In this document: positions 1 through 64,000 of the stretch, in pieces
How the letters are laid out: every line of letters begins with the position of its first letter
How positions within the stretch are numbered: the first letter of the stretch is position 1
Assembly (NCBI GenBank): GCA_963820825.1
Contig: CAWGBN010000005.1
Coordinates: forward strand, 32,001-96,000
Direction of reading: 5' to 3'
From: Vulcanimicrobiota bacterium
Lineage (GTDB): Bacteria; Vulcanimicrobiota; Vulcanimicrobiia; Vulcanimicrobiales; Vulcanimicrobiaceae
DNA length: 64,000 nt
Translations under genes and position numbers: made by a program
The notes under the pieces: model-generated
Told to the model about the DNA's origin: nothing
Seen by the model: the letters and a program-made list of their open reading frames with translations, nothing else
Database searches by the model: none

Positions 1-224
1 ATTCGAAGTTCAGCCTCGTCAATATCGTCACCAAGCGCGCCCGTCAACTGAACAACTGGATTCGCGTCCAGCAGCTTCCGGCGTCCGACCGCCGCGAATA
101 CTTCGCCAGCGAACCGCTCGTCGACAAAGAGACGATCAATCCGAATAAGCCGGTCTCGATCGCGCTCGACGAGATTGCGGAAGGCAAGATCGGCTACCGG
201 CGCACGCGCGAAGGCATCAAGTAG
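1..224 (+). CDS. rpoZ: RNA polymerase omega subunit (5'-truncated by window edge)
   Basis: Manual translation from nt 3: SKFSLVNIVTKRARQL...KPVSIALDEIAEGKI...TAG at 222-224; typical omega motifs. Confidence 0.9.
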   Translation, partial: SKFSLVNIVTKRARQLNNWIRVQQLPASDRREYFASEPLVDKETINPNKPVSIALDEIAEGKIGYRRTREGIK

Positions 225-230
225 AAGCAG

Positions 231-2072
231 ATGTGCGGGATCGTCGGATATATCGGTCAGCGCGACAGCGTCCCGATCATTCTCGACGCATTGCAGCGCC
301 TCGAGTACCGGGGGTACGACAGCGCGGGCATCGCGGTCATCGACGCCGCGGGCGAGTTGACGGGTTCGAAGGCCGAGGGCAAGCTCTCGCGGCTCGCGCA
401 GCGGCTCAATAACGGCGAATCACTCGCCGGCGCGGTCGGCGTGGGCCATACCCGGTGGGCCACCCACGGCGCGCCCTCCGATGCCAACGCCCACCCGCAT
501 CTCGATTGCCGCGGGCGCATCGCGGTCGTTCATAACGGAATCATCGAAAACTATGCCGCGCTGCGCGCGCGTCTGCTCGAGCTCGGCCACATCTTCAGCA
601 GCGAGACCGATACCGAGGTGCTGGCGCACCTGATCGAGCTGCATTACGACGGCGATCTCGAAGCGGCGGTGCGCCGCACGGTGCACGAGATCCGCGGCGC
701 CTACGCGCTCGGCGTCATCTCGAGCGACGATCCCGATCGGCTGATCTTCGCGCGCAACGGCGCCAGCCCGCTGGTTCTCGGCATCGGCGACGGCGAGATG
801 TACGTCGCCTCCGATACGCCGGCGATCCTCCCCTACACGCGGCGCGAGATCATCATGCAGGAGAGTGAGATCGCGGTCGTCTCGCGCGAGGGAGTTCGTC
901 TGACAGACTACTCCGGCGCACCGATCGAGCGCGATCCGATCGTGATTACCTGGGACGCCGGCTCCGCCGAAAAGACCGGCTATAAGCACTTCATGCTCAA
1001 AGAGATCTTCGAGCAGCCGCAGGTCATCAAAGAGACGCTCAGCGGCCGTATCGACGAGAGTGGCGGCGTGCATTTGGGCGCCGAACTCGGAGCGATCAGC
1101 GCCGATCGGCTGCGCGCGATCAGCAAGATCGCGATCACCGGCTGCGGGACTGCATATCACGCCGGAATGGTCGGAATGTATCTGCTCCGCTCGCTCGTGC
1201 GGCTTCCGGTCGAGATGGAGTTGGCCAGCGAGTTTCGCTACGGCGATCCGGTCATCGACCCGACGACGCTCGTGATCGCGATGTCGCAGTCGGGCGAGAC
1301 CGCCGACACGATCGAAGCGGTCCGAATCGCCAAAGCGGAAGGGACCGACGTGCTGGGGATCTGCAACGTGCTCGGATCCCATCTCTCGCGACTCGCCGAC
1401 GGAATGCTCTACACCCGCGGCGGCCCCGAGATCGGCGTCGCGGCGACGAAGACCTACGTCTCGCAAGTGATTGCGATGACGCTCTTCGCCCTCTATCTCG
1501 CGCGGCTTCGCGGAACGACCGACGAACGGCGCCTCAACGAGATTGCCGACGGGACGAAACTCCTCCCGGCCGCGGTCGACGTCGTGCTCGACACCTCCGA
1601 CGAGATTCGCAAGGTCGCACGCAAGCTGCGAAGAGCGCAGAGCGTGCTCTTCATCGGGCGCTACGTCAATTTTCCGACTGCGCTCGAGGGTGCGCTCAAA
1701 CTAAAGGAGATTTCGTACATTCACGCCGAGGGCTATCCCGCCGGCGAGATGAAGCACGGACCGATCGCACTGCTCGATTCGACCGTGCCGGTGGTCGGCA
1801 TCGCAACCGACGACCGCGTCCGAGAGAAGATGATCTCGAACCTGATGGAGTCGAAAGCGCGCGAAGCGCCGGTGGTCGTGGTCGCCAACCACGACGATCG
1901 TGAAGTAGCCGGCGTCGCCGATCACGTCTTCTGGGTGCCGAAGGTCGACGAGCTGCTCTCGCCGATCGTCAACGTCATTCCGCTGCAGCTTCTCGCCTAT
2001 CACATCGCCGACATCGAGGGGAAGGACGTCGATCAGCCGCGGAATCTCGCCAAGACCGTGACGGTTGAGTAG
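231..2072 (+). CDS. glmS: glutamine--fructose-6-phosphate aminotransferase
   Basis: MCGIVG N-terminus, [18 protein letters not shown]-terminal [11 protein letters not shown]. Confidence 0.98.
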
Positions 2073-2083
2073 GAAACGTCCCG

Positions 2084-2821
2084 GTGATCCGTAGCGACGG
2101 CCGAGCGCGCGACGAACTGCGCCCGATCACGATCGAGCCGAACTTTCTCAAATACGCCGAGGGCAGCGCTCTGATCAGCATCGGAAACACCCGGCTGATC
2201 TGCGCGGCTTCGGTGGAAGAGCGCGTCCCGGCGTGGATGAAGGGACGTGGCCTCGGCTGGGTGACCGCCGAATATGCGATGCTCCCGCGCGCGACCCAGG
2301 AGCGAACGCAACGCGAGGCGGCCCGCGGCCGCGTAGGCGGACGAACGCACGAGATTCAGCGGATCATCGGACGCGCGCTGCGCGCGGTGACCGACACGAG
2401 CAGACTCGGCGAACGGACGGTCTGGCTCGATTGCGATGTAATTCAAGCCGACGGCGGAACGCGCACGGCCGCGGTGACCGGCGCGTGGGTAGCGCTCGCG
2501 CTCGCGCTGCGGACGCGCTTCGATCCGGCCGACGGAGCGCATTGGCCGCTCTCCGCGATGGTGGCGGCAACGAGCGTCGGGATCGTCGCCGGCACGCCGC
2601 TGCTCGATCTGGCCTACGACGAGGATAGTCAAGCGCACGTCGATATGAACGTCTTCATGACCGATGCCGGGCGATTCGTTGAGCTCCAGGGTACGGCCGA
2701 AGCCGCGCCGTTCGATCGCCGCGAACTCGAGACGCTGCTCGCGCTCGCCGAGACCGGAATCCGTAAGCTCTTCGCGCTTCAGAGTGCGGCGCTCGACGCG
2801 CCGGCGCCGCATGCCGGCTGA
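2084..2821 (+). CDS. rph: ribonuclease PH
   Basis: [36 protein letters not shown] motifs. Confidence 0.97.
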
Positions 2822-3149
2822 CGCGGCGTTGGCCGAGCTCGTCAAACAGGTCGGCGCCTTCCACATCACGCAACGCGCGATGGTGCGAGCACAACGCGCG
2901 ATCGAAGCGGCGATTGCCGCCGGCACGCTCGACGAGGCAACCCGAGGCGCGTACCTTGCCGAGGTGCGCCGCTATTTCCAGGGATTCGATTCCGAGGCGC
3001 GGGCGCATCTGCGCGACGTCGACCGGCGCCTCGAGCGGGCCAATCAAGTGCACTTCAATCTCGCCGCCGAGCGCGGGGTGGCGGTGAAACGCATCGAGGC
3101 GACGCAAGCGGTGCTCGACGCGCTCGCTCCGCTCGACGCCACGCCGTGA
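2811..3149 (+). CDS. hypothetical helical/coiled-coil protein
   Basis: ATG at 2811 overlaps the rph stop and its stop overlaps the mlaE start; amphipathic helical sequence. Confidence 0.7.
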
Positions 3150-3916
3150 GACTCCTCGACCGCTTCGGGCGGGCGACGACGAATTTCTTCGAATACGCCG
3201 GCGGCTTGACGCTGCTCTCGGCCGAGTCGCTCGGCTTCATGGCGCGTCTGCGCATCCGCATCAACGAAACGATCTCGCAGTGCGCGCTGCTCGGCGTGCA
3301 GTCGGTCGTCATCGTCATGCTGACCGCGCTCTTTACCGGCATGGTCATCTCGCTCGAATCGGCGCAGCAAGCGGTCGCGTACGGCTTCGGCGGGTTCGTG
3401 GGCGGCGCGGTGGCCTACGCATCGGTGCGCGAACTGGGACCGATGCTGACCGCGGTCGTCGTCGCCGGCCGCGTCGGCTCGGCGATTGCAGCCGAGCTCG
3501 GTTCGATGGTGGTCACCGAACAGATCGAAGCCCTCCGATCGATGGGTTTGGAACCGACCCGCTTTCTCGTGGTGCCGCGGTTCGCGGCGATGCTCCTGAT
3601 GCTGCCGCTGCTCACGATTCTCGCCGACGTCGTCTCGATCGTCGGCGGCATGTGGGTCGCCCAGACGTACGCCCATATCTCCTACGATTCGTTCATCGCC
3701 TCGGTGCGGCAGCAGATCGACTTCCCCGACGTTCTCAAAGGATTGGTAAAGTCGTTCGTTTTCGCAGCGATCATCGCAATCGTCGGCGCCTACCAAGGGC
3801 TCTCGACGCGGGGCGGAGCGGCGGGCGTCGGCAAGTCGACGACGGGCTCGGTGGTGCTCTCGATCATTCTGATCTTCGGATCGAACTTCGTGCTTTCGTT
3901 TCTGCTCTTCCGGTAA
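3146..3916 (+). CDS. mlaE: MlaE-family ABC permease
   Basis: RELGPMLTAVVVAGRVGSAIAAELGSM..TEQIEAL signature. Confidence 0.95.
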   Translation: MRLLDRFGRATTNFFEYAGGLTLLSAESLGFMARLRIRINETISQCALLGVQSVVIVMLTALFTGMVISLESAQQAVAYGFGGFVGGAVAYASVRELGPMLTAVVVAGRVGSAIAAELGSMVVTEQIEALRSMGLEPTRFLVVPRFAAMLLMLPLLTILADVVSIVGGMWVAQTYAHISYDSFIASVRQQIDFPDVLKGLVKSFVFAAIIAIVGAYQGLSTRGGAAGVGKSTTGSVVLSIILIFGSNFVLSFLLFR

Positions 3917-3918
3917 CC

Positions 3919-4686
3919 GTGGATCGCACCGGCTCCAACTTGATCGCCCGCCTCGATGACGTCAGCCTCGCCTTCGGCGATCGCGTCGTCTTGAAGAACT
4001 GCTCGCTCGACATCGCCGAAGGGGCGATCACCTGTATCATCGGCCTGACCGGTGCGGGAAAATCGACGATCCTGCGGCTACTCGACGGGCTCTTGCTTCC
4101 CAACGCGGGCCACGTCTACGTGCGCGATCAGGATATCTGCCATATGTCGGAGGAGCAGCTCAACCGGATGCGCCGCAAGATCAGTCTTTCGTTTCAGTTC
4201 TCGGCCCTTCTCGACAGCCTGACGGTCGGCGAGAACGTCGCGCTGCCGCTGCGCGAGCGCACGAAGCTCTCGGAAGCGCAGATCCGCGGGCTGGTCATGG
4301 ATTCGCTCGAGAGCGTCGGTCTGACCAGCGCGTACGACAACCTTCCCGCGGAGCTCTCGGGCGGAATGCTTAAACGCGCCGGCTTCGCGCGGGCCATCGT
4401 CACCGGGCCGGAACTCGTGCTCTACGACGAGCCGACGACCGGCCTCGATCCGATCGTCACCAACCTGATTACCGATACGATCCTCAAACTGCGGGCGAAG
4501 CTCAAGGGAACCGCGGTGGTGATATCCCACGATCTCGCCTCGATCTTCGCGATGGCCGACTACGTCGCGATGCTCTTCGAAGGCGCAATCATTGCATACG
4601 ATACCGCCGAGCGGATTCGAAACTCGACCAATCCGATCGTAGTCCAGTTCCTGCAAGGCTCCGAAGTCGGGCCGATTCCGATCTGA
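3919..4686 (+). CDS. mlaF: MlaF-family ABC ATPase
   Basis: Walker A GLTGAGKST, LSGGMLKR, LYDEPTTGLDP; GTG at 3919 is in frame with the long ORF. Confidence 0.93.
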   Translation: MDRTGSNLIARLDDVSLAFGDRVVLKNCSLDIAEGAITCIIGLTGAGKSTILRLLDGLLLPNAGHVYVRDQDICHMSEEQLNRMRRKISLSFQFSALLDSLTVGENVALPLRERTKLSEAQIRGLVMDSLESVGLTSAYDNLPAELSGGMLKRAGFARAIVTGPELVLYDEPTTGLDPIVTNLITDTILKLRAKLKGTAVVISHDLASIFAMADYVAMLFEGAIIAYDTAERIRNSTNPIVVQFLQGSEVGPIPI

Positions 4687-4762
4687 TGACGCGCTCCACC
4701 TCGCACGCGTCCGTTCGCCCGCCAGCGAGGCGATTTATCGCCGTCCGAGTAATAGAGCGCCC

Positions 4763-6329
4763 ATGACCAGGCAAGCTCAGGTCGGCGCGTTCGCAATCGT
4801 CGCACTGCTGATGCTTTTCGGGATCTTCTACGTGATCACCGATTTCGGAACGCGCCACACGGGCTATCGGATCGGCGTCCATTTCCAATCGGCCGCCGGC
4901 GCAACACCCGGGGCACAAGTCTATTTCAGCGGCGTCGACGTCGGATCGATCGACTCGATCGTGCTGCTCCCCGATAATACCGTCGACGTGATCTTGGCGA
5001 TCAACCGCGACATCGACGTTCCGGCGGCCTCGCGTTTCTTGATACAAGCGCCGCTAACCGGCTCGCCCGTCGTCGTTATTCTGCCGCCGCGCCAAAAACC
5101 GCCGGTGGCGCTGCTTCCCCCGACAGGTATTGCCGCTCGCCGATCAGCCACGCGGCGTGAACGGAACCTCCATCGCGGACCTGCTCGAGCAAGGGCAAGG
5201 GGAGCTCAAACGATTCGATACGGTGATGTCGCTCATCGAGCAGCGCACACCGAAGCTGCTCAACACGCTTCAAACGACGCTCAATAACGCCAACGACCTT
5301 ACCCTGAGCACGAAGAGCTCGCTGCAGCAGCTTTCGAGCGAGCTGCTCGCGCTCGGCACCAGCCTTCAGGGGAATCTGACGGCGGCGAGCGTCAACGTCG
5401 CGCAGCTCTCCGCGACGCTCAACGGCACGGCGACGACGGATTCCAAGAAGGTCGGCGCGCTGCTCGATGAGTTCCAATCGACGGCCGTCGCGCTCAACCG
5501 CTCGATGACCGCGCTGCAAGATTTGGCGACGGATCCGCGCCTCAAGGCCAATATTCTCGCGACGACGCAGAGCATCGCGGAGACGACGCAGACGCTCGCC
5601 GCACTGACGAAAGACTTACGAACCGTAACGGGCGACCCGCAGACGCAGGCGCAGATGCGCAACACGATCGCGAACCTCGACGCGGTCATGCAGAAGGCGA
5701 ACTCGCTGCTCGGCGAGCTCGGCGGAACGAGCAGCGTCTACGGCGTCGACGCGGGCGCGACGCCCGCACCGCTCACGGTTCCGAGCACCTCGCCCTATCC
5801 CGGAGGCCTCCCGGTGCCGTCCGCGACGGCGACGCCCGGTACTGTGAATCCCGAGCTGCGCTCGAAGTTACAGAGTAAGCTGGCCGGTCTCGCGCGCAAT
5901 CTCGTCGCGATTCAGGTTCGGCTGAGCGGACTCTCGCCGCAGCATAACGCCGGGCTCAACCCCGTGCTCACCAGCAGTCAGGGCCCGCTGGGCGACATCA
6001 ACGTCATCGCGCTGCCCCACGGCAGTACGAGCCTGATGTTCGGCGCCAATGCGATCGGCAACAACACCACCTGGAACGCGGTGCTGGAGAAGAACGGCGG
6101 CAACTTCCATCTCGGCGCGGGGGTCCTCTACTCGCAGATCGGCGTGCTCGGGCAGTACGCACCGCTGCACGGTCTCGGCTTCGAGACGCGCGTCTACGAT
6201 CTCACCTATCCGATCATCGACCTCTATGCCAATCTCCACCTGGCGCCGGGTGCGGAACTCTTCTTCGGACAGCGCGACATTACGCACGCCTCGCGGCGCA
6301 ACACCTTCGGGCTCCAATATCAGTTTTGA
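4763..6329 (+). CDS. mlaD: MlaD/MCE protein with long helical region and C-terminal beta-barrel-like domain (one +1 frameshift in C run 5117-5121)
   Basis: TM plus MCE domain in ORF 4763-5287; removing one C joins it (LLPRQVLPLADQ) to ORF 5130-6329, which ends ...FGLQYQF. Confidence 0.88.
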
Positions 6330-6338
6330 TTGACTGCT

Positions 6339-7290
6339 ATGGCTGAGCGCTCGCAACGGCCGCGCATCGGCATCATCGGCGCCGGCGCGATGGGAACGCT
6401 CTTCGGTTTCCGACTTAGCCCAGCGGGGCGACGTGACGATTCTCGACGACAATGCCGATGTGGCACGCGCGGTCGAGCGCAACGGCCTGCGCGTCAACGA
6501 CGAACCCGCGCGAATGGTCGGCGTCGCCAAGCGTGCGCGCGACCTCTACGGTTCGCAGATGCTCTTTCTCTTTGTCAAGGCGGTCGATACGCTGCGCGCC
6601 CTACGCGCCTTTGCCGGGGAGCTCGATCCCTCCGCACCGGTCGTCTCGTTGCAGAACGGGGTCGGAAACGAGGACGCGATCAAGACCGCGCTGGGCGGAG
6701 CCGTTCCCGTCATTCTGGGGATCACCACCGAGTCGTCGCAGACGGTCGGTCCCGGCCACGTTCGCAGCTCCGAGGAAGGCAACACGATCATCGGATCGAT
6801 GACGGCGTCGCCGACGACCGCGCGCACGGTGACGGAACTGCTGACGAGCAGCGGCCTGCGCGCCTCGGTCGTTCACGACATTCGTCCGCACTTGTGGGGG
6901 AAGCTCGTGGCGAATGCCGCGGTCAACGCCCTCTCGGCGCTGCTCGATTGCAATGCCGGTGAAATTCCCCTCGATCCCAACGCGGCTCGGCTCGCCGAGT
7001 CGCTCGCCGAAGAGACCGCGAGCGTTGCCGCCGCACTGAAGATCAATCTTCCGTTCGTCAATCCGTGGCAGTACGTCACCGAAGTCGTCGCGCTCGGCGC
7101 GGATGCAAAGAGCTCCATGGCCTACGACCTCGAATCGGGCCATCCGAGCGAGATCGATCACATCAACGGCGCGGTCGTTGCTTTCGGCCGCCGCACCGGA
7201 ACGCCCACGCCGTTCAACGAAACGATGGTGCGTCTGGTAAAGGCACGCGAAGCGCTGCTCGCGCGCTCACGGCTGCGGCTCGAGACGTAA
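6339..7290 (+). CDS. panE: 2-dehydropantoate 2-reductase (one +1 frameshift in G run ~6425-6428)
   Basis: IGIIGAGAMG N-terminus in one frame; SLQNGVG, WGKLVANAAVN, SSMAYD, EIDHING in the next. Confidence 0.9.
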
Positions 7291-7980
7291 GAGCCGAATC
7301 GCGCCGGCGCCGGTTTCGACGTCGATGCGCTGACCGGAGCCGCCGTTGACGGCGCCGTCGATCGTCTCGGCGGAACCCTTCGAGGTGCCGCGCAATCCGA
7401 AATCGGTAAAGAGCACGCCGTTATCGGTGTGCAGATGAACGCTAAACGCCGCCTTCGCGACGATCCAAACCTCGACGTCTCCGCGACCGCTCGAGAATCG
7501 AAGCGTGCCCGGCCACTGCGACGCACCCATCATCACCGAGACGTTTCCATTCCCAGCGGCGACTTGCGCGTATCCCGGCACTTTGACGTCGACGTTTCCG
7601 TCGCGAGCGACGATGCGAACGTTCCCGGTGATGTCGGTAACGTTGACGTTGCCGCGAGCCGAATCGAGGGCGAGGTTGACGCCGTCGGGAACGCGCACGA
7701 GGAGCGCCTGCAAAGCACCGGGCGCACTCACGACCAGTCCCCCGGCAACCTGTCGCAGGCGGGGTGCGGGCGGCGGCGCCTGCTTCGGTAACGCGGTCGC
7801 CGAAACCGTGTAGAGATCGCGTCGCCCACCGGCGAGCGGCTGGTAGGCATTGACGGCGGCCGTGCCGGTGTGGAGCGTCAGTGAAGCGCCCGGCTTGAGC
7901 ACGCCGACGGTCGTGACGTACGGGGAGGGCGAGCTGCAAGCGACCGTCACGAGCATAAGAAGAAGAAGTGCGAATCTCAC
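7267..7980 (-). CDS. lipoprotein with beta-strand-repeat (DUF4097-like) domain
   Basis: Lipobox VTVAC; repeated GNVxV motifs. Confidence 0.7.
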   Translation of the reverse strand: MRFALLLLMLVTVACSSPSPYVTTVGVLKPGASLTLHTGTAAVNAYQPLAGGRRDLYTVSATALPKQAPPPAPRLRQVAGGLVVSAPGALQALLVRVPDGVNLALDSARGNVNVTDITGNVRIVARDGNVDVKVPGYAQVAAGNGNVSVMMGASQWPGTLRFSSGRGDVEVWIVAKAAFSVHLHTDNGVLFTDFGLRGTSKGSAETIDGAVNGGSGQRIDVETGAGAIRLLRLEPQP

Positions 7981-7994
7981 GAATCGTTTGTTCT

Positions 7995-8831
7995 ATGGGC
8001 TGCAAGGGCCTCATGCACGCAGCGTTCGCGCTGATCCTCGCCGGTTGCGGCAGCGCGATGCCGCCGCCGGGCGCGCCCTCCGCGAACTCCGCGATCGCGG
8101 GCGACGCCGCGCGCTGGATACCATCCGCGGGGCAATCCTATCAGATTCAGTACGACGGTACGCTCGATCTGAACGTACCGGCAAAGATTTACGATCTCGA
8201 TATGTTCGATACGAAGCCGGCCGTCGTCGCACAACTCCATCGGATGGGCCGGCGCGCCATGTGTTACGTCGACGTCGGGACGTGGGAGAGTTGGCGTCGC
8301 GATGCCGGCAAGTTTCCCAAGAGCGTGCTCGGCCATCGCGACGGGCACTGGAAAGGCGAACGCTGGCTCGACATTCGGCAGACCTCGATTCTCGAGCCGA
8401 TCATGGCCGCCCGCCTCGATCTCTGTAAGAAGAAGGGCTTCGACGGCGTCGATCCCGACAATCTCGACGGCTACGAGAACAAGACCGGCTTCCCGCTCAC
8501 CTACCAAGAGCAGCTGACCTACGACATGTGGGTAGCGACGGCCGCGCACGACCGCGGTTTGACCGCCGACCAGAAAGGCGACAACGACCAGGTCAAAGAC
8601 CTCGTGAAGGTCTACGATTTCGCCGTCGTCGAGCAGTGCTACGAACAGGGATGGTGCAAGCAGTTCGATCTCTACACGAACTCAAACCGGCTCGTGGTCG
8701 ACGTCGAGTACTACCATAGCCAAAAACGGTTTCTCACCGGCAACTGCTCCGAGGCGGCAAAGAATCACGATACGGCCATCCTCAAGCGGCTCGAGCTGAC
8801 CGCCTGGATCCTCACCTGTAAGAAGCAGTAA
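7995..8831 (+). CDS. GH114-like endo-alpha-1,4-polygalactosaminidase lipoprotein
   Basis: LAGC lipobox; MCYVDVGTWESWR, KGFDGVDPDNLDGY, FAVVEQC motifs. Start uncertain (7995 or 8013). Confidence 0.85.
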   Translation: MGCKGLMHAAFALILAGCGSAMPPPGAPSANSAIAGDAARWIPSAGQSYQIQYDGTLDLNVPAKIYDLDMFDTKPAVVAQLHRMGRRAMCYVDVGTWESWRRDAGKFPKSVLGHRDGHWKGERWLDIRQTSILEPIMAARLDLCKKKGFDGVDPDNLDGYENKTGFPLTYQEQLTYDMWVATAAHDRGLTADQKGDNDQVKDLVKVYDFAVVEQCYEQGWCKQFDLYTNSNRLVVDVEYYHSQKRFLTGNCSEAAKNHDTAILKRLELTAWILTCKKQ

Positions 8832-8856
8832 CCCTAGGGAAAGGCTTCGGCGGCGT

Positions 8857-9210
8857 TTAGGGGCGATTCACGTGGACGTCGTACTCGCAAACCGCGACTT
8901 TCGAAAGCACCTTGACCTTGCCGCCGGCGAAGACGAGCTTCACGTCGTGCAGCATGCCCGGGCAGTGCGCGTAGCTGTTCTGCGTGAACTTGATGTAGAA
9001 ATAGTGCCCGGGGGCAATCGGATTGGCCAAGTCGTTGATGCCCCAATTGTCCTGCCGGGAATCCTTATCGTACAGTGCGACGATCGGCACGCTCGTGTCG
9101 TTCCAAACCTTGAAGACGACCGCGTCGGCGGCATTGGACGCCGACGGCGCCCCGACGGCGGCCGCACCGGCCGCAATTGCCACCACCGCGGCGATTCGAA
9201 GGCTCTTCAT
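8857..9210 (-). CDS. small secreted protein
   Basis: Ala-rich signal peptide, two Cys, beta-rich mature region. Confidence 0.7.
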   Translation of the reverse strand: MKSLRIAAVVAIAAGAAAVGAPSASNAADAVVFKVWNDTSVPIVALYDKDSRQDNWGINDLANPIAPGHYFYIKFTQNSYAHCPGMLHDVKLVFAGGKVKVLSKVAVCEYDVHVNRP

Positions 9211-9372
9211 GACCACAGCCTTCCGCTAGACCTTCAATCTGCCTGCGCGATGCTCTCGGCGCCCCGCAAACCCGACAGAAGACCCTCGGTGTCAGAGCCT
9301 TCCGGGCTCAAGGAATCTTCTTGTCGCATTGGCGGCCCCGGCTCGCCAAGGAGCTCTTCTCGTCTCGCACGA

Positions 9373-9400
9373 ATGCGATAAAAGATTTATTATGTCGCAT
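9373..9400. other. dif-like tyrosine recombinase site (11-6-11 bp)
   Basis: ATGCGATAAAA-GATTTA-TTATGTCGCAT: imperfect inverted arms, right arm begins TTATGT like XerD arms, AT-rich island in GC-rich DNA. Confidence 0.65.
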
Positions 9401-10330
9401 TCAGACGCCGTGAAGAAGCCCTCGCCGAAGGCCGATCCGCTGATCCGGGACCTGCGTGGGTACCTCCTGACCGAGCGCAAGCGGAGCCCCCTGACCGTCG
9501 AGGCCTACGAGCGCGACCTGATGGAGTTTACGGCGTTCCTGAGGGACGAAGCGCCTCGCGTCGGGCTGCGGTCCGTAAAGTCGACGCAGATTCGCCGCTA
9601 CATCGCGTATCTGTTTGACGTACGCGGCTATGACAGCCGGACCGTCTGCCGGAAGCTTTCCTCGATTCGGGCGCTCTACCGGTTTTTAAAGATCACCGGG
9701 GTGCTCGAGAACGATCCCGCCGCCGCAATCCCGGGTCCGTCGGTCGCGAAGCGCCGGCCGGCGCCGCTTAAGGTGGACGAGGTCGTCAAGCTCTTGCGGA
9801 CCTCGCTGGCCGGCAAGAACGACGCGACCCGTCTGCGGGACGTGGCGATTATGGAGCTGTTCTATGCCAGCGGAATGCGGCGCGCCGAGGTGGCGGGCGT
9901 GCGGCTCGCCGACGTCGATCTCGTGGAACGGACGATTCGTGTTACCGGTAAGGGTAATAAGGAGCGGACGGTGGTGATCAATCGTACCGCGGCGGCAGCG
10001 ATCGAGGCCTATCTCCGAGTTCGGCCCTCTAGTGCCGATCCGGCGCTCTTTCTCGGGCGCGGCGGCAAGGAACTGACGCCGAAGCACGTCTGGCGGATCT
10101 TCCGGGCGATCTATCGCGTGAGCGGCATTCAGAAGCACGCGACGCCGCACACGCTGCGCCACTCCTTCGCAACCCATCTGGTCGAGAACGGCGTCGATCT
10201 CGAAACCGTGCGCGAACTGCTCGGACACGAGAGCCTTGCGACGACGGGCGTCTATCTCCAGCTGGCAATGGGGCATAAGCGCAAAGCCTATGACGAAGCG
10301 CACCCGCGCGACCGGACGGCGGATAAATAA
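9392..10330 (+). CDS. XerC/XerD-family tyrosine recombinase
   Basis: N-terminal SPLTVEAYERDL; catalytic R (SGMRRAE), K (GKGNKER), HTLRH, LLGH, Y. Start at ATG 9392 or GTG 9410. Confidence 0.93.
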   Translation: MSHSDAVKKPSPKADPLIRDLRGYLLTERKRSPLTVEAYERDLMEFTAFLRDEAPRVGLRSVKSTQIRRYIAYLFDVRGYDSRTVCRKLSSIRALYRFLKITGVLENDPAAAIPGPSVAKRRPAPLKVDEVVKLLRTSLAGKNDATRLRDVAIMELFYASGMRRAEVAGVRLADVDLVERTIRVTGKGNKERTVVINRTAAAAIEAYLRVRPSSADPALFLGRGGKELTPKHVWRIFRAIYRVSGIQKHATPHTLRHSFATHLVENGVDLETVRELLGHESLATTGVYLQLAMGHKRKAYDEAHPRDRTADK

Positions 10331-10338
10331 CCGCCGCG

Positions 10339-11559
10339 TTGGTCTACGTTATCGCGGCCATGGCAATCGTTCTGCTCGGTCTGCGGCCGTGGCGTCTGTC
10401 GAGCTGGATCTGGCCGGTCGCAGGCGCGCTGCTTGCCGTTCTAATCGGCGACGAGCCTCTTCGCGCGGCGGCCGAAGCGATCGGGCGGCAATGGAACGTG
10501 CTGCTCTTCATTCTCGGACTAATGGCGCTTTCGGCAGCCGCCGAGGAGAGCGGTGCGTTCGAGTGGATCACCCATCGCGTCCTCGAGCTCGCGCGCGGCT
10601 CGCAGCAGCGGCTCTTCGTCTATCTTTTCTTGACCGGCGCCGTGGTCACGATCGTGCTCTCGAACGACGCGACGGCGATCGCACTGACGCCGATCGTCTA
10701 TCGCGCGGTCGTCAAGCAAGGACGCATATCGCCCGAACCATTTCTCTATGCATGCGTCTTCGTGGCGAACGCCGCATCGTTCGGATTACCGTTTTCCAAT
10801 CCGGCCAACGTCCTGATCCTGCCGCACGCGTCGCTCGGGGAGTACGTGCGTCACCTCGGACCACCGCAGGTCGCGGCAATCGCGATCAATCTCGCCGTCC
10901 TGCTCTTCTTCTTCCGCCGCGAGCTGCGCGGAGGCTACACGGTTCCCGAGCCCATTCCAGCCGGCGCCCGCACGATTCGGACGCTGTCCGCGCTGCTTGC
11001 CATCGCCGCCGCGTACGTCGCCGCTCTGCTGCAGGGATGGCCGCTCGGCCCGGTGGCGGCCGTAGCCAGCGTGGCGGTGGCAGCCGTCGCCGCGGTGCCG
11101 CCGCAGAGCCTCGCCCGCCGGATCTCGTGGGGGACGTTTGCGCTGCTCGCCGGACTCTTCGTGCTGCTCGATGCGGTGACGCGCGCAGGCTTCACGCAAT
11201 GGGCGCTCGCGCAGCTCGAGGCCGCCTCCCAATACGGCAACCTGGCGCTCGAGGCAATCGCCGCCGGTGGTGCGGCGCTGATCTCCAACGCACTTAACAA
11301 CTTGCCCGTCGCGGTCGCGTCGTCGTACGTCGTGGCGCACGCCTCGACGGCGCATCTTGCCTACGCACTCATACTCGGCGTCGACGTCGGCCCGAATTTG
11401 ATCACGACGGGATCGCTCGCGACGATCCTGTGGCTCTCCGTACTTCGCGGTTACGGCGTGCGGGTGAGCCGAAGGAAGTACTTTCGGCTCGGTCTCGTCC
11501 TCGCGCCGTCAACGCTGCTCGCCGGTGTGCTCTGGCTGTGGATCTTGGGGCGGCCCTAG
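10339..11559 (+). CDS. ArsB/NhaD (SLC13-like) anion permease
   Basis: LSNDATAIALTP, PFSNPAN, NNLP, GPNLITTGSLATILW; many TM segments. Confidence 0.85.
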   Translation: MVYVIAAMAIVLLGLRPWRLSSWIWPVAGALLAVLIGDEPLRAAAEAIGRQWNVLLFILGLMALSAAAEESGAFEWITHRVLELARGSQQRLFVYLFLTGAVVTIVLSNDATAIALTPIVYRAVVKQGRISPEPFLYACVFVANAASFGLPFSNPANVLILPHASLGEYVRHLGPPQVAAIAINLAVLLFFFRRELRGGYTVPEPIPAGARTIRTLSALLAIAAAYVAALLQGWPLGPVAAVASVAVAAVAAVPPQSLARRISWGTFALLAGLFVLLDAVTRAGFTQWALAQLEAASQYGNLALEAIAAGGAALISNALNNLPVAVASSYVVAHASTAHLAYALILGVDVGPNLITTGSLATILWLSVLRGYGVRVSRRKYFRLGLVLAPSTLLAGVLWLWILGRP

Positions 11560-11617
11560 CAGCCCCCGCATCGCTCAGGCTTCGCAATAACAGCGTGCGC
11601 GCATACGCTTGCCCTCT

Positions 11618-12496
11618 TCACCCTTCGTCTTCGAGCCAATCCCGCGTAAGGTAGAGCCAGAACGCAAGGCCTGCGTAGCGGCCGTAACGGGCGAAGGCGC
11701 GGCGAATCGTCGAGTCGGCGGCTTGTTTCTTGCCGGCGAGACGGCGATATTTCGGCCGCGTCCAAGAATCGAGCACCAAGGAGCGATGGCGGCCGAGCAG
11801 CTGCATAACGTGCGCCGATCCGTACGGACCGATCCCCGGCAGCGCCAGCAGCCGTTCGTCCACGTCGGAGTCGGGATAACGCGTCGCGTCGACGAGCGAT
11901 TCCAAATCGAGCTCTCCGGCGGCGACCGCGCGAGCGATCGTGCGCACGTACGGCCCGCGGTATCCCATTCGAGCAACGTCGCGGTACCAGGACTCCGGCG
12001 TCGCGGCGAGTCTCGTTGCCTCGGGGAACGCCCCTTCGCCGAGCTCGACAAGCGCGCGCGTCATCCGAATCGTTGCCGACCAGGCACAGTTCGTCGTGCA
12101 AATGGTCTTGATCACATCCTCGAAGACGGTCGGACCTGCGAGGATGCGACCCGCTCCGCGTGCCGCCCATCCCATCGCCGCGTCGCCGGCGATCTGCGCG
12201 TAGAACTCCGAGAGATCGTCGTCGAGCCGAAACATCCGCGCCACCGTCGCCTCTAACGAGGCCGCCTCCGCGCGTCGCGGCGCCGACGGGCTCTCGACGA
12301 CGAGCATCCCCGAGCATTCGCTCATGACCGCATCGATCAGCCGCGTGCCGATACGAAAACGGCGGCGATAGGCCGGGGGCGAGGCCAGCACCTCGGCGGG
12401 CGGCAAGCGTGCGCAGCCGTGAGAATGGATCGTGCGCAAGAACGAGATCGGCTCGCCGCCCGCACCGCGCAGCGGCAGCTTGCAGACGACCTTCAC
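11618..12496 (-). CDS. HhH-GPD superfamily DNA glycosylase (AlkA/OGG1-like)
   Basis: FEDVIKTICTTNCAW and HhH motif LLALPGIGPY. Confidence 0.8.
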   Translation of the reverse strand: MKVVCKLPLRGAGGEPISFLRTIHSHGCARLPPAEVLASPPAYRRRFRIGTRLIDAVMSECSGMLVVESPSAPRRAEAASLEATVARMFRLDDDLSEFYAQIAGDAAMGWAARGAGRILAGPTVFEDVIKTICTTNCAWSATIRMTRALVELGEGAFPEATRLAATPESWYRDVARMGYRGPYVRTIARAVAAGELDLESLVDATRYPDSDVDERLLALPGIGPYGSAHVMQLLGRHRSLVLDSWTRPKYRRLAGKKQAADSTIRRAFARYGRYAGLAFWLYLTRDWLEDEG

Positions 12497-12503
12497 GCCG
12501 AGC

Positions 12504-12968
12504 TTACGCTACGTAGGAGATGTTGACGGCGACGCCGGCTGCGGCCGCGCGCATCAGCACGCCGTATACCTCGTCGAGCTCGCGCTCGATCGAGGCGATC
12601 TCGTGAGCGCTGACGCGAAAACGCGCGGCGTTGAGCCAGAGGATGCTGCGCGCGCGTTCGAGCACGCTGTGCAGCCGTTCCGGCGTCGCCTCGAGCACCG
12701 GCCAATCCAGATCGCCCTGTGCGGGTACGACGCGCCAGCCCGGCCCCGAGACGTACGAGACTTCTTCCTCGGCACCGAGGGCGTGCGGAACGGCTGCAAG
12801 GACGTCGACGGCCTCTTGATCGGCCAGCGAAAGCGGCAGCCCGAGCTCGCCGAGTCGCAGGATATAGCGAAAGAACGAGGCGCTCCCCACCGTGTACGCC
12901 CCCGCCGGTGAAGCGACGTTCACGTGGATCAGATCGAGTTCCGGGCGCTCGCCCGCGGGGCCGGTCAT
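12504..12968 (-). CDS. hypothetical protein
   Basis: Compact ORF tightly spaced between mdh and the glycosylase gene on the same strand. Confidence 0.65.
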   Translation of the reverse strand: MTGPAGERPELDLIHVNVASPAGAYTVGSASFFRYILRLGELGLPLSLADQEAVDVLAAVPHALGAEEEVSYVSGPGWRVVPAQGDLDWPVLEATPERLHSVLERARSILWLNAARFRVSAHEIASIERELDEVYGVLMRAAAAGVAVNISYVA

Positions 12969-12973
12969 GCCCC

Positions 12974-13969
12974 TTAGTTCGCGAGTATTAGGCCGAGTTC
13001 TTTGACGGCGTCGCGCTCCTTGCGTAGCTCCTCGAGGGTAGCGGCGATCTTTGCCTGCCCGAACGCATCGTGCTCGAGCCCTTCGACGATCCGGGAGACT
13101 CCGTCATCCGTGCGCGAGGGAAACGAGAAGATCAGGCCGGGATCGACGCCGTACTCGCCGTGGGAGCAGCGCCCGACCGAATAGTACTCGTCGGGCGGCG
13201 TATCGTGGGTGAGATTGTGGACGCCGACGATTGCGGCGTTCGCGGCCGAGGCTGCCGACGACGCACCCCGCGTCTTGATGACCTCGGCACCGCGGTTCTG
13301 TACCGTTGTAATGAAATCGTTCTCGAGCCAGTTGCGATCGGCGACGACGTCGTGGGCGGCACGGCCGCCGATGCGCGCGTGCGCGAAATCCGGGAACTGC
13401 GTGGTGGAATGATTCCCCCAGATCGCCATCTGTGATATCTCCGAGATGTCGATCCCCGCTTTGCGCGCGAGTTGCGCCCGGGCGCGCAGCTCGTCCAGAG
13501 TAGTCATCGCGAAGAACCGGTCGCGGGGAACCGCGGGCGCGTTATTCATTGCAATGAGGCAGTTCGTGTTTGCCGGATTTCCCACCACGAAGACCTGCAC
13601 GTCGGCCGCGGCGCGCTCGTTGATCGCGCGTCCTTGCTCGGTGAAGATCTGGCCGTTGACGCGTAAGAGATCCGAGCGTTCCATCCCGGCTTTGCGCGGA
13701 ACGGCTCCCACGAGAATCGCCCAGTTGATCCCGTGCATCGCTTCCCGCACGTCCGATCCGAGCCACACGCTCTTGAGCAGCGGGAAGGCAGCGTCTTCCA
13801 GCTCCATTACGACTCCGGCGAGCGCTCCGAGCGCCGGTTCGAGTTCGAGAAGCCGGAACTCGAGCTCGGTGTCGGGTCCGAACATCTGACCCGAGGCCAT
13901 TCGAAAGACGAGCGCATATCCGATCTGCCCGGCCGCGCCGGTTACCGCTACTCTAATTCGTTTCTTCAC
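12974..13969 (-). CDS. mdh: malate dehydrogenase (cytosolic/dimeric type)
   Basis: [33 protein letters not shown]. Confidence 0.97.
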
Positions 13970-14026
13970 GCTGTTCCATTTCGCTAGGAGAAGTGGCGCT
14001 CATCTGAGGCGAAGGCAACGACGCCG

Positions 14027-15295
14027 ATGAAGAGCTTCAGCGGAACCGATCGCCCGCAGGCATCTATCTACGATACCTGCATCAGGTGCGGTCTCTGTCT
14101 GCCCTCCTGCCCCACCTATCTCGAGACTATGACAGAAACCTCGGGGCCCCGCGGCCGCATTAGTCTCATCAAAGCCGTCGGCGAATCCCGGCTCGATCTC
14201 TTGAGCGACGGCTTCGTCGAGCAGATGTGGCAGTGTCTCGATTGCCGCGCTTGCGAGGCGGTCTGTCCCTCCGGCGTCCGGTACGGCCAACTCGTCGAGA
14301 GCGCGCGCGCGCAGATTCGCCAGGCGCAGGATTCGGGCGACGGCTCACGCGAGGAGAGCGCGCACGGACGCTTAGTCCGTGCGCTCTTTCGCCGGCCGGA
14401 GCTGATGCGCGCAGCCGCCGCGGCCCTGCGCTTTCTGCAGCGCACGCATCTCACCGCATTTGCCGGTCTCTTCGGTCTCGGGCGCGCCGCGCGGCTCGCC
14501 CCGCGGATCTCCGACTCGTTCTTCAGCGCCCGCGGTCAACGGTTCGAGGCGCCGGCGCAGCGGGGCGTTGCCCTTCTCCACGTCGGCTGCATCATGGGCG
14601 TCGCATTTGCCGACGTACATCGTGCGACGGTACGAATGCTGCAGCGTGCGGGATTATCGGTCGTGATCCCGCAGGGTCAAGGCTGTTGCGGAGCGATCGC
14701 GGTGCACGACGGTGCTCCCGACTTTGCCCGCGAACTCGCCAAGCGAAATATCGAGGCGTACGAACAGAGCGGCGCCGACGTTTACGTTGTGAACGCCGCC
14801 GGTTGCGGAAGCGCGCTCAAAGAGTACGGTGAGCTCTTTGGTGACGATCCCGTCTGGGAGGCGCGCGCGCGGAGCTTCGCCGCGCGAGTGCGAGACGTCA
14901 CCGAGGTTCTCGACGCACTCGATCTCGGCGAGCCTGAGAGACCGGTCGAGGCAGCGGTGACCTATCAGGACGCCTGTCATCTCGTCCACGCGCAGCGCGT
15001 CGCGGGTGCGCCGCGGCGGCTCTTGAAGCGAATTCCCGGCTTACGACTGGTCGAGATGGACGAGAGCGCGCTCTGTTGCGGGAGTGCCGGAATTTACAAC
15101 CTCACGCAGCCTGCAATGGCAGATCGCCTCCAGAAGCGTAAGGTCGATGCGATCGTGCGCACGGGCGCAACGATCGTGGCGACGGCGAATCCGGGTTGCG
15201 CGATGCAGATTGGTGCCGGATTACGCGAGGCGCGCTATCGTGCGACCGTCAAGCACGTCGTCGAACTGCTCGACGAAGCCTACCGACGTAGTTAA
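14027..15295 (+). CDS. glcF: glycolate oxidase Fe-S subunit-like (2x4Fe-4S plus CCG domains)
   Basis: CIRCGLCLPSCPTY, CLDCRACEAVCPSG, GCCGA, YQDACHL, CCGSAG, TANPGC. Confidence 0.88.
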   Translation: MKSFSGTDRPQASIYDTCIRCGLCLPSCPTYLETMTETSGPRGRISLIKAVGESRLDLLSDGFVEQMWQCLDCRACEAVCPSGVRYGQLVESARAQIRQAQDSGDGSREESAHGRLVRALFRRPELMRAAAAALRFLQRTHLTAFAGLFGLGRAARLAPRISDSFFSARGQRFEAPAQRGVALLHVGCIMGVAFADVHRATVRMLQRAGLSVVIPQGQGCCGAIAVHDGAPDFARELAKRNIEAYEQSGADVYVVNAAGCGSALKEYGELFGDDPVWEARARSFAARVRDVTEVLDALDLGEPERPVEAAVTYQDACHLVHAQRVAGAPRRLLKRIPGLRLVEMDESALCCGSAGIYNLTQPAMADRLQKRKVDAIVRTGATIVATANPGCAMQIGAGLREARYRATVKHVVELLDEAYRRS

Positions 15296-15666
15296 AGCGC
15301 CGCGCTTACGCGTCCGCGGTCGCTCTGCGCATCCTCCAACGTGTGGTAGACGGCAAAGACCGCGATCAGGCCTGTGATGTTGAGCAGGCGCAGGATCGGC
15401 CCTTCGCTTACGACGAGCCGCAACGAACCGCCGCGCTCGGCGGCGCGCCGGTGCGCTCCGATCAAGACGCCGAGTCCGGTCGAATCCAAGAACTCGAGCT
15501 GCGTGAGGTCGACGATGAGATCTTGCGTCCCCGTTTCGGTCGCTTCGCTCAGCGCGGCGCGAACCGTCGGGGCAGTGGCGAGGTCGAGGCTTCCGCGCAG
15601 CTTGAAAAGGAGACGAGCGCCGTCCTCGTCGCTCTTAAAATCGATATGCAGCTCATCGTGCGTCAT
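15292..15666 (-). CDS. STAS-domain anti-sigma factor antagonist
   Basis: GSLDLATAP and LEFLDSTGLGVL (phosphoacceptor Ser motif). Confidence 0.92.
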   Translation of the reverse strand: MTHDELHIDFKSDEDGARLLFKLRGSLDLATAPTVRAALSEATETGTQDLIVDLTQLEFLDSTGLGVLIGAHRRAAERGGSLRLVVSEGPILRLLNITGLIAVFAVYHTLEDAQSDRGRVSAAL

Positions 15667-15726
15667 CTTCGCGGCTGCCCATTCGCGCCTCGAAAGGCCC
15701 TGGCCTTGAATTCGAGCGGGACGTGC

Positions 15727-16656
15727 CTATACGAATCGCGCCGCATCGTCGTCCCAGCGCGTCAGGCTCTCGGGCAAGAGCCGAACGCCCCCAATCCAGC
15801 GATCGATCCGGTGGCGTTCGAGCCAATCTCCGTCGCCGGCAAGGACGCGACGCCCCAACACCGTCGGAACGAGCGTGCCCTCTTCTTCTTCAATCAAGGC
15901 GCTTTCGCCGGCGGAGAGGTCTTGGAGAATTCGTTCGAAGATGCTTTCGCCGAGGAAGTAGGTCTCTTCGCGTGCCTGCGCGCGAGCGAAGAGCTCCTCG
16001 GGTCGCCCGGGCCCTTGCGCGACGGCGTAGAGTGCCTGTCGTTCCGAGCGCGAAAGGCCGTCACGCTTCCACGGGTATTCTTCGCAGAGCCGCTGGAGCG
16101 CCGCCCGCAGGTACGGAAGCCCGATCGCGTCCTCGCCGGCCGCGGCGTAGAGATCGTTCGGCGAAGCCGAGGTGAAGCGCTCCCAGGAACGCCGCGCCGA
16201 CTTGAAGATGGCCGGCGTTGCAGTCCGCCGCTTCGAAAAGAGCGGGAGTATCTCGTCGACGGTCATGTTGGCCAAGTAATGGTCGCACTGAACGACCGCG
16301 ACTCGACCGGGCGCGAGCTCGAGTTCTTCCAGCGCCGTCAGCGTTTGCAGCACCTGGAGTTGATCGAAGAGATCGTGCTCGAACCAGAGGACGACCTCGT
16401 CGAATTCGCCGGCGCGGCGAATCTGTTCGTCGCGCCGCGCGAATTCGTGAATCAGTTTTATTGGGTTGCCGTACCCGCGCTGCGCCAAGTACTGCGCGCG
16501 CAGCGCGCTCGTCTCTTCGAGAGAGAGGCCGGCTGGAACGGGACCCTCGTTGAGCGCGTCGCGCCACGCAAGGTGCGTCCCCGGCAGACCGGCCTTCTTG
16601 AGCAGGTAGAGCGCGCCATCGCCGTTGGTTACGTGGAGCGTCGCGGAACGCGCCAG
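15727..16656 (-). CDS. DUF1835-family protein, apparent CTG start
   Basis: Frame stays open upstream of the TTG at 16488 to CTG 16656, adding LHVTNGD...WRDALNEGPVP; downstream VLWFEHDLFDQLQ. Confidence 0.8.
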   Translation of the reverse strand: MARSATLHVTNGDGALYLLKKAGLPGTHLAWRDALNEGPVPAGLSLEETSALRAQYLAQRGYGNPIKLIHEFARRDEQIRRAGEFDEVVLWFEHDLFDQLQVLQTLTALEELELAPGRVAVVQCDHYLANMTVDEILPLFSKRRTATPAIFKSARRSWERFTSASPNDLYAAAGEDAIGLPYLRAALQRLCEEYPWKRDGLSRSERQALYAVAQGPGRPEELFARAQAREETYFLGESIFERILQDLSAGESALIEEEEGTLVPTVLGRRVLAGDGDWLERHRIDRWIGGVRLLPESLTRWDDDAARFV

Positions 16657-17809
16657 TTAAAAGGCTCCGATGCCGTTGGGCGATCCCCAACCGCCTTCAT
16701 ACGAGTAGCTCTTGAAGAGACACGACGGCGTGCAGACGTTATTGAGGTGCTTATGGTGCTTGCGGTTCCAGAAGGTCCGCCCGCCCTTCTGCGCCGCCGC
16801 ATTTCCCGCCAGACCGAAGACGCCGGCGAGCAGCGGCGATGAGACGCTCGTGCCGCCGACGGTGAACCACCCGCCGTAGCCATAGGTGTTATATTCGGCA
16901 ACCTGCCACGCGACCGCCGACGCATCGCCGACTGCGCGCCCGCTGCAGAACGTGTCGTGCTGCCATTTCGGCTTGTGTATCGTCGTCGCACAGCCGCCGC
17001 CCGCGCCGTCCCAGAGACTCTCGCTATACTTCGAACCGCTCTTTGCGAGTACCGTACCGCCGATTGCCGCAACGTCATCGAAGGCAGCCGGGGCGGTCAC
17101 CTGACCCAAACCCGAGTCGCCCGTCGACGCGAGATACTCGACGCCGGGCTTACTGAAGTGTTTCTTGTCGAGGCAGGTGACCGAGTTGCCGCAGCCCCAA
17201 CTGTTGCTGATGATGTGGGCGCCGAGCTTCACCGCTTCGTCCTCTGCGGTTTGGAGATCGCTCGAGTTGGAGCTGTTCGCCTCGACGAGATAGACCGTGC
17301 AGAGCGGACAGGTCGCCGATGCCATCTGAACGTCCAGGTCGATTTCGACTCCCCAGCCGACGCTGCCGGATGGATAGTTCGACGTCTGTCCCTTCTGGTT
17401 GTACTTCGTGAAGCTCCCGGTTCCTAACCCAAACTGCGAGCGATAGACCGCAAGGTCGGAAGCGACGTTCGGATTGTCATACGCGTCGACGATTGCGACG
17501 ATCTGCCCGGCACCCTTCGTGCTCGACGGAAGCTTGTAGCGCGCCTGAAAGTCGGCGGGCGCCCATCCCGCGACGTCGCGCTCCACTTTTGAAATTGAGA
17601 ATCACTGCGTAGCAGGTGATCTCATCCCGGCGCGTCTGCGGACATGCCGGATGCGCCTCACCTTTTGCCTGCCATTGCGGCATCGAGCCTGCTCCGGCCG
17701 CGCTCGACTGCGGCGCGCCCCCGACGAGCGACGCAGAGCCGCAGCCCGCAAGCACCGCGGCAGCAAAAGTGAGGACGGCGGCATAACGTCCCGACGGCAA
17801 GAGTGTCAT
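16657..17809 (-). CDS. subtilisin/sedolisin-like (S8/S53) lipoprotein peptidase (one frameshift ~17587-17595)
   Basis: Lipobox LAGC in the N-terminal frame; AIVDAYD, EIDLDVQ, SNSWG, GGTSVSSP in the second frame. Confidence 0.85.
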
Positions 17810-17928
17810 TGGAAGGCTCCTTCGTTCAACGGTTGTGTATCGGCGAGTTCCTGGGTCGCAACTCCCACGCGTTCGGCCATCGCTCCTTGCACGAACGAGC
17901 ACCTCGGCACGGCATTTCTGCGGCTCCG

Positions 17929-17952
17929 TGTCACCCTGAGCCTGTCGAAGGG
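17929..17952. repeat. REP-like repeat TGTCACCCTGAGCCTGTCGAAGGG
   Basis: Same termini as the element at 60178-60220 in opposite orientation. Confidence 0.7.
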
Positions 17953-17987
17953 CGAACCAACGCATGGCGGAGTCAAAGTCCGCTGCC
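17953..17987 (-). repeat. 35-bp exact copy of internal tRNA-Gln segment
   Basis: Identical to 18117-18151 (anticodon arm through T loop). Confidence 0.9.
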
Positions 17988-18100
17988 CCTTTCCCCGAAG
18001 CGCGTGGCACTTTGGAGACCCCACAAGTTGAACTTCCGCTTCGGCGCTCCGCGCCTGCGCTGCGGTAAGGCAAGCGTCCTTTTGACTCCGCTCAGCAATC

Positions 18101-18172
18101 CTGGGGTGGCTGGATTCGAACCAACGCATGGCGGAGTCAAAGTCCGCTGCCTTACCGCTTGGCTACACCCCA
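18101..18172 (-). tRNA. tRNA-Gln(TTG), CCA not encoded
   Basis: TGGGGTG/CACCCCA acceptor stem, GCGGA-CTTTGAC-TCCGC anticodon arm, GGTTCGAATCC T arm. Confidence 0.97.
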
Positions 18173-18278
18173 CCGGTCGGTCGTAGCTTCTACGCGAGGG
18201 TAGTTTTACTCATCGGAGGAGAAAAAGCAAGCGCCGCCGATTCGGCAGCGCTTAGTTGCTTTGGCGCGGGATCGGCGT

Positions 18279-18893
18279 CTAACGCGTGGCGATGAGTCGC
18301 TTCGCGCCGACGTACCGTGCGGCCCAGTAGGAATCGGAGAGATGGCTTACCATGACGCCGTGGCTCGAGCTCGCATGGACGAACTCGCCTCGTCCGAGGT
18401 AGATTCCGACATGCGAAACGCCGCCGTAGGTATCGAAAAAGACTAAGTCACCGGCGCGTGGACCGCCCACCGCCGGTCTCCCGAAATCGTACTGTGCGTC
18501 CGCGGTGCGCGGCAGATCGATTCCCAGCATCGCAAAGACGTGCTGGACGAAGCCGGAGCAATCGAACCCCGAGGCCGTCGTTCCGCCGAAGACGTACGGT
18601 ACGCCGAGGAACTGCAGTGCACTGCCGGTAAGGCGCTGCGCGATCTTCGAAGCCCGGGCGAGGATACCGCCCGCGAACCGGTCCATGTTGCCGTGGTGCC
18701 GAGCCGGGGCATGAACGATCAGCCGCGAGGTCCATTCCGCGACGTCGGGGCTCAGGGTTTGGGCGCTCACCGCCCGGGACGAACCAGTGTAGTCGAGTTG
18801 GGGTAGGGTGCTGGTGGTGGTCTCGGCTCTCGCCACAAGACTCGAGCCGGCGAACAATAGGGCAAACGCCCCGACAACTAGCACATGACGCAA
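18279..18893 (-). CDS. NlpC/P60 (C40) cell-wall endopeptidase
   Basis: GVPYVFGG...FDCSGF, GDLVFF, SHVGIYLG..FVHAS; signal peptide; GAGGAG RBS 7 nt before TTG 18893. Confidence 0.93.
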   Translation of the reverse strand: MRHVLVVGAFALLFAGSSLVARAETTTSTLPQLDYTGSSRAVSAQTLSPDVAEWTSRLIVHAPARHHGNMDRFAGGILARASKIAQRLTGSALQFLGVPYVFGGTTASGFDCSGFVQHVFAMLGIDLPRTADAQYDFGRPAVGGPRAGDLVFFDTYGGVSHVGIYLGRGEFVHASSSHGVMVSHLSDSYWAARYVGAKRLIATR

Positions 18894-18910
18894 GAGACAA
18901 CTCCTCTTCC

Positions 18911-19032
18911 ACGACACTTGCGGGGTTAGTTGACGGGTTCGGACGGGAAAGAATCGCCCTAGGGCCGACCGGCCCATTCACCCCTACCGGGATATCCCCC
19001 GCTCGAGACTTACGTCCCGACTCAGTGACTGC
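18911..19032 (-). promoter_or_regulatory. c-di-AMP (ydaO/yuaA-class) riboswitch
   Basis: Sense strand carries the hallmark motifs ACTGAGTC...GGGGGA...GGGGTGAAT...TAGGG...CCGAACCCGTCAACTAACCCCGCAAGT directly upstream of a peptidoglycan hydrolase RBS. Confidence 0.9.
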
Positions 19033-19104
19033 TTATAGGCAGATGTGGCGGCGCTTCGGCATTATGCCGGGGCGCCCTTCCACGCGCCGGATGAACCTCC
19101 GATT

Positions 19105-20469
19105 TTACTCTGGGTACGTTGAGACGAAGCGCACGACCTCCTGCTCGATTCGCTCGGCAACCAAGCCGGCCAGCCGCTCGACCATCTCGCGATCGTCGCC
19201 CTCGGCCATTATCCGGATCAGGGGCTCCGTGCCCGAGGCGCGCACGAAAATTCGTCCGGACTCGCCCAACTCGACCTGCGCCGCCGCGATTGCGTCGACG
19301 ACGGACGCCGCGTCGAGCACTTCGCGACGACTCGTTCGTACGTTGACGAGGATCTGCGGCGCGTACACGACTTCGCGCACGAGTTCGTGGAGCGTCGCGC
19401 CGGTTCTCGCCATCAGATCGAGCACAGTGATCGCGGTACGCGGACCGTCGCCGGTGGTGTTGTAACGGAAGTCGATGACGTGACCCGATTGCTCGCCGCC
19501 GAGCGCGTATCCGCCGGCACGCATCGCCTCGAGCACGTACCGGTCTCCGACCGCGGCGCGAATCAACGAAATGCCATGCTTGCGAAGGGCACGTTCGAAA
19601 CCGACGTTGCTCATCTGCGTCGCGACGATCACATCTCCCGCAAGCTCGCCGCGCGCGTGCATCGCGCATCCAAGGGCAAAGAGCACGTGATCGCCCGTGA
19701 TGATGATTCCCCGCTCGTCGACGAAGAGCGCGCGATCCGCGTCCCCGTCGAATGCGACCCCGACGACCCGATCCTCGCCCGATGCGATTCGATCGCTAAC
19801 GGCCGCCTGCAGGGCCGCGAGATCGGTCGCGCCGGAAGCGACGTTGATACGCGCTCCATCGGCTTCACAGTTCATCTCGGTGACCGTCGCGCCAAGTTTA
19901 CGCAGCGCGTAGGGCGCGACTGCATAGGCGGCGCCGAAGCCGCCGTCCACGACGACGTGCAGGCCGCTCAGATCGGTCACACCGTCGTAGAGCTCGCGGT
20001 AATAATACCGCCCGAGATTCTGCGCCACACGCGCGGTACCGACCGCAATGCCGTCCGGACGCGGTAGATCCTCCGCAATGAGCGCCGCCTCCACGCGATC
20101 CTCCAGTTCGTCGGAGAACTTGAAACCGTCGGGTCCGAAGAATTTGAGCCCGTTGTCTTCGATCGGATTGTGCGAGGCGCTGATCACGACGCCGGCCGCC
20201 GCGCCGGCCGCGCGCGTAACGCACGCGACGGCGGGCGTCGGAACGATCCCGATGGAGATTGCGTCGTGGCCGACGGAGGTGACGCCCGCAATCAACGCGG
20301 CCTCGAGCATCGTGCCCGAAACCCGCGTATCGCGTCCGACGACGATTGGGCCGCGGCCCTCGATCGGCAGTACGCTCGCGGCGGCTCGGCCGATCTGCAT
20401 CGCCAGTTCCGGCGTTAGTTCCCGATTCGCTACGCCGCGAATGCCGTCGGTTCCAAAAAGGCGGCTCAT
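19105..20469 (-). CDS. glmM: phosphoglucosamine mutase
   Basis: LFGTDGIRG, ISASHNP, FDGDADR, GGEQSGH, RASGTEP. Confidence 0.97.
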   Translation of the reverse strand: MSRLFGTDGIRGVANRELTPELAMQIGRAAASVLPIEGRGPIVVGRDTRVSGTMLEAALIAGVTSVGHDAISIGIVPTPAVACVTRAAGAAAGVVISASHNPIEDNGLKFFGPDGFKFSDELEDRVEAALIAEDLPRPDGIAVGTARVAQNLGRYYYRELYDGVTDLSGLHVVVDGGFGAAYAVAPYALRKLGATVTEMNCEADGARINVASGATDLAALQAAVSDRIASGEDRVVGVAFDGDADRALFVDERGIIITGDHVLFALGCAMHARGELAGDVIVATQMSNVGFERALRKHGISLIRAAVGDRYVLEAMRAGGYALGGEQSGHVIDFRYNTTGDGPRTAITVLDLMARTGATLHELVREVVYAPQILVNVRTSRREVLDAASVVDAIAAAQVELGESGRIFVRASGTEPLIRIMAEGDDREMVERLAGLVAERIEQEVVRFVSTYPE

Positions 20470-21134
20470 TTCGTGGCTTGACTTCCCGTGACGAAGCGGC
20501 TCTGGACCCGCACGAGGTCGGGCGTTACGGAGAGACCTTCGATCTCGGCACCGGATGCGTCGACCGCAACGGGACGGATCATCTCGTCAATGCTCTTGGG
20601 CTGATTCGGCATCGCGACGTCGGCGCGGACCGAGGCAACCTTACCCAACAGCGAGAGCGGACCGCGAACCACGGCCGAGTCCGGCGCGGTTCCGGTGTAA
20701 CTGACCACGATATCGCTCGGGTGCGTGCCGACGTAGTGCACCGTTACCGGGAACGCGTGCTGCTCGATCCGCTCGACCGTCAACGTCACCGAGGCCGGGC
20801 TCAAGCTCTGCACCACGACGTCGGGCGCCACGAGCTGCACCGGTAAGTTGTACACGCCCGTCGCCTTGTTCGTGAGATCGAGCACCGCCTTGATCTGCTC
20901 CGGCTTGACGGCCGGCTCGCCGCGCTTTGTCGCAACCGTTACCACCGCCTCGCGATCGGTGAAGCGCGCGACGTATCCCAGCGGCAAGTTGACCGGATTG
21001 ATCGGAATCGAGAGCTGCTGGAACTCCGGCGTTGAGACGATCGAGTTGCCGGCGAAGCGAAAATACGCCCAACCGACGAGTGCGAGCGCGAGGGCGAGGA
21101 GTTTGAGCCCGAAATTCTTCTGAACGATCTGCAC
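20466..21134 (-). CDS. cdaR: CdaR/YbbR-like regulator of diadenylate cyclase
   Basis: N-terminal NFGLKLLALALALVGW TM, YbbR-like repeats, position between cdaA and glmM. Confidence 0.85.
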   Translation of the reverse strand: MQIVQKNFGLKLLALALALVGWAYFRFAGNSIVSTPEFQQLSIPINPVNLPLGYVARFTDREAVVTVATKRGEPAVKPEQIKAVLDLTNKATGVYNLPVQLVAPDVVVQSLSPASVTLTVERIEQHAFPVTVHYVGTHPSDIVVSYTGTAPDSAVVRGPLSLLGKVASVRADVAMPNQPKSIDEMIRPVAVDASGAEIEGLSVTPDLVRVQSRFVTGSQATK

Positions 21135-21144
21135 GAGCGTTCTT

Positions 21145-22003
21145 TTAGGAGAGCGTCGACGTGGGCTCTCCACGCGGCGTTCGCAAGCGGGCACGCAGAT
21201 TGCCTATGAAGTCGCCACGGCGGCGCTGGTGGCGCGGAGGCCGGGTGACCGCGAGCAGCATCTTCTCGAGTCGAAGCTCCTCCTCGACGGGACGCGAGAG
21301 CAGCCCGCCGCGTGCGATCGTAATCGCACCGGTCTGCTCCGAGACGACGAGGACGACGGCGTCGGTCTGCTCCGAGAGACCCACCGCCGCACGATGCCGG
21401 GTCCCCAGCCGGCCTTTCGCGAGCGACTGTTCCGAGAGCGGCAAGAAGCAGCCCGCCGCTTCGATGCGGCCTTGACGTACGATGACCGCGCCGTCATGCA
21501 GCGGCGACGCGGGCGCGAAGATTGCCAGAAGCAGCTCCTCGAGAGGTCGGCGTTGAGCATCGTCCCGCTCTCGGCGTAATCTTTCAATCCGCTCTGCTGT
21601 TCGATCACGATCAGCGGCCCCGAGTCGACTCTGCCCGAGCAAAAACGCCGTGCGACCGAGCGTGGCGACGACTGATCCTCGGTGCGCGTCTGCGATCCGT
21701 CCCGATATCGAGCCGAAAGAGACCGCCGCGCCCGATCTGCTCGAGGGCACGGCGCAGTTCCGGTTGGAAGACGATCGGAATCGTGACGGCGGCTCCGACG
21801 ACGAGCAGCCGCAGAATCGTCCCGAGCAAGTAGAGATGAAAGAGCGTCGCAAGTCCGAGCAGACCGAAGAGCACGAGAATGCCGGTGAGTATTTGCACCG
21901 CGCGCGTTCCGCGAATCAGCACCAGCACGTAGTAGACGAGGACGCTGGTTGCGATGACGTCGATCACGTCGGAGATGCCGACGTATCCCAACGGACTAGG
22001 CAC
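21145..22003 (-). CDS. cdaA: diadenylate cyclase CdaA/DacA (three apparent frameshifts ~21700, ~21617, ~21543)
   Basis: TM region plus VFQPELRRALEQIG; IVIEQ; PLHDGAV and GTRHRAAVG catalytic motifs spread over three frames. Confidence 0.9.
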
Positions 22004-22585
22004 GCGGTATCCTCAGCTCGAGGATGCGTTCGGCCTCGATCTCCGGCGTCCGTAAGCCCGATGCCGCGATCTTGGCGACGAGCGAGGCGGAATCGGCGCG
22101 AGCAACTCCGCGGTGCGGCCGCTTGCAAAGCGCTGAAGCTCGACGTCGATCAGCGCGAAGATGACGGCCGGCGCCGTGATCTCCGGATCCCACTCGATGA
22201 CCGCAGCCCCGTCGCTCCGGCGGCAGGCGAGAACGCCGGCCGGGCGGCCGGGCCCGTCGAAAGCGTCGAACAGCCGCGGCAAGGCTTCCGCCACCGCCGG
22301 GGAAACTGCCAATGCAATGATCGCTCCGTCGTACGCCACGGCTCCAGCGGCTTGCTCGATGGCATGCCGGTCGTACCCATCGGGGAGCTCGAGCAGCGCG
22401 TACCAGCGGCGTACCCGAGCGCTCGCGCGCCAAACGGCCGCGCCGCCCTGCCGCGTCACTACTTGGTCGACTGCGGCGCGGCGCGCGTCATCGAGTTCTC
22501 CCTCGGCGCCTAGAGTGAGATAAACCACGGTCGTTTCATCGTTAGCCGTCGAAAGCGTGCAATCTTGCGCGTAGCGTCGACGCAA
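21996..22585 (-). CDS. hypothetical protein (probable frameshift ~22090; start uncertain)
   Basis: Two overlapping frames give a continuous protein-like sequence ending at the cdaA start. Confidence 0.55.
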
Positions 22586-23453
22586 CGAGCGCTCGTCGTC
22601 TCAACCGGAAAGAACTCGGCGCGGATATCCGTCGACGGGGAGAGCCGGTCTGCGGACGGCGCAGTTGCGGCGTATGACCGGCGAACGCTTTATGCCGGTT
22701 CCCGGCGACGTCGTTACGGTGCGTCTTCTCGAAGACGGTCAAGCCCTGGTAGATCGCATCGAACCCCGCACGTTCACGCTCGAACGCCGCAGCGCCGGTG
22801 GACGCGCCAAGACCATGGCGGCGAACGTCGATATGCTGGTCGTCGTTGCCGCGCTGGCAAATCCCGCGCCGCGCCTGGTGACGCTCGATCAACTCCTTGC
22901 CTTCGCGGAAGTGGAAGCCGTCCGCGCGGCCGTCGTCTTCACCAAGCCCGATCTCGCCGATGACGCCCGCAAGGGCGAGCTGAGCGACCTCTACCGGCAG
23001 CTGGGCTACGCGACGATCGTCGTCAATCCGAAGTTAGGTGAGAACGTCGAGGGACTTCGCGAGCTGCTCGCCGGCCATCGCGCGCTGCTCGCGGGAAACT
23101 CCGGGGTCGGAAAGAGCACCATCTTTCGCGCGCTCGGGGGCGAGACGTCGGTCGGTGAAGTCTCGCGGTATGGCCTTGGCCGTCAGACGACGACCGCAGG
23201 GAGGCTCTACCGCATGGGCGACGGGTTCCTTATCGACAGCCCGGGGATCAACGAGTTCGGACTCGGTGCCATCGGAGCAGGGGCCCTTGCGGGGGCCTTT
23301 CGCGAGATGCAGGAGCCGGCACGGCGCTGCCGCTTCACCGACTGCACCCACCTGCAGGAGCCCGATTGTGCGGTCCAGGCGGCCCTTGCCCAGGAGCGGA
23401 TTTCGCCAAGCCGCTACGCGAGCTACCGGAGGATCCTCCTCGAACCGGCCTAG
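22565..23453 (+). CDS. rsgA: ribosome small subunit-dependent GTPase A (probable frameshift ~22650)
   Basis: TKPDL, GNSGVGKST, GRQTTT, IDSPG, CRFTDCTHLQEPDC Zn finger; OB N-terminus is in another frame. Confidence 0.93.
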
Positions 23454-23469
23454 GCCGGCCGCTTTACGC

Positions 23470-23499
23470 TGGACACTCGCGCGAGGCCCCTGCTATGAT
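23470..23499 (+). promoter_or_regulatory. sigma70-type promoter of rpsT (likely leaderless)
   Basis: TGGACA-18 nt-TATGAT with extended TG; GTG start 7 nt downstream and no RBS. Confidence 0.65.
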
Positions 23500-23506
23500 A
23501 CTCGCC

Positions 23507-23794
23507 GTGCCAAATATCAAAGCCGCCGAAAAATGGGTCCTCCAATCCGAAAAGCGCACCACCCGCAACAAGTCCGCAAAGAGCCGGCTAAAGACGCTCT
23601 TTAAGGCGGTCGTCGATGCGGGCGATGCCGCAGCGACGCCACGCGTCGAGAGCGCCTTCGACAAGGCGGCAGGTAAGGGGATCATTCACCCCAACAAGGC
23701 GGCGCGCAAGAAATCGCGGCTCGCCAAAGCCGTCCGGCGAACCGCCGCCGCGCCCGCGAAGGCGACCAAGAGCCGCTCGAGCCGCAAGAAGTAG
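23507..23794 (+). CDS. rpsT: 30S ribosomal protein S20
   Basis: PNIKAAEK...DKAAGKGIIHPNKAARKKSRL. Confidence 0.96.
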   Translation: MPNIKAAEKWVLQSEKRTTRNKSAKSRLKTLFKAVVDAGDAAATPRVESAFDKAAGKGIIHPNKAARKKSRLAKAVRRTAAAPAKATKSRSSRKK

Positions 23795-23809
23795 CCGCCT
23801 CTTCTTTAT

Positions 23810-26191
23810 CTACGGGTCCGCGTTGATCGCCAAGCGCGTCGCGCGATCCGAACGCGCTACGGGAAGGATCCGTTCGCGAACCAGCTCCCGTAACGGCCCC
23901 GGCCTTCTCCCGCGCAGCGCGATCCGATAACGCCATTCGTCATTGAGCCGCGCGATCGGGTATGGCGCCGGGCCGAGAACCTCGGCAACCTCTCCCACGC
24001 GTAAGAGCGCGGCGTACTTCTCCGCCGTCGCGGCGACTCGGCGGCGGTCTCGTCCGATAATGCCGAGATAGAGGAGCCGTTGGGCCGGCGGAAAGCCGGC
24101 GGCCGCGCGCTCGCGCAGCTCGAGATCGGCGAAGCCGTCGTAATCGTGCGTTGCCGCAAATCGAATCGCCGGATGCTCCGGCGCATAGGTCTGCACGATC
24201 GCTTCGCCGCGCCGTGCCCGGCCGCTGCGGCCGCAGACTTGCGCTATGAGTGCGAAGCTGCGTTCCGCTGCACGAAAATCGGGGAGATAGAGCCCGACGT
24301 CGGCAAGCACGATTCCGGCGAGCGTCACCGTCGGATAATCGAGTCCCTTCGCGACCATCTGCGTGCCGACCAGCACGTCGCCATCGCTTTCGAAGGCCCG
24401 CAGGATGCGCGCGTGATCGCCGACTCGCGTGGTCGTATCGGAATCCATCCGCAGCACTCGCGCGCGGGGGAAGAGCCGCTCCACTTCAACGACGAGCCGC
24501 TCCGTGCCGATGCCGACTTCGCGAATCGCGTCGCCGCCGCAGGCCGGGCAACGCGCCGGAATCGGACTCTGATAGTCGCAGTAGTGGCACCTCAGCAGCC
24601 GCTCCGCGCGGTGGACCGAGAGCGCGACGCTGCAGCGCGGACAATGCGGTGACTCGCCGCAACGCCGGCAGAGCAACGCGCCGGCGCTTCCCCGCCGATT
24701 CACGAAGAGCAGGCTCTTCTCACCCCGTTGCAGCCGGTCGGCCAAGCTCTGCACGAGTAGCGCGCTGAAGATCCCACGGCTGCCGCCCTCGAAGTCGCGA
24801 CGCAAGTCGACCACGTGCACCTCGGGAAGCGGTTGCGCCGTCGCGCGCCGGGGTAGCTCCAGAAGTGCGATCCGCCCCGCCTTCGCTGCGGCGTAGCTTT
24901 CCAGCGAGGGCGTCGCGCTTCCAAGTACGAGCACGCCCTCTTCGCGGCGCATCCGTTCGCGCGCGACGGCGACGGCGTGATAGCGCGGTACGGTATCCTG
25001 CTTGTACGATGGATCGTGCGCTTCGTCGACGATCGTCAACGCGACACGCGCGAGCGGCGCGAAGACCGCGCTGCGCGCCCCGACCAGCACGTCGATCTCT
25101 CCGCGAGCGCATGCCTGCCACGCTTCGAAGCGCTCGCGCTGCGAGAGCGCCGAGTGGAGCACGGCAACGCGATTGCCGAACGCGGCTTCGAATCGTTCCG
25201 CAGTCTGCGGCGTCAGCGATATCTCCGGAACGAGCACGATCGCCCGTCTCCCCTGCGCGACGACTGCCTCGATCGCCTTGACGTAGACGAAGGTTTTGCC
25301 GCTCGCCGTTACCCCGTAGAGCAGCGCCGTCGCGAAGCGCCGCCCGTCGAGTGCCTCCGCGATCCATTGTAGCGCACGCTCCTGCTCCGGAGTAGCTTGC
25401 AGCGTCGATGCATTCGTCGTGCCGGCACTCGGGCGCGCCCCCCCCGGCGCGAACCGCTCCCGAAGCGCGCCCGCCCGCACCGCGCGGGCAATGATCGCAT
25501 TGCTGAATCCCCCCAAGACGGCCTCGGCGCGCGGAATGCTTCCGCGCTCCGTGACCAGCGTCACCAGCGCTTCGGCCTTCCGGCCGCGGATCGGCCGATC
25601 GCCCGGCTCCAGCACGCGCACGCGGTACTCGCCCGTTCGCGGATTTACGAGCCGGCGCTCGCGCCGCAGCGCCTTCGCGCGCACGAGCGCACCGACGTAC
25701 CGCAGCAGCGTGCTTCGGTCCGCGATGCGGCGCGCTTCGGGGTGACGCAGCAACTGTTCGAGTGCGAACCCGTCGTCGAGCTCCTCCCAAATCAATTGAA
25801 GCAGGCGCAACGGAACTGAGGGATACCGGCGAGGATTTGCAGCCTCGGCGCGAACGAAGGAATCGCGCATGCGCGGAACCGCGTCCGCCAGCACCACCGC
25901 GCTCAACGCTTCGCCGAGCGTGCAGAGATAGTGCTCGGCCACAAAGGCGGCGAGATGGAGCCCGGTCTCGTCGAAGGCTCGCGGAACGTCGAGCCGTTCG
26001 AGCACCGCTTTGAGCGGCTTGTGCGGCTGCGCCTCGCGCGGTCGCGCAACGACGAAGGCAACGACCTCGCGCCGCCCGAGCGGAACGCGAACCACATCGC
26101 CGACGCGAAGTTCAAGATCCTCGGCGGCGTACGTCAGCGGCAGGTCGTAGCGCGACGATCGTATTGCCGGAAGCGCGTCAACGACGCGCAC
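23810..26191 (-). CDS. priA: primosomal protein N'
   Basis: GVTASGKT, LVPEISLTPQ, DEAHD, Cys-rich region, GTQMVAKGLD; start placed at GTG 26191. Confidence 0.95.
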   Translation of the reverse strand: MRVVDALPAIRSSRYDLPLTYAAEDLELRVGDVVRVPLGRREVVAFVVARPREAQPHKPLKAVLERLDVPRAFDETGLHLAAFVAEHYLCTLGEALSAVVLADAVPRMRDSFVRAEAANPRRYPSVPLRLLQLIWEELDDGFALEQLLRHPEARRIADRSTLLRYVGALVRAKALRRERRLVNPRTGEYRVRVLEPGDRPIRGRKAEALVTLVTERGSIPRAEAVLGGFSNAIIARAVRAGALRERFAPGGARPSAGTTNASTLQATPEQERALQWIAEALDGRRFATALLYGVTASGKTFVYVKAIEAVVAQGRRAIVLVPEISLTPQTAERFEAAFGNRVAVLHSALSQRERFEAWQACARGEIDVLVGARSAVFAPLARVALTIVDEAHDPSYKQDTVPRYHAVAVARERMRREEGVLVLGSATPSLESYAAAKAGRIALLELPRRATAQPLPEVHVVDLRRDFEGGSRGIFSALLVQSLADRLQRGEKSLLFVNRRGSAGALLCRRCGESPHCPRCSVALSVHRAERLLRCHYCDYQSPIPARCPACGGDAIREVGIGTERLVVEVERLFPRARVLRMDSDTTTRVGDHARILRAFESDGDVLVGTQMVAKGLDYPTVTLAGIVLADVGLYLPDFRAAERSFALIAQVCGRSGRARRGEAIVQTYAPEHPAIRFAATHDYDGFADLELRERAAAGFPPAQRLLYLGIIGRDRRRVAATAEKYAALLRVGEVAEVLGPAPYPIARLNDEWRYRIALRGRRPGPLRELVRERILPVARSDRATRLAINADP

Positions 26192-27245
26192 GAAACCGCT
26201 CGGGCTCCTCCCCGAGACGCGCGAGCACCGCTCGAACGCTGCGTTCGGCGCACTCCACGCCGTACTCGACGTCACCGATCGCCCGCGGCAAGACGAAGCG
26301 CAACCGCCCTCCGCGCCTCTTCTTGTCGCCGTGCATCGCTGCGAGGATCGCATCGGGATCCACCGTCGTGCGAAGCGGTAAGCGCAGAAGCGTCAAGAGC
26401 GCCAAGAGGCGCAGGTGCTCGGCCTCGGTGAAGCGCCCAGTCCGCAATGCGAGCAGCCCCGCGGCTCTCAAGCCGATGGCGACCGCGGCTCCGTGTGTGA
26501 CTCGATACTCCGACGCGCATTCGATCGCATGTCCGAAGGTGTGGCCCAGATTGAGCAGCTCGCGCGTACCGGCTTCGAGCCGGTCGTCGGCGACGGTCAT
26601 CGTCTTGACCTTGATCGCCTCCTCGATCACGATGGTCCACGGCCAACGCGCGCGTGGATGCGGCGCGAGCTCTTCGAGCGCATCGAAGAAGTCCCCGCCC
26701 TCGATGACCGCTGCTTTTACGATCTCGGCCAACCCCTCGCGCAGTGCGTTCGCGGAGAGCGTTTCGAGCGCTCCGACGTCGCAGAAGACCGCGACCGGAT
26801 CGCGGAAGGATCCCGCCAGATTCTTGCCGCCGACGAGATCCACGCCCGTCTTGCCGCCGATCGCCGCATCGACCATCGCAACGAGCGACGTCGCCACGTG
26901 CCCGTAACGAACGCCCCGCATATAAATCGCGGCAGCAAATCCGAAAAGATCGCTCGCCACGCCGCCGCCGACGCCGAAGATCAGGCCGCTGCGCTCGACG
27001 CCGGCATCGGTCATCGCCTCCAGCACTCGCTCGACCGTCGAGAGACGCTTGCGGCGTTCACCCAATGCAAAGGCGAGTATCGGCGGCGAACCCAACGCGG
27101 CCGCGACCTCCCGCGCGATCGACGCAACCTGCCGGTTCGCATCGCAAAGGATGAGGCTCGGACGATCGTTCTTACGCGCGAACGCCGATAGTGCCGATCC
27201 GAGCCGTTGACCGACGACGATCGGATAACCGAGGTCGTCGTTCAC
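26178..27245 (-). CDS. aroB: 3-dehydroquinate synthase
   Basis: GGGVASD, DAAIGGKTG, LNLGHTFGHAIE, HGAAV. Confidence 0.95.
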   Translation of the reverse strand: MNDDLGYPIVVGQRLGSALSAFARKNDRPSLILCDANRQVASIAREVAAALGSPPILAFALGERRKRLSTVERVLEAMTDAGVERSGLIFGVGGGVASDLFGFAAAIYMRGVRYGHVATSLVAMVDAAIGGKTGVDLVGGKNLAGSFRDPVAVFCDVGALETLSANALREGLAEIVKAAVIEGGDFFDALEELAPHPRARWPWTIVIEEAIKVKTMTVADDRLEAGTRELLNLGHTFGHAIECASEYRVTHGAAVAIGLRAAGLLALRTGRFTEAEHLRLLALLTLLRLPLRTTVDPDAILAAMHGDKKRRGGRLRFVLPRAIGDVEYGVECAERSVRAVLARLGEEPERFRARR

Positions 27246-27252
27246 CGATGGT

Positions 27253-27765
27253 TCAGCGGTCACGTAACCACTCGAGAATCGCCGCGATGACCTGGGAGTC
27301 GTTTTGCCGCGTCGCATCGATCACGCAGTCGGCGTTCTCGTAATCGCGCATTCGCGCGGCGTAGAGCTCGGTAATGCCCGCGAGCGTAGGGGCCGTTCCG
27401 AGCAGCGGGCGCACCGATCGGCTGCGCTGGATCCGTGCAAAGATCTGCTCGGGCGAAACTTTGATAAAGATGCAGTGGGCCTGCCCGCGCAGGAGCTTGC
27501 GATTCTCCGGAACGGTCAGCGTCCCGCCGCCGAGCGCGATTACGACCGTGACCGGATTCTCCAAGGCCGCGGCGAGCGCACGATGCTCGTATTCGCGGAA
27601 CGCCGGTTCGCCCTCGCCGGCGAAGATCTTCGGGATCGGTCCGTGCTCGCGCACCACCAGCGCATCGGTGTCGAGAAACGTACATGCCAATTTCCGCGCG
27701 AGCTTGCGCCCGATCGTCGATTTTCCCGAAGCCATGAATCCGGCTAGCGCCACGTGGCGCTTCAT
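27253..27765 (-). CDS. aroK: shikimate kinase
   Basis: GFMASGKST, GEPAFR, LGGG, RPLL. Confidence 0.95.
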   Translation of the reverse strand: MKRHVALAGFMASGKSTIGRKLARKLACTFLDTDALVVREHGPIPKIFAGEGEPAFREYEHRALAAALENPVTVVIALGGGTLTVPENRKLLRGQAHCIFIKVSPEQIFARIQRSRSVRPLLGTAPTLAGITELYAARMRDYENADCVIDATRQNDSQVIAAILEWLRDR

Positions 27766-28916
27766 TGCGCGAAGAGATGCGCGGCCGCGTCTCGACTACG
27801 GCGTAGATTGTCGATCGTCTCTTCCAACGAGTCGCCGCCGTACTTCTCCAAGACCGGCGCCATCACGGCGAGCCGCACCATCGCTTCACCGACGATTCCG
27901 GCCGCGGGCACGACGCAGACGTCGCTGCGAACGATGGTCGCGGGGGCATCGGTCCGCGCGTGCAGGTTGACCGAGGGCAACGCTTTCATGAGCGTCGGGA
28001 TCGGTTTGACTGAGACGCGCACGACGATCGGCTCGCCGTTGCTCATCCCGCCTTCGATCCCGCCTGCCCGGTTGCTCGTGCGCACGACGCTCTCGCCTTC
28101 CAGCGCAAAAACGTCGTGCGCCTGCGAACCGGGGGTTCCGGCGACCTCGGCGCCGAGTCCGATCTCGACGGCACGCACCGTCTGCATCCCCATCAGCGCT
28201 CCGGCGAGGATTCCGTCGAGCCGTTGATTCGGCTGGCGATTGCTGCCGACGCCGGCCGGCATCCCGTCGATGCGCACGATGAAACGTCCGCCGAGGGTAT
28301 CGCCGGCGCGTTTCGCTTCGTCGATCGCCGCGATCATGCGATCCCCGGTCTCCCGATGCGGGCAGCGCACGTCGCTGCTCTCGACGTCGCTCTGCTCCCA
28401 CTGCGCGAGCTCGGGCGCTTCGATCGAGCCGATCTTCGAAACGTAGCTGCGCGTGCGAATGCCGAGCGCTGCCAGGAACTGCGCGCAAATCGCGCCGAGG
28501 CAGACGCGCATCGCGGTCTCTCGCGCACTCGCTCGTTCGAGCACGTTCCGAAGGTCGCGCTGACGGTACTTGAGCGCGCCGGCATGGTCGGCGTGGCCGG
28601 GACGCGGATTTGTCAGCGGTTCGCCCGACCCCGATACCGGATCCATCAGCGATCGAACCTTTGGGGTGAGGTAGTCGCGATTGCGCACGATCGCCGCGAT
28701 CGGCGAACCGAGCGTTTCGCTCCCGCGCACGCCGGCCAGGAACTCGACCTCGTCGCGCTCGATCTGCATGCGCGCACCGCGCCCGTACCCCCCCTGACGG
28801 CGCGCGAGCGTTTCGTTGATCTCGTCGAAGTTCAAGCGCAAGCGAGCCGGTATCCCGTCGAGGATTCCGACGAGCGCGGGGCCGTGCGATTCACCTGCGG
28901 TGAGGTACCGGAACAT
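27762..28916 (-). CDS. aroC: chorismate synthase
   Basis: TAGESHG, RPGHAD, ERASARETA, RSDV. Confidence 0.97.
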   Translation of the reverse strand: MFRYLTAGESHGPALVGILDGIPARLRLNFDEINETLARRQGGYGRGARMQIERDEVEFLAGVRGSETLGSPIAAIVRNRDYLTPKVRSLMDPVSGSGEPLTNPRPGHADHAGALKYRQRDLRNVLERASARETAMRVCLGAICAQFLAALGIRTRSYVSKIGSIEAPELAQWEQSDVESSDVRCPHRETGDRMIAAIDEAKRAGDTLGGRFIVRIDGMPAGVGSNRQPNQRLDGILAGALMGMQTVRAVEIGLGAEVAGTPGSQAHDVFALEGESVVRTSNRAGGIEGGMSNGEPIVVRVSVKPIPTLMKALPSVNLHARTDAPATIVRSDVCVVPAAGIVGEAMVRLAVMAPVLEKYGGDSLEETIDNLRRSRDAAAHLFAQ

Positions 28917-29640
28917 CGCTCGCTGCTTCGGCAGAGCGCAGCGGGCCTACTTCAGCACAGCTTTTCAGACGCTCCAGAGCGGCTCGATGCAACCGAGTGA
29001 GGTGGCGCCGCGAGTAGCCCAGGCGCGCGGCGAGTTCGACCACGCTGATCCCGTCGATGTGAATCGCCGTAACGATGCGCTGCTGCAGCGGCGAAAGCAC
29101 GGCGAGTATTCGTTCGACGGTCAGCCGGTCGAGCAGATCGTCGATCTCACCGGGGAGCGCGCGCCGTTCGCAGCCGCCGAGCACCTCGAAGGATACGGTC
29201 GACCTGGTCGCGCGATAGGTTCGAACTTCGCGCGCCTGTGCCGGCGTCGCCGCGATGAAGGCAGCCACGTCACGTTCCGTGGGCTCGCGCCCGAGCGAAG
29301 ACCACAGGTCGCGCTCGGCCGCCGTCCACCGGCGATCGAGTTCGCGAAGACCGCGCGGCGCCCGCACGAAGCGTTCGCTGTCGCGGACGTAATGCATCAG
29401 CTCGCCGACGATGAGCACCCAAGCGTAGGCCTCGAACGGTGCGCGCTGGAGGGGATCGTATCGATCGACCGCCTTGATCAGGCCGATCGCGCCGACTTGT
29501 TCGAGGTCCGCACGATCGAGGCCGCGGCGCAGAAACCGGCGCGCCGCACGACGGCAGAGATACCAGTACTCTGCAACGAGACGGTCGCGCTGAACCGGCC
29601 GGCGCAACGGCGTTGCACGGAGATGAAGAGCCACACCCAA
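28891..29640 (-). CDS. SigB/SigF/SigG-type group 3 sigma factor
   Basis: DLEQVGAIGLIKAVDRYDP, GELMHYVRD, LGREPT, region 4 HTH. Start uncertain. Confidence 0.85.
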   Translation of the reverse strand: MGVALHLRATPLRRPVQRDRLVAEYWYLCRRAARRFLRRGLDRADLEQVGAIGLIKAVDRYDPLQRAPFEAYAWVLIVGELMHYVRDSERFVRAPRGLRELDRRWTAAERDLWSSLGREPTERDVAAFIAATPAQAREVRTYRATRSTVSFEVLGGCERRALPGEIDDLLDRLTVERILAVLSPLQQRIVTAIHIDGISVVELAARLGYSRRHLTRLHRAALERLKSCAEVGPLRSAEAASDVPVPHRR

Positions 29641-29796
29641 ACCTCTTCTAGTAACTTAGACGGCGCCCGCCCGAGGACGGAAGCCGTTGTTTCAACGTTA
29701 TATAGCACGCGCGTCGAAAGTGCAAGAGCAGATTGGGCGCAGTTATGACGGCCGGCGCGTCGAAAGCTCGTGTGGTCTAAGAGAGGAGCGCTCGAG

Positions 29797-30795
29797 ATGG
29801 CGCGTTTTCCCGCGGCTTACGTCTATGGAACGGCTCTCGCCTCGCTGTTGACGGGATGCGGCAGCGGCACGCCGGCCTCCCTCGCGCCGCCGAGTCAAAG
29901 CGCGCTTGCCACGAGACCGGCGGCGCACTCAGCGAGGCCGTTTACCGGCCGGTCGTGGATCTTGCCGGGTGCGAAGAGCACGGCGTTGGTGTACGTTGCC
30001 GACGATGGCGCGTCTACCGTGAGTATCTACTCCGATCCCGCATGGCAGCCACTCGGCGCGCTGCTCGGCTTCAACGAACCGTGGCACCTATGCCTCGACG
30101 CGGCGCAGGACGTGTACGTCGTCGATCTCGGAACGAAGCTCATCACCGAGTACGCGCACGGCAGCGTTGCGCCGGTGCAGACGTTCGACGACAGCCAAGG
30201 GGAGCCGATCGCTTGCGCCGTCAACCCCGTCACCGGGGACCTCGCCGTCGCGGACGTCAACGGGCCGAACGATGCTCCGGGCGACGTCGTCGTCTATCAC
30301 AGCGCCAAACGAAGTCCGAGAAAATATACGGTACCGGGGTTCTACAACTACTTCAGGGTCGCGTATGACCCAAGTGGAAACCTCATCGCCGAAGGGAGCG
30401 ACAAATTTATCTATCAATCGTATCTAGCGGAGCTTCCAAATGGTGGACGCGCGTTCGAACCGCTCACGCTCGATCAGAACATCGCGTGGGGCGACCTTGC
30501 CTGGGATGGCAGGTTTATGACGGTTGCCTACTCGCAAGGCGAGAGTACCTTCATTTATCGGCTCAAGATCTCCGGGTCGAACGTCACCGTCAAAGACTCG
30601 ACGTTCTTATCCAATGCCGAGCTGAATTCGACGTTCTTCGAGGAGAGCAACTCGAAGACTCCCCACGCGATCGGCGTCGTTGGAACCAACGGCGAGGCGG
30701 GCACCGTCGGTGAGTGGGATTATCCGGCGGGCGGCGCACCAAACGTAACCATCAGCGGTTTCGACTACCCCGACGGCGTGGTCGTGAGCCAATGA
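29797..30795 (+). CDS. NHL/beta-propeller-like lipoprotein
   Basis: LTGC lipobox; repeated VYVAD / CAVNPVTGDLAVAD / YDPSGNL blades; GAGGAG RBS. Confidence 0.75.
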   Translation: MARFPAAYVYGTALASLLTGCGSGTPASLAPPSQSALATRPAAHSARPFTGRSWILPGAKSTALVYVADDGASTVSIYSDPAWQPLGALLGFNEPWHLCLDAAQDVYVVDLGTKLITEYAHGSVAPVQTFDDSQGEPIACAVNPVTGDLAVADVNGPNDAPGDVVVYHSAKRSPRKYTVPGFYNYFRVAYDPSGNLIAEGSDKFIYQSYLAELPNGGRAFEPLTLDQNIAWGDLAWDGRFMTVAYSQGESTFIYRLKISGSNVTVKDSTFLSNAELNSTFFEESNSKTPHAIGVVGTNGEAGTVGEWDYPAGGAPNVTISGFDYPDGVVVSQ

Positions 30796-30822
30796 GCGCT
30801 GTAGCCGAATCCATTTGACCGT

Positions 30823-32220
30823 ATGAAGGCGTGGCGCGGCGTTCTGCTCGCGACGCTCGCGCTACTCGCGATCGCAGCCATCCGCGATCTCGTGCGTATC
30901 GGCGACGCCCTGCCCTGGCACAACATGTATGACTTCGCCGATTTTTATTGCGCCGGAACGGCCATCGATCGCGGTGCCGATCCCTATCGCTACGAACCGC
31001 TTCACACCTGCGAGCATCGCGTCAACACCGGCGACGCGTATCGCAACGACCCGCGGCGCACGATTCCGGCGCCGTTACCGCCCTACGATTTTCCGCCGCT
31101 CGCACTCTCCGCGCGCCTGAGCTTCGCAGACGCGCGAATCGTCGGTGCGGCCCTGATCGTTATCGCAATCGCCGCCGCGATCGCTGGGCTCGCGCTGACG
31201 GGGATTCCGCTCGGCGTTGCCGCGCTCGCGCTGGTGCTGCCTGCGGGGTTCGTGCTGCTCAACGCCGGACAGGTCGTTCCATTCGCACTCGTTGCGTCGG
31301 TCTTCACCGGCCTCGCCCTCGCCCGGGGGCGCGCGCCGCTCGCCGGCATCGTCGCGGCCTTCACGCTGATCGAGCCGCATCTCGGGCTGCCGGTCTGCGC
31401 CGCACTCTTATGCTGGGTGCCGCGAAGCCGCATCGCCCTCGTTGCGACGATGCTCGCGCTGGCCGGCATCGGTGTGCTCACCGTCGGGGCGGCGGCGACG
31501 CTCGAGTACGTCGGCTCGGTACTTCCGGCGCAGGCCGCAGCGGAGACCTCCTACGCCTATCAGTACAGCTTCACGTACCTGCTGCGGATTCTCGGCGTCC
31601 CGGTTTCGGCGGCGCTGCTCGCCGGTGAGTTTTCGTACGCCCTTCTGCTGCTCGCCGGCGTATGGCTCGGCGGACGAACCGCGAACGCGCTGCGGCGGCC
31701 GGAGTTGGTGGCGTACGTGCCGGGCGCGTGCAGCGTGATCGCAGGACCGTACGTCCACATGGTCGATCTTTCGTTTGCAATTCCCGCGGCGCTGGTCTTC
31801 GCCGGTGCGTTGAGCGGCCGGCCCAAACAGGTCGCAGTTGCGGTGCTCGTGCTGCTTGCGATTCCTTGGATTCCGGTCTGGATCACGAAGAAACTCTTCC
31901 TCGCGACGCTCTTCGTCGTTGCCGCACTGCTGGCGCGTCTGCGCCCCGGCCTCGCGGTTTCAACGGTCATCTTTGGCGCCGTCGCCGCCGGGATCTATCT
32001 CCTCGAGCTCGCGCCTCCCGCGCCGCTGACGGCAACTACTTCTGGGAACTTCCTTGCCAGCGATCTCGCGCAGAGCGCGTGGGCGGCGTACGTCGCGGCC
32101 CTCGGCAGCCAGAGTCTTACCTGGCTGGCGGTCAAAATACCGACGTGGGCGGCCCTTAGCGGTTTGATCGCGCTCGCGTTTGGAGCCTCGCGCGCGCAAC
32201 GAGTGCCTGCATCGCCGTGA
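30823..32220 (+). CDS. GT-C (GT87/DUF2029-like) integral membrane glycosyltransferase, paralog 1
   Basis: DFADFY after TM1, DPY, GQ motif, many TM helices. Confidence 0.75.
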   Translation: MKAWRGVLLATLALLAIAAIRDLVRIGDALPWHNMYDFADFYCAGTAIDRGADPYRYEPLHTCEHRVNTGDAYRNDPRRTIPAPLPPYDFPPLALSARLSFADARIVGAALIVIAIAAAIAGLALTGIPLGVAALALVLPAGFVLLNAGQVVPFALVASVFTGLALARGRAPLAGIVAAFTLIEPHLGLPVCAALLCWVPRSRIALVATMLALAGIGVLTVGAAATLEYVGSVLPAQAAAETSYAYQYSFTYLLRILGVPVSAALLAGEFSYALLLLAGVWLGGRTANALRRPELVAYVPGACSVIAGPYVHMVDLSFAIPAALVFAGALSGRPKQVAVAVLVLLAIPWIPVWITKKLFLATLFVVAALLARLRPGLAVSTVIFGAVAAGIYLLELAPPAPLTATTSGNFLASDLAQSAWAAYVAALGSQSLTWLAVKIPTWAALSGLIALAFGASRAQRVPASP

Positions 32221-33698
32221 AGACGTCCCGACAGCGGGTGCTCGTCTTCGTGCTGATGATGCTCTTAGGACTGGCCGCACTGCGCGACGTGAGCCGCTTG
32301 GGCGCGGCACTTCCATGGCGAACGATGGACGATTTCCCCGATTTTTACTGTGCCGGTGCGGTGCTCGATCTCGGAGCGAGTCCCTACACCTACGAGCCGC
32401 TCCATGCCTGCGAGCATCGCGTCAATAGCGGCGATACCTTTCGCGGGCAGCTCTTCGCGCGCAATCCGAGCGTCGCCATTCCGGCTCCGCAGCCGGCCTT
32501 CGATTTTCTGCCGTTTATGGGACTCGCGCGCTTGCCGTTCGATGTTGCCCGTGCCGTGGACGGCGCAGCGATCGTACTAGCGGTCGCGCTCTCGGTCGCC
32601 GCGCTCGCCGCGCTCGGCGTCTCGTGGGAGCTCGCTGCTGCGGCGTTCGTGCTCTCGACGGCGTATGCGGAGCTCAACACCGGCCAAATCGTTCCGTTCT
32701 CGCTGTTCGCGCTCGTTCTCGCCGGACTCGCGCTCGCACGTAAGCGCGAGATGCTCGCGGGCATCCTCGCCGCTTTGACGGTAATCGAGCCCACCGCGGG
32801 CCTTCCGGTCGTCGCCGTAGCGCTGCTCTTCGTGCCGCGCTCGCGATTCGCAACGATTGCCACGCTGCTGCTCTTAGCGATATGCTCGGTCGTCCTCGTT
32901 GGACCGGTCGGATTCGTCGAGTATTTCACTCGAGTGCTTCCCGCGCACGGAGCCTCCGAGCTGCACTTTCCGTTTCAATATAGCGTCGCGTATATCGCGG
33001 CCTACCTTGGCCTCGCGCCCGCCGCCGCGCAGCTGGCCGGAACGATCTCCTATCTCGTTGTCGTGGTGCTCGGGCTAACGCTCGCGCGACCCGTGAGCGC
33101 GAGGCTCGATCGCCGCGAGCTGCTCTTCTTCGTACCCGCGCTCTGGGCGGTTACCGGCGGAGCCTTTCTCCATCAAGAGGAGCTCTGTTTCGCGCTTCCC
33201 GCCGTGCTCGTTTTCGTGACGGCGATGCGCGGACGTAGCCAAGGCATCGCCGCCGTCGCACTCTGCGCGCTCGCGATCCCCTGGATCGCGGTCTGGGGCA
33301 CGAAGCAGCTCTTCCTGGCAAGCCTCTTCGTCTGCGCCGCTATCCTGTTGACCGCTCGGATCGATTGGCGCGCCGGGGCCGGCGCCCTCTGCGCGATCGC
33401 CGCGCTTCTCTATGCGCTCGAGCTTCATCCGCCGCATCTGCCAGTCCCGGCGTTGCCCCCGAGCTACCCACCCGGCGCTCTCGTACAGACGGAGTGGCGC
33501 GATTATACGGAAGGGCGCAGCACGCGTGACCCCCTCTGGTTCGCCGTTAAACTCCCGACATGGGCTGCACTGATTGCGGCGGTTGCGCTGGCGGCGCGGG
33601 TTGGGCGTCGATCTCCACCCGCATCTGAATCCAACCGCGAAAGTTTGCGTGAAAGTTCGAATCTCGGGCGGGCGTCGCGACGTGCTCGAACGGACTGA
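32217..33698 (+). CDS. GT-C (GT87/DUF2029-like) integral membrane glycosyltransferase, paralog 2
   Basis: DFPDFYCAG..SPY.YEPLHACEHRVN; colinear with the upstream paralog. Confidence 0.75.
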   Translation: MKTSRQRVLVFVLMMLLGLAALRDVSRLGAALPWRTMDDFPDFYCAGAVLDLGASPYTYEPLHACEHRVNSGDTFRGQLFARNPSVAIPAPQPAFDFLPFMGLARLPFDVARAVDGAAIVLAVALSVAALAALGVSWELAAAAFVLSTAYAELNTGQIVPFSLFALVLAGLALARKREMLAGILAALTVIEPTAGLPVVAVALLFVPRSRFATIATLLLLAICSVVLVGPVGFVEYFTRVLPAHGASELHFPFQYSVAYIAAYLGLAPAAAQLAGTISYLVVVVLGLTLARPVSARLDRRELLFFVPALWAVTGGAFLHQEELCFALPAVLVFVTAMRGRSQGIAAVALCALAIPWIAVWGTKQLFLASLFVCAAILLTARIDWRAGAGALCAIAALLYALELHPPHLPVPALPPSYPPGALVQTEWRDYTEGRSTRDPLWFAVKLPTWAALIAAVALAARVGRRSPPASESNRESLRESSNLGRASRRARTD

Positions 33699-34392
33699 GG
33701 TGACGATCGCTCTTGAGGCGTTCGTAGAGCTCGAGATCCTTAGCAATCTCCCGCGTTCCCTCGTGCGTTAAATACGAAACGCGGGCGCAACGCGCGGCCG
33801 AGATCCGCTTGCGCTCTTCGACCTCCAAATCGGCATCGTCGGGCTGCAGTAGGGGCGTGTGCCACTGCCCGTACTCGACCGAACGCGGAGTACTCGCGGT
33901 AATCGCCTCGCGCATGCGCAGCGCGGCGGCGCGAATCTCCGGTTGCGCATTCGGTGCGCAGCGCAGCTCGAAGAAATTCGACCACTCCGTCGCGGTCACG
34001 ATTACCGTGTGCCAGAGGAACGGCTCGAGAAGCCGGTTGAGCTCCTGTTTGTGCACTTTGAGATCGAGCAGCTCGCGCGCGTGCGCGACCGCATCGTCCC
34101 GCGCCGCGAGCCAGGCACGAGTCGCCGCTCGAGTCGCTTCCTCGGAGAGTACGTCGCTCGCCGACATTCCGGCTTTGTTGAGCCCCCACTCAAGTGGAGT
34201 TGCCGGGTCGCGCTCGACGCGCTCGATGAGTTTCGCGGTCGGCACGGCACGCGAGCTCGCGCTATTCCGCGATAGCATTCGGTGCGTGTTAAACTCGGCC
34301 AGGACGAAGCGCGGAAACGTTACCTCGAGCGTAGTGAGCCGGACTCCGTTGCGATTGACGGAGTCCAGCAGCACACGCGCGCTATACGCCAC
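33547..34392 (-). CDS. thyX: FAD-dependent thymidylate synthase (Thy1/ThyX family)
   Basis: EFNTHRMLSRNSASSRA, AQPEIR, ARCARVSY, HLSPFEH. Confidence 0.88.
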   Translation of the reverse strand: MAYSARVLLDSVNRNGVRLTTLEVTFPRFVLAEFNTHRMLSRNSASSRAVPTAKLIERVERDPATPLEWGLNKAGMSASDVLSEEATRAATRAWLAARDDAVAHARELLDLKVHKQELNRLLEPFLWHTVIVTATEWSNFFELRCAPNAQPEIRAAALRMREAITASTPRSVEYGQWHTPLLQPDDADLEVEERKRISAARCARVSYLTHEGTREIAKDLELYERLKSDRHLSPFEHVATPARDSNFHANFRGWIQMRVEIDAQPAPPAQPPQSVQPMSGV

Positions 34393-35472
34393 TCAGCCGC
34401 GATAGCGTAAGAAAGCCGGGACGTCGATATCGTCCATCGTGACCGGAGCGACCGCTTCGAGGCGTCCGGTATCGAAGGCGTAGCCGCTCTGCGCTCCGCG
34501 ATAACCACGCCGCGAACCGAACCCCGCCGCCAACACGGTCACGCGAACCTTCCCCGACATCGCCGGGTCGATCGAGGCGCCGAAGATAATCTGCGCCTCC
34601 GAGTCGACGGCGCGGCTGATCATCTCGGCCGCCTCGTTCACTTCGTACATCGCCATGTCCGGACCGCCGGTGATGTTGAAGATCACCCCGTGGGCGCCTT
34701 CGACCGTCGTCTCGAGCAACGGGGAGGCGATGGCCTTTTGGGCCGCATCGGCCGCGCGGTGCTCGCCGCTGCCCTCTCCGATTCCCATCATCGCCGATCC
34801 GGCATCGGTCATGATCGTCTTGACGTCGGCGAAGTCGAGGTTGATCAGGCCGGGCTGCGTGATCAGATCGCTGATCCCGGCGATTCCCTGACGCAGCACG
34901 TCGTCGGCGTACGAAAAGGCTTCGTTGAGGGGCGTCTTCTTCTCGATAACCTGCAGGATGCGTTCGTTCGGAATCGTGATCAGGGTATCGACCTTCGATT
35001 CGAGTTCGGCGATGCCGTTCTCGGCGATCTGCATCCGTTTCTTGCCCTCAAACGCGAAGGGCTTGGTAACGACCGCGATGGTGAGCGCTCCGGATTCCCG
35101 CGCGATCTCGGCGATCACCGGCGAAGCTCCGGTTCCCGTTCCGCCGCCCATCCCGGCGGTCAGAAATACGAGATCGGCTCCGTCGAGGATTAGCGAGAGA
35201 TCTTCGCGCGATGACTCGGCGGCTTCGCGCCCGAGGGTGGGATTCGCGCCGGCGCCTAAGCCGCGCGTTTGGTTACCGCCGATGTGAACGCGATTCTCCG
35301 TCAGCGAGCCGCGCAAGGCTTGAACGTCGGAGTTGACCGCGAAAAAGTCGACCCCGCTCAAGCCGCCCGCGATCATACGATTAACGGCGTTACAGCCGCC
35401 GCCGCCGATGCCGACGACTTTGATCGTCGCTGCGTGCTCGGGTTCGGATGTGGAACGTCGTCCTTCAGCCAT
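34393..35472 (-). CDS. ftsZ: cell division protein FtsZ
   Basis: GIGGGGCNAV, GMGGGTGTG, NLDFADV, C-terminal DIDVPAFLR. Confidence 0.98.
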   Translation of the reverse strand: MAEGRRSTSEPEHAATIKVVGIGGGGCNAVNRMIAGGLSGVDFFAVNSDVQALRGSLTENRVHIGGNQTRGLGAGANPTLGREAAESSREDLSLILDGADLVFLTAGMGGGTGTGASPVIAEIARESGALTIAVVTKPFAFEGKKRMQIAENGIAELESKVDTLITIPNERILQVIEKKTPLNEAFSYADDVLRQGIAGISDLITQPGLINLDFADVKTIMTDAGSAMMGIGEGSGEHRAADAAQKAIASPLLETTVEGAHGVIFNITGGPDMAMYEVNEAAEMISRAVDSEAQIIFGASIDPAMSGKVRVTVLAAGFGSRRGYRGAQSGYAFDTGRLEAVAPVTMDDIDVPAFLRYRG

Positions 35473-35504
35473 TGCGTCGGGTTCCTCCGTAAAAAAAGTG
35501 TGCG

Positions 35505-36713
35505 TTATGTCCAAAGATCTGCCAGCCAACGCTGGACTCTCGAAACGACCGAGTGTCCGCGGCGCCCGCCGCGAACGGCGTCGTCGCGCTCGCCATTCGC
35601 CCCGAAGAGCACGAGCCCAATAGCCGTTGCGTATTGCGGCGCCGCCATTACTTCGGTGAGCCCTCCCATCGCCTTGGGCGTACCGATGCGAACCGGTAAA
35701 CCAAAAACCTCCTCCGCAATCGATTCTATGCCGGGAAGCTGCGCGCCGCCTCCCGTCAGAACGATCTCGCCGAGCACCACGTCGCGGGGCACGTTCTCGA
35801 CGATCTTCTGCTTCGCCATTCGAAGCGTCTCCAGAACGCGTGGAACGACGATCTGACGCAGCTCCGCGGTGGAGTGCTCGCGCGTCGCCCGGCCGTCGAG
35901 CGTGCGCACGTCGAAGCACTCGTCTTTATCGGTGGCCCCGAGCCGTTTCTTGACCTCCTCCGCCTCGGCGAGCGTCGTCTTGAGCCCGAGCGAGATGTCG
36001 CTCGTGAGCACGTTGCCGCCGACCGGAATGGTTGCCGTATAGATTGCGCTGCCCAGCGAGTAGACGGCCACGTCGGTCGTGCCGCCGCCGATGTCGAGCA
36101 GCACCACCCCGACCTGCTTCTCCTCGTTCAGCAGCGTCGCGGCCGAGCTCGCCAGCGGTTCGAAGACGACGCCGTTTGCCTCCAAGCCGGCGCGATGGAC
36201 GCACTTGAGCACGTTGGTGATGAAGCTCGTGCTCCCGGTGACGATGTGGGTATCGACCTCTAATCGCCCCCCGGCCATGCCGATGGGGTCGTTGACCCCC
36301 TCCTGGCCGTCCACGGTAAAGTAGCGCGGAAGCGCGTGAATGATCTGGCGGTCGGTCGGGAGGTTGATGATCTTGCTCGCGTCGATGACGCGGCGAACGT
36401 CACCGGAGGTTACCTCGCGATCCTCGCCCGAGACCGCGACGACGGCGCGATTGTTCGTGCTGCGGATGTGATCGCCGGTGATGCCGACGACGACCTCGTT
36501 GAAGTGTATCCCGGCCATACGCTCGGCCTTTTCGGTTGCCGCTTCAATCGACTTGATCGTCTCGTCCAAGTCGACGACGACGCCCTTGCGCATACCGAGC
36601 GAGGGCGCCTCCCCGACGCCGAGGATCTCGAGACCGGCCGAGCCGTTGACGGCAACGACCGTGCACGTCTTGGTCGTTCCGATATCGAGCCCGCACACGG
36701 TCTCGTGTCTCAT
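35505..36713 (-). CDS. ftsA: cell division protein FtsA
   Basis: GLDIGTTK, LDIGGGTT, LTGGGAQL, C-terminal amphipathic helix. Confidence 0.97.
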   Translation of the reverse strand: MRHETVCGLDIGTTKTCTVVAVNGSAGLEILGVGEAPSLGMRKGVVVDLDETIKSIEAATEKAERMAGIHFNEVVVGITGDHIRSTNNRAVVAVSGEDREVTSGDVRRVIDASKIINLPTDRQIIHALPRYFTVDGQEGVNDPIGMAGGRLEVDTHIVTGSTSFITNVLKCVHRAGLEANGVVFEPLASSAATLLNEEKQVGVVLLDIGGGTTDVAVYSLGSAIYTATIPVGGNVLTSDISLGLKTTLAEAEEVKKRLGATDKDECFDVRTLDGRATREHSTAELRQIVVPRVLETLRMAKQKIVENVPRDVVLGEIVLTGGGAQLPGIESIAEEVFGLPVRIGTPKAMGGLTEVMAAPQYATAIGLVLFGANGERDDAVRGGRRGHSVVSRVQRWLADLWT

Positions 36714-36756
36714 CCCCGCTCCGTCACACCTGTCCCTTAGCCAACAGCTCGACTAA

Positions 36757-36804
36757 CCACGATATATTGTGGTCTCTCCGGCCGAATCCTACTACTTATA
36801 GCGG
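36757..36804. promoter_or_regulatory. tandem NrdR-box-like palindromes
   Basis: CCACGATATATTGTGG (36757-36772) and CTACTACTTATAGCGG (36789-36804), starts 32 bp apart. Confidence 0.7.
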
Positions 36805-36870
36805 AATTAGGCCGGTCCCGCAAGCCTTAGCGAGCGCCCAGCCATCTCCTTGAGGAGAAGCCCGCAAACG

Positions 36871-36890
36871 TGTGGAGAAGCTGTGCATGA
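36871..36890. promoter_or_regulatory. two DnaA-box-like motifs
   Basis: TGTGGAGAA and TGTGCATGA versus consensus TGTGGATAA (1 and 2 mismatches), 11-bp periodicity. Confidence 0.4.
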
Positions 36891-37041
36891 GTTTCGTAAA
36901 TCCGTTTGCTTCGGCAGAAGGGCTTATCAAAAATAGCTCAAAATGAAGCGCGGAAAAAGCAACGCCGCGCCCTAGATGCGCGACGACGCTTCAGTTATGA
37001 TGCTCTTTTGATTCTTTGCTGCTCACTGGGGGCCCGCGCCT

Positions 37042-37332
37042 GTGAATCGTAATCGCTTACTCGCTGCTTTCTGTCTTGCATCGTTGTTGCCAACCGCTGC
37101 GCTCGCTGCCACGGTTGCCTCGACGAGCATACCGGATGGTACGTACACCGTCACGGTCGTAAGAGTTGTCGATGCCAAGCACGTGGACGTCAAGATGGAC
37201 AACGGGCAGGAGTCGACGCTGGCCGCCGGACGGCCGACCGTGGACTTCTCGAAGATCCGGACAAACGATCAGGTCAAACTCTCGCTCATCAGCGGCAACG
37301 TGATGGTCTATCTCGACCTCACGTCCCACTAA
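37042..37332 (+). CDS. small secreted beta-rich (OB-fold-like) protein
   Basis: Signal peptide ending AALA; alternating beta pattern. Confidence 0.7.
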   Translation: MNRNRLLAAFCLASLLPTAALAATVASTSIPDGTYTVTVVRVVDAKHVDVKMDNGQESTLAAGRPTVDFSKIRTNDQVKLSLISGNVMVYLDLTSH

Positions 37333-37342
37333 CCGTTTCGCC

Positions 37343-38095
37343 TCAGCGGCTCGGTCCGTAGACGAGAACGGGCGCCGTCGGCGCTCGTAAGTCGATCGCT
37401 GCAACGCGGCGTTGCTGCGTCACGACTTGTGCGAGGATCGCGCTTGCGAGCGTCAGCTTTCGGTCCAAATCGTTCGAACCGCCGAGCAGCAGCTTCATTC
37501 CGCCCCGCATCGTAACGACCAGGCCGCCGAAGCGGTCCAAGCCCAGCGCGATGGCCGGGATGCGCGTCGCCGCAACGGCATCGTACGCGTCGCGCAGCTC
37601 GACCGCGTCGCGGCTTCGAACGTAGGCTCCCGGCACGAGCTCGCTTCCGGGTGCGATCGCGAGTTCCGGGAAGGGCTCGCCGCCGTCTGCCGGCTCGAGC
37701 ACCCGCAGCGCGTGGTCGACGACGGCTCGCTCGTCGCCGCTTCGTACAATCGCGAACGGCACGCGCTCCACCACTGCAATCTGCATCGCCGCGGGAGGCG
37801 TGCGCCCGACCGCAGCGGTGGCGATATACGGAATCGCCTCGACTCGCCGCGCGATCGCGCCGGTATTCTGCAGCCAGATCGTCACGTGCGCCGGAATCGC
37901 GGCGCGTGCCAGGATCTCGGCGCGCGCAACTCGATGGTTGCCGCGGATGGCGATCTCCTTCGGGTCGAATGCCGGCCAGGTTGCGGCGACGGCAAGACCG
38001 GTCCCAACCAGGAGCGCGCAGATCGCAATCGGCATCCAAAACGGTCGAACGCGCGCGACCGGCGACGGCTTTCGGCGCCGCTGCTTCACGCGCAC
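37343..38095 (-). CDS. ftsQ: FtsQ/DivIB-family cell division protein
   Basis: Basic N-terminus, single TM, POTRA (IAIRGN..., VERVP), C-terminal IDLR; upstream of ftsA. Confidence 0.85.
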   Translation of the reverse strand: MRVKQRRRKPSPVARVRPFWMPIAICALLVGTGLAVAATWPAFDPKEIAIRGNHRVARAEILARAAIPAHVTIWLQNTGAIARRVEAIPYIATAAVGRTPPAAMQIAVVERVPFAIVRSGDERAVVDHALRVLEPADGGEPFPELAIAPGSELVPGAYVRSRDAVELRDAYDAVAATRIPAIALGLDRFGGLVVTMRGGMKLLLGGSNDLDRKLTLASAILAQVVTQQRRVAAIDLRAPTAPVLVYGPSR

Positions 38096-38895
38096 GTCAG
38101 TACGTACTTTTCAATCGCCTCGGCGACGCCGTCGTGAGCGAGATCGCCGACGACGCGATCGCAGACGGCCTTGAGCTCCGGCGGCGCCGATCCCATCGCG
38201 ACGGCGAACCCCGCGGCCTCGAGCAGAGGCCCGTCGTTCCACGAGTCCCCGATCGCAAGGGTCTCTTCCGTGGCGATCCCCATGCGTTTTGCGACGAACC
38301 GTAATGCGGCGCCCTTGTCGACGCTCGGGTCGAGCACTTCGACGAACTCCGGAAGACTGCGCGTCACGTTGGCGCGCCCCCTCAGAATCGCGCCGAGCTT
38401 TTCGGCGTACTGCGCCGCGACCGCCGGCTCGGAAATCAGCACGCCCTTCGTCGCCGGGCTGTAGGCAAAGGCTTCCCGAAGCGACGGCACGATCACCGGC
38501 TGGGTCATCGCGAGGGAGGCGTACAGATCCGAGTACGCGTTGCGCGCTTCGCAGTAGTACTCGTCATTTCGATAGAGCTGCAAGTGCATGCGGTCGCGCT
38601 CCGCGAGCGTCGCCAGCTCGAGCACGACGTCGTTGGCAAGCGCGGCGTGCGCGAGCACTTCGTCGGTTGCGGGATCGATGATCGCAGCACCCTGATAGCA
38701 GATCAGCGGCGCGTCGAAATCGAGCTCTCGCGCAAACGGCACGGTCGCGCGATACATCCGTCCCGTGACCAAACAGCCGGCGATTCCTGCTCGCTGCATT
38801 CGTGCGATCGCCTCGCGAACGATCTTCGAGATCGTCAGATCGCGTCCGACGAGCGTGCCGTCGACGTCGAATGCGACGAGCTTTGGGGCGGTCAA
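38086..38895 (-). CDS. Cof-type HAD-IIB hydrolase
   Basis: AFDVDGTL, VTGR, VDKG, AIGDSWND. Confidence 0.92.
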   Translation of the reverse strand: MTAPKLVAFDVDGTLVGRDLTISKIVREAIARMQRAGIAGCLVTGRMYRATVPFARELDFDAPLICYQGAAIIDPATDEVLAHAALANDVVLELATLAERDRMHLQLYRNDEYYCEARNAYSDLYASLAMTQPVIVPSLREAFAYSPATKGVLISEPAVAAQYAEKLGAILRGRANVTRSLPEFVEVLDPSVDKGAALRFVAKRMGIATEETLAIGDSWNDGPLLEAAGFAVAMGSAPPELKAVCDRVVGDLAHDGVAEAIEKYVLTCA

Positions 38896-40169
38896 CTCCC
38901 CGATCTCATCCGCGCCGCGTGGGCGTGCTGCGGAAGACCATCGAATTCCGCCAGCGATGCGAGTGTCTGCGCGTCGTTTTCGATACGCTCCGCCGTGTTC
39001 GCCACGACGGTGAAGCTTCGAGTGAAGTCGGCGAGCGAGAGGCTCGAGGCAAAACGCGCCGTTCCGGAGCTCGGCGCGACGTGGCTCGTGCCGGCGAGGT
39101 ACTCTCCGCTCACTGCCGGCGTCATATCGCCGACGAAGACCGTTCCGGCGGCGTAAATTCGATCCAGATATGCCGAAGCATCGCGGACCTGCAGTGAGAG
39201 ATAGGCCGGTGCGAAGCGATTGACGAGATCGAAGAGCCTCTCCCGAGAGCTCGCTTCGATCAACCGGCAATGCCCCGAGATCGCCTCGCTGAGGAATTCG
39301 TGCCGTTCGAGCGTTTGGAGATCGAGCGTGTCGATCAGTTGCGCAACGGCTTCCAAGAGCGGACGCGATTCTGAGACCACCGCAAGGCGCGTGACCGCGG
39401 GAAGCTCAGCCGCAGTGAGCAGCTCGCCGACGACGTACTCGCTGTTCGCTCCATCGTCGGCGATGACCAGCACCTCCGCCGGGCCGGCCAGGCCATCGAT
39501 TCCGCAGGCGCCGAAAACCTGGCGTTTTGCCTCGGTCGTCCAAAGACCGCCGCGTCCAACGATTTTGTCCACCGCAGCGACGGACTCGGTTCCGAACGCG
39601 GCCGCGGCAACTGCTTGCGCTCCGCCGACGGCGTAGAGCTCGTCGACGCCGCATAGCGCACAGGCGAAGCGGGCCGCACCCGAGAGTCCGCTCGGGTCGG
39701 CCGGCGTGAGCACGACCACGCGCGAAACGCCGGCGATCTTCGCCGGCACCGCGCCCATCAAAATCGCGGCGCCGGCACCGTTGCGCGGTGCGTAGACGGC
39801 CACCGACCGCAGCGCGCAGCGCCGCACCGCGTACCGCGTCCCATCCTTCTCGACGTAATTGACGTCCGTCTGTCGTTGGCGTTCGTGGAAGCGCGCGATT
39901 CGTTCTTTTGCGAGTTCGAGGGCCGCGGCGATCTCGGCCGGCACGAGCGCCCGCGCGCCCTCCAGCATTGGAATCGCGACGCGCAGCTTCGAGAGGTCGA
40001 AGCGCGCGTCGTCGACGCTGCGCGCGTAATCGACCACCGCGGCGTCACCGCGGGCGCGAACGTCGCGGATAATGCGAGCGACGCCGTCGGCGATTTCGTC
40101 GGGGACGCTCCAGCCTCGATCGAGCAATCCTTCCAGCGCTCGCGCGTCCGATGCAGAGACGACGTTCAT
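38892..40169 (-). CDS. hisD: histidinol dehydrogenase-like protein (divergent active site)
   Basis: VRARGDAAV, PAKIAGV, VGGAQAVAAAAFGTES, VDKIVG, GIDGLAGPAE; Zn and catalytic residues partly replaced. Confidence 0.8.
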   Translation of the reverse strand: MNVVSASDARALEGLLDRGWSVPDEIADGVARIIRDVRARGDAAVVDYARSVDDARFDLSKLRVAIPMLEGARALVPAEIAAALELAKERIARFHERQRQTDVNYVEKDGTRYAVRRCALRSVAVYAPRNGAGAAILMGAVPAKIAGVSRVVVLTPADPSGLSGAARFACALCGVDELYAVGGAQAVAAAAFGTESVAAVDKIVGRGGLWTTEAKRQVFGACGIDGLAGPAEVLVIADDGANSEYVVGELLTAAELPAVTRLAVVSESRPLLEAVAQLIDTLDLQTLERHEFLSEAISGHCRLIEASSRERLFDLVNRFAPAYLSLQVRDASAYLDRIYAAGTVFVGDMTPAVSGEYLAGTSHVAPSSGTARFASSLSLADFTRSFTVVANTAERIENDAQTLASLAEFDGLPQHAHAARMRSGS

Positions 40170-43100
40170 CCGAATGCATCCAGCGCGCCTTCGCGCACGC
40201 CTTGCGGGGCGAAGATGCGCTCGAGCTCGTCGCGAATCCGCGCATCGCCGGCGATGGCGCGTGCCACGCGCTGCGAGCGGCCGCTCACGTGCATAACGAC
40301 GGGAACCTCGCCCGGCCACTCGTCGATGAGCCGCGCGAGGCGGTCGATCTGGTCCCGATGGGTGACGTCGACGTGCCATCCGCGAACGGCACCGCCGACC
40401 GCGACCGGCGCCGGCGGTACGAAGGTGGCGACCTCGTTGGCCGCAACGGAGAGTTCGACCCGCGGCTCTTCACCCGCGGGCCCGGGACGTTCCCGCAGCC
40501 GCAGCCGCCCCTTGACGATCAGGATCGCATCGGGCGTAAAGAGGTGGTGCAGCTGCGGATAGCTTTTGGCGAAGAGCACGACGTCGCAGACGCCGGTCAT
40601 ATCTTCGAGTTGCGCGACGAGAATTTGCTGGCCGCTCTTGGTGAGCGAACGCCGCACGCCGGTCACCGTACCGGCAATGGTCACCGCCGCGTCGTCCTGC
40701 ACCTCGCGCAGTTCCTTGATCGGCATCGCGCCGGAGCGCGCCAACTGCGGTGCGAGTTCGGCGAGCGGGTGACCCGAAACGAAGATCCCCAAGGTCTCGC
40801 GCTCCCAAGAGAGCATCTCGCGGGTCGTCGGTGCGGCCACGCTCGGCAGTTTCGGGACGAGCGCGGGCGCTTGCGTCGCCGCCTCCCCGAAGAGCGAAAC
40901 CTGTCCGAGCTCGGCGTCGCGCGTCGTCCGTGCTGCAAGCTCGAGCGCGGTGTCGAGCGCGGCCAGTTTCTGTGCGCGATTTCCGGGAATGCCGTCGAGC
41001 GCTCCGCACTTAATCAGCGCCTCGAAGACGCGGCGGTTGACCTGTTTTGCGTCGACGCGCTGTGCGAAATCGAAGAGATCGACGAAACGCCCATCGCGCA
41101 CCCGCGTCTCGATGATCGCGCGCACGGCGCCCTCGCCGACCCCCTTGATTGCGGCCAGTCCGAAACGAATCGCTTCCCCAACAACCGCGAAGTCGGTGAG
41201 CGACTCGTTGACGTCGGGAGGAAGAACCTCGATGCCGATGTGCTTCGCCTCTTCGATGTACTCGACGAGCTTCTCGGTCTTATCTTTGACCGAGGTCATG
41301 AGCGCGGCGAGATAGGGAAGCGGATACTTCGCCTTGAGATACGCGGTCTGATAGGCGATCCAGGCGTACGCGACGGCGTGCGCTTTGTTGAAGCCGTACC
41401 CCGCGAAGGGCTCGATATAGTCAAAGAGCCGTTCGGCTAGCGCGCGGTCGATTCCCGATCGATCGAGCGCGCCCGCGACGAACTTCTCTTGATAATACGG
41501 AATCTTCTCCTTCTGCTTCTTGCTCATGACTTTGCGCAGCTCGTCGGCTTCGCCCATCGAGAATCCGGCGAGCTCGCGCGCCATCTGCATGACCTGCTCC
41601 TGATAAATCGGGATCCCGTAGGTCTCGGTCAGAATCGGTTCGAGCTTCGGATGCAGGTATTGGCGTTTCGAGCGGCCGTGTTTGTTGGCGATGTACTGCG
41701 GAATCAGTTCCATCGGCCCTGGACGGAAGAGGGCGACCAGCGCGACGACATCCTCAAAGCGCGACGGCTGCAGCTCCGCGCATACGCGCTTCATCCCTTC
41801 CGATTCCAGCTGAAAGACGCCCATCGTCTCGCCGCGTGCCAGCATCGCGTACGTCGGCGCGTCGTCGTAGGGAATCCGCGTCAGATCGAACTCCGAATCG
41901 ACCGTCCGCCGAATCTCCGCTACCGCGTTCTCCATGACGGTAAGGTTGCGCAGTCCGAGAAAGTCCATCTTGAGCAGACCGATGCGCTCGATCCAATCCA
42001 TGTCGTACTGCGTGTTCACGCCGCCGTCGCCGAACCGGACGAGCGGCGTATAATCGGTCAGCGGACCCGCCGAGATTACCACGCCCGCAGCGTGCGTGCC
42101 GGCGTTGCGTGCCAGCCCCTCGATCTCTTTGGCGGTATCGAGCAGTTTGCGAATTTCCGGTTGCGTTGCGTAGATCGACTTGAGCTCGGGAATCCTTTCG
42201 ACGGCATCTGCGATCGAGAGGCCGCCCGGTCCGGAGGGGACGAGTTTGGCGACGCGATCGACTTCCGGCAACGGTACTCCGAGCGCACGGCCGGCATCGC
42301 GGATCGCCGCGCGCGCGGCCATCGTTCCGAAGGTGACGATCTGCGCGACGCGGTCCGCGCCGTACTTTTGCGTTACGTATGCAATGACTTCGTCGCGCCG
42401 TTCGACGCAGAAGTCGGTGTCGATGTCCGGCATCGAGATCCGGTCGGGATTCAGGAACCGCTCGAAGAGCAGGTCGAAGCGGAGCGGATCGAGGTCGGTG
42501 ATCTTCAAGCAGTAGGCGACCACCGAGCCGACCGCGGAGCCGCGACCGGGACCGACCGGGATCCCCCGGTCGCGGGCGTACTTCACGAAGTCCCAGACGA
42601 TCAGAAAATAGGATGAAAAGCCCATCTTGGTGATGACGTCGAGCTCGTAATCGAGCCGTTCGCGCAGCGTCGCGTCGTTTCGAGCGCGTTCTTCACCATA
42701 GCGATCGCGAAGCCCGAGTTCGCAGAGCTCTCGCAGGTACTCGGCGTCGGTGCGCTCGGCATTCGATTCGTCGCGCGGTACCGCGTACTGCGGCAAGTGG
42801 AAGATCTTCTCCGGAATTCGGATGTCGATGCGCTCGGCAATGCGCGCGGTGTTCTCCACCGCCTCGGGGAGGTCGCTCCACAGATCGCCCATCTCGGCCG
42901 GCGATTTCAGATAGAACTGATCCGAATAGAACTTCATTCGGTTCGTATCCGAGACCGTCTTTCCGGTGCCGATACAGAGCAGAACGTCGTGTGCCCCCGC
43001 GTCCTTCTGTTCGAGATAATGGGCATCGTTGGTCGCTACGATCGGCACGTCGAGCTCGCGCGCAATTTGAACGAGACCGCCGTTGATCGCGTCTTGCTCG

Positions 43101-43630
43101 GGCATGCCGTGACGCATGACCTCGATGTAGAAACGATCCCCGAAGATCTCGACGTACGTCTTGGCGTTGCGTAACGCCGTTGCGTAGTCGCCCGAGAGCA
43201 GCGGCGCTGCGACCAGTCCCGACATGCAGCCCGAGAGCGCGATCAAGCCATCGTGGTGCTTCGCGAGCAGATCGAGATCGATCCGCGGTTTGTAGTAGTA
43301 GCCCTCGAGGAACCCCTTGGAGACCAGCGCGATGAGGTTGCGGTACCCGACGAGATCCGCGGCCAGGAGCGTGAGGTGCGCCTCGTCGCGCACGCTGCGG
43401 TCGAAGCGTCCACGCGGCGCAAGGTAGGCTTCGCATCCCAGAATCGGCGTGAGCTTGAGCTCTCGCGCCGCGTAGTAAAACTCCATCGCGCCGTACATCA
43501 CGCCATGGTCCGTCAACGCCACGGCCGACGCGCCGAGCTCGGCCGCTCCCCGGCAGAGCCGGTCGATTCGGCAAGCGCCGTCGAGTAACGAGTACTCCGA
43601 GTGGACGTGGAGATGTACGAACTGACTCAC
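40166..43630 (-). CDS. dnaE: DNA polymerase III alpha subunit
   Basis: HLHVHSEYSLLDG, GPGRGSAVGS, MPDIDTDF, KMDFLGL, YGFNKAH. Confidence 0.98.
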   Translation of the reverse strand: MSQFVHLHVHSEYSLLDGACRIDRLCRGAAELGASAVALTDHGVMYGAMEFYYAARELKLTPILGCEAYLAPRGRFDRSVRDEAHLTLLAADLVGYRNLIALVSKGFLEGYYYKPRIDLDLLAKHHDGLIALSGCMSGLVAAPLLSGDYATALRNAKTYVEIFGDRFYIEVMRHGMPEQDAINGGLVQIARELDVPIVATNDAHYLEQKDAGAHDVLLCIGTGKTVSDTNRMKFYSDQFYLKSPAEMGDLWSDLPEAVENTARIAERIDIRIPEKIFHLPQYAVPRDESNAERTDAEYLRELCELGLRDRYGEERARNDATLRERLDYELDVITKMGFSSYFLIVWDFVKYARDRGIPVGPGRGSAVGSVVAYCLKITDLDPLRFDLLFERFLNPDRISMPDIDTDFCVERRDEVIAYVTQKYGADRVAQIVTFGTMAARAAIRDAGRALGVPLPEVDRVAKLVPSGPGGLSIADAVERIPELKSIYATQPEIRKLLDTAKEIEGLARNAGTHAAGVVISAGPLTDYTPLVRFGDGGVNTQYDMDWIERIGLLKMDFLGLRNLTVMENAVAEIRRTVDSEFDLTRIPYDDAPTYAMLARGETMGVFQLESEGMKRVCAELQPSRFEDVVALVALFRPGPMELIPQYIANKHGRSKRQYLHPKLEPILTETYGIPIYQEQVMQMARELAGFSMGEADELRKVMSKKQKEKIPYYQEKFVAGALDRSGIDRALAERLFDYIEPFAGYGFNKAHAVAYAWIAYQTAYLKAKYPLPYLAALMTSVKDKTEKLVEYIEEAKHIGIEVLPPDVNESLTDFAVVGEAIRFGLAAIKGVGEGAVRAIIETRVRDGRFVDLFDFAQRVDAKQVNRRVFEALIKCGALDGIPGNRAQKLAALDTALELAARTTRDAELGQVSLFGEAATQAPALVPKLPSVAAPTTREMLSWERETLGIFVSGHPLAELAPQLARSGAMPIKELREVQDDAAVTIAGTVTGVRRSLTKSGQQILVAQLEDMTGVCDVVLFAKSYPQLHHLFTPDAILIVKGRLRLRERPGPAGEEPRVELSVAANEVATFVPPAPVAVGGAVRGWHVDVTHRDQIDRLARLIDEWPGEVPVVMHVSGRSQRVARAIAGDARIRDELERIFAPQGVREGALDAFG

Positions 43631-43682
43631 GAGTAAGGCAACCTAACTCACGAGCGGTTCGACTGGGAGGACACGTGGACGT

Positions 43683-44084
43683 TTACCCTAAGCGACGCGG
43701 GCGACCCTTGTGCGCTTGGACGGAGAGCTCCCAGCGATAGCCGTCGGGATCGCGAAACCAGATCCCCATATTCGGCGATTCGGGAGCCTCGGGGCCGATC
43801 TCGTTCCCGGGATCTTCGACCGCGACCCGATGCTTCTTCAGAATGGCGAGCGCGCCGCGAAGCCGGCGCATATCCGGCAGATGAAACGAGAGGTGCTCGA
43901 TCGTCTTGGGATGCGGCACGCCCTTCATGAGCACGATCGTAACGTTTGCGTTCGTCAGCCCGATATATCGGTCGCCCGCGAACATCGTCTCCAGATCGAA
44001 GATCTTCTTCCACCATCGGGCACTCTTGCGTGGATCGCGCACCGCTAAGCCGAAGTGACCGACCGTCCCGAGCGCGATTCTCAT
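43683..44084 (-). CDS. VOC/glyoxalase family protein
   Basis: GHFGLAV, EHLSFH, WFRDPDGYRWEL. Confidence 0.88.
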   Translation of the reverse strand: MRIALGTVGHFGLAVRDPRKSARWWKKIFDLETMFAGDRYIGLTNANVTIVLMKGVPHPKTIEHLSFHLPDMRRLRGALAILKKHRVAVEDPGNEIGPEAPESPNMGIWFRDPDGYRWELSVQAHKGRPRRLG

Positions 44085-45256
44085 TGCGCCGAAATTGCGT
44101 TGGCGGCGCGCAGCATCTCCATCACACGGTCGACCGGAAGGGCGTAGACGGTCGCACCGCCGCGACCGGTCATCGTCTTCGCTTCGAAGAGCGCATCGTA
44201 GATCGCCGCCTGCGTCGCCTCGGCGGTTGCCGAGTAGAGCGCGTCGAGGGCGTCGTCGTCCTCGACAATCGGCTCCTTCGGCGACGCGACCGTAAAGTCG
44301 GCGACCCGCTCGAAGACCCGCGTCGTCGAGAAGGCGACGATCAGATCGCCGCTACCGGTCGACGAGGTCAGTCCGGTTCGCGCCATTCCCATGGCGGCCC
44401 GCAGGGTGAGGGCACGGAGCTGCCGGCTATCGAGCGGCGCGTCCGTCGCGATCACGATGATGATGCTCCCCTCCCCGAGCCGGCCTTTGAGTGCGACTTT
44501 GTTTGGAAAGACGGGGCGGTACTCGGCCTGAAGGCGTTGCCCCACGGGCACCCCGAGGATCGTCAGCTGCCGCCGGCGGCTGCCGGTGTTATCGTTGACA
44601 AGGACCCCGACGCGATACCCTCCGCCGTCGCTCGGGAGGACGCGTGAGGCCGAACCGATGCCCGCGCGGAAGCCGAACGCGTTCATGCCCGTGCCGGCAC
44701 CGACGCTCCCCCGGGCAAAATCCCCCGGCGCCGCCGCATCGAGCAGTCGCACGACGTCGGACGCGGTTACCGCTCGCGCCTGGATGTCGTTGAGCAAACC
44801 ATCGTCGCACTCGCCCACGACCGGCAGCGGCACGTCGTCACCGCGCCCGACCGCCGGATGGTGATCGATTACCCAGCTCACGACGCCGTCTGCGGCGCGT
44901 CCAACGTCGAGCGTATCGGTGAGAACGACCGGTTCCTCGAGATATCCCGACTCGTCGATCCAATGCGTCCCGGTCAGCTCCCCATTGCCGTTGAAGGCAA
45001 AGAAGGCGGCCGAAACCTTGTGATCCCACGGATCGGCGTTCGGCAGCACGGCAGTCGCTCCGGTACGAATGTCGCTTCCTTCGACTTTCGTCATATTCGA
45101 GACACGCACGCCCGCCACGTCGGTGATCGCATCGAGGGGTCCGGTCGCGAAAAACCCGAAATGGAAAGGTAAGGCGGCACGGGCTCCAACCACCGCCGCC
45201 AGCATAACCGCGGCAAAGCTCGGGAAAATAAGCATCCAGCGCATACCGCTTTGCAT
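44081..45256 (-). CDS. DmpA/P1 family aminopeptidase, secreted
   Basis: ITDVAGVRV, NGNGELTG, GECDDG, GSIIIVIATDAPL, SGD. Start at 45256 or 45244. Confidence 0.9.
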   Translation of the reverse strand: MQSGMRWMLIFPSFAAVMLAAVVGARAALPFHFGFFATGPLDAITDVAGVRVSNMTKVEGSDIRTGATAVLPNADPWDHKVSAAFFAFNGNGELTGTHWIDESGYLEEPVVLTDTLDVGRAADGVVSWVIDHHPAVGRGDDVPLPVVGECDDGLLNDIQARAVTASDVVRLLDAAAPGDFARGSVGAGTGMNAFGFRAGIGSASRVLPSDGGGYRVGVLVNDNTGSRRRQLTILGVPVGQRLQAEYRPVFPNKVALKGRLGEGSIIIVIATDAPLDSRQLRALTLRAAMGMARTGLTSSTGSGDLIVAFSTTRVFERVADFTVASPKEPIVEDDDALDALYSATAEATQAAIYDALFEAKTMTGRGGATVYALPVDRVMEMLRAANAISAQ

Positions 45257-45344
45257 TGGACGCGCTCGCCTCAGACCGCCTGCAGGCGCGCCCGTCGAGC
45301 GCGGGAAAGCATGAAATGAGCACTGTTGTAAGAGGAGGCGCGGT

Positions 45345-46919
45345 ATTCTTTCGGTTCCTGAAAAACTCAAGGTCGTCAAACTCTGGGAGAACCTATCGGG
45401 CCCGTCGCTGATCGAGCACGCGATCGCTCGAGGTGAGGGCGTGCTGGGTACCGGCGGCCAGCTCATCGTCGATACCCGGCCGCATACGGGACGCTCGCCG
45501 AAGGACAAGTTCTTCGTTCGCGAGCCTTCCAGCGAGCAACTCATCGACTGGAGCGAATCGAATCAAGCGATCGACCCCGAGCGTTTCGACGCACTCTGGG
45601 AACGGATCGCGGCCTACCTCTCCGAACGTGAAGCCTACAGCCTCGACTGTTACGTCGGCGCGGACGAGCGGTATCGGGTTCCGCTGCGCGTCTACACCGA
45701 GCTCGCCTGGCACAACCTCTTTGCACGGCATCTCTTCATCACTCCGGAGCGGCCGGACCCCGACTTCGTTCCGGAGTTTACGGTCGTCGATGCCGCCCTC
45801 TTCTCGGCGGATCCCGCTCGAGACGGGACGCGGACCGGAACGTTCATTCTCGTCAACTTCGCGCGGCGCGTCATTCTCATCGGCGGCTCGCGCTACGCGG
45901 GCGAGATCAAGAAATCGGTCTTCACCGTGATGAACTATCTCCTGCCGCTGCGCGAGACGCTGCCGATGCACTGCTCGGCGAACGTCGGCGGAAGCGGCGA
46001 CGTCGCAGTGCTCTTCGGTCTCTCCGGTACCGGCAAGACGACGCTCTCCTCCGATTCGCGCCGTCCCCTCATCGGCGACGACGAACACGGCTGGTCGGCA
46101 GACGGCGTCTTCAATTTCGAAGGCGGCTGCTATGCCAAGGTGATCCGCCTCTCGCCGACCGCCGAACCGGAGATCTGGGCGGCGACGCACCGCTTCTCTA
46201 CCGTTCTCGAAAACGTCGTCTACGACGAGCAGACGCGCGGCCTCGACGTCGATTCCGACGAAAAGACCGAGAACACGCGCGCCGCCTATCCGTTGGAGTT
46301 CATCCCGAACATCGTCCCGACGAGCCAAGCCGGCCATCCGCGGACGATCGTCATGTTGACCGCCGATGCCTTCGGCGTACTTCCTCCGATCGCCAAGCTC
46401 TCGCGCGATCAGGCGATGTACCACTTCCTCTCCGGATACACCGCCAAGGTCGCCGGCACCGAACGAGGGATCAGCGAACCGCAAGCAACGTTTTCAACCT
46501 GCTTCGGCGCGCCGTTCATGGTGCACCATCCAACCGTCTACGCGCGTCTATTGGGACGCAAGATCGACGAACACGAAGTCGAGTGCTGGCTGGTCAATAC
46601 CGGTTGGACCGGCGGTCCGTACGGCGTCGGTCATCGGATGTCGATCGCGCATACGCGCGCGATGGTAAATGCGGCAATCGAAGGTCGAATCGCCGACGAC
46701 TTCGCACAAGAGCCGTTCTTCGGTCTCATGGTCCCCAAGCACGTTCCGGAGGTTCCCGATCACGTGCTCGACGCGCGCAGCGCGTGGGCCGATACCGCCG
46801 CATACGACGAGCAAGCGCGCAAGCTCGCTCAACTCTTCTTCGATAACTTCAAGCGATTCGAGGAGCACGTCTCGCCATCGATTAAGGCGGTCGCGATCAG
46901 GCCGCTTGCTAGGTCCTAA
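45345..46919 (+). CDS. pckA: phosphoenolpyruvate carboxykinase (ATP); true start uncertain
   Basis: TGRSPKDK, GLSGTGKTTLS, GDDEHGW, NFEGGCYAK; the frame extends upstream of GTG 45441 with NLSGPSLIEHAIARGEG. Confidence 0.95.
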   Translation: MLSVPEKLKVVKLWENLSGPSLIEHAIARGEGVLGTGGQLIVDTRPHTGRSPKDKFFVREPSSEQLIDWSESNQAIDPERFDALWERIAAYLSEREAYSLDCYVGADERYRVPLRVYTELAWHNLFARHLFITPERPDPDFVPEFTVVDAALFSADPARDGTRTGTFILVNFARRVILIGGSRYAGEIKKSVFTVMNYLLPLRETLPMHCSANVGGSGDVAVLFGLSGTGKTTLSSDSRRPLIGDDEHGWSADGVFNFEGGCYAKVIRLSPTAEPEIWAATHRFSTVLENVVYDEQTRGLDVDSDEKTENTRAAYPLEFIPNIVPTSQAGHPRTIVMLTADAFGVLPPIAKLSRDQAMYHFLSGYTAKVAGTERGISEPQATFSTCFGAPFMVHHPTVYARLLGRKIDEHEVECWLVNTGWTGGPYGVGHRMSIAHTRAMVNAAIEGRIADDFAQEPFFGLMVPKHVPEVPDHVLDARSAWADTAAYDEQARKLAQLFFDNFKRFEEHVSPSIKAVAIRPLARS

Positions 46920-46965
46920 TCCGGCGTTCAGGCGCCCTCCGGCCGAACGGGCTACTATCGGAGCC

Positions 46966-47502
46966 ATGAAGATCAACCTCCTGGCCGCGGGCGCCTTCGC
47001 TGCTATGCTTGCGCTGCCGCTTGGCGCCTACGCACAGCAGGACCAGGCACCGGCTTCCCGCGCGGGCCACGCCACCACGACCCCCAACCAAGCGCGAATC
47101 CAAAACCATTGGGCAAAGCGCTTCGGTCAACTCAATCTTTCGAGCGATCAGCAGCAACGAATCCAATCGCTCATCAACCAGTTCTCGCAGGCGCACCCGG
47201 AAGGGAGTCCCCGCGATCGCGGCGCGAGCCGAGAGTTACGGCACCAGATCATGGGCGTTCTAACCGACGATCAGCGCAATCAATATCATCAAGAGATGCG
47301 CGCGCGCCGTGCGCAGATGCATCAGCAGGGTCAGTATCAGGGTCAGCAGGGTCCGGGCGATCAGCAAGGTCCTAACGGCCAGCAAGGACCCGGCTATCAA
47401 CAGGGGCCTCAAGACCAAGGGCCGCCTCCGAACCAGGGGCCGAATCAAGGCCCTCCCGATCAGCAGCCGCCGCAGAACGAATCCGGCCCGCCGCCGGCGT
47501 AA
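46966..47502 (+). CDS. Spy/CpxP-like periplasmic protein with Q/G/P-rich tail
   Basis: Signal peptide AYA, LNLSSDQQ and VLTDDQR (LTxxQ) motifs, QQGP repeats. Confidence 0.75.
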   Translation: MKINLLAAGAFAAMLALPLGAYAQQDQAPASRAGHATTTPNQARIQNHWAKRFGQLNLSSDQQQRIQSLINQFSQAHPEGSPRDRGASRELRHQIMGVLTDDQRNQYHQEMRARRAQMHQQGQYQGQQGPGDQQGPNGQQGPGYQQGPQDQGPPPNQGPNQGPPDQQPPQNESGPPPA

Positions 47503-47559
47503 TCCAAAGCAACAGACCGTAACCTGGGTAACGGCGCGCAACCGACCGAAAGAGTCGCG

Positions 47560-48735
47560 ATGCGCGCCGCGATTCTCTCTCTCGCTCTGCTCGCTAGCGC
47601 GTGCGCGGCGGCACCCGCTGCGCCGCTGCACGTTCCGCCGGGCTTCATCATCGAACGCATTGCAACCGTCGGCGGCGCGCGCGAGCTCTCCGCACTCCCA
47701 AACGGCGACCTGCTCGTCGGCACCAAAGGGCGCGATCTCTATCTCGTGCCCGACGCGGAAGGCACCGCAGGTACGCCGCGAGTTTTCACGACGTTCGACG
47801 ACGATCGCGCATCGGGCGTAACGTACGCGCCAGCGTTGCACGAGATCTTCGCCGCGACGATGCATCACGTTTGGGCGATTCCCTACGGCGGCGAGCGCGA
47901 GGCACCGCACGCCGTGCCGATTGCCGACGTGCGCGCGGGACCGGTTGCGCCGGGTACCGACGGCGACGTTCATACCACGACCTCGGTAGTGTACGCCGGC
48001 GGTCTCGTCTACGTCGGCGCCGGCTCTTCATGCAACGCGACGATGGCCGGCGATCGTCCCTGCGTCGAAGTGGACGCAACGCGCGCCGCGGTTTCGGTGA
48101 TGAAACCCGACGGCTCCGGTTTCGTGCAGCGAGCGCGGCGGATACGCAACCCCATCGCCCTCGCGGTCAATCCACAGACGGGTTCGGTCTGGGTCGGCGA
48201 CGCAGGCCAAGACGATCTGCCGCAGGGTCACCCGTACGAGTTTCTCGACGATCTCAGCGTCCATCCGGGCGTCGCCGACTACGGCTGGCCGCAATGCGAG
48301 GAGAATCGGCATCCCTACGTCTCGGGTGCGACGTGTGCCGGTACCGTCGAACCGCTCGTCGAGCTGCCGGCATATTCGACGATTATCGCGGCGGCGTTCT
48401 ATCCCGCACGCCAGGGTGGCCGCGATGCGTTCCCCAACCCGTATCGCGGTGGTCTCTTCGTCAGCGCACACGGATCGTGGCACGAAAACGGCAGCGGCTG
48501 CAACGCCGCACCGTCGCGCGTGGTATTCGTTGCGATGAACGGCGACCAGCCCGCCAAGAGCGTCGACTGGTCGAATCCGACGACGCAGTGGAGCGACTTC
48601 GTCACCGGCTTCCAGAGCGGTTGCACCGCGCGGGCCGGCCGGCCGGCGGGCATTGCCGTCGGACTACAGGGCTCGCTCTTCATCGCCGACGACGCGAGCG
48701 GTTCGATTTATCGGGTTCGTCCGGCGCGTGACTGA
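47560..48735 (+). CDS. PQQ-dependent sugar/sorbosone dehydrogenase-like lipoprotein
   Basis: VPPGF, GSSCN, IRNP, DYGWP, HGSW, GRPAGIAV..GSLFIADD. Confidence 0.82.
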   Translation: MRAAILSLALLASACAAAPAAPLHVPPGFIIERIATVGGARELSALPNGDLLVGTKGRDLYLVPDAEGTAGTPRVFTTFDDDRASGVTYAPALHEIFAATMHHVWAIPYGGEREAPHAVPIADVRAGPVAPGTDGDVHTTTSVVYAGGLVYVGAGSSCNATMAGDRPCVEVDATRAAVSVMKPDGSGFVQRARRIRNPIALAVNPQTGSVWVGDAGQDDLPQGHPYEFLDDLSVHPGVADYGWPQCEENRHPYVSGATCAGTVEPLVELPAYSTIIAAAFYPARQGGRDAFPNPYRGGLFVSAHGSWHENGSGCNAAPSRVVFVAMNGDQPAKSVDWSNPTTQWSDFVTGFQSGCTARAGRPAGIAVGLQGSLFIADDASGSIYRVRPARD

Positions 48736-49969
48736 GACGCTCGCGATCCTCGTCGGCGGCGGTCCGGCACCCGGCATCAACGGCATCATCGCCTCCGCTG
48801 CGATGGAGGCGTTCAAATGCGGATTGCGCCCGATCGGAATTTATGACGGCTACCGCGACCTGGTCGCGGGAGGCTCGCCGCAGACGCTCGAGCTCACCTT
48901 CGACGAAGTCTCGCGCATCCACACCAGCGGCGGGTCGATCCTGCGAACGTCGCGGACGAATCCCGCCAAAGACGAAGCGACGCTCGAACGCTGCCTCGCC
49001 TCGCTCGATCGGCTCGGCCTGCGATATCTGATCTGCATCGGCGGCGACGATACGACCTACGGAGCGGCTCGCATCGCCGAGCGAGCCGGTGCGAGGCTCG
49101 GCGTCGCAACGGTCCCCAAGACGATCGACAACGACCTGCCGCTGCCGGAGAACGCACCGACCTTCGGCTTCGAAACCGCGCGCTCGGTCGGCGCGGGCAT
49201 TCTCGAAAGCTTGATGGAGGATGCGCGCACGACCGCGCGCTGGTACGTCGTCGTCTGCATGGGACGCAAGTCGGGTTCGCTCGCGTTGGGCATGTGCAAG
49301 GCCGCGGGGTCGACGCTCGCCGTTCTTCCCGAAGAGTTTCCTGAAAAAGCAACGCTTGGCGCAGTCCGCGATACGATCGTCGGTGCGATCGTAAAACGCC
49401 GCGCGCTTGGGCGACGGCACGGCGTTGCGGTCGTCGCCGAGGGAGTCGCCGAGAAGATTTGGGACGACGTCTTCAGCGCAAACGAGAATCTCGGACGCGA
49501 TTCCTTCGGCAACGTGCGCCTCGCAGACATCCCGTTAGGCGTGATCCTGCGCGACGCCGTGCGTGCGCGTCTCGGCGCGATTGGCGTCGACTCCGTGGTT
49601 CACGCAAAGGACATCGGCTACGAGCTGCGCTGCGCGAAGCCCGTGCCGTTCGACGTCGATTATACGCGGACGCTCGGCTACGGCGCCGTCCGGTATCTCG
49701 TCGACGGCGGGAGCGGCGCGTTGATCGCGCTCGAAGGCGGGCGCGTCCGCCCGCTCGCACTCGACGATCTGCTCGACCCGGCGACCGGGCGCATTCGCAC
49801 GCGCCAAGTCGACCTTACGACCGAAGGCTATCGCGTCGCGCGCGACTATATGGTCTATCTCGAGCCGGCGGATTTCACCGGCATCACGCAGCTCGCCGCG
49901 CTGGCGGCGCAGACAAACCTCGACGCGCGAGCCTTTCGCACCGAGTTCGAGTACGTCGCGCTCCCCTAA
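48728..49969 (+). CDS. pfp: pyrophosphate-dependent phosphofructokinase
   Basis: GGGPAPGIN, GGDD and PKTIDND (PPi-type residues), MGR, GYELR. Confidence 0.9.
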   Translation: MTETLAILVGGGPAPGINGIIASAAMEAFKCGLRPIGIYDGYRDLVAGGSPQTLELTFDEVSRIHTSGGSILRTSRTNPAKDEATLERCLASLDRLGLRYLICIGGDDTTYGAARIAERAGARLGVATVPKTIDNDLPLPENAPTFGFETARSVGAGILESLMEDARTTARWYVVVCMGRKSGSLALGMCKAAGSTLAVLPEEFPEKATLGAVRDTIVGAIVKRRALGRRHGVAVVAEGVAEKIWDDVFSANENLGRDSFGNVRLADIPLGVILRDAVRARLGAIGVDSVVHAKDIGYELRCAKPVPFDVDYTRTLGYGAVRYLVDGGSGALIALEGGRVRPLALDDLLDPATGRIRTRQVDLTTEGYRVARDYMVYLEPADFTGITQLAALAAQTNLDARAFRTEFEYVALP

Positions 49970-49979
49970 AGAAACCGGC

Positions 49980-51011
49980 TCACCCTGCCCCCACGATGAA
50001 ACGGCCGGCGTGCGGAAGCTTCTCGATGATCGCAAGATCGAGACCGAGATTATCGGCGAGCAGCCGGCGCGGATTCGATGCGAGCCACGTCGAGATCGAG
50101 ATCTCTTGATAGTCGGGGCTGTTGAATGCGACGAGGATCTCCGTCTCCTCGTTGCCGATCTGGCGGATGTAATGGCCGAATCCGCGATTGATAAAGGCCA
50201 CGTCGCCGGCTGCGAACTCATCTTGCCGATACTTTCCATTCGCGCCGAAGATGCCGATCTCCGAACGGCCTTTGATGTAGTACTGCCATTCGTCGGCATT
50301 GGGATGCCAGTGCAGCTCGCGCAAGCCGCCCGGCTTGAGCGTGAGGAGCACGCCGGTGATCGTTGACGAGATCGGAAACTGTTTCTGCGAGACGAGCCGT
50401 TCGGTGCCGCCGTCGAAGCTCATCAACGGCGCCGCGCCGAGGCGGAACTTGTGATTGAGTTGGCTCGGTTGGAGTTGCGCGTTCATCGCGGCCGGCGGAG
50501 CGTCCGGCGGCACCTCGCCCTGCACGATGTAAACCTCATCCTTGGGAAGTCGCGCGAGCGCCTCAGGGGGCAGGCTGAGATTCTGTGCGAGCACGTCGGG
50601 CGGAGTACGCGCCATCCAATCGGTGATGCTGAAGGTTCCGAACTCCGAAAACTGTCCGTTGTCGAAGACGAGCAAGAAGTGGCATTCGCTCGGACCGAGC
50701 CCCTGGATCGAATGTCCGTGTCCTTTCGGAAAGTACCAGACGTCGCCGGGCCCGAAATCGGAGATCTCGGCGTCACCCGAGGGTGCGATCACGGTGACGC
50801 GGCAGCGCCCCGAGATCACGTAGGCCCACTCCGCGGCGATCGCGTGCCAATGGAGCTCGCGCAGCGCCCCGGGTTGCAAGCGCATCGAGACCGCGGCAAA
50901 GCTCTGCGAGACCGGAAACTCGTTGACGGTATGCTGACGCGCCGATCCGGCGGCGCCGCTCCAGCCTTTGGCCGCTTCCAGATCGAACTTAAAGTTCGGC
51001 AGATCGCTCAT
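49980..51011 (-). CDS. oxalate decarboxylase-family bicupin
   Basis: Two RELHWH motifs, GHSIQG, FSEFGTF. Confidence 0.9.
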   Translation of the reverse strand: MSDLPNFKFDLEAAKGWSGAAGSARQHTVNEFPVSQSFAAVSMRLQPGALRELHWHAIAAEWAYVISGRCRVTVIAPSGDAEISDFGPGDVWYFPKGHGHSIQGLGPSECHFLLVFDNGQFSEFGTFSITDWMARTPPDVLAQNLSLPPEALARLPKDEVYIVQGEVPPDAPPAAMNAQLQPSQLNHKFRLGAAPLMSFDGGTERLVSQKQFPISSTITGVLLTLKPGGLRELHWHPNADEWQYYIKGRSEIGIFGANGKYRQDEFAAGDVAFINRGFGHYIRQIGNEETEILVAFNSPDYQEISISTWLASNPRRLLADNLGLDLAIIEKLPHAGRFIVGAG

Positions 51012-51433
51012 GCCGGCTGCTCCTCCGCGGCGCGCGCGAGGTCGTCGAGAACGGGGACGAAGTGCTTGGCCATCTCGTTGCCCATCATTGCGGCGAAGAG
51101 CGATCCGAGCGCTCCCGCAAAGGCGACGCGCTGAGCGATGCTGCTTCCCGCGCCCTCCGGTAGGATCTCGCAAGTGAACGTAAACCGCGTCAGCGGCGGC
51201 CCCGCCATCGACATGCTGAAGCCTCGGCCCACGACGACGTCGTGAAACGTTACGGCGTGCGCCGTCCCGCGATCGGTCGTCATCCGTCCGGTACTGCCGT
51301 TCTCGACCGGCCCGGAGACCTCTGCAGCGCGGATCCCGGAGTTCCACTTGCTCCAGTTATTCGGATCCGACCAGATACGCCGGACCGTAGCCGGCGATGC
51401 AGTCGTAGCGCGCGAGACACCGTACGTCCTCAT
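51008..51433 (-). CDS. SRPBCC/polyketide cyclase family protein
   Basis: ASPATV...SDPNNWSKWN; AGGAGG RBS. Confidence 0.8.
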   Translation of the reverse strand: MRTYGVSRATTASPATVRRIWSDPNNWSKWNSGIRAAEVSGPVENGSTGRMTTDRGTAHAVTFHDVVVGRGFSMSMAGPPLTRFTFTCEILPEGAGSSIAQRVAFAGALGSLFAAMMGNEMAKHFVPVLDDLARAAEEQPA

Positions 51434-51473
51434 CGATACCCTCCTAACGTCGCCGTCGGCTTTCGGCAGCATA

Positions 51474-51507
51474 CGAAAGAAGCCCACCGCAATACGCGAT
51501 GGGCTTC
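51474..51507 (-). terminator. intrinsic terminator of the rRNA operon
   Basis: GAAGCCCATCGC-loop-GCGGTGGGCTTC followed by TTT, just past 5S. Confidence 0.75.
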
Positions 51508-51517
51508 CGGAGAATAA

Positions 51518-51634
51518 TCTGGCACCGACCTACTTTCGAGGGACCCTGCGGTCCGACTATCATCGGCGCTGGCGGGCTTAACTGCCGTGTTCGGGATGGG
51601 AACGGGTGGGACCCCGCCGCCATGGACGCCAGAA
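51518..51634 (-). rRNA. rrf: 5S rRNA
   Basis: CCCATCCCGAACACGG, GATGATAGT, AAGTAGGTCGGTGCCAG conserved segments. Confidence 0.96.
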
Positions 51635-52031
51635 ACCTTGGTCCGCCGCGGATCGTCGCGATGGCGAGCCGGAGCTCTAGCCGATCGCGCCGGGAAGCTT
51701 TAAAGCTGTACAGAGAAGAACTTCCAAGTGCCGCGACGAGCGGTGCGTTAGTTTAATCAAAATTTCCGAGCGATTAGTACCGGTCAGCTCCACACCTTAC
51801 GATGCTTCTACCTCCGGCCTATCAACGTGGTAGTCTACCACGACTCTTCACCCTTACGGGATTGAGATCTCATCTTGGAGTCAGTTTCACGCTTATATGC
51901 TTTCAGCGTTTATCTGATCCGAACGTAGCTACCCGGCTATGCTCCTGGCGGAACAACCGGTTCACCAGAGGTTCGTTCGACCCGGTCCTCTCGTACTAGG
52001 GTCCAATCTCCTCAAATCTCCTACGCCCACA

Positions 52032-52072
<41 letters not shown>

Positions 52073-52080
52073 ATCGCGTA

Positions 52081-52116
<36 letters not shown>

Positions 52117-52141
52117 AACTACAGCCCCAGGATGCGACGAT

Positions 52142-52176
<35 letters not shown>

Positions 52177-52177
52177 G

Positions 52178-52988
52178 CGTTCTGCAATCACTTGCAGCGC
52201 AGACTATACCTTCATCTCTTTCGAGATGGTGGCGTGTTATGGACGCGATAGATTTGCGCGCTAGCGTGCAGCACGTCCATCTCTCGTGGTAACGAGAAGT
52301 CGTTACAGGGAGAGCTTGTATAGCATACTCGGTAAGAGTGTGGCGTCGAACGAGTTGGGTCAGACGATCCATGCTCGCTGCGCTGCAGCGGAGCCGTGGA
52401 TGAGACTTGTCTCGATTGACGGTCATCACGATGCCGAACTTAGCTCGTATGAGACGAACGAGTTCTCTCAGCCTCTTCGGCTGAGAAGCTCTGCGTATTT
52501 ATCCGCAACTGCTTGCCTTCAGCTGCGCCGTCATCCATGATCCACACCGCCAGACCGAAGTCCGTCAAGCTACGTTCCAGTAGTTTGATCGGAACGACCT
52601 TTACGTCTGTCGGCATAGAACTGCTCGCGTAGCACCGCGAACTTAGGATGCGTTACGGTCCGAAAATAGTATCCATTTCCGGACATCCGCGGCGCCGTTC
52701 GCACGTAAGGTGCGAGCTCGGCGTACTTCCAATCCACGAGGTCTTGCTGCCGGGTACCGTGGTGGACCCGAAAACAATATCCCGACGTGGTTTTCAGTAA
52801 CGTCGCGTCACCGAGCAATGAGCCGATCATCAATTCCCACTCACGGGAACTGAACGGTGTTGCTCGTGCACGACGGCCAAATAACGTCTCTACGACAAAC
52901 TCTCTTCCCTCGGTATTGCCCTCCGCAAGGGTTTCACCGATATGAGCCACTGTTCATCATCCGATCGCTCGAATGAGGAGCCCAAATG
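52178..52988 (-). mobile_element. group I intron in 23S rRNA after U2473 (E. coli numbering)
   Basis: Exons rejoin as CCCAAGAGU|CCACAUCGAC; 5' exon ends in U and intron ends in G; P1 with U.G, P3, P4-P6, P7 (GACU/AGUC), P7.1/P7.2, P8 and P9 are recognisable. Confidence 0.93.
52303..52950 (-). CDS. intron-encoded two-motif LAGLIDADG homing endonuclease (three +1 frameshifts)
   Basis: IGSLLGDATL, then after shifts LAVWIMDDG, INTQSFS, KFGI, C-terminal PSMLYKLSL with TAA at 52305-52303. Start uncertain. Confidence 0.85.
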
Positions 52989-53024
<36 letters not shown>

Positions 53025-53038
53025 GCTTTTATCCGATA

Positions 53039-53074
<36 letters not shown>

Positions 53075-53164
53075 TAGCCCTGCTTTCGCACCTGCTCGAC
53101 CTGTCCGTCTCGCAGTCAAGCTCCCTTATGCCTATGCACTCTGTACGAACGGTTTCTGACCGTC

Positions 53165-53232
<68 letters not shown>

Positions 53233-53490
53233 ACCATGTCCTACCACCGGATTATGGCGGCTAGTTAGAATCCCAAGATTATCAGGGTGGTATCCCAACG
53301 TTGCCTCCCCGACGACTAGCGCCGCCGGATCATCGGCTCCCACCTATCCTGTACAGACAATCTCAGAACCCAAGATCAGGATACAGTAAAGCTTCACGGG
53401 GTCTTTCCGTCCTGCTGCGGGTAACCAGCATCTTCACTGGTACTGCAATTTCGCCGAGTTCCCCATTGAGACAGTGTCCAAGTCGTTACT

Positions 53491-53542
<52 letters not shown>

Positions 53543-54047
53543 GGTTATAGTTACCGCCGCCGTTTACTGGGGCTTCAGTTCAAAGCTTCGCTTGCGCTAA
53601 CCACTCCCTTTAACCTTCCAGCACCGGGCAGGAGTCAGCCCCTATACGTCCGCTTTCGCGTTCGCAGAGACCTGTGTTTTTGTTAAACAGTCGCTTGGAC
53701 CTATTTTGTGCCGCCTCCCTCAGCTTTCGTGCGTAAAGACTAGACCAAAGGAGGCACCCCTTCTCCCTAAGTTACGGGGTCAATTTGCCGAGTTCCTTAA
53801 CAGGGATTCTCTCGTCGCCTTAGCATGCTCTGCCAGTCTACCTGTGTCGGTGTACGGTACGGGCACCTACGATCCTACCTAGGGGCTTTTCTTGGCAGCG
53901 TGGAGTCAGTCACTTCGGCTCCGAAGAGCCTCGCATTCGCTTCTCGGCGTTACGTGTTGCGGATTTACCTACAACACCGCCTACCAGCTTAGACGCGCAC
54001 ATCCATCGGCGCGCTGACCTATCCTCCTGCGTCACCCCATCGGCTCA

Positions 54048-54223
54048 TAGACTTTGATAGACGATATCAGACGTCGCGGGTCTTTTCGTCGATCGCGTTC
54101 GTCGCGCTCAGTTACGATCCGTAGATCGCTCCTTCGGCGCTCCTAGCGCTCGAGCAAAAATCCCTCGCGAGGAGCGTCTTGCGAGGGCGATTCACGACAT
54201 CTGACACTGTCTGGCAAAGTCTA
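54048..54223 (-). other. 176-nt intervening sequence (IVS) in 23S rRNA, approx. E. coli 1410 region
   Basis: Extra sequence bounded by a ~29-bp imperfect inverted repeat TAGACTTTG...CAAAGTCTA. Confidence 0.85.
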
Positions 54224-55154
54224 AACGGTCGTCGGTGGTAGCAGAATATGAACTGCTTGTGCATCGCCTACGCTTCTCAGCCTCGGCTTAGCTCCCGACT
54301 CACCCTGAGACGATTGACGTTGCTCAGGAAACCTTAGACTTCCGGCGTGCGGGGTTCTCACCCGCATTTATCGCTACTTATACCTGCATTCGCACTTGTG
54401 GTTCGTCCACACGTCCTTACGGTCGTGCTTCAGCCTACGCCACAACGCTCCCCTACCGATTATTTTAGTAATCCCAAAGCTTCGGTTCGATGCTTGAGCC
54501 CCGTTACATTTTCGGCGCCCCATCACTCGACTAGTGAGCTATTACGCACTCTTTCAAGGGTGGCTGCTTCTAAGCCAACCTCCTAGTTGTCTGAGCGACA
54601 AGACTTCCTTTACCACTGAGCATCGATTAGGGACCTTAGCTGTTGATCTGGGCTGTTTCCCTTTTGACCATGGAGCTTATCCCCCACAGTCTGACTGCTA
54701 TGCGGTTCGCCGCGGTATTCGGAGTTTGATTGGGTTCGGTAGTCCGGTAAGACCCCTAGCCCTGTCAGTGCTCTACCCCCGCGGGTTAACACATAACGCT
54801 AGTCCTAAAACTATTTCGGGGAGAACCAGCTATCTCCGAGTTCGATTGGCTTTTCACCCCTATCCACAGCTCATCCAATGTTTTTTCAACAACAACAGGT
54901 TCGGGCCTCCACGTGAGTTTAATCACGCTTCACCCTGGCTCATGGATAGATCACTCGGTTTCGGGTCTACTGCAACGGACAAACGCCCTATTCAGACTCG
55001 CTTTCGCTACGGCTCCGGCTCAACACCTTAACCAAGCCCGTTACAAGTAACTCGCAGGTTCATTCTTCAATAGGCACGCGATCAGCCTTGCTTGCGCATG
55101 GGCCTTTCACGGTTTGTAGGCATGCGGTTTCATGTTCTATTTCACTCCCCTCCC

Positions 55155-55188
<34 letters not shown>

Positions 55189-56151
55189 ACGCTATCGGTT
55201 TCCACAGAATATTTAGCCTTGGAAGATGGTCCTCCCAGTTTCAGACAGGGTTTCCCGTGCCCCGCCCTACTCACGAACAGCTCCGCGAGATCGATTGCTT
55301 TTGTCTACAGGACTTTCACCTTCTATGGTGCGGCTTTCCAGCCGGCTTCTACTAGCGATCGATTTTCTTACTCGCGCTCGGAGATTCAGCTCCGAGACGG
55401 CTGTCGTACAACCCCGCTCATGCAACGCCCGAATGCTTGCACACGAACGGTTTAGGCTGTTCCCAGTTCGCTCGCCACTACTACGGGAATCTCGGTTGAT
55501 GTCTTTTCCTCCGGCTACTTAGATGTTTCAGTTCACCGGGTACGCTCACTCGCGACTATTGAATTCATCGCGGTGTCCATGCCCATGACGGCATGGGGGT
55601 TGCCCCATTCGGATATCGCCGGATCATCGCTTCTTAGCAGCTCCCCGACGCTTTTCGCAGCTTGGCACGTCCTTCATCGCCTGTGGAACCAAGGTATCCA
55701 CCTGCATGCCCTTATTTCATTTTGACTTATACGCAAAATTGCACCATCAATCCATCTGACGAGCAGATGGCCGCTTTCATGTGTCGTGACACATGAAAGT
55801 TCTTCTCTATACAGTTTTCAAGGATCTCTCGCGGCGGCTCGCTCGCTCGCGATCCATCCGCGATACTCAGAGACGACTTCCGCCCGAGTCGAACGCCGGA
55901 GCGTCGAACTGCGAGGCGAGGTTCGTTCCCTCAAAGCTGAACAGTGCAGTACCTGTCGGCAGACCCCATTGCGGGACCTCCGTGCCGATACGATCGAGAT
56001 GATCGATAGACCTCCGTCGACGCTCGAGTGAGCGATAGTCCTTGGCCGCGACTCCGATACGAGATCGACGAGCGTTACTGTGGCTCGTCTGTGGTCGACT
56101 TAGTGTATACGCCGGCGCAATCGCGTAGACCACGATCCAACGACATGTACT

Positions 56152-57661
<1,510 letters not shown>

Positions 57662-57947
57662 AAACTTTATGGAGCCTTGATAGATGGCTCTCAAAATTCG
57701 CATTTGCTACTGAATGATCGATTGCGAACTCGATCTCGCGCCTCGAAGGCGCTAGCAGAATTGTACGTTCTCGCGATTCTCAAAAGACATTGCCAGATTT
57801 GACCTTGTCTTAGAGGTCGGAGACCCACAGACTTATGCGCTGCTGCACTGTTCAGTTTTCAAGGAGCGAACCCAAAGCCGCCGAGGCGTCTTCGACGCGG
57901 ATCTTACCGACCGCGTTTGGCGCCCGGCGGCTAGAGTCACGACGGCT

Positions 57948-57974
57948 ATCATATCGCCGCCCTAGGCGTGTCAA
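57948..57974 (-). promoter_or_regulatory. putative rRNA operon promoter
   Basis: TTGACA-15 nt-TATGAT upstream of the leader; spacer is short. boxA-like TCCTTGAAAACTG occurs in both leader and ITS. Confidence 0.55.
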
Positions 57975-58134
57975 GGAAAGCCCGGACGTCAGAGCGGCCG
58001 CTCGAGGCGGCCGATGTCCCGGCCCTATCAAATAGTAGAACGACGCGACCGGCCAATTGGTTTCACCCAGCAGCCGATTTCCGGCCGGTCCGCTCGCAAA
58101 CGCCCGGTCGCTCGGCGGCCCAGAGAGGTTTTCG

Positions 58135-58518
58135 ATGCTTTTTGACCACGTCGACCTGCGGGTCAGCGACCTCGTCAAGACCCGAGGTCTTTACGACGCG
58201 CTGCTCCCAGCCATGGGCTTCTCCCGGCTCGGAGAGGACGCCGAGTCGATTTGCTACTATCGCCCCGGCGACGACCGGGCTGCGCCCTTCTTCGCCATCG
58301 ATGCGGATCCGGGACATCGGCCCAACGGCTCCCGGATCGCGCTGCGGGCCGCGGACCGGGCCGAGGTCGATCGCCTCGCCGAGATCGCGCACGCAGCCGG
58401 GGCGACTGCCTTCGAAGCGCCCCACGTGTGCGAGGAGTACACGCCGTTCTACTACGCGGTCTTCTTCGAGGACGCCGACGGCAACAAACTCGAGATCTGC
58501 TATCGTGAGATGCCGTAG
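58135..58518 (+). CDS. VOC family protein
   Basis: MLFDHVDLRVSD, YYAVFFEDADGNKLEI. Confidence 0.88.
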   Translation: MLFDHVDLRVSDLVKTRGLYDALLPAMGFSRLGEDAESICYYRPGDDRAAPFFAIDADPGHRPNGSRIALRAADRAEVDRLAEIAHAAGATAFEAPHVCEEYTPFYYAVFFEDADGNKLEICYREMP

Positions 58519-58540
58519 CGGGCTCCGAAGGACCCGTTAC
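58515..58540. terminator. hairpin between convergent genes
   Basis: GTAGCGGG-ctccgaagga-CCCGTTAC between the two stop codons. Confidence 0.5.
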
Positions 58541-58542
58541 GG

Positions 58543-60136
58543 CTACACCTTGCGCGAGATCGTCTTGGCCTGCATGAAGAGCAGCAGGTAGTCGCGGCCG
58601 CCGGCCTTGCTGTCGGTGCCCGACATGTTGAAGCCGCCGAACGGGATGGGCGCCGACCATCGCGCCGGTGCTCTTTCGGTTGAAGTAGAGGTTGCCGACG
58701 AAGAACTCGTCGCGCGCCCGCGCGATCTTCTTCTCGTCGCTGGTGTAGAGCGAGCCGGTCAGACCCGAACTCGGTGTTGTTCGCGATGGCGCAGCGCGTC
58801 GTCGAAGTCCTTCGCCTTGATCACCGCCAGCACCGGACCGAAGATCTCCTCCTGCGCGATCGTCGCGTCGGGCGCGACGTCGGCGATGACCGTCGGCTCC
58901 AGGAAGTAGCCGCGTCTCGCCGACGCGCTTGCCGCCGGCGATCAAACGTCCCTCGCTCTGACCGCGTTCTCGATGTAGCGCATGATCGACTTGCAGCGCG
59001 CCTTCGTTGACGACCGGACCCATGAAGTTCCTCGGATCGCGCGGATCGCCGACCGTGATCGTGTCGACGCGCCGGCGCAGCTTCTCCACGAACTCGTCGT
59101 AGACGCTGCTCGTCGACGATCGCACGCGAACACGCCGAGCACTTCTGCCCTTGGAAGCCGAAGGCCGAGACGGCGACGCCTTCGACGGCCGCGTCGACGT
59201 CGGCGTCGGCCGCGACGATGATCGAGTCCTTACCGCCCATCTCGGCGACGACGCGCTTGATCCACTTCTGCCCCGGTCTGCGGCTTCGCGGCCAGCTCGT
59301 TGATGCGCAAGCCGACCTCTTTCGAACCGGTGAACGAAATGAAGCGGATCTAGCGGATGCGAAACGATCAGATCGCCGATCTCGCTGCCCGATCCCGGGA
59401 ATGAAGTTCACGACGCCCGGCGGAACGCCGACCTCGGCGAGCAAATCGACGAACCACGCCGCAATGATCGCCGCATCGCTCGACGGCTTGAGCACGACGG
59501 TGTTGCCGGTAGACGATCGCCGCCGCCGTCATGCCGGCCATGATCGCGCCGGCGAAGTTCCACGGCGGAATTACGGCGCCGACGCCGAGCGGAATGTAGA
59601 TCATTTCGTTGCGCTCGCCCTCGAGCGGCACGACGGGCTGCGGCCGCGCGTAGCGCAGCGCTTCGCGCGCGTAGAACTCGAGGAAGTCGATCGCCTCGGC
59701 GATGTCGCCGTCGGCTTCGGGCCAGCTCTTGCCGACTTCGTAGACCAAGCAGCGCGTCGTACTCGAAGCGCCGTTCGCGCAGCAGCGCCGCCGCCTTAAA
59801 AAGGTAGGCGGCGCGCTCCGCGGAGGCGTGCGCTTCGCCAGGACTCGAAGGCGCGGGCCGCCGCCTCGATCGCCTCGGCGGCTTGCTCCTTCGAGGCGGC
59901 GCTCGTGAGCCCGACGACCTCGGTCGGATCGGCCGGGTTGAGCGACCGGATCTTCCTCTCCGTTTCGATCTTGCTTGCCGTCGATCACGAGCGGATAGTG
60001 CTTGCCGAGCGCGGCGCGCTTACCGCGCAAGCGCCGCCCTCATGGCGGCGGCATCGGCCGGATCGCGAAAATCCTTGACCTTCTCGTTGGAGAAGGGCGG
60101 CACGTCGAGGGTCGGCTTCGTCGCTGGGGTCGTCAT
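58543..60136 (-). CDS. pruA: L-glutamate gamma-semialdehyde (P5C) dehydrogenase, many frameshifts
   Basis: Fragments [57 protein letters not shown] lie in changing frames. Confidence 0.88.
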
Positions 60137-60177
60137 GTCGCTATACTACCAGCCTGTCCAAGCCGCGCCTCCCTCCG

Positions 60178-60220
60178 TCCTTCGACTTCGCTCCCTACGG
60201 TCGCTACGCTCAGGATGACA
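60178..60220. repeat. REP-like repeat with internal hairpin
   Basis: Reverse complement TGTCATCCTGAGC-[GTAGCGACCGTAGGGAGCGAA]-GTCGAAGGA; ends match 17929-17952. Confidence 0.7.
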
Positions 60221-60269
60221 CGCTGCCGCGAGAGCGGGGGCTGCTTGCTATGCCGAGAAATGCCCACGC

Positions 60270-60611
60270 ATGACGCAGCTCCTCGCAGTTGCTATTGCGG
60301 CATTCTTTCTTGGGGTCGGCATGGCCGGCGAACCGTTCGCGCCGCTGCACGCATTGCTGGCTATCGCAATCCTGCTGCTCATCGCAACGGCCCTCGGCCG
60401 CCGGCACACGCCATTGATCGTCTTCCTCTTTGGCTTGGCCGGCGTTCTATTGACCTGCTATCTCCAACACGGCGAGATCTATCCCGGCACGGGCATCGTC
60501 GGGATCGGTCTCGGCGGCCTTGCCGCCTCGTCGTTGGGACGCCGCACCGCGCCGGCCGTCGTCGCGGTGTTGGGGACGCTCGTCGGAACGAGTCTCTACT
60601 TTCTCTTATAG
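60270..60611 (+). CDS. small integral membrane protein
   Basis: About five short hydrophobic segments, repeated LGRR. Confidence 0.7.
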   Translation: MTQLLAVAIAAFFLGVGMAGEPFAPLHALLAIAILLLIATALGRRHTPLIVFLFGLAGVLLTCYLQHGEIYPGTGIVGIGLGGLAASSLGRRTAPAVVAVLGTLVGTSLYFLL

Positions 60612-61418
60612 TTGAGCGGTGACCGGATTGCGCGCACCTCGCCGGAGCGCCGCGATCAGCGAGCGCGGGTCATCGCTCTGCATCAGCGCCTCTCCCACGA
60701 GAAAGCCGCGAGCGCCGGAGGCGCGAAGGCGCGCGACGTCCGAAGCGTCACGCATTCCGCTCTCGCTGATCGCAAAGACCCCTGATGGGACTTTCGGAAG
60801 CAGATGTTCGCTCACGGCGAGATCGGTCTGCAGGGTCCGAAGATTCCGGTTGTTGATTCCGACGAGCCGCGCACCGGCAGCGACCGCGCGCCGCAGTTCT
60901 TCCTCATCGTGTGCCTCGGCGAGCACGTCGAGCGCGTACGCGGCAGCCTCGTCGATCGTCTCGCGCAACGCACCGTCGTCCATCCCTCCGACGATCAGCA
61001 GCACGCAGTCGGCACCGTACGCGGCGGATTGCGCGATCTGATAGCGCGTCCACATGAAATCCTTGCGCAGCAGCGGGCGCGACGTGACCGCGCGTACCTC
61101 ATGGAGATAGGCTAGCTCGCCGAGAAAATGGTCTCGCTCCGTGATCACGCTAATCGCGTCGGCACCCGCGGCGTCGTACGCGCGCGCGATCGCTACGGGA
61201 TCGAAGCTGCGCGCGATCAATCCGCTCGACGGCGAGGCGCGCTTGATCTCCGCGACGATCGCGCCCCCCGGCGCCCGTTGAAGAGCCGCGAGAAAGCCGC
61301 GGCGCTCTGCCACCCGCTCGAGCGCGCGAGCCTGCAGCGCGGCGTAGGGTTCGCGCGCCTGCTCCTGCTCCAGAGCCGCGGCCTTTGCAGCAAAGATCTT
61401 CTGCAGGGTATCGATCAC
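60606..61418 (-). CDS. trpC: indole-3-glycerol phosphate synthase
   Basis: AEIKRASPS, LLRKDF, GINNRNL, ISESG, LVGEALM. Confidence 0.96.
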   Translation of the reverse strand: MIDTLQKIFAAKAAALEQEQAREPYAALQARALERVAERRGFLAALQRAPGGAIVAEIKRASPSSGLIARSFDPVAIARAYDAAGADAISVITERDHFLGELAYLHEVRAVTSRPLLRKDFMWTRYQIAQSAAYGADCVLLIVGGMDDGALRETIDEAAAYALDVLAEAHDEEELRRAVAAGARLVGINNRNLRTLQTDLAVSEHLLPKVPSGVFAISESGMRDASDVARLRASGARGFLVGEALMQSDDPRSLIAALRRGARNPVTAQL

Positions 61419-61437
61419 GTTACCGCAGCGATTCGTA

Positions 61438-62676
61438 CTAGGTCGGCGTCGCCGTCGGTCCGGTCGACGGAGTCGTCGACGGCGTCGGAGTCGGCACCAA
61501 AGCCGGCCCGACGGTTACCGTTGAGCCGACCGCATCGTGGGCGATGGTCACGTTCTTTCCGGCCGCCCCGGCGGAGAAGGTGATCTTGCGAGGGTACTGT
61601 CCGTGGCGATTGGCCTGCTGCTGGTTTGGATTCCAAATATCGTCGAGGGCATAGACCGTTTCGTTGCGGCGTTTGATTGCAATCTCGGTGGTACGCGCAC
61701 CGATGAAGGCGTTACCGCCGCTCGATTGCGTCGATCCGCCGCCCAAATCGATGGTGCCCCGAATCGGGACCGCAACGACGGGCGTAAGCGCATCGGAGAA
61801 GGCAACGCGCCCGCTCTCGAACGCCTCATTCTGTATGGAAACGTTGATGCTTCCGTCGGTAATAATGTCGACGACTTTCGCGCCGATCGCACTATCGGTG
61901 TCGCCGCGCGAGAGCGTTACCGACGGTCCGGTGGAGTACGGCGACGAAGTCGGCAAAGGTACGGTCAGCGCGCCGATTCCAAAATCGTTGCCATGAATCT
62001 GACACGACGTACAACTCAAGCTGCCGCCCGCGACGAGGACGCCGTCGACGTTCGGCATCGACAGCACTCTGCCGACTCCGAAGCTGGAATCCGAGGCGGT
62101 GAGCGCCGTCAGCGTATCCAACGCCGCGTAGAACGAATTCGAACCCGGCAGCGATAGGCTCGAGGTACCCACGTAGATATCGCTGACGCCGACGTTCGCC
62201 GGCGGCAAGGCTTCGAGCGTGGTATAGGCGGAGTGCGCCGGAGCGTGCACGAGCTTTTCGAAGGTCGTATCCTCGCCGACTCCGTCAATGAACGTGCCGC
62301 TCTTCGGTCCGCGGCCGTACTGTGACCCTTTGATCGTTACGCTCTTGGGAACCACGATTGGAAAGATCTCGCCGTTGGCGGCGTCGTAATCGCCGGGCGA
62401 GAGATCGATCGCAACGCCGTTTTGTGAGACCCGCTTTGCAGCGACGAGCACCGCGACGGCCTTCGTCAACGTTTTGTACGGCTTGCTCACGCTCCCGTTG
62501 CCGCTGCTGTCGCTCCCGGTAACGGCGTCGACGTAGATCGTCGAGATCGGAGCGAGCGAGGGCGTCACCGGTCCCGGCTGGCCCCACCGCGTGCACGCCG
62601 TACCCGTCACGAGACCGGCTACCGCCAGCGCCCCTACGACCGCAAAGAAGACGCGCGCGAACCAGCCACTCCGCAT
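61438..62676 (-). CDS. DUF1565-like beta-helix surface lipoprotein
   Basis: IYVDAVTGSD..GNGS..KPYKTLTKA, PGDY...GEIFPI; P/T-rich tail. Confidence 0.75.
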   Translation of the reverse strand: MRSGWFARVFFAVVGALAVAGLVTGTACTRWGQPGPVTPSLAPISTIYVDAVTGSDSSGNGSVSKPYKTLTKAVAVLVAAKRVSQNGVAIDLSPGDYDAANGEIFPIVVPKSVTIKGSQYGRGPKSGTFIDGVGEDTTFEKLVHAPAHSAYTTLEALPPANVGVSDIYVGTSSLSLPGSNSFYAALDTLTALTASDSSFGVGRVLSMPNVDGVLVAGGSLSCTSCQIHGNDFGIGALTVPLPTSSPYSTGPSVTLSRGDTDSAIGAKVVDIITDGSINVSIQNEAFESGRVAFSDALTPVVAVPIRGTIDLGGGSTQSSGGNAFIGARTTEIAIKRRNETVYALDDIWNPNQQQANRHGQYPRKITFSAGAAGKNVTIAHDAVGSTVTVGPALVPTPTPSTTPSTGPTATPT

Positions 62677-62750
62677 TGCGCGTCCCCTTTGCCGCGGCGT
62701 ACCTCGGAACCTCGGGGAGTCGCTCTTCGCATTCCTGAAGAGATGAAGTA

Positions 62751-63953
62751 ATGGTTAAGACGCCCGTGCGCGAGATCGTCGGCGCGATTGACGCGGCTGC
62801 CGCCGCCTGGAGGGACGGCGCCTTCGACTCGCGGATCCGGGCACGCGACGCGGTGGGAGAACGAACCGGATACTCGCTTGAAAGCGTCGAGTATGCGCTC
62901 GATCGGCTTTTCGCCGTGCTGCGCCGCGAAACGATTGAAGCAGTGATTGCCGACGAGCTCGGTTCGCTCGACGTTCTCGACGGCTTCGTAGCTCGTGCCG
63001 GCCGTCCGCGCGCCCGCGCGCTCCCGATCGGCCGAGTCTGCATCATTTCGAGCCGCACGACGATCGGCGTAGCGATTCTCCCCGCCGTCTTCGCGCTCTG
63101 CGCGAAGTGCGACGTAAGCGTCAAGGATCGCGAAGACCATCTCACCGCCGCCTTCTTGAGCACCGTCGTCGATCGGCTCCCAGCATTGCGCGGCCGCGCC
63201 CGCGCGCAAGCGTGGTCAGGCGCAGACGGCCCCGATCTGACGCGCTTCGACGTCGTCGTCGCTTTTGGCGACGACGCGACCCTTGCAACGATTGCGGCAA
63301 AGCTCGGCTATCGCACGCGGTTCCTCGGGTACGGTTCCAAGGCGAGTGCCGGTTACGTTACCCGCGAAGCGCTGCGCGACGAGGAGTCGGCATGGGAAAT
63401 CGCTCGCGGTGCGGCGCTCGATTTGACGCTGTACGAGAGCGAAGGCTGTCTCTCGCTGCACGCGCTCTTCGTCGAAAGCGGAGGCACCGTCGCCGTGCGG
63501 CGCTTCGCCGATCTGCTCGGCGAGGCAATGCATTCGATCGCGGAAGCCTTCCCCGCGCGGCGCGACGCCGTAACGGCCTCGCGTCGCGCAATCGCGCGCG
63601 ATCTCGCCGCCTTTCGCTCGGGAAGCGCGGCGCAGATCTCGGGCCCGTCCGCGCCATACGTGGTGCTCCTCGATTCTCCGCTCGATGAGCCGCCGCTCTT
63701 TCTCGCTCAGACGATCGGTATTCGCAGCGTCGCTACGCCCGCGGACGCGGCGGAGTACCTCGAGCGACACCGCATCACGCTCGAGGCTCTTGCAGTCGCC
63801 GGCGGGCGTCCAGAGCTGCACGAACTCGCATACCGCTCGAAGGCGGCGCGCATAACGACGTTCGGTGCGCTTCAGGCCCCACCGCTCGGTGCGTTTCACG
63901 GCGGCAGAGCGCGCATCGCCGAGTTCGTTCGCTGGATCGGCGACGAGACGTGA
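62751..63953 (+). CDS. LuxC-like acyl-CoA reductase
   Basis: DVVVAFGDDAT, GYGSKAS, YESEGCLS (catalytic Cys), HGG near C-terminus. Confidence 0.8.
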   Translation: MVKTPVREIVGAIDAAAAAWRDGAFDSRIRARDAVGERTGYSLESVEYALDRLFAVLRRETIEAVIADELGSLDVLDGFVARAGRPRARALPIGRVCIISSRTTIGVAILPAVFALCAKCDVSVKDREDHLTAAFLSTVVDRLPALRGRARAQAWSGADGPDLTRFDVVVAFGDDATLATIAAKLGYRTRFLGYGSKASAGYVTREALRDEESAWEIARGAALDLTLYESEGCLSLHALFVESGGTVAVRRFADLLGEAMHSIAEAFPARRDAVTASRRAIARDLAAFRSGSAAQISGPSAPYVVLLDSPLDEPPLFLAQTIGIRSVATPADAAEYLERHRITLEALAVAGGRPELHELAYRSKAARITTFGALQAPPLGAFHGGRARIAEFVRWIGDET

Positions 63954-64000
63954 GCTTACGCAGAACCCGCAGCGTCGAGCTCGCGGCCCGGCTCCGGCGC
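63950..64000 (+). CDS. start of next gene (truncated by window edge)
   Basis: GTGA overlap with the luxC-like stop; frame open to the end of the window. Confidence 0.4.
   Translation, partial: MSLRRTRSVELAARLRR

What the first reader, a model, noticed from the sequence alone, without database searches (positions are those of the whole stretch)
52178..52988. Group I intron at an unusual 23S site (after U2473, helix 89 loop)
Seen: an 811-nt insertion. P1 GAGU|C pairs with GGCUC through U.G; P3 GUGGC/GCCAC; P4-P6 AUCGGUGAAA...GCAAUACCGAGGGAA; P7 GACU/AGUC; extra P7.1 (UCUCGU/ACGAGA) and P7.2 (AUGGACG/CGUCCAU), suggesting subgroup IA; P8 CAUCUC-GAAA-GAGAUG; P9; terminal G. I counted the position from A2451. 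Known: bacterial rRNA group I introns are rare outside a few lineages, and the sites I recall are around 1917-1951, 2449, 2500 and 2593-2604. Inference: possibly a new insertion site and host lineage.
Basis: partly seen in the sequence, partly recalled or inferred. Interest (0 to 1): 0.85.

Follow-up and report, generated by a model that had tools for sequence, protein, structure and literature searches.

The report
Group I intron in 23S helix 89
The 811-base interruption of this soil bacterium's only 23S rRNA gene is a genuine self-splicing-type (group I) intron carrying a decayed homing-endonuclease gene, sitting at a ribosomal position where I found no earlier report of such an intron.

Summary
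The 23S rRNA gene lies on the minus strand. It carries an 811-nt insert (window 52178-52988) directly after E. coli U2473, the first base of the helix 89 loop.

The insert has the full group I core: P1 with U.G, P2-P9, the P3/P7 pseudoknot, P7.1/P7.2 and a terminal G. Homologous introns of 241-814 nt occupy the same site in 19 of 151 genomes of the same phylum, which named look-alike records title Candidatus Eremiobacterota. They also occur in 2 of 151 genomes of a second phylum (a Dormibacteria-titled MAG) and in one metagenome contig.

On eight ORF-less copies, 97.7% of cells pair and 22 of 72 pairs show compensatory changes. Intron-less relatives read exactly the predicted ligated junction.

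It is intact in five relatives but broken here by three 1-nt insertions.

Rfam's group I model does not hit this copy, and reaches only about 30 bits on ORF-less copies.

No paper I could search reports an intron at 2473, but the classic site catalogues were not available. Splicing itself is inferred, not shown.

Verdict: a real intron of a known kind, in a new site lineage. Interest is moderate.

The parts
51753..55727 (-). 23S rRNA gene, the only copy in the assembly, interrupted by the intron
   Evidence: RF02541 2698.7 bits, model 1-2925. The own genome holds one match to the intron region and one to the upstream exon.
52178..52988 (-). Group I intron, 811 nt, inserted after E. coli U2473 (L2473). 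The first base C is at 52988. The last base G (omega-G) is at 52178.
   Evidence: Intron-less relatives read AAGAGTCCACATCGACGG.
52989..52992 (-). Last four bases of the 5' exon (GAGU, U2473 at 52989), the exon strand of P1
   Evidence: P1 pairs are 8 of 8 G-C, A-U, G-C and U.G in alignment A2.
52978..52983 (-). Internal guide sequence GGGCUC (3' strand of P1). G at intron nt 8 makes the U.G wobble with U2473.
52957..52976 (-). P2 hairpin (UCAUUCGA-GCGA-UCGGAUGA)
   Evidence: 4 of 8 pairs have compensatory changes. Coordinates.
52946..52950 (-). P3 5' strand GUGGC. It pairs with GCCAC at 52229-52233.
   Evidence: 3 of 5 pairs are compensatory..
52910..52940 (-). P4-P5 domain: P4 UCGGUG/UACCGA and a short P5 CCCU/AGGG
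   Evidence: P4 is nearly invariant. P5 has 2 of 4 pairs compensatory. Coordinates.
52900..52909 (-). P6 5' strand (GGGAAGAGAG). The endonuclease reading frame already runs through it.
   Evidence: P6 has 4 of 8 pairs compensatory..
52303..52905 (-). LAGLIDADG_2 (I-SceI-like) homing-endonuclease gene remnant in the P6 loop. It is split over three frames by single extra bases near 52598-52611, 52460-52472 and 52330-52342. The stop codon UAA (52303-52305) lies in J6/7. The start codon is not identified, so the upper coordinate is approximate.
   Evidence: PF03161 matches on the two longest pieces (profile 1-89 and 87-134 of 168). Alignment with five intact homologues. The intact frames match PF03161 over 1-167/168. 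The nearest solved structure is I-SceI, E 2.5e-13. Coordinates.
52308..52314 (-). P6 3' strand CUCUCCC, also the last codons of the endonuclease frame
52298..52303 (-). P7 5' strand (A-C-GACU, with C as the bulge). It pairs with AGUCU at 52201-52205. Crosses P3 as a pseudoknot.
   Evidence: 5 of 5 pairs are invariant in 8 sequences, so covariation gives no support either way. That this helix is the guanosine-binding site is inferred from likeness to the Tetrahymena core, which I recall and no call showed.
52282..52297 (-). P7.1 hairpin (UCUCGU...ACGAGA)
   Evidence: 3 of 6 pairs compensatory.
52239..52280 (-). P7.2 (AUGGACG...CGUCCAU) with an inner helix
   Evidence: The outer helix has 1 of 7 pairs compensatory and the inner helix 3 of 6.
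52229..52233 (-). P3 3' strand GCCAC
52213..52228 (-). P8 hairpin CAUCUC-GAAA-GAGAUG
   Evidence: Conserved. 95.8% of cells pair.
52201..52212 (-). J8/7 (AAGGUAU) and the P7 3' strand (AGUCU)
   Evidence: Invariant in all 8 aligned copies. The same motif was used to find relatives.
52182..52197 (-). P9 hairpin CUGCAA-GUGA-UUGCAG, followed by AACG. The final G is at 52178.
   Evidence: 2 of 6 pairs compensatory. All 13 loci listed end in G.

Best explanation
This is a mobile group I intron of the IA type with P7.1/P7.2, closest to the L2593/L2500 'IA3' rRNA introns. It sits in the apical loop of helix 89 of the 23S rRNA, after U2473.

How it works (inferred). The intron is transcribed within the pre-23S rRNA and folds into the P3-P9 catalytic core. 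Its guide sequence GGGCUC pairs with the exon end GAGU, placing U2473 in a U.G wobble. A free guanosine bound in P7 attacks after U2473. The freed 3' OH of U2473 then attacks after the terminal G at 52178. The exons join to give ...AAGAGU-CCACAUCGACGG..., which restores an intact helix 89.

How it spread (inferred). The intron moved as DNA by homing. An I-SceI-like double-motif LAGLIDADG_2 endonuclease encoded in the P6 loop would cut the intron-less helix 89 DNA. Repair from an intron-bearing copy would then insert the intron.

State in this genome. The endonuclease gene is decayed by three 1-nt insertions, so the element is a fixed, immobile but still splicing intron. Relatives show the whole series: intact gene, frameshifted gene, internally deleted forms and ORF-less minimal ribozyme.

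Shown: anatomy, site, conservation, covariation, gene decay and distribution. Inferred: catalysis, the splicing chemistry and endonuclease specificity.
For: (1) Complete core with covariation. On 8 ORF-less homologues, 72 pairs in 12 helices pair in 97.7% of cells. 22 pairs have changes on both sides. Slid controls give 35-43% paired and at most 7 such pairs. RNAalifold independently recovered P1-P6, P7.1, P7.2, P8 and P9.

(2) Splice-site rules. U.G in P1 in 8 of 8 copies. A terminal G in all 13 loci and all 19.

(3) RF00028 gives full-length (1-253) matches to ORF-less homologues at the same site: L012 30.5 bits (E 1.3e-4) and L011 29.3 bits (E 3e-4).

(4) All 11 intron-less helix 89 loci of the same genus, family or class read AAGAGTCCACATCGACGG, exactly the predicted ligation product.

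(5) The assembly has one 23S gene and it carries the intron. The rest of the gene is full length. So the insert must be removed or tolerated.

(6) Same-site homologues occur in 19 of 151 genomes of the phylum. They also occur in 2 of 151 genomes of a second phylum and in 1 of 122 metagenome rows. In a tree of core columns with exon columns removed, the 16 L2473 rows form one group (SH-aLRT 93), apart from the L2593+L2500 and L1931 groups.

(7) Endonuclease. PF03161 matches over 1-167/168 in intact homologues. I-SceI is the nearest solved structure. Five relatives keep open frames of 205-225 codons, while this copy has three 1-nt insertions.

(8) ORF-less copies of 241-297 nt keep the core. Splicing therefore cannot depend on the intron's own protein.

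(9) RNA contigs of four soil metatranscriptomes cover both exons deeply. The intron reads 0 in most bins and at most 4.46.
Against: Rfam's Intron_gpI model finds nothing on this copy even at E up to 10. No L2473 copy reaches its 50-bit gathering score. Two of the four ORF-less L2473 loci scanned (L006, L010) gave no hit at E up to 1.

P7, the proposed guanosine site, is invariant, so covariation neither supports nor refutes it. I saw no convincing P10 pairing with the 3' exon on reading the sequence.

No RNA evidence is specific to this organism. The ligated junction seen in RNA contigs is identical in intron-less relatives, exon depth sums many organisms, and contigs drop rare forms. One 116-nt RNA-library contig spans the 3' splice site unspliced (52148-52259, depth 4.46). 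It may be precursor RNA or DNA.

The alignment used for the tree was fitted to a model built from L2473 copies, which favours their grouping.

The three frameshifts could be assembly errors. I could not inspect this genome's reads.
Confidence: 0.88

Rival explanations
1. The insert is removed from the pre-rRNA without ligation, like bacterial intervening sequences cut out by RNase III. The result would be a fragmented 23S rRNA, and the group I-like fold would be a relic that no longer catalyses splicing.
For: No experiment shows ligation. No RNA data are specific to this organism. RF00028 does not reach its threshold on any L2473 copy.
Against: Every catalytic-core element is conserved across two phyla and supported by compensatory changes, including J8/7, P7, the U.G pair and the terminal G. 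A relic would decay, as the endonuclease gene did. Helix 89 lies in the peptidyl-transferase region, so a break there is unlikely to be tolerated (established knowledge, not tested here). The insert has no long terminal stem of the kind RNase III cuts. Its ends instead pair as P1 and P9.
Confidence: 0.04
2. The intron is real but does not self-splice in the cell. It would need a trans-acting protein, such as a host factor or a maturase-type LAGLIDADG protein encoded elsewhere. In that case loss of its own endonuclease gene matters.
For: Some group I introns need such helpers. A passage of PMC3984707 describes the Thermotoga 23S intron's LAGLIDADG protein acting as a maturase. No P10 was evident and P5 is short, so the core is minimal.
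Against: At least 13 genomes carry ORF-less L2473 copies of 241-297 nt. This genome's copy has a broken gene. An intron-encoded helper is therefore dispensable. A host factor cannot be excluded and would not change what the element is.
Confidence: 0.07
3. The insert is an assembly artefact: a chimeric join of an intron-bearing fragment from another organism into this MAG's rRNA operon.
For: rRNA operons are often misassembled in MAGs. The genome is 85% complete in 9 contigs.
Against: The same arrangement, with lineage-matched exon and intron variants, recurs in 19 genomes of the phylum, several of them in 1-3 contigs. Intron G+C (0.544) equals exon G+C (0.540). The intron tree largely follows host families.
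Confidence: 0.01

Closest known systems
L2593 group I introns of 23S/LSU rRNA (subgroup IA3). Examples are the cyanobacterial Synechococcus and Thermosynechococcus introns, the archaeal IA3 introns, CPR site 23IS12 and the Chlamydomonas Cr.LSU/I-CreI intron. The last example and the I-CreI name are recalled.
   Same: Same architecture: short P2, short P5, a P7.1+P7.2 extension of about 60 nt, and an endonuclease gene in a peripheral loop. PMC1995217 describes exactly this for L2593 (passage). The P4-P6 motif is shared: at least 32 of 122 metagenome rows matching it are L2593 introns. Three relatives (G030, G032, G037) carry both an L2473 and an L2593 intron. My model scores the L2593 copies of relatives at 115-139 bits.
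   Different: The insertion site is 120 nt upstream, in the helix 89 loop rather than helix 93/A-loop area. The guide sequence is GGGCUC against ...GAGU, not against ...ACGU. The L2473 copies form a separate group in the tree. The endonuclease is a double-motif LAGLIDADG_2 (I-SceI-like), not the single-motif LAGLIDADG_1 reported at 2593 (PMC11270868 passage; PMC1995217).
L2500 group I introns (archaeal IA3.2 and IA3.3 of Nawrocki et al. 2018, and copies found here in the same phylum)
   Same: Same intron superfamily, and only 27 nt downstream in the same rRNA region. They occur in the same genus as the window: 11 loci, which are uninterrupted at 2473. My model scores them at 80-120 bits.
   Different: Different site and guide sequence. 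They group with L2593, not with L2473. In the 30 loci of relatives examined, none carried both an L2473 and an L2500 intron.
Yeast mitochondrial omega intron (Sc.LSU.1) with I-SceI. Its site, L2449, is recalled.
   Same: The endonuclease family is the same. I-SceI is the best solved-structure match to the intact homologue (E 2.5e-13, residues 9-186 against 31-224). Both are PF03161. Both introns lie in the peptidyl-transferase region of LSU rRNA.
   Different: The host is bacterial, not mitochondrial. The site is 24 nt downstream, so the endonuclease must recognise a different target. This is inferred; no cleavage data exist. Protein similarity is remote.
rRNA introns of CPR/Patescibacteria (Tsurumaki et al. 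2024, PMC11270868)
   Same: Group I introns with LAGLIDADG genes clustered in the 3' third of bacterial 23S rRNA genes, often several per gene (passages).
   Different: The positions named in that paper's text do not include 2473. In my sample of 151 CPR genomes the best match to the L2473 model was 103 bits, against 146-318 bits for L2473 copies. 0 of the 13 fetched CPR loci that include helix 89 are interrupted there. The hosts here are 2-4 Mb soil lineages, not CPR.

Membership tests
Group I intron | Conserved core of paired regions P3-P9, with P3 and P7 crossing as a pseudoknot | tested here: met
   All helices are present in this copy. On 8 homologues 97.7% of cells pair and 22 of 72 pairs are compensatory. 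P7 itself is invariant, so it is supported only by conservation.
Group I intron | P1 formed by the 5' exon end and an internal guide sequence, with a U.G wobble at the 5' splice site | tested here: met
   GAGU|C pairs with GGCUC. U.G is present in 8 of 8 aligned copies and in this copy.
Group I intron | Guanosine as the last intron nucleotide (omega-G) | tested here: met
   G at 52178. All L2473 copies end in G: 13 loci, 19 loci, plus L090.
Group I intron | Guanosine-binding site in P7 and a conserved J8/7 | tested here: inconclusive
   A-(bulged C)-GACU paired with AGUCU, preceded by AAGGUAU, is invariant. It resembles the Tetrahymena P7 and J8/7 as I recall them. No call compared them, and binding cannot be computed here.
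Group I intron | Match to Rfam RF00028 at its gathering score (50 bits) | tested here: not met
   No hit on this copy at E up to 10. ORF-less homologues reach 30.5 and 29.3 bits, and two others give no hit. L2593 copies of the same superfamily also fall below threshold (39.6 bits). The shortfall therefore reflects the model's coverage of this subgroup and the roughly 590-nt P6 insert. This is a curated cut-off, not a defining property.
Group I intron | Guanosine-initiated two-step transesterification giving ligated exons | not testable with these tools
   RNA contigs show deep exon cover, near-zero intron cover and the ligated junction. None of this is specific to this organism.
Subgroup IA (IA3-like) | Extra helices P7.1 and P7.2 between P7 and the 3' strand of P3; short P2 and P5 | tested here: met
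   P7.1 has 3 of 6 pairs compensatory. P7.2 has an outer and an inner helix, both with compensatory pairs. This matches the description of L2593 introns in PMC1995217. Assignment to IA3 rather than IA1 or IA2 was not tested with subgroup models.
LAGLIDADG_2 (I-SceI-like) homing endonuclease | Two LAGLIDADG motifs in one chain matching PF03161 over its length | tested here: met
   Intact homologues: 112.1 and 111.8 bits, profile 1-167 and 3-168 of 168. The motifs LIGSLLGDA and LAVWIMDDG are visible. In this copy the match is split, 1-89 and 87-134.
LAGLIDADG_2 (I-SceI-like) homing endonuclease | An intact reading frame in this genome, meaning an active, mobile element | tested here: not met
   Three single-base insertions relative to five intact homologues put the gene in three frames. 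An assembly error cannot be excluded.
LAGLIDADG_2 (I-SceI-like) homing endonuclease | Site-specific cleavage of the intron-less allele at the insertion site | not testable with these tools
   The target would be ...CCCCCAAGAGT|CCACATCGACGGGG..., as read in intron-less relatives.

The most novel reading that the evidence does not exclude
L2473 is a previously uncatalogued rDNA homing site. It would be a distinct, single-origin lineage of IA3-like group I introns with its own I-SceI-family endonuclease, whose new specificity is the DNA of the helix 89 loop. The lineage would have crossed between two soil phyla, Eremiobacterota and the Dormibacteria lineage. Public genomes would preserve the complete life cycle of a homing element: intact gene, frameshifted gene, deleted gene, bare ribozyme and empty site.
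Probability: 0.55. Interest if true: 0.5.

Novelty: new member of a known kind. Interest (0 to 1): 0.4.

Why it matters
Group I introns occupy few, highly conserved rRNA positions. Each site lineage comes with an endonuclease that recognises a long, invariant DNA target.

A lineage at the helix 89 loop would add a site next to the peptidyl-transferase centre to that map. It would also add an I-SceI-family enzyme with a new 20-30 bp target that is conserved across bacteria, which is of interest for endonuclease engineering. The intact genes in relatives (L150, L151, L152, L154, L156, L207) could be expressed.

It also shows that the poorly studied soil phyla Eremiobacterota and Dormibacteria carry intron-rich 23S genes: L1931, L2473, L2500 and L2593 were all seen here. 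That is relevant for rRNA-based surveys, rRNA annotation and long-read binning.

The set of 241- to 834-nt copies is a clean natural series for studying how homing elements decay.

It does not change the understanding of how such introns work.

Tried and rejected
1. Rfam on the window gave no group I hit at gathering score, and none at E up to 10 on 52000-53200. I did not take this as evidence against an intron, because ORF-less homologues match full length below threshold.

2. The first collection scan used a 16-nt J8/7-P7 motif in genome contigs. It was too unspecific. It stopped at 120 rows, and most were introns at other sites or chance matches. It still gave organism titles and the Dormibacteria copy.

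3. A global MAFFT alignment of this 23S gene against the E. coli gene misplaced the intron at the 3' end. I used direct indexing of rrlH for the numbering instead. The two other inserts it lists are only roughly placed.

4. I laid RNA contigs from 4 metatranscriptomes of 4 studies. They gave no organism-specific proof of splicing. Many 'joints' near the site carry other letters and belong to other organisms' intron-less rRNA. The near-absence of intron cover is not evidence on its own.

5. P10 pairing between the 3' exon and the bases 5' of the guide sequence: none was convincing on reading the sequence.

6. The endonuclease start codon could not be fixed. Candidate in-frame GTG or TTG codons differ between homologues.

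7. Paper searches for L2473/2473 with intron terms returned nothing relevant. Eremiobacterota plus intron gave 3 papers, none about rRNA introns by title or abstract.

8. Earlier notes of this scan hold no look-alike of this intron. A word search gave only other sites or an archaeal bulge-helix-bulge intron at helix 89.

9. I considered and dropped the idea of a second intron in this 23S gene. My model finds no further match in 51700-55800.
Full report
WHAT IS THERE

Rfam finds a complete rRNA operon on the minus strand: 16S at 56158-57661, 23S at 51753-55727 and 5S at 51517-51633. The 23S match spans the whole 2925-position model but covers 3975 nt.

The alignment shows one large insert of about 815 nt between ...CCCAAGAGU and ...UCGACGG. 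Read on the minus strand:
- The 5' exon ends AAGAGU at 52989.
- The insert begins CAUUUGGGCUCC at 52988 and ends GCAGAACG at 52178.
- The 3' exon begins CCACAUCGACGG.

To check the numbering I fetched E. coli MG1655 rrlH and indexed it. AAGAGT ends at T2473. In Rfam's consensus structure this is the first base of the apical loop of the helix closed by 2471-2472/2479-2480, which is helix 89.

IS IT A GROUP I INTRON

Rfam's Intron_gpI model does not hit this copy, even at E up to 10. The case therefore rests on comparative evidence.

A BLAST of the insert against 40 relatives found matches in 11 of them, or 12 of 41 counting the window's own genome. In several, only the first ~95 nt and last ~150 nt matched. 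These are shorter, ORF-less versions.

Extraction by exon flanks gave inserts of 241-811 nt at exactly the same site in 10 genomes including the window's own. Two further matches are cut by contig ends.

I aligned seven ORF-less copies plus one from a MAG titled Candidatus Dormibacteria. RNAalifold recovered P1, P2, P3, P4, P5, P6, P7.1, P7.2, P8 and P9. I added P7 by hand as the pseudoknot partner of P3 and counted pairs:
- 97.7% of 575 cells form standard pairs.
- 22 of 72 pairs change on both sides.
- 0 of 500 shuffles reach these values.
- Sliding the 3' partners by 1-3 columns drops pairing to 35-43%, with at most 7 compensatory pairs.

Compensatory changes fall in P2 (4 of 8 pairs), P3 (3 of 5), P5 (2 of 4), P6 (4 of 8), P7.1 (3 of 6), P7.2 (outer 1 of 7, inner 3 of 6) and P9 (2 of 6). 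P1, P4, P7 and P8 are essentially invariant, so covariation says nothing about them.

The U.G wobble at the 5' splice site is present in 8 of 8 copies, and every copy ends in G. On ORF-less copies RF00028 gives full-length matches below threshold: L012 30.5 bits and L011 29.3 bits. L006 and L010 give none.

A covariance model built from the eight sequences finds the window's intron as two halves, 81.1 bits for P1-P6 and 149.8 bits for P6'-P9. They are separated by the ORF, and all helices are intact.

I conclude that this is a bona fide group I intron. The Rfam miss comes from the roughly 590-nt insert in P6 and from that model's weak coverage of this subgroup. An L2593 intron of the same superfamily also scores only 39.6 bits.

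BOUNDARIES AND PRODUCT

Eleven loci from the same genus, family or class carry an intron at L2500 instead. They have an uninterrupted helix 89 reading AAGAGTCCACATCGACGG. That is precisely the predicted ligation product.

The intron's first base and the 3' exon's first base are both C, so sequence alone allows a 1-nt shift. Only the boundary after U2473 gives a U before the 5' splice site and a G at the intron's 3' end.

In the second phylum the copies are followed by U. This gives AAGAGU-UCACAUCG, which matches an intron-less genome of that phylum (L171).

THE ENDONUCLEASE GENE

Two overlapping ORFs match Pfam LAGLIDADG_2: 52570-52950 on profile positions 1-89, and 52440-52616 on positions 87-134 of 168.

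Five relatives (G153, G006, G086, G118, G166) have a single open frame of 205-225 codons. These frames match the profile end to end, 1-167/168. They carry two motifs, LIGSLLGDA and LAVWIMDDG. The best solved-structure match is I-SceI (E 2.5e-13).

Aligned with these five, the window's copy has three single extra bases, near 52598-52611, 52460-52472 and 52330-52342. So the gene is a pseudogene here, unless these are assembly errors.

The frame enters from the P4-P6 region. It ends with ...LPSMLYKLSL, and its UAA stop is the UAA of J6/7. The last codons are therefore also the 3' strand of P6. I could not fix the start codon.

Other relatives show further decay: 654 nt (G139, N-terminal half deleted), 451 nt (G024), 322 nt (G164) and 241-297 nt ORF-less forms. 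This is the pattern expected from the homing cycle of invasion, fixation, endonuclease decay and loss. The homing-cycle concept is recalled from the literature, not taken from a call.

DISTRIBUTION

Named genome contigs records with near-identical intron 3' parts are titled Candidatus Eremiobacter(ae)ota.

- Window's phylum. In a sample of 151 genomes, 40 match my model. By exon flanks, 19 genomes including the window's carry an L2473 intron. 11 of the remaining fetched loci are L2500 introns. Three genomes carry L2473 and L2593 together.
- Second phylum. In the phylum of the Dormibacteria-titled MAG, 5 of 151 genomes match and 2 (G172, G213) carry L2473 introns.
- Metagenomes. A scan with the P4-P6 motif stopped at 122 rows. 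At least 32 are L2593 introns and one (L207) is an L2473 intron: 834 nt, an intact 224-codon frame, with Dormibacteria-like exons.
- CPR. In 151 genomes, 40 match but none above 103 bits, against 146-318 bits for L2473 copies. 0 of the 13 fetched loci that include helix 89 are interrupted there.
- Tree. I built a quick maximum-likelihood tree on 213 core columns with exon columns removed (51 rows; rows under 85% coverage and duplicates dropped). The 16 L2473 rows fall in one group (SH-aLRT 93), with the 14 Eremiobacterota rows inside it (99). They are separate from an L2593+L2500 group (96) and an L1931 group.

Caveats on the tree: the alignment was fitted to a model made from L2473 copies, the search was short, and the alignment is short.

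A single origin of the site lineage, with transfer between the two phyla, is the simplest reading. It is not proven.

MUST IT SPLICE

The assembly holds one 23S gene and it carries the intron. Apart from the intron, the gene is a full-length, high-scoring 23S.

RNA contigs from four soil metatranscriptomes of four studies cover the flanking exons at summed depths of thousands to hundreds of thousands. The intron bins read 0, except for 4.46 and 0.79 (X2) and 1.94, 0.64 and 0.72 (X6). Contigs in X2 and X4 show the exact ligated junction as loose ends. One 116-nt contig in X2 crosses the 3' splice site unspliced.

None of this can be assigned to this organism. Intron-less relatives share the exon sequences, and exon depth sums many taxa. 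I treat it as compatible with splicing, not as proof.

COMPARISON WITH WHAT IS KNOWN

- PMC1995217 (passages read) lists bacterial HEG-bearing LSU introns at L1917, L1931, L1951 and L2593. It describes L2593 introns as having short P2 and P5 and a ~65-nt P7.1/P7.2 extension, the architecture seen here.
- PMC6125680 (passages) reports archaeal IA3 introns at LSU/2593 and 2500. It states that all LSU positions found were previously known sites.
- PMC11270868 (passages and supplement text) names CPR positions 1917, 1931, 1952, 2593, 2604 and 2657. It also has three sites (23IS9-11) whose coordinates sit in a figure I could not read; one is labelled near 2500.
- PMC3984707 (passages) and PMC11835236 (passages) give no site list.
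- Searches for L2473 or 2473 with intron terms returned nothing relevant.
- Earlier notes of this scan hold no look-alike.

The Comparative RNA Web site and GISSD tables, which I recall as the standard catalogues, were not available. 'Unreported site' therefore remains probable rather than established.

VERDICT

This is a real group I intron of a well-known structural type and life style. It sits at a site I found no record of, in two little-studied soil phyla, and carries an I-SceI-family endonuclease gene that is decayed in this genome.

It is a new member (site lineage) of a known kind. It is moderately interesting to intron and homing-endonuclease specialists, and not surprising in mechanism.

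Noticed in passing
L157-L167 (relatives G031, G033, G100, G160, G090, G159, G064, G152, G163, G128, G018) and L171 (G225): Many relatives lack the L2473 intron. Instead they carry a related group I intron at L2500 (GGCACCU|C...G|CGAUGUCGG), 27 nt downstream. None of the 30 loci of relatives examined had both.
   Followed up: partly
L012/L145 (G030), L009/L139 (G032), L008/L138 (G037): These three genomes carry a second, related intron at the classic L2593 site (273-287 nt), 120 exon bases downstream of their L2473 intron. They also have a third match further upstream, which my flank rule labelled L1931.
   Followed up: partly
L145:1585-1650 and L145:1962-2027 (G030): The L2473 and L2593 introns of G030 share an identical 66-nt run covering P4', P6, J6/7, P7 and P7.1. 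In G037 and G032 the longest identical run is 14 nt. This looks like gene conversion between two introns within one rRNA gene.
   Followed up: partly
L006:2350-2625 (-) and L012:493-763 (+): RF00028 matches above its gathering score (66.4 and 64.7 bits) lie about 550-850 nt upstream of the L2473 intron in two relatives' 23S genes. This is a different intron type, and I did not determine its site. The window's own 23S gene has no such match.
   Followed up: no
window 54043-54225 (-) and 55390-55448 (-): This 23S gene has two further extras relative to E. coli: about 183 nt near E. coli position 1416 and about 59 nt near position 274. Placement comes from a rough global alignment. The 183-nt segment is conserved at about 80% in same-genus relatives, so it is probably a lineage-specific expansion segment rather than an intron.
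   Followed up: partly
window 52303-52314 (-): The endonuclease frame ends ...MLYKLSL with its UAA stop inside J6/7 of the ribozyme. Its last codons double as the 3' strand of P6, so coding and catalytic constraints overlap there.
   Followed up: partly
L207:854-1687 (metagenome contig): An 834-nt L2473 intron with an intact 224-codon LAGLIDADG frame, in a 23S gene whose exons resemble the Dormibacteria-titled copies. The endonuclease therefore travels with the intron in the second lineage too.
   Followed up: partly
window 52148-52259: One 116-nt contig of RNA library X2 (depth 4.46, one mismatch) crosses the 3' splice site unspliced. It may be precursor rRNA, or DNA present in the library.
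   Followed up: no
window 18899-19037 (-) and 18101-18172 (-): A c-di-AMP riboswitch (RF00379, 80.1 bits) and a tRNA gene. Neither is related to the finding.
   Followed up: no
L018-L137 (genome-contig scan): The J8/7-P7 motif GAUGAAGRUAUAGUCU recurs at the 3' ends of introns at many other 23S sites in CPR and other bacteria. By the downstream exon, these include sites near 2449, 2500-2504, 2593, about 2656 and 1931. Only 4 of the 120 rows lay at 2473.
   Followed up: partly
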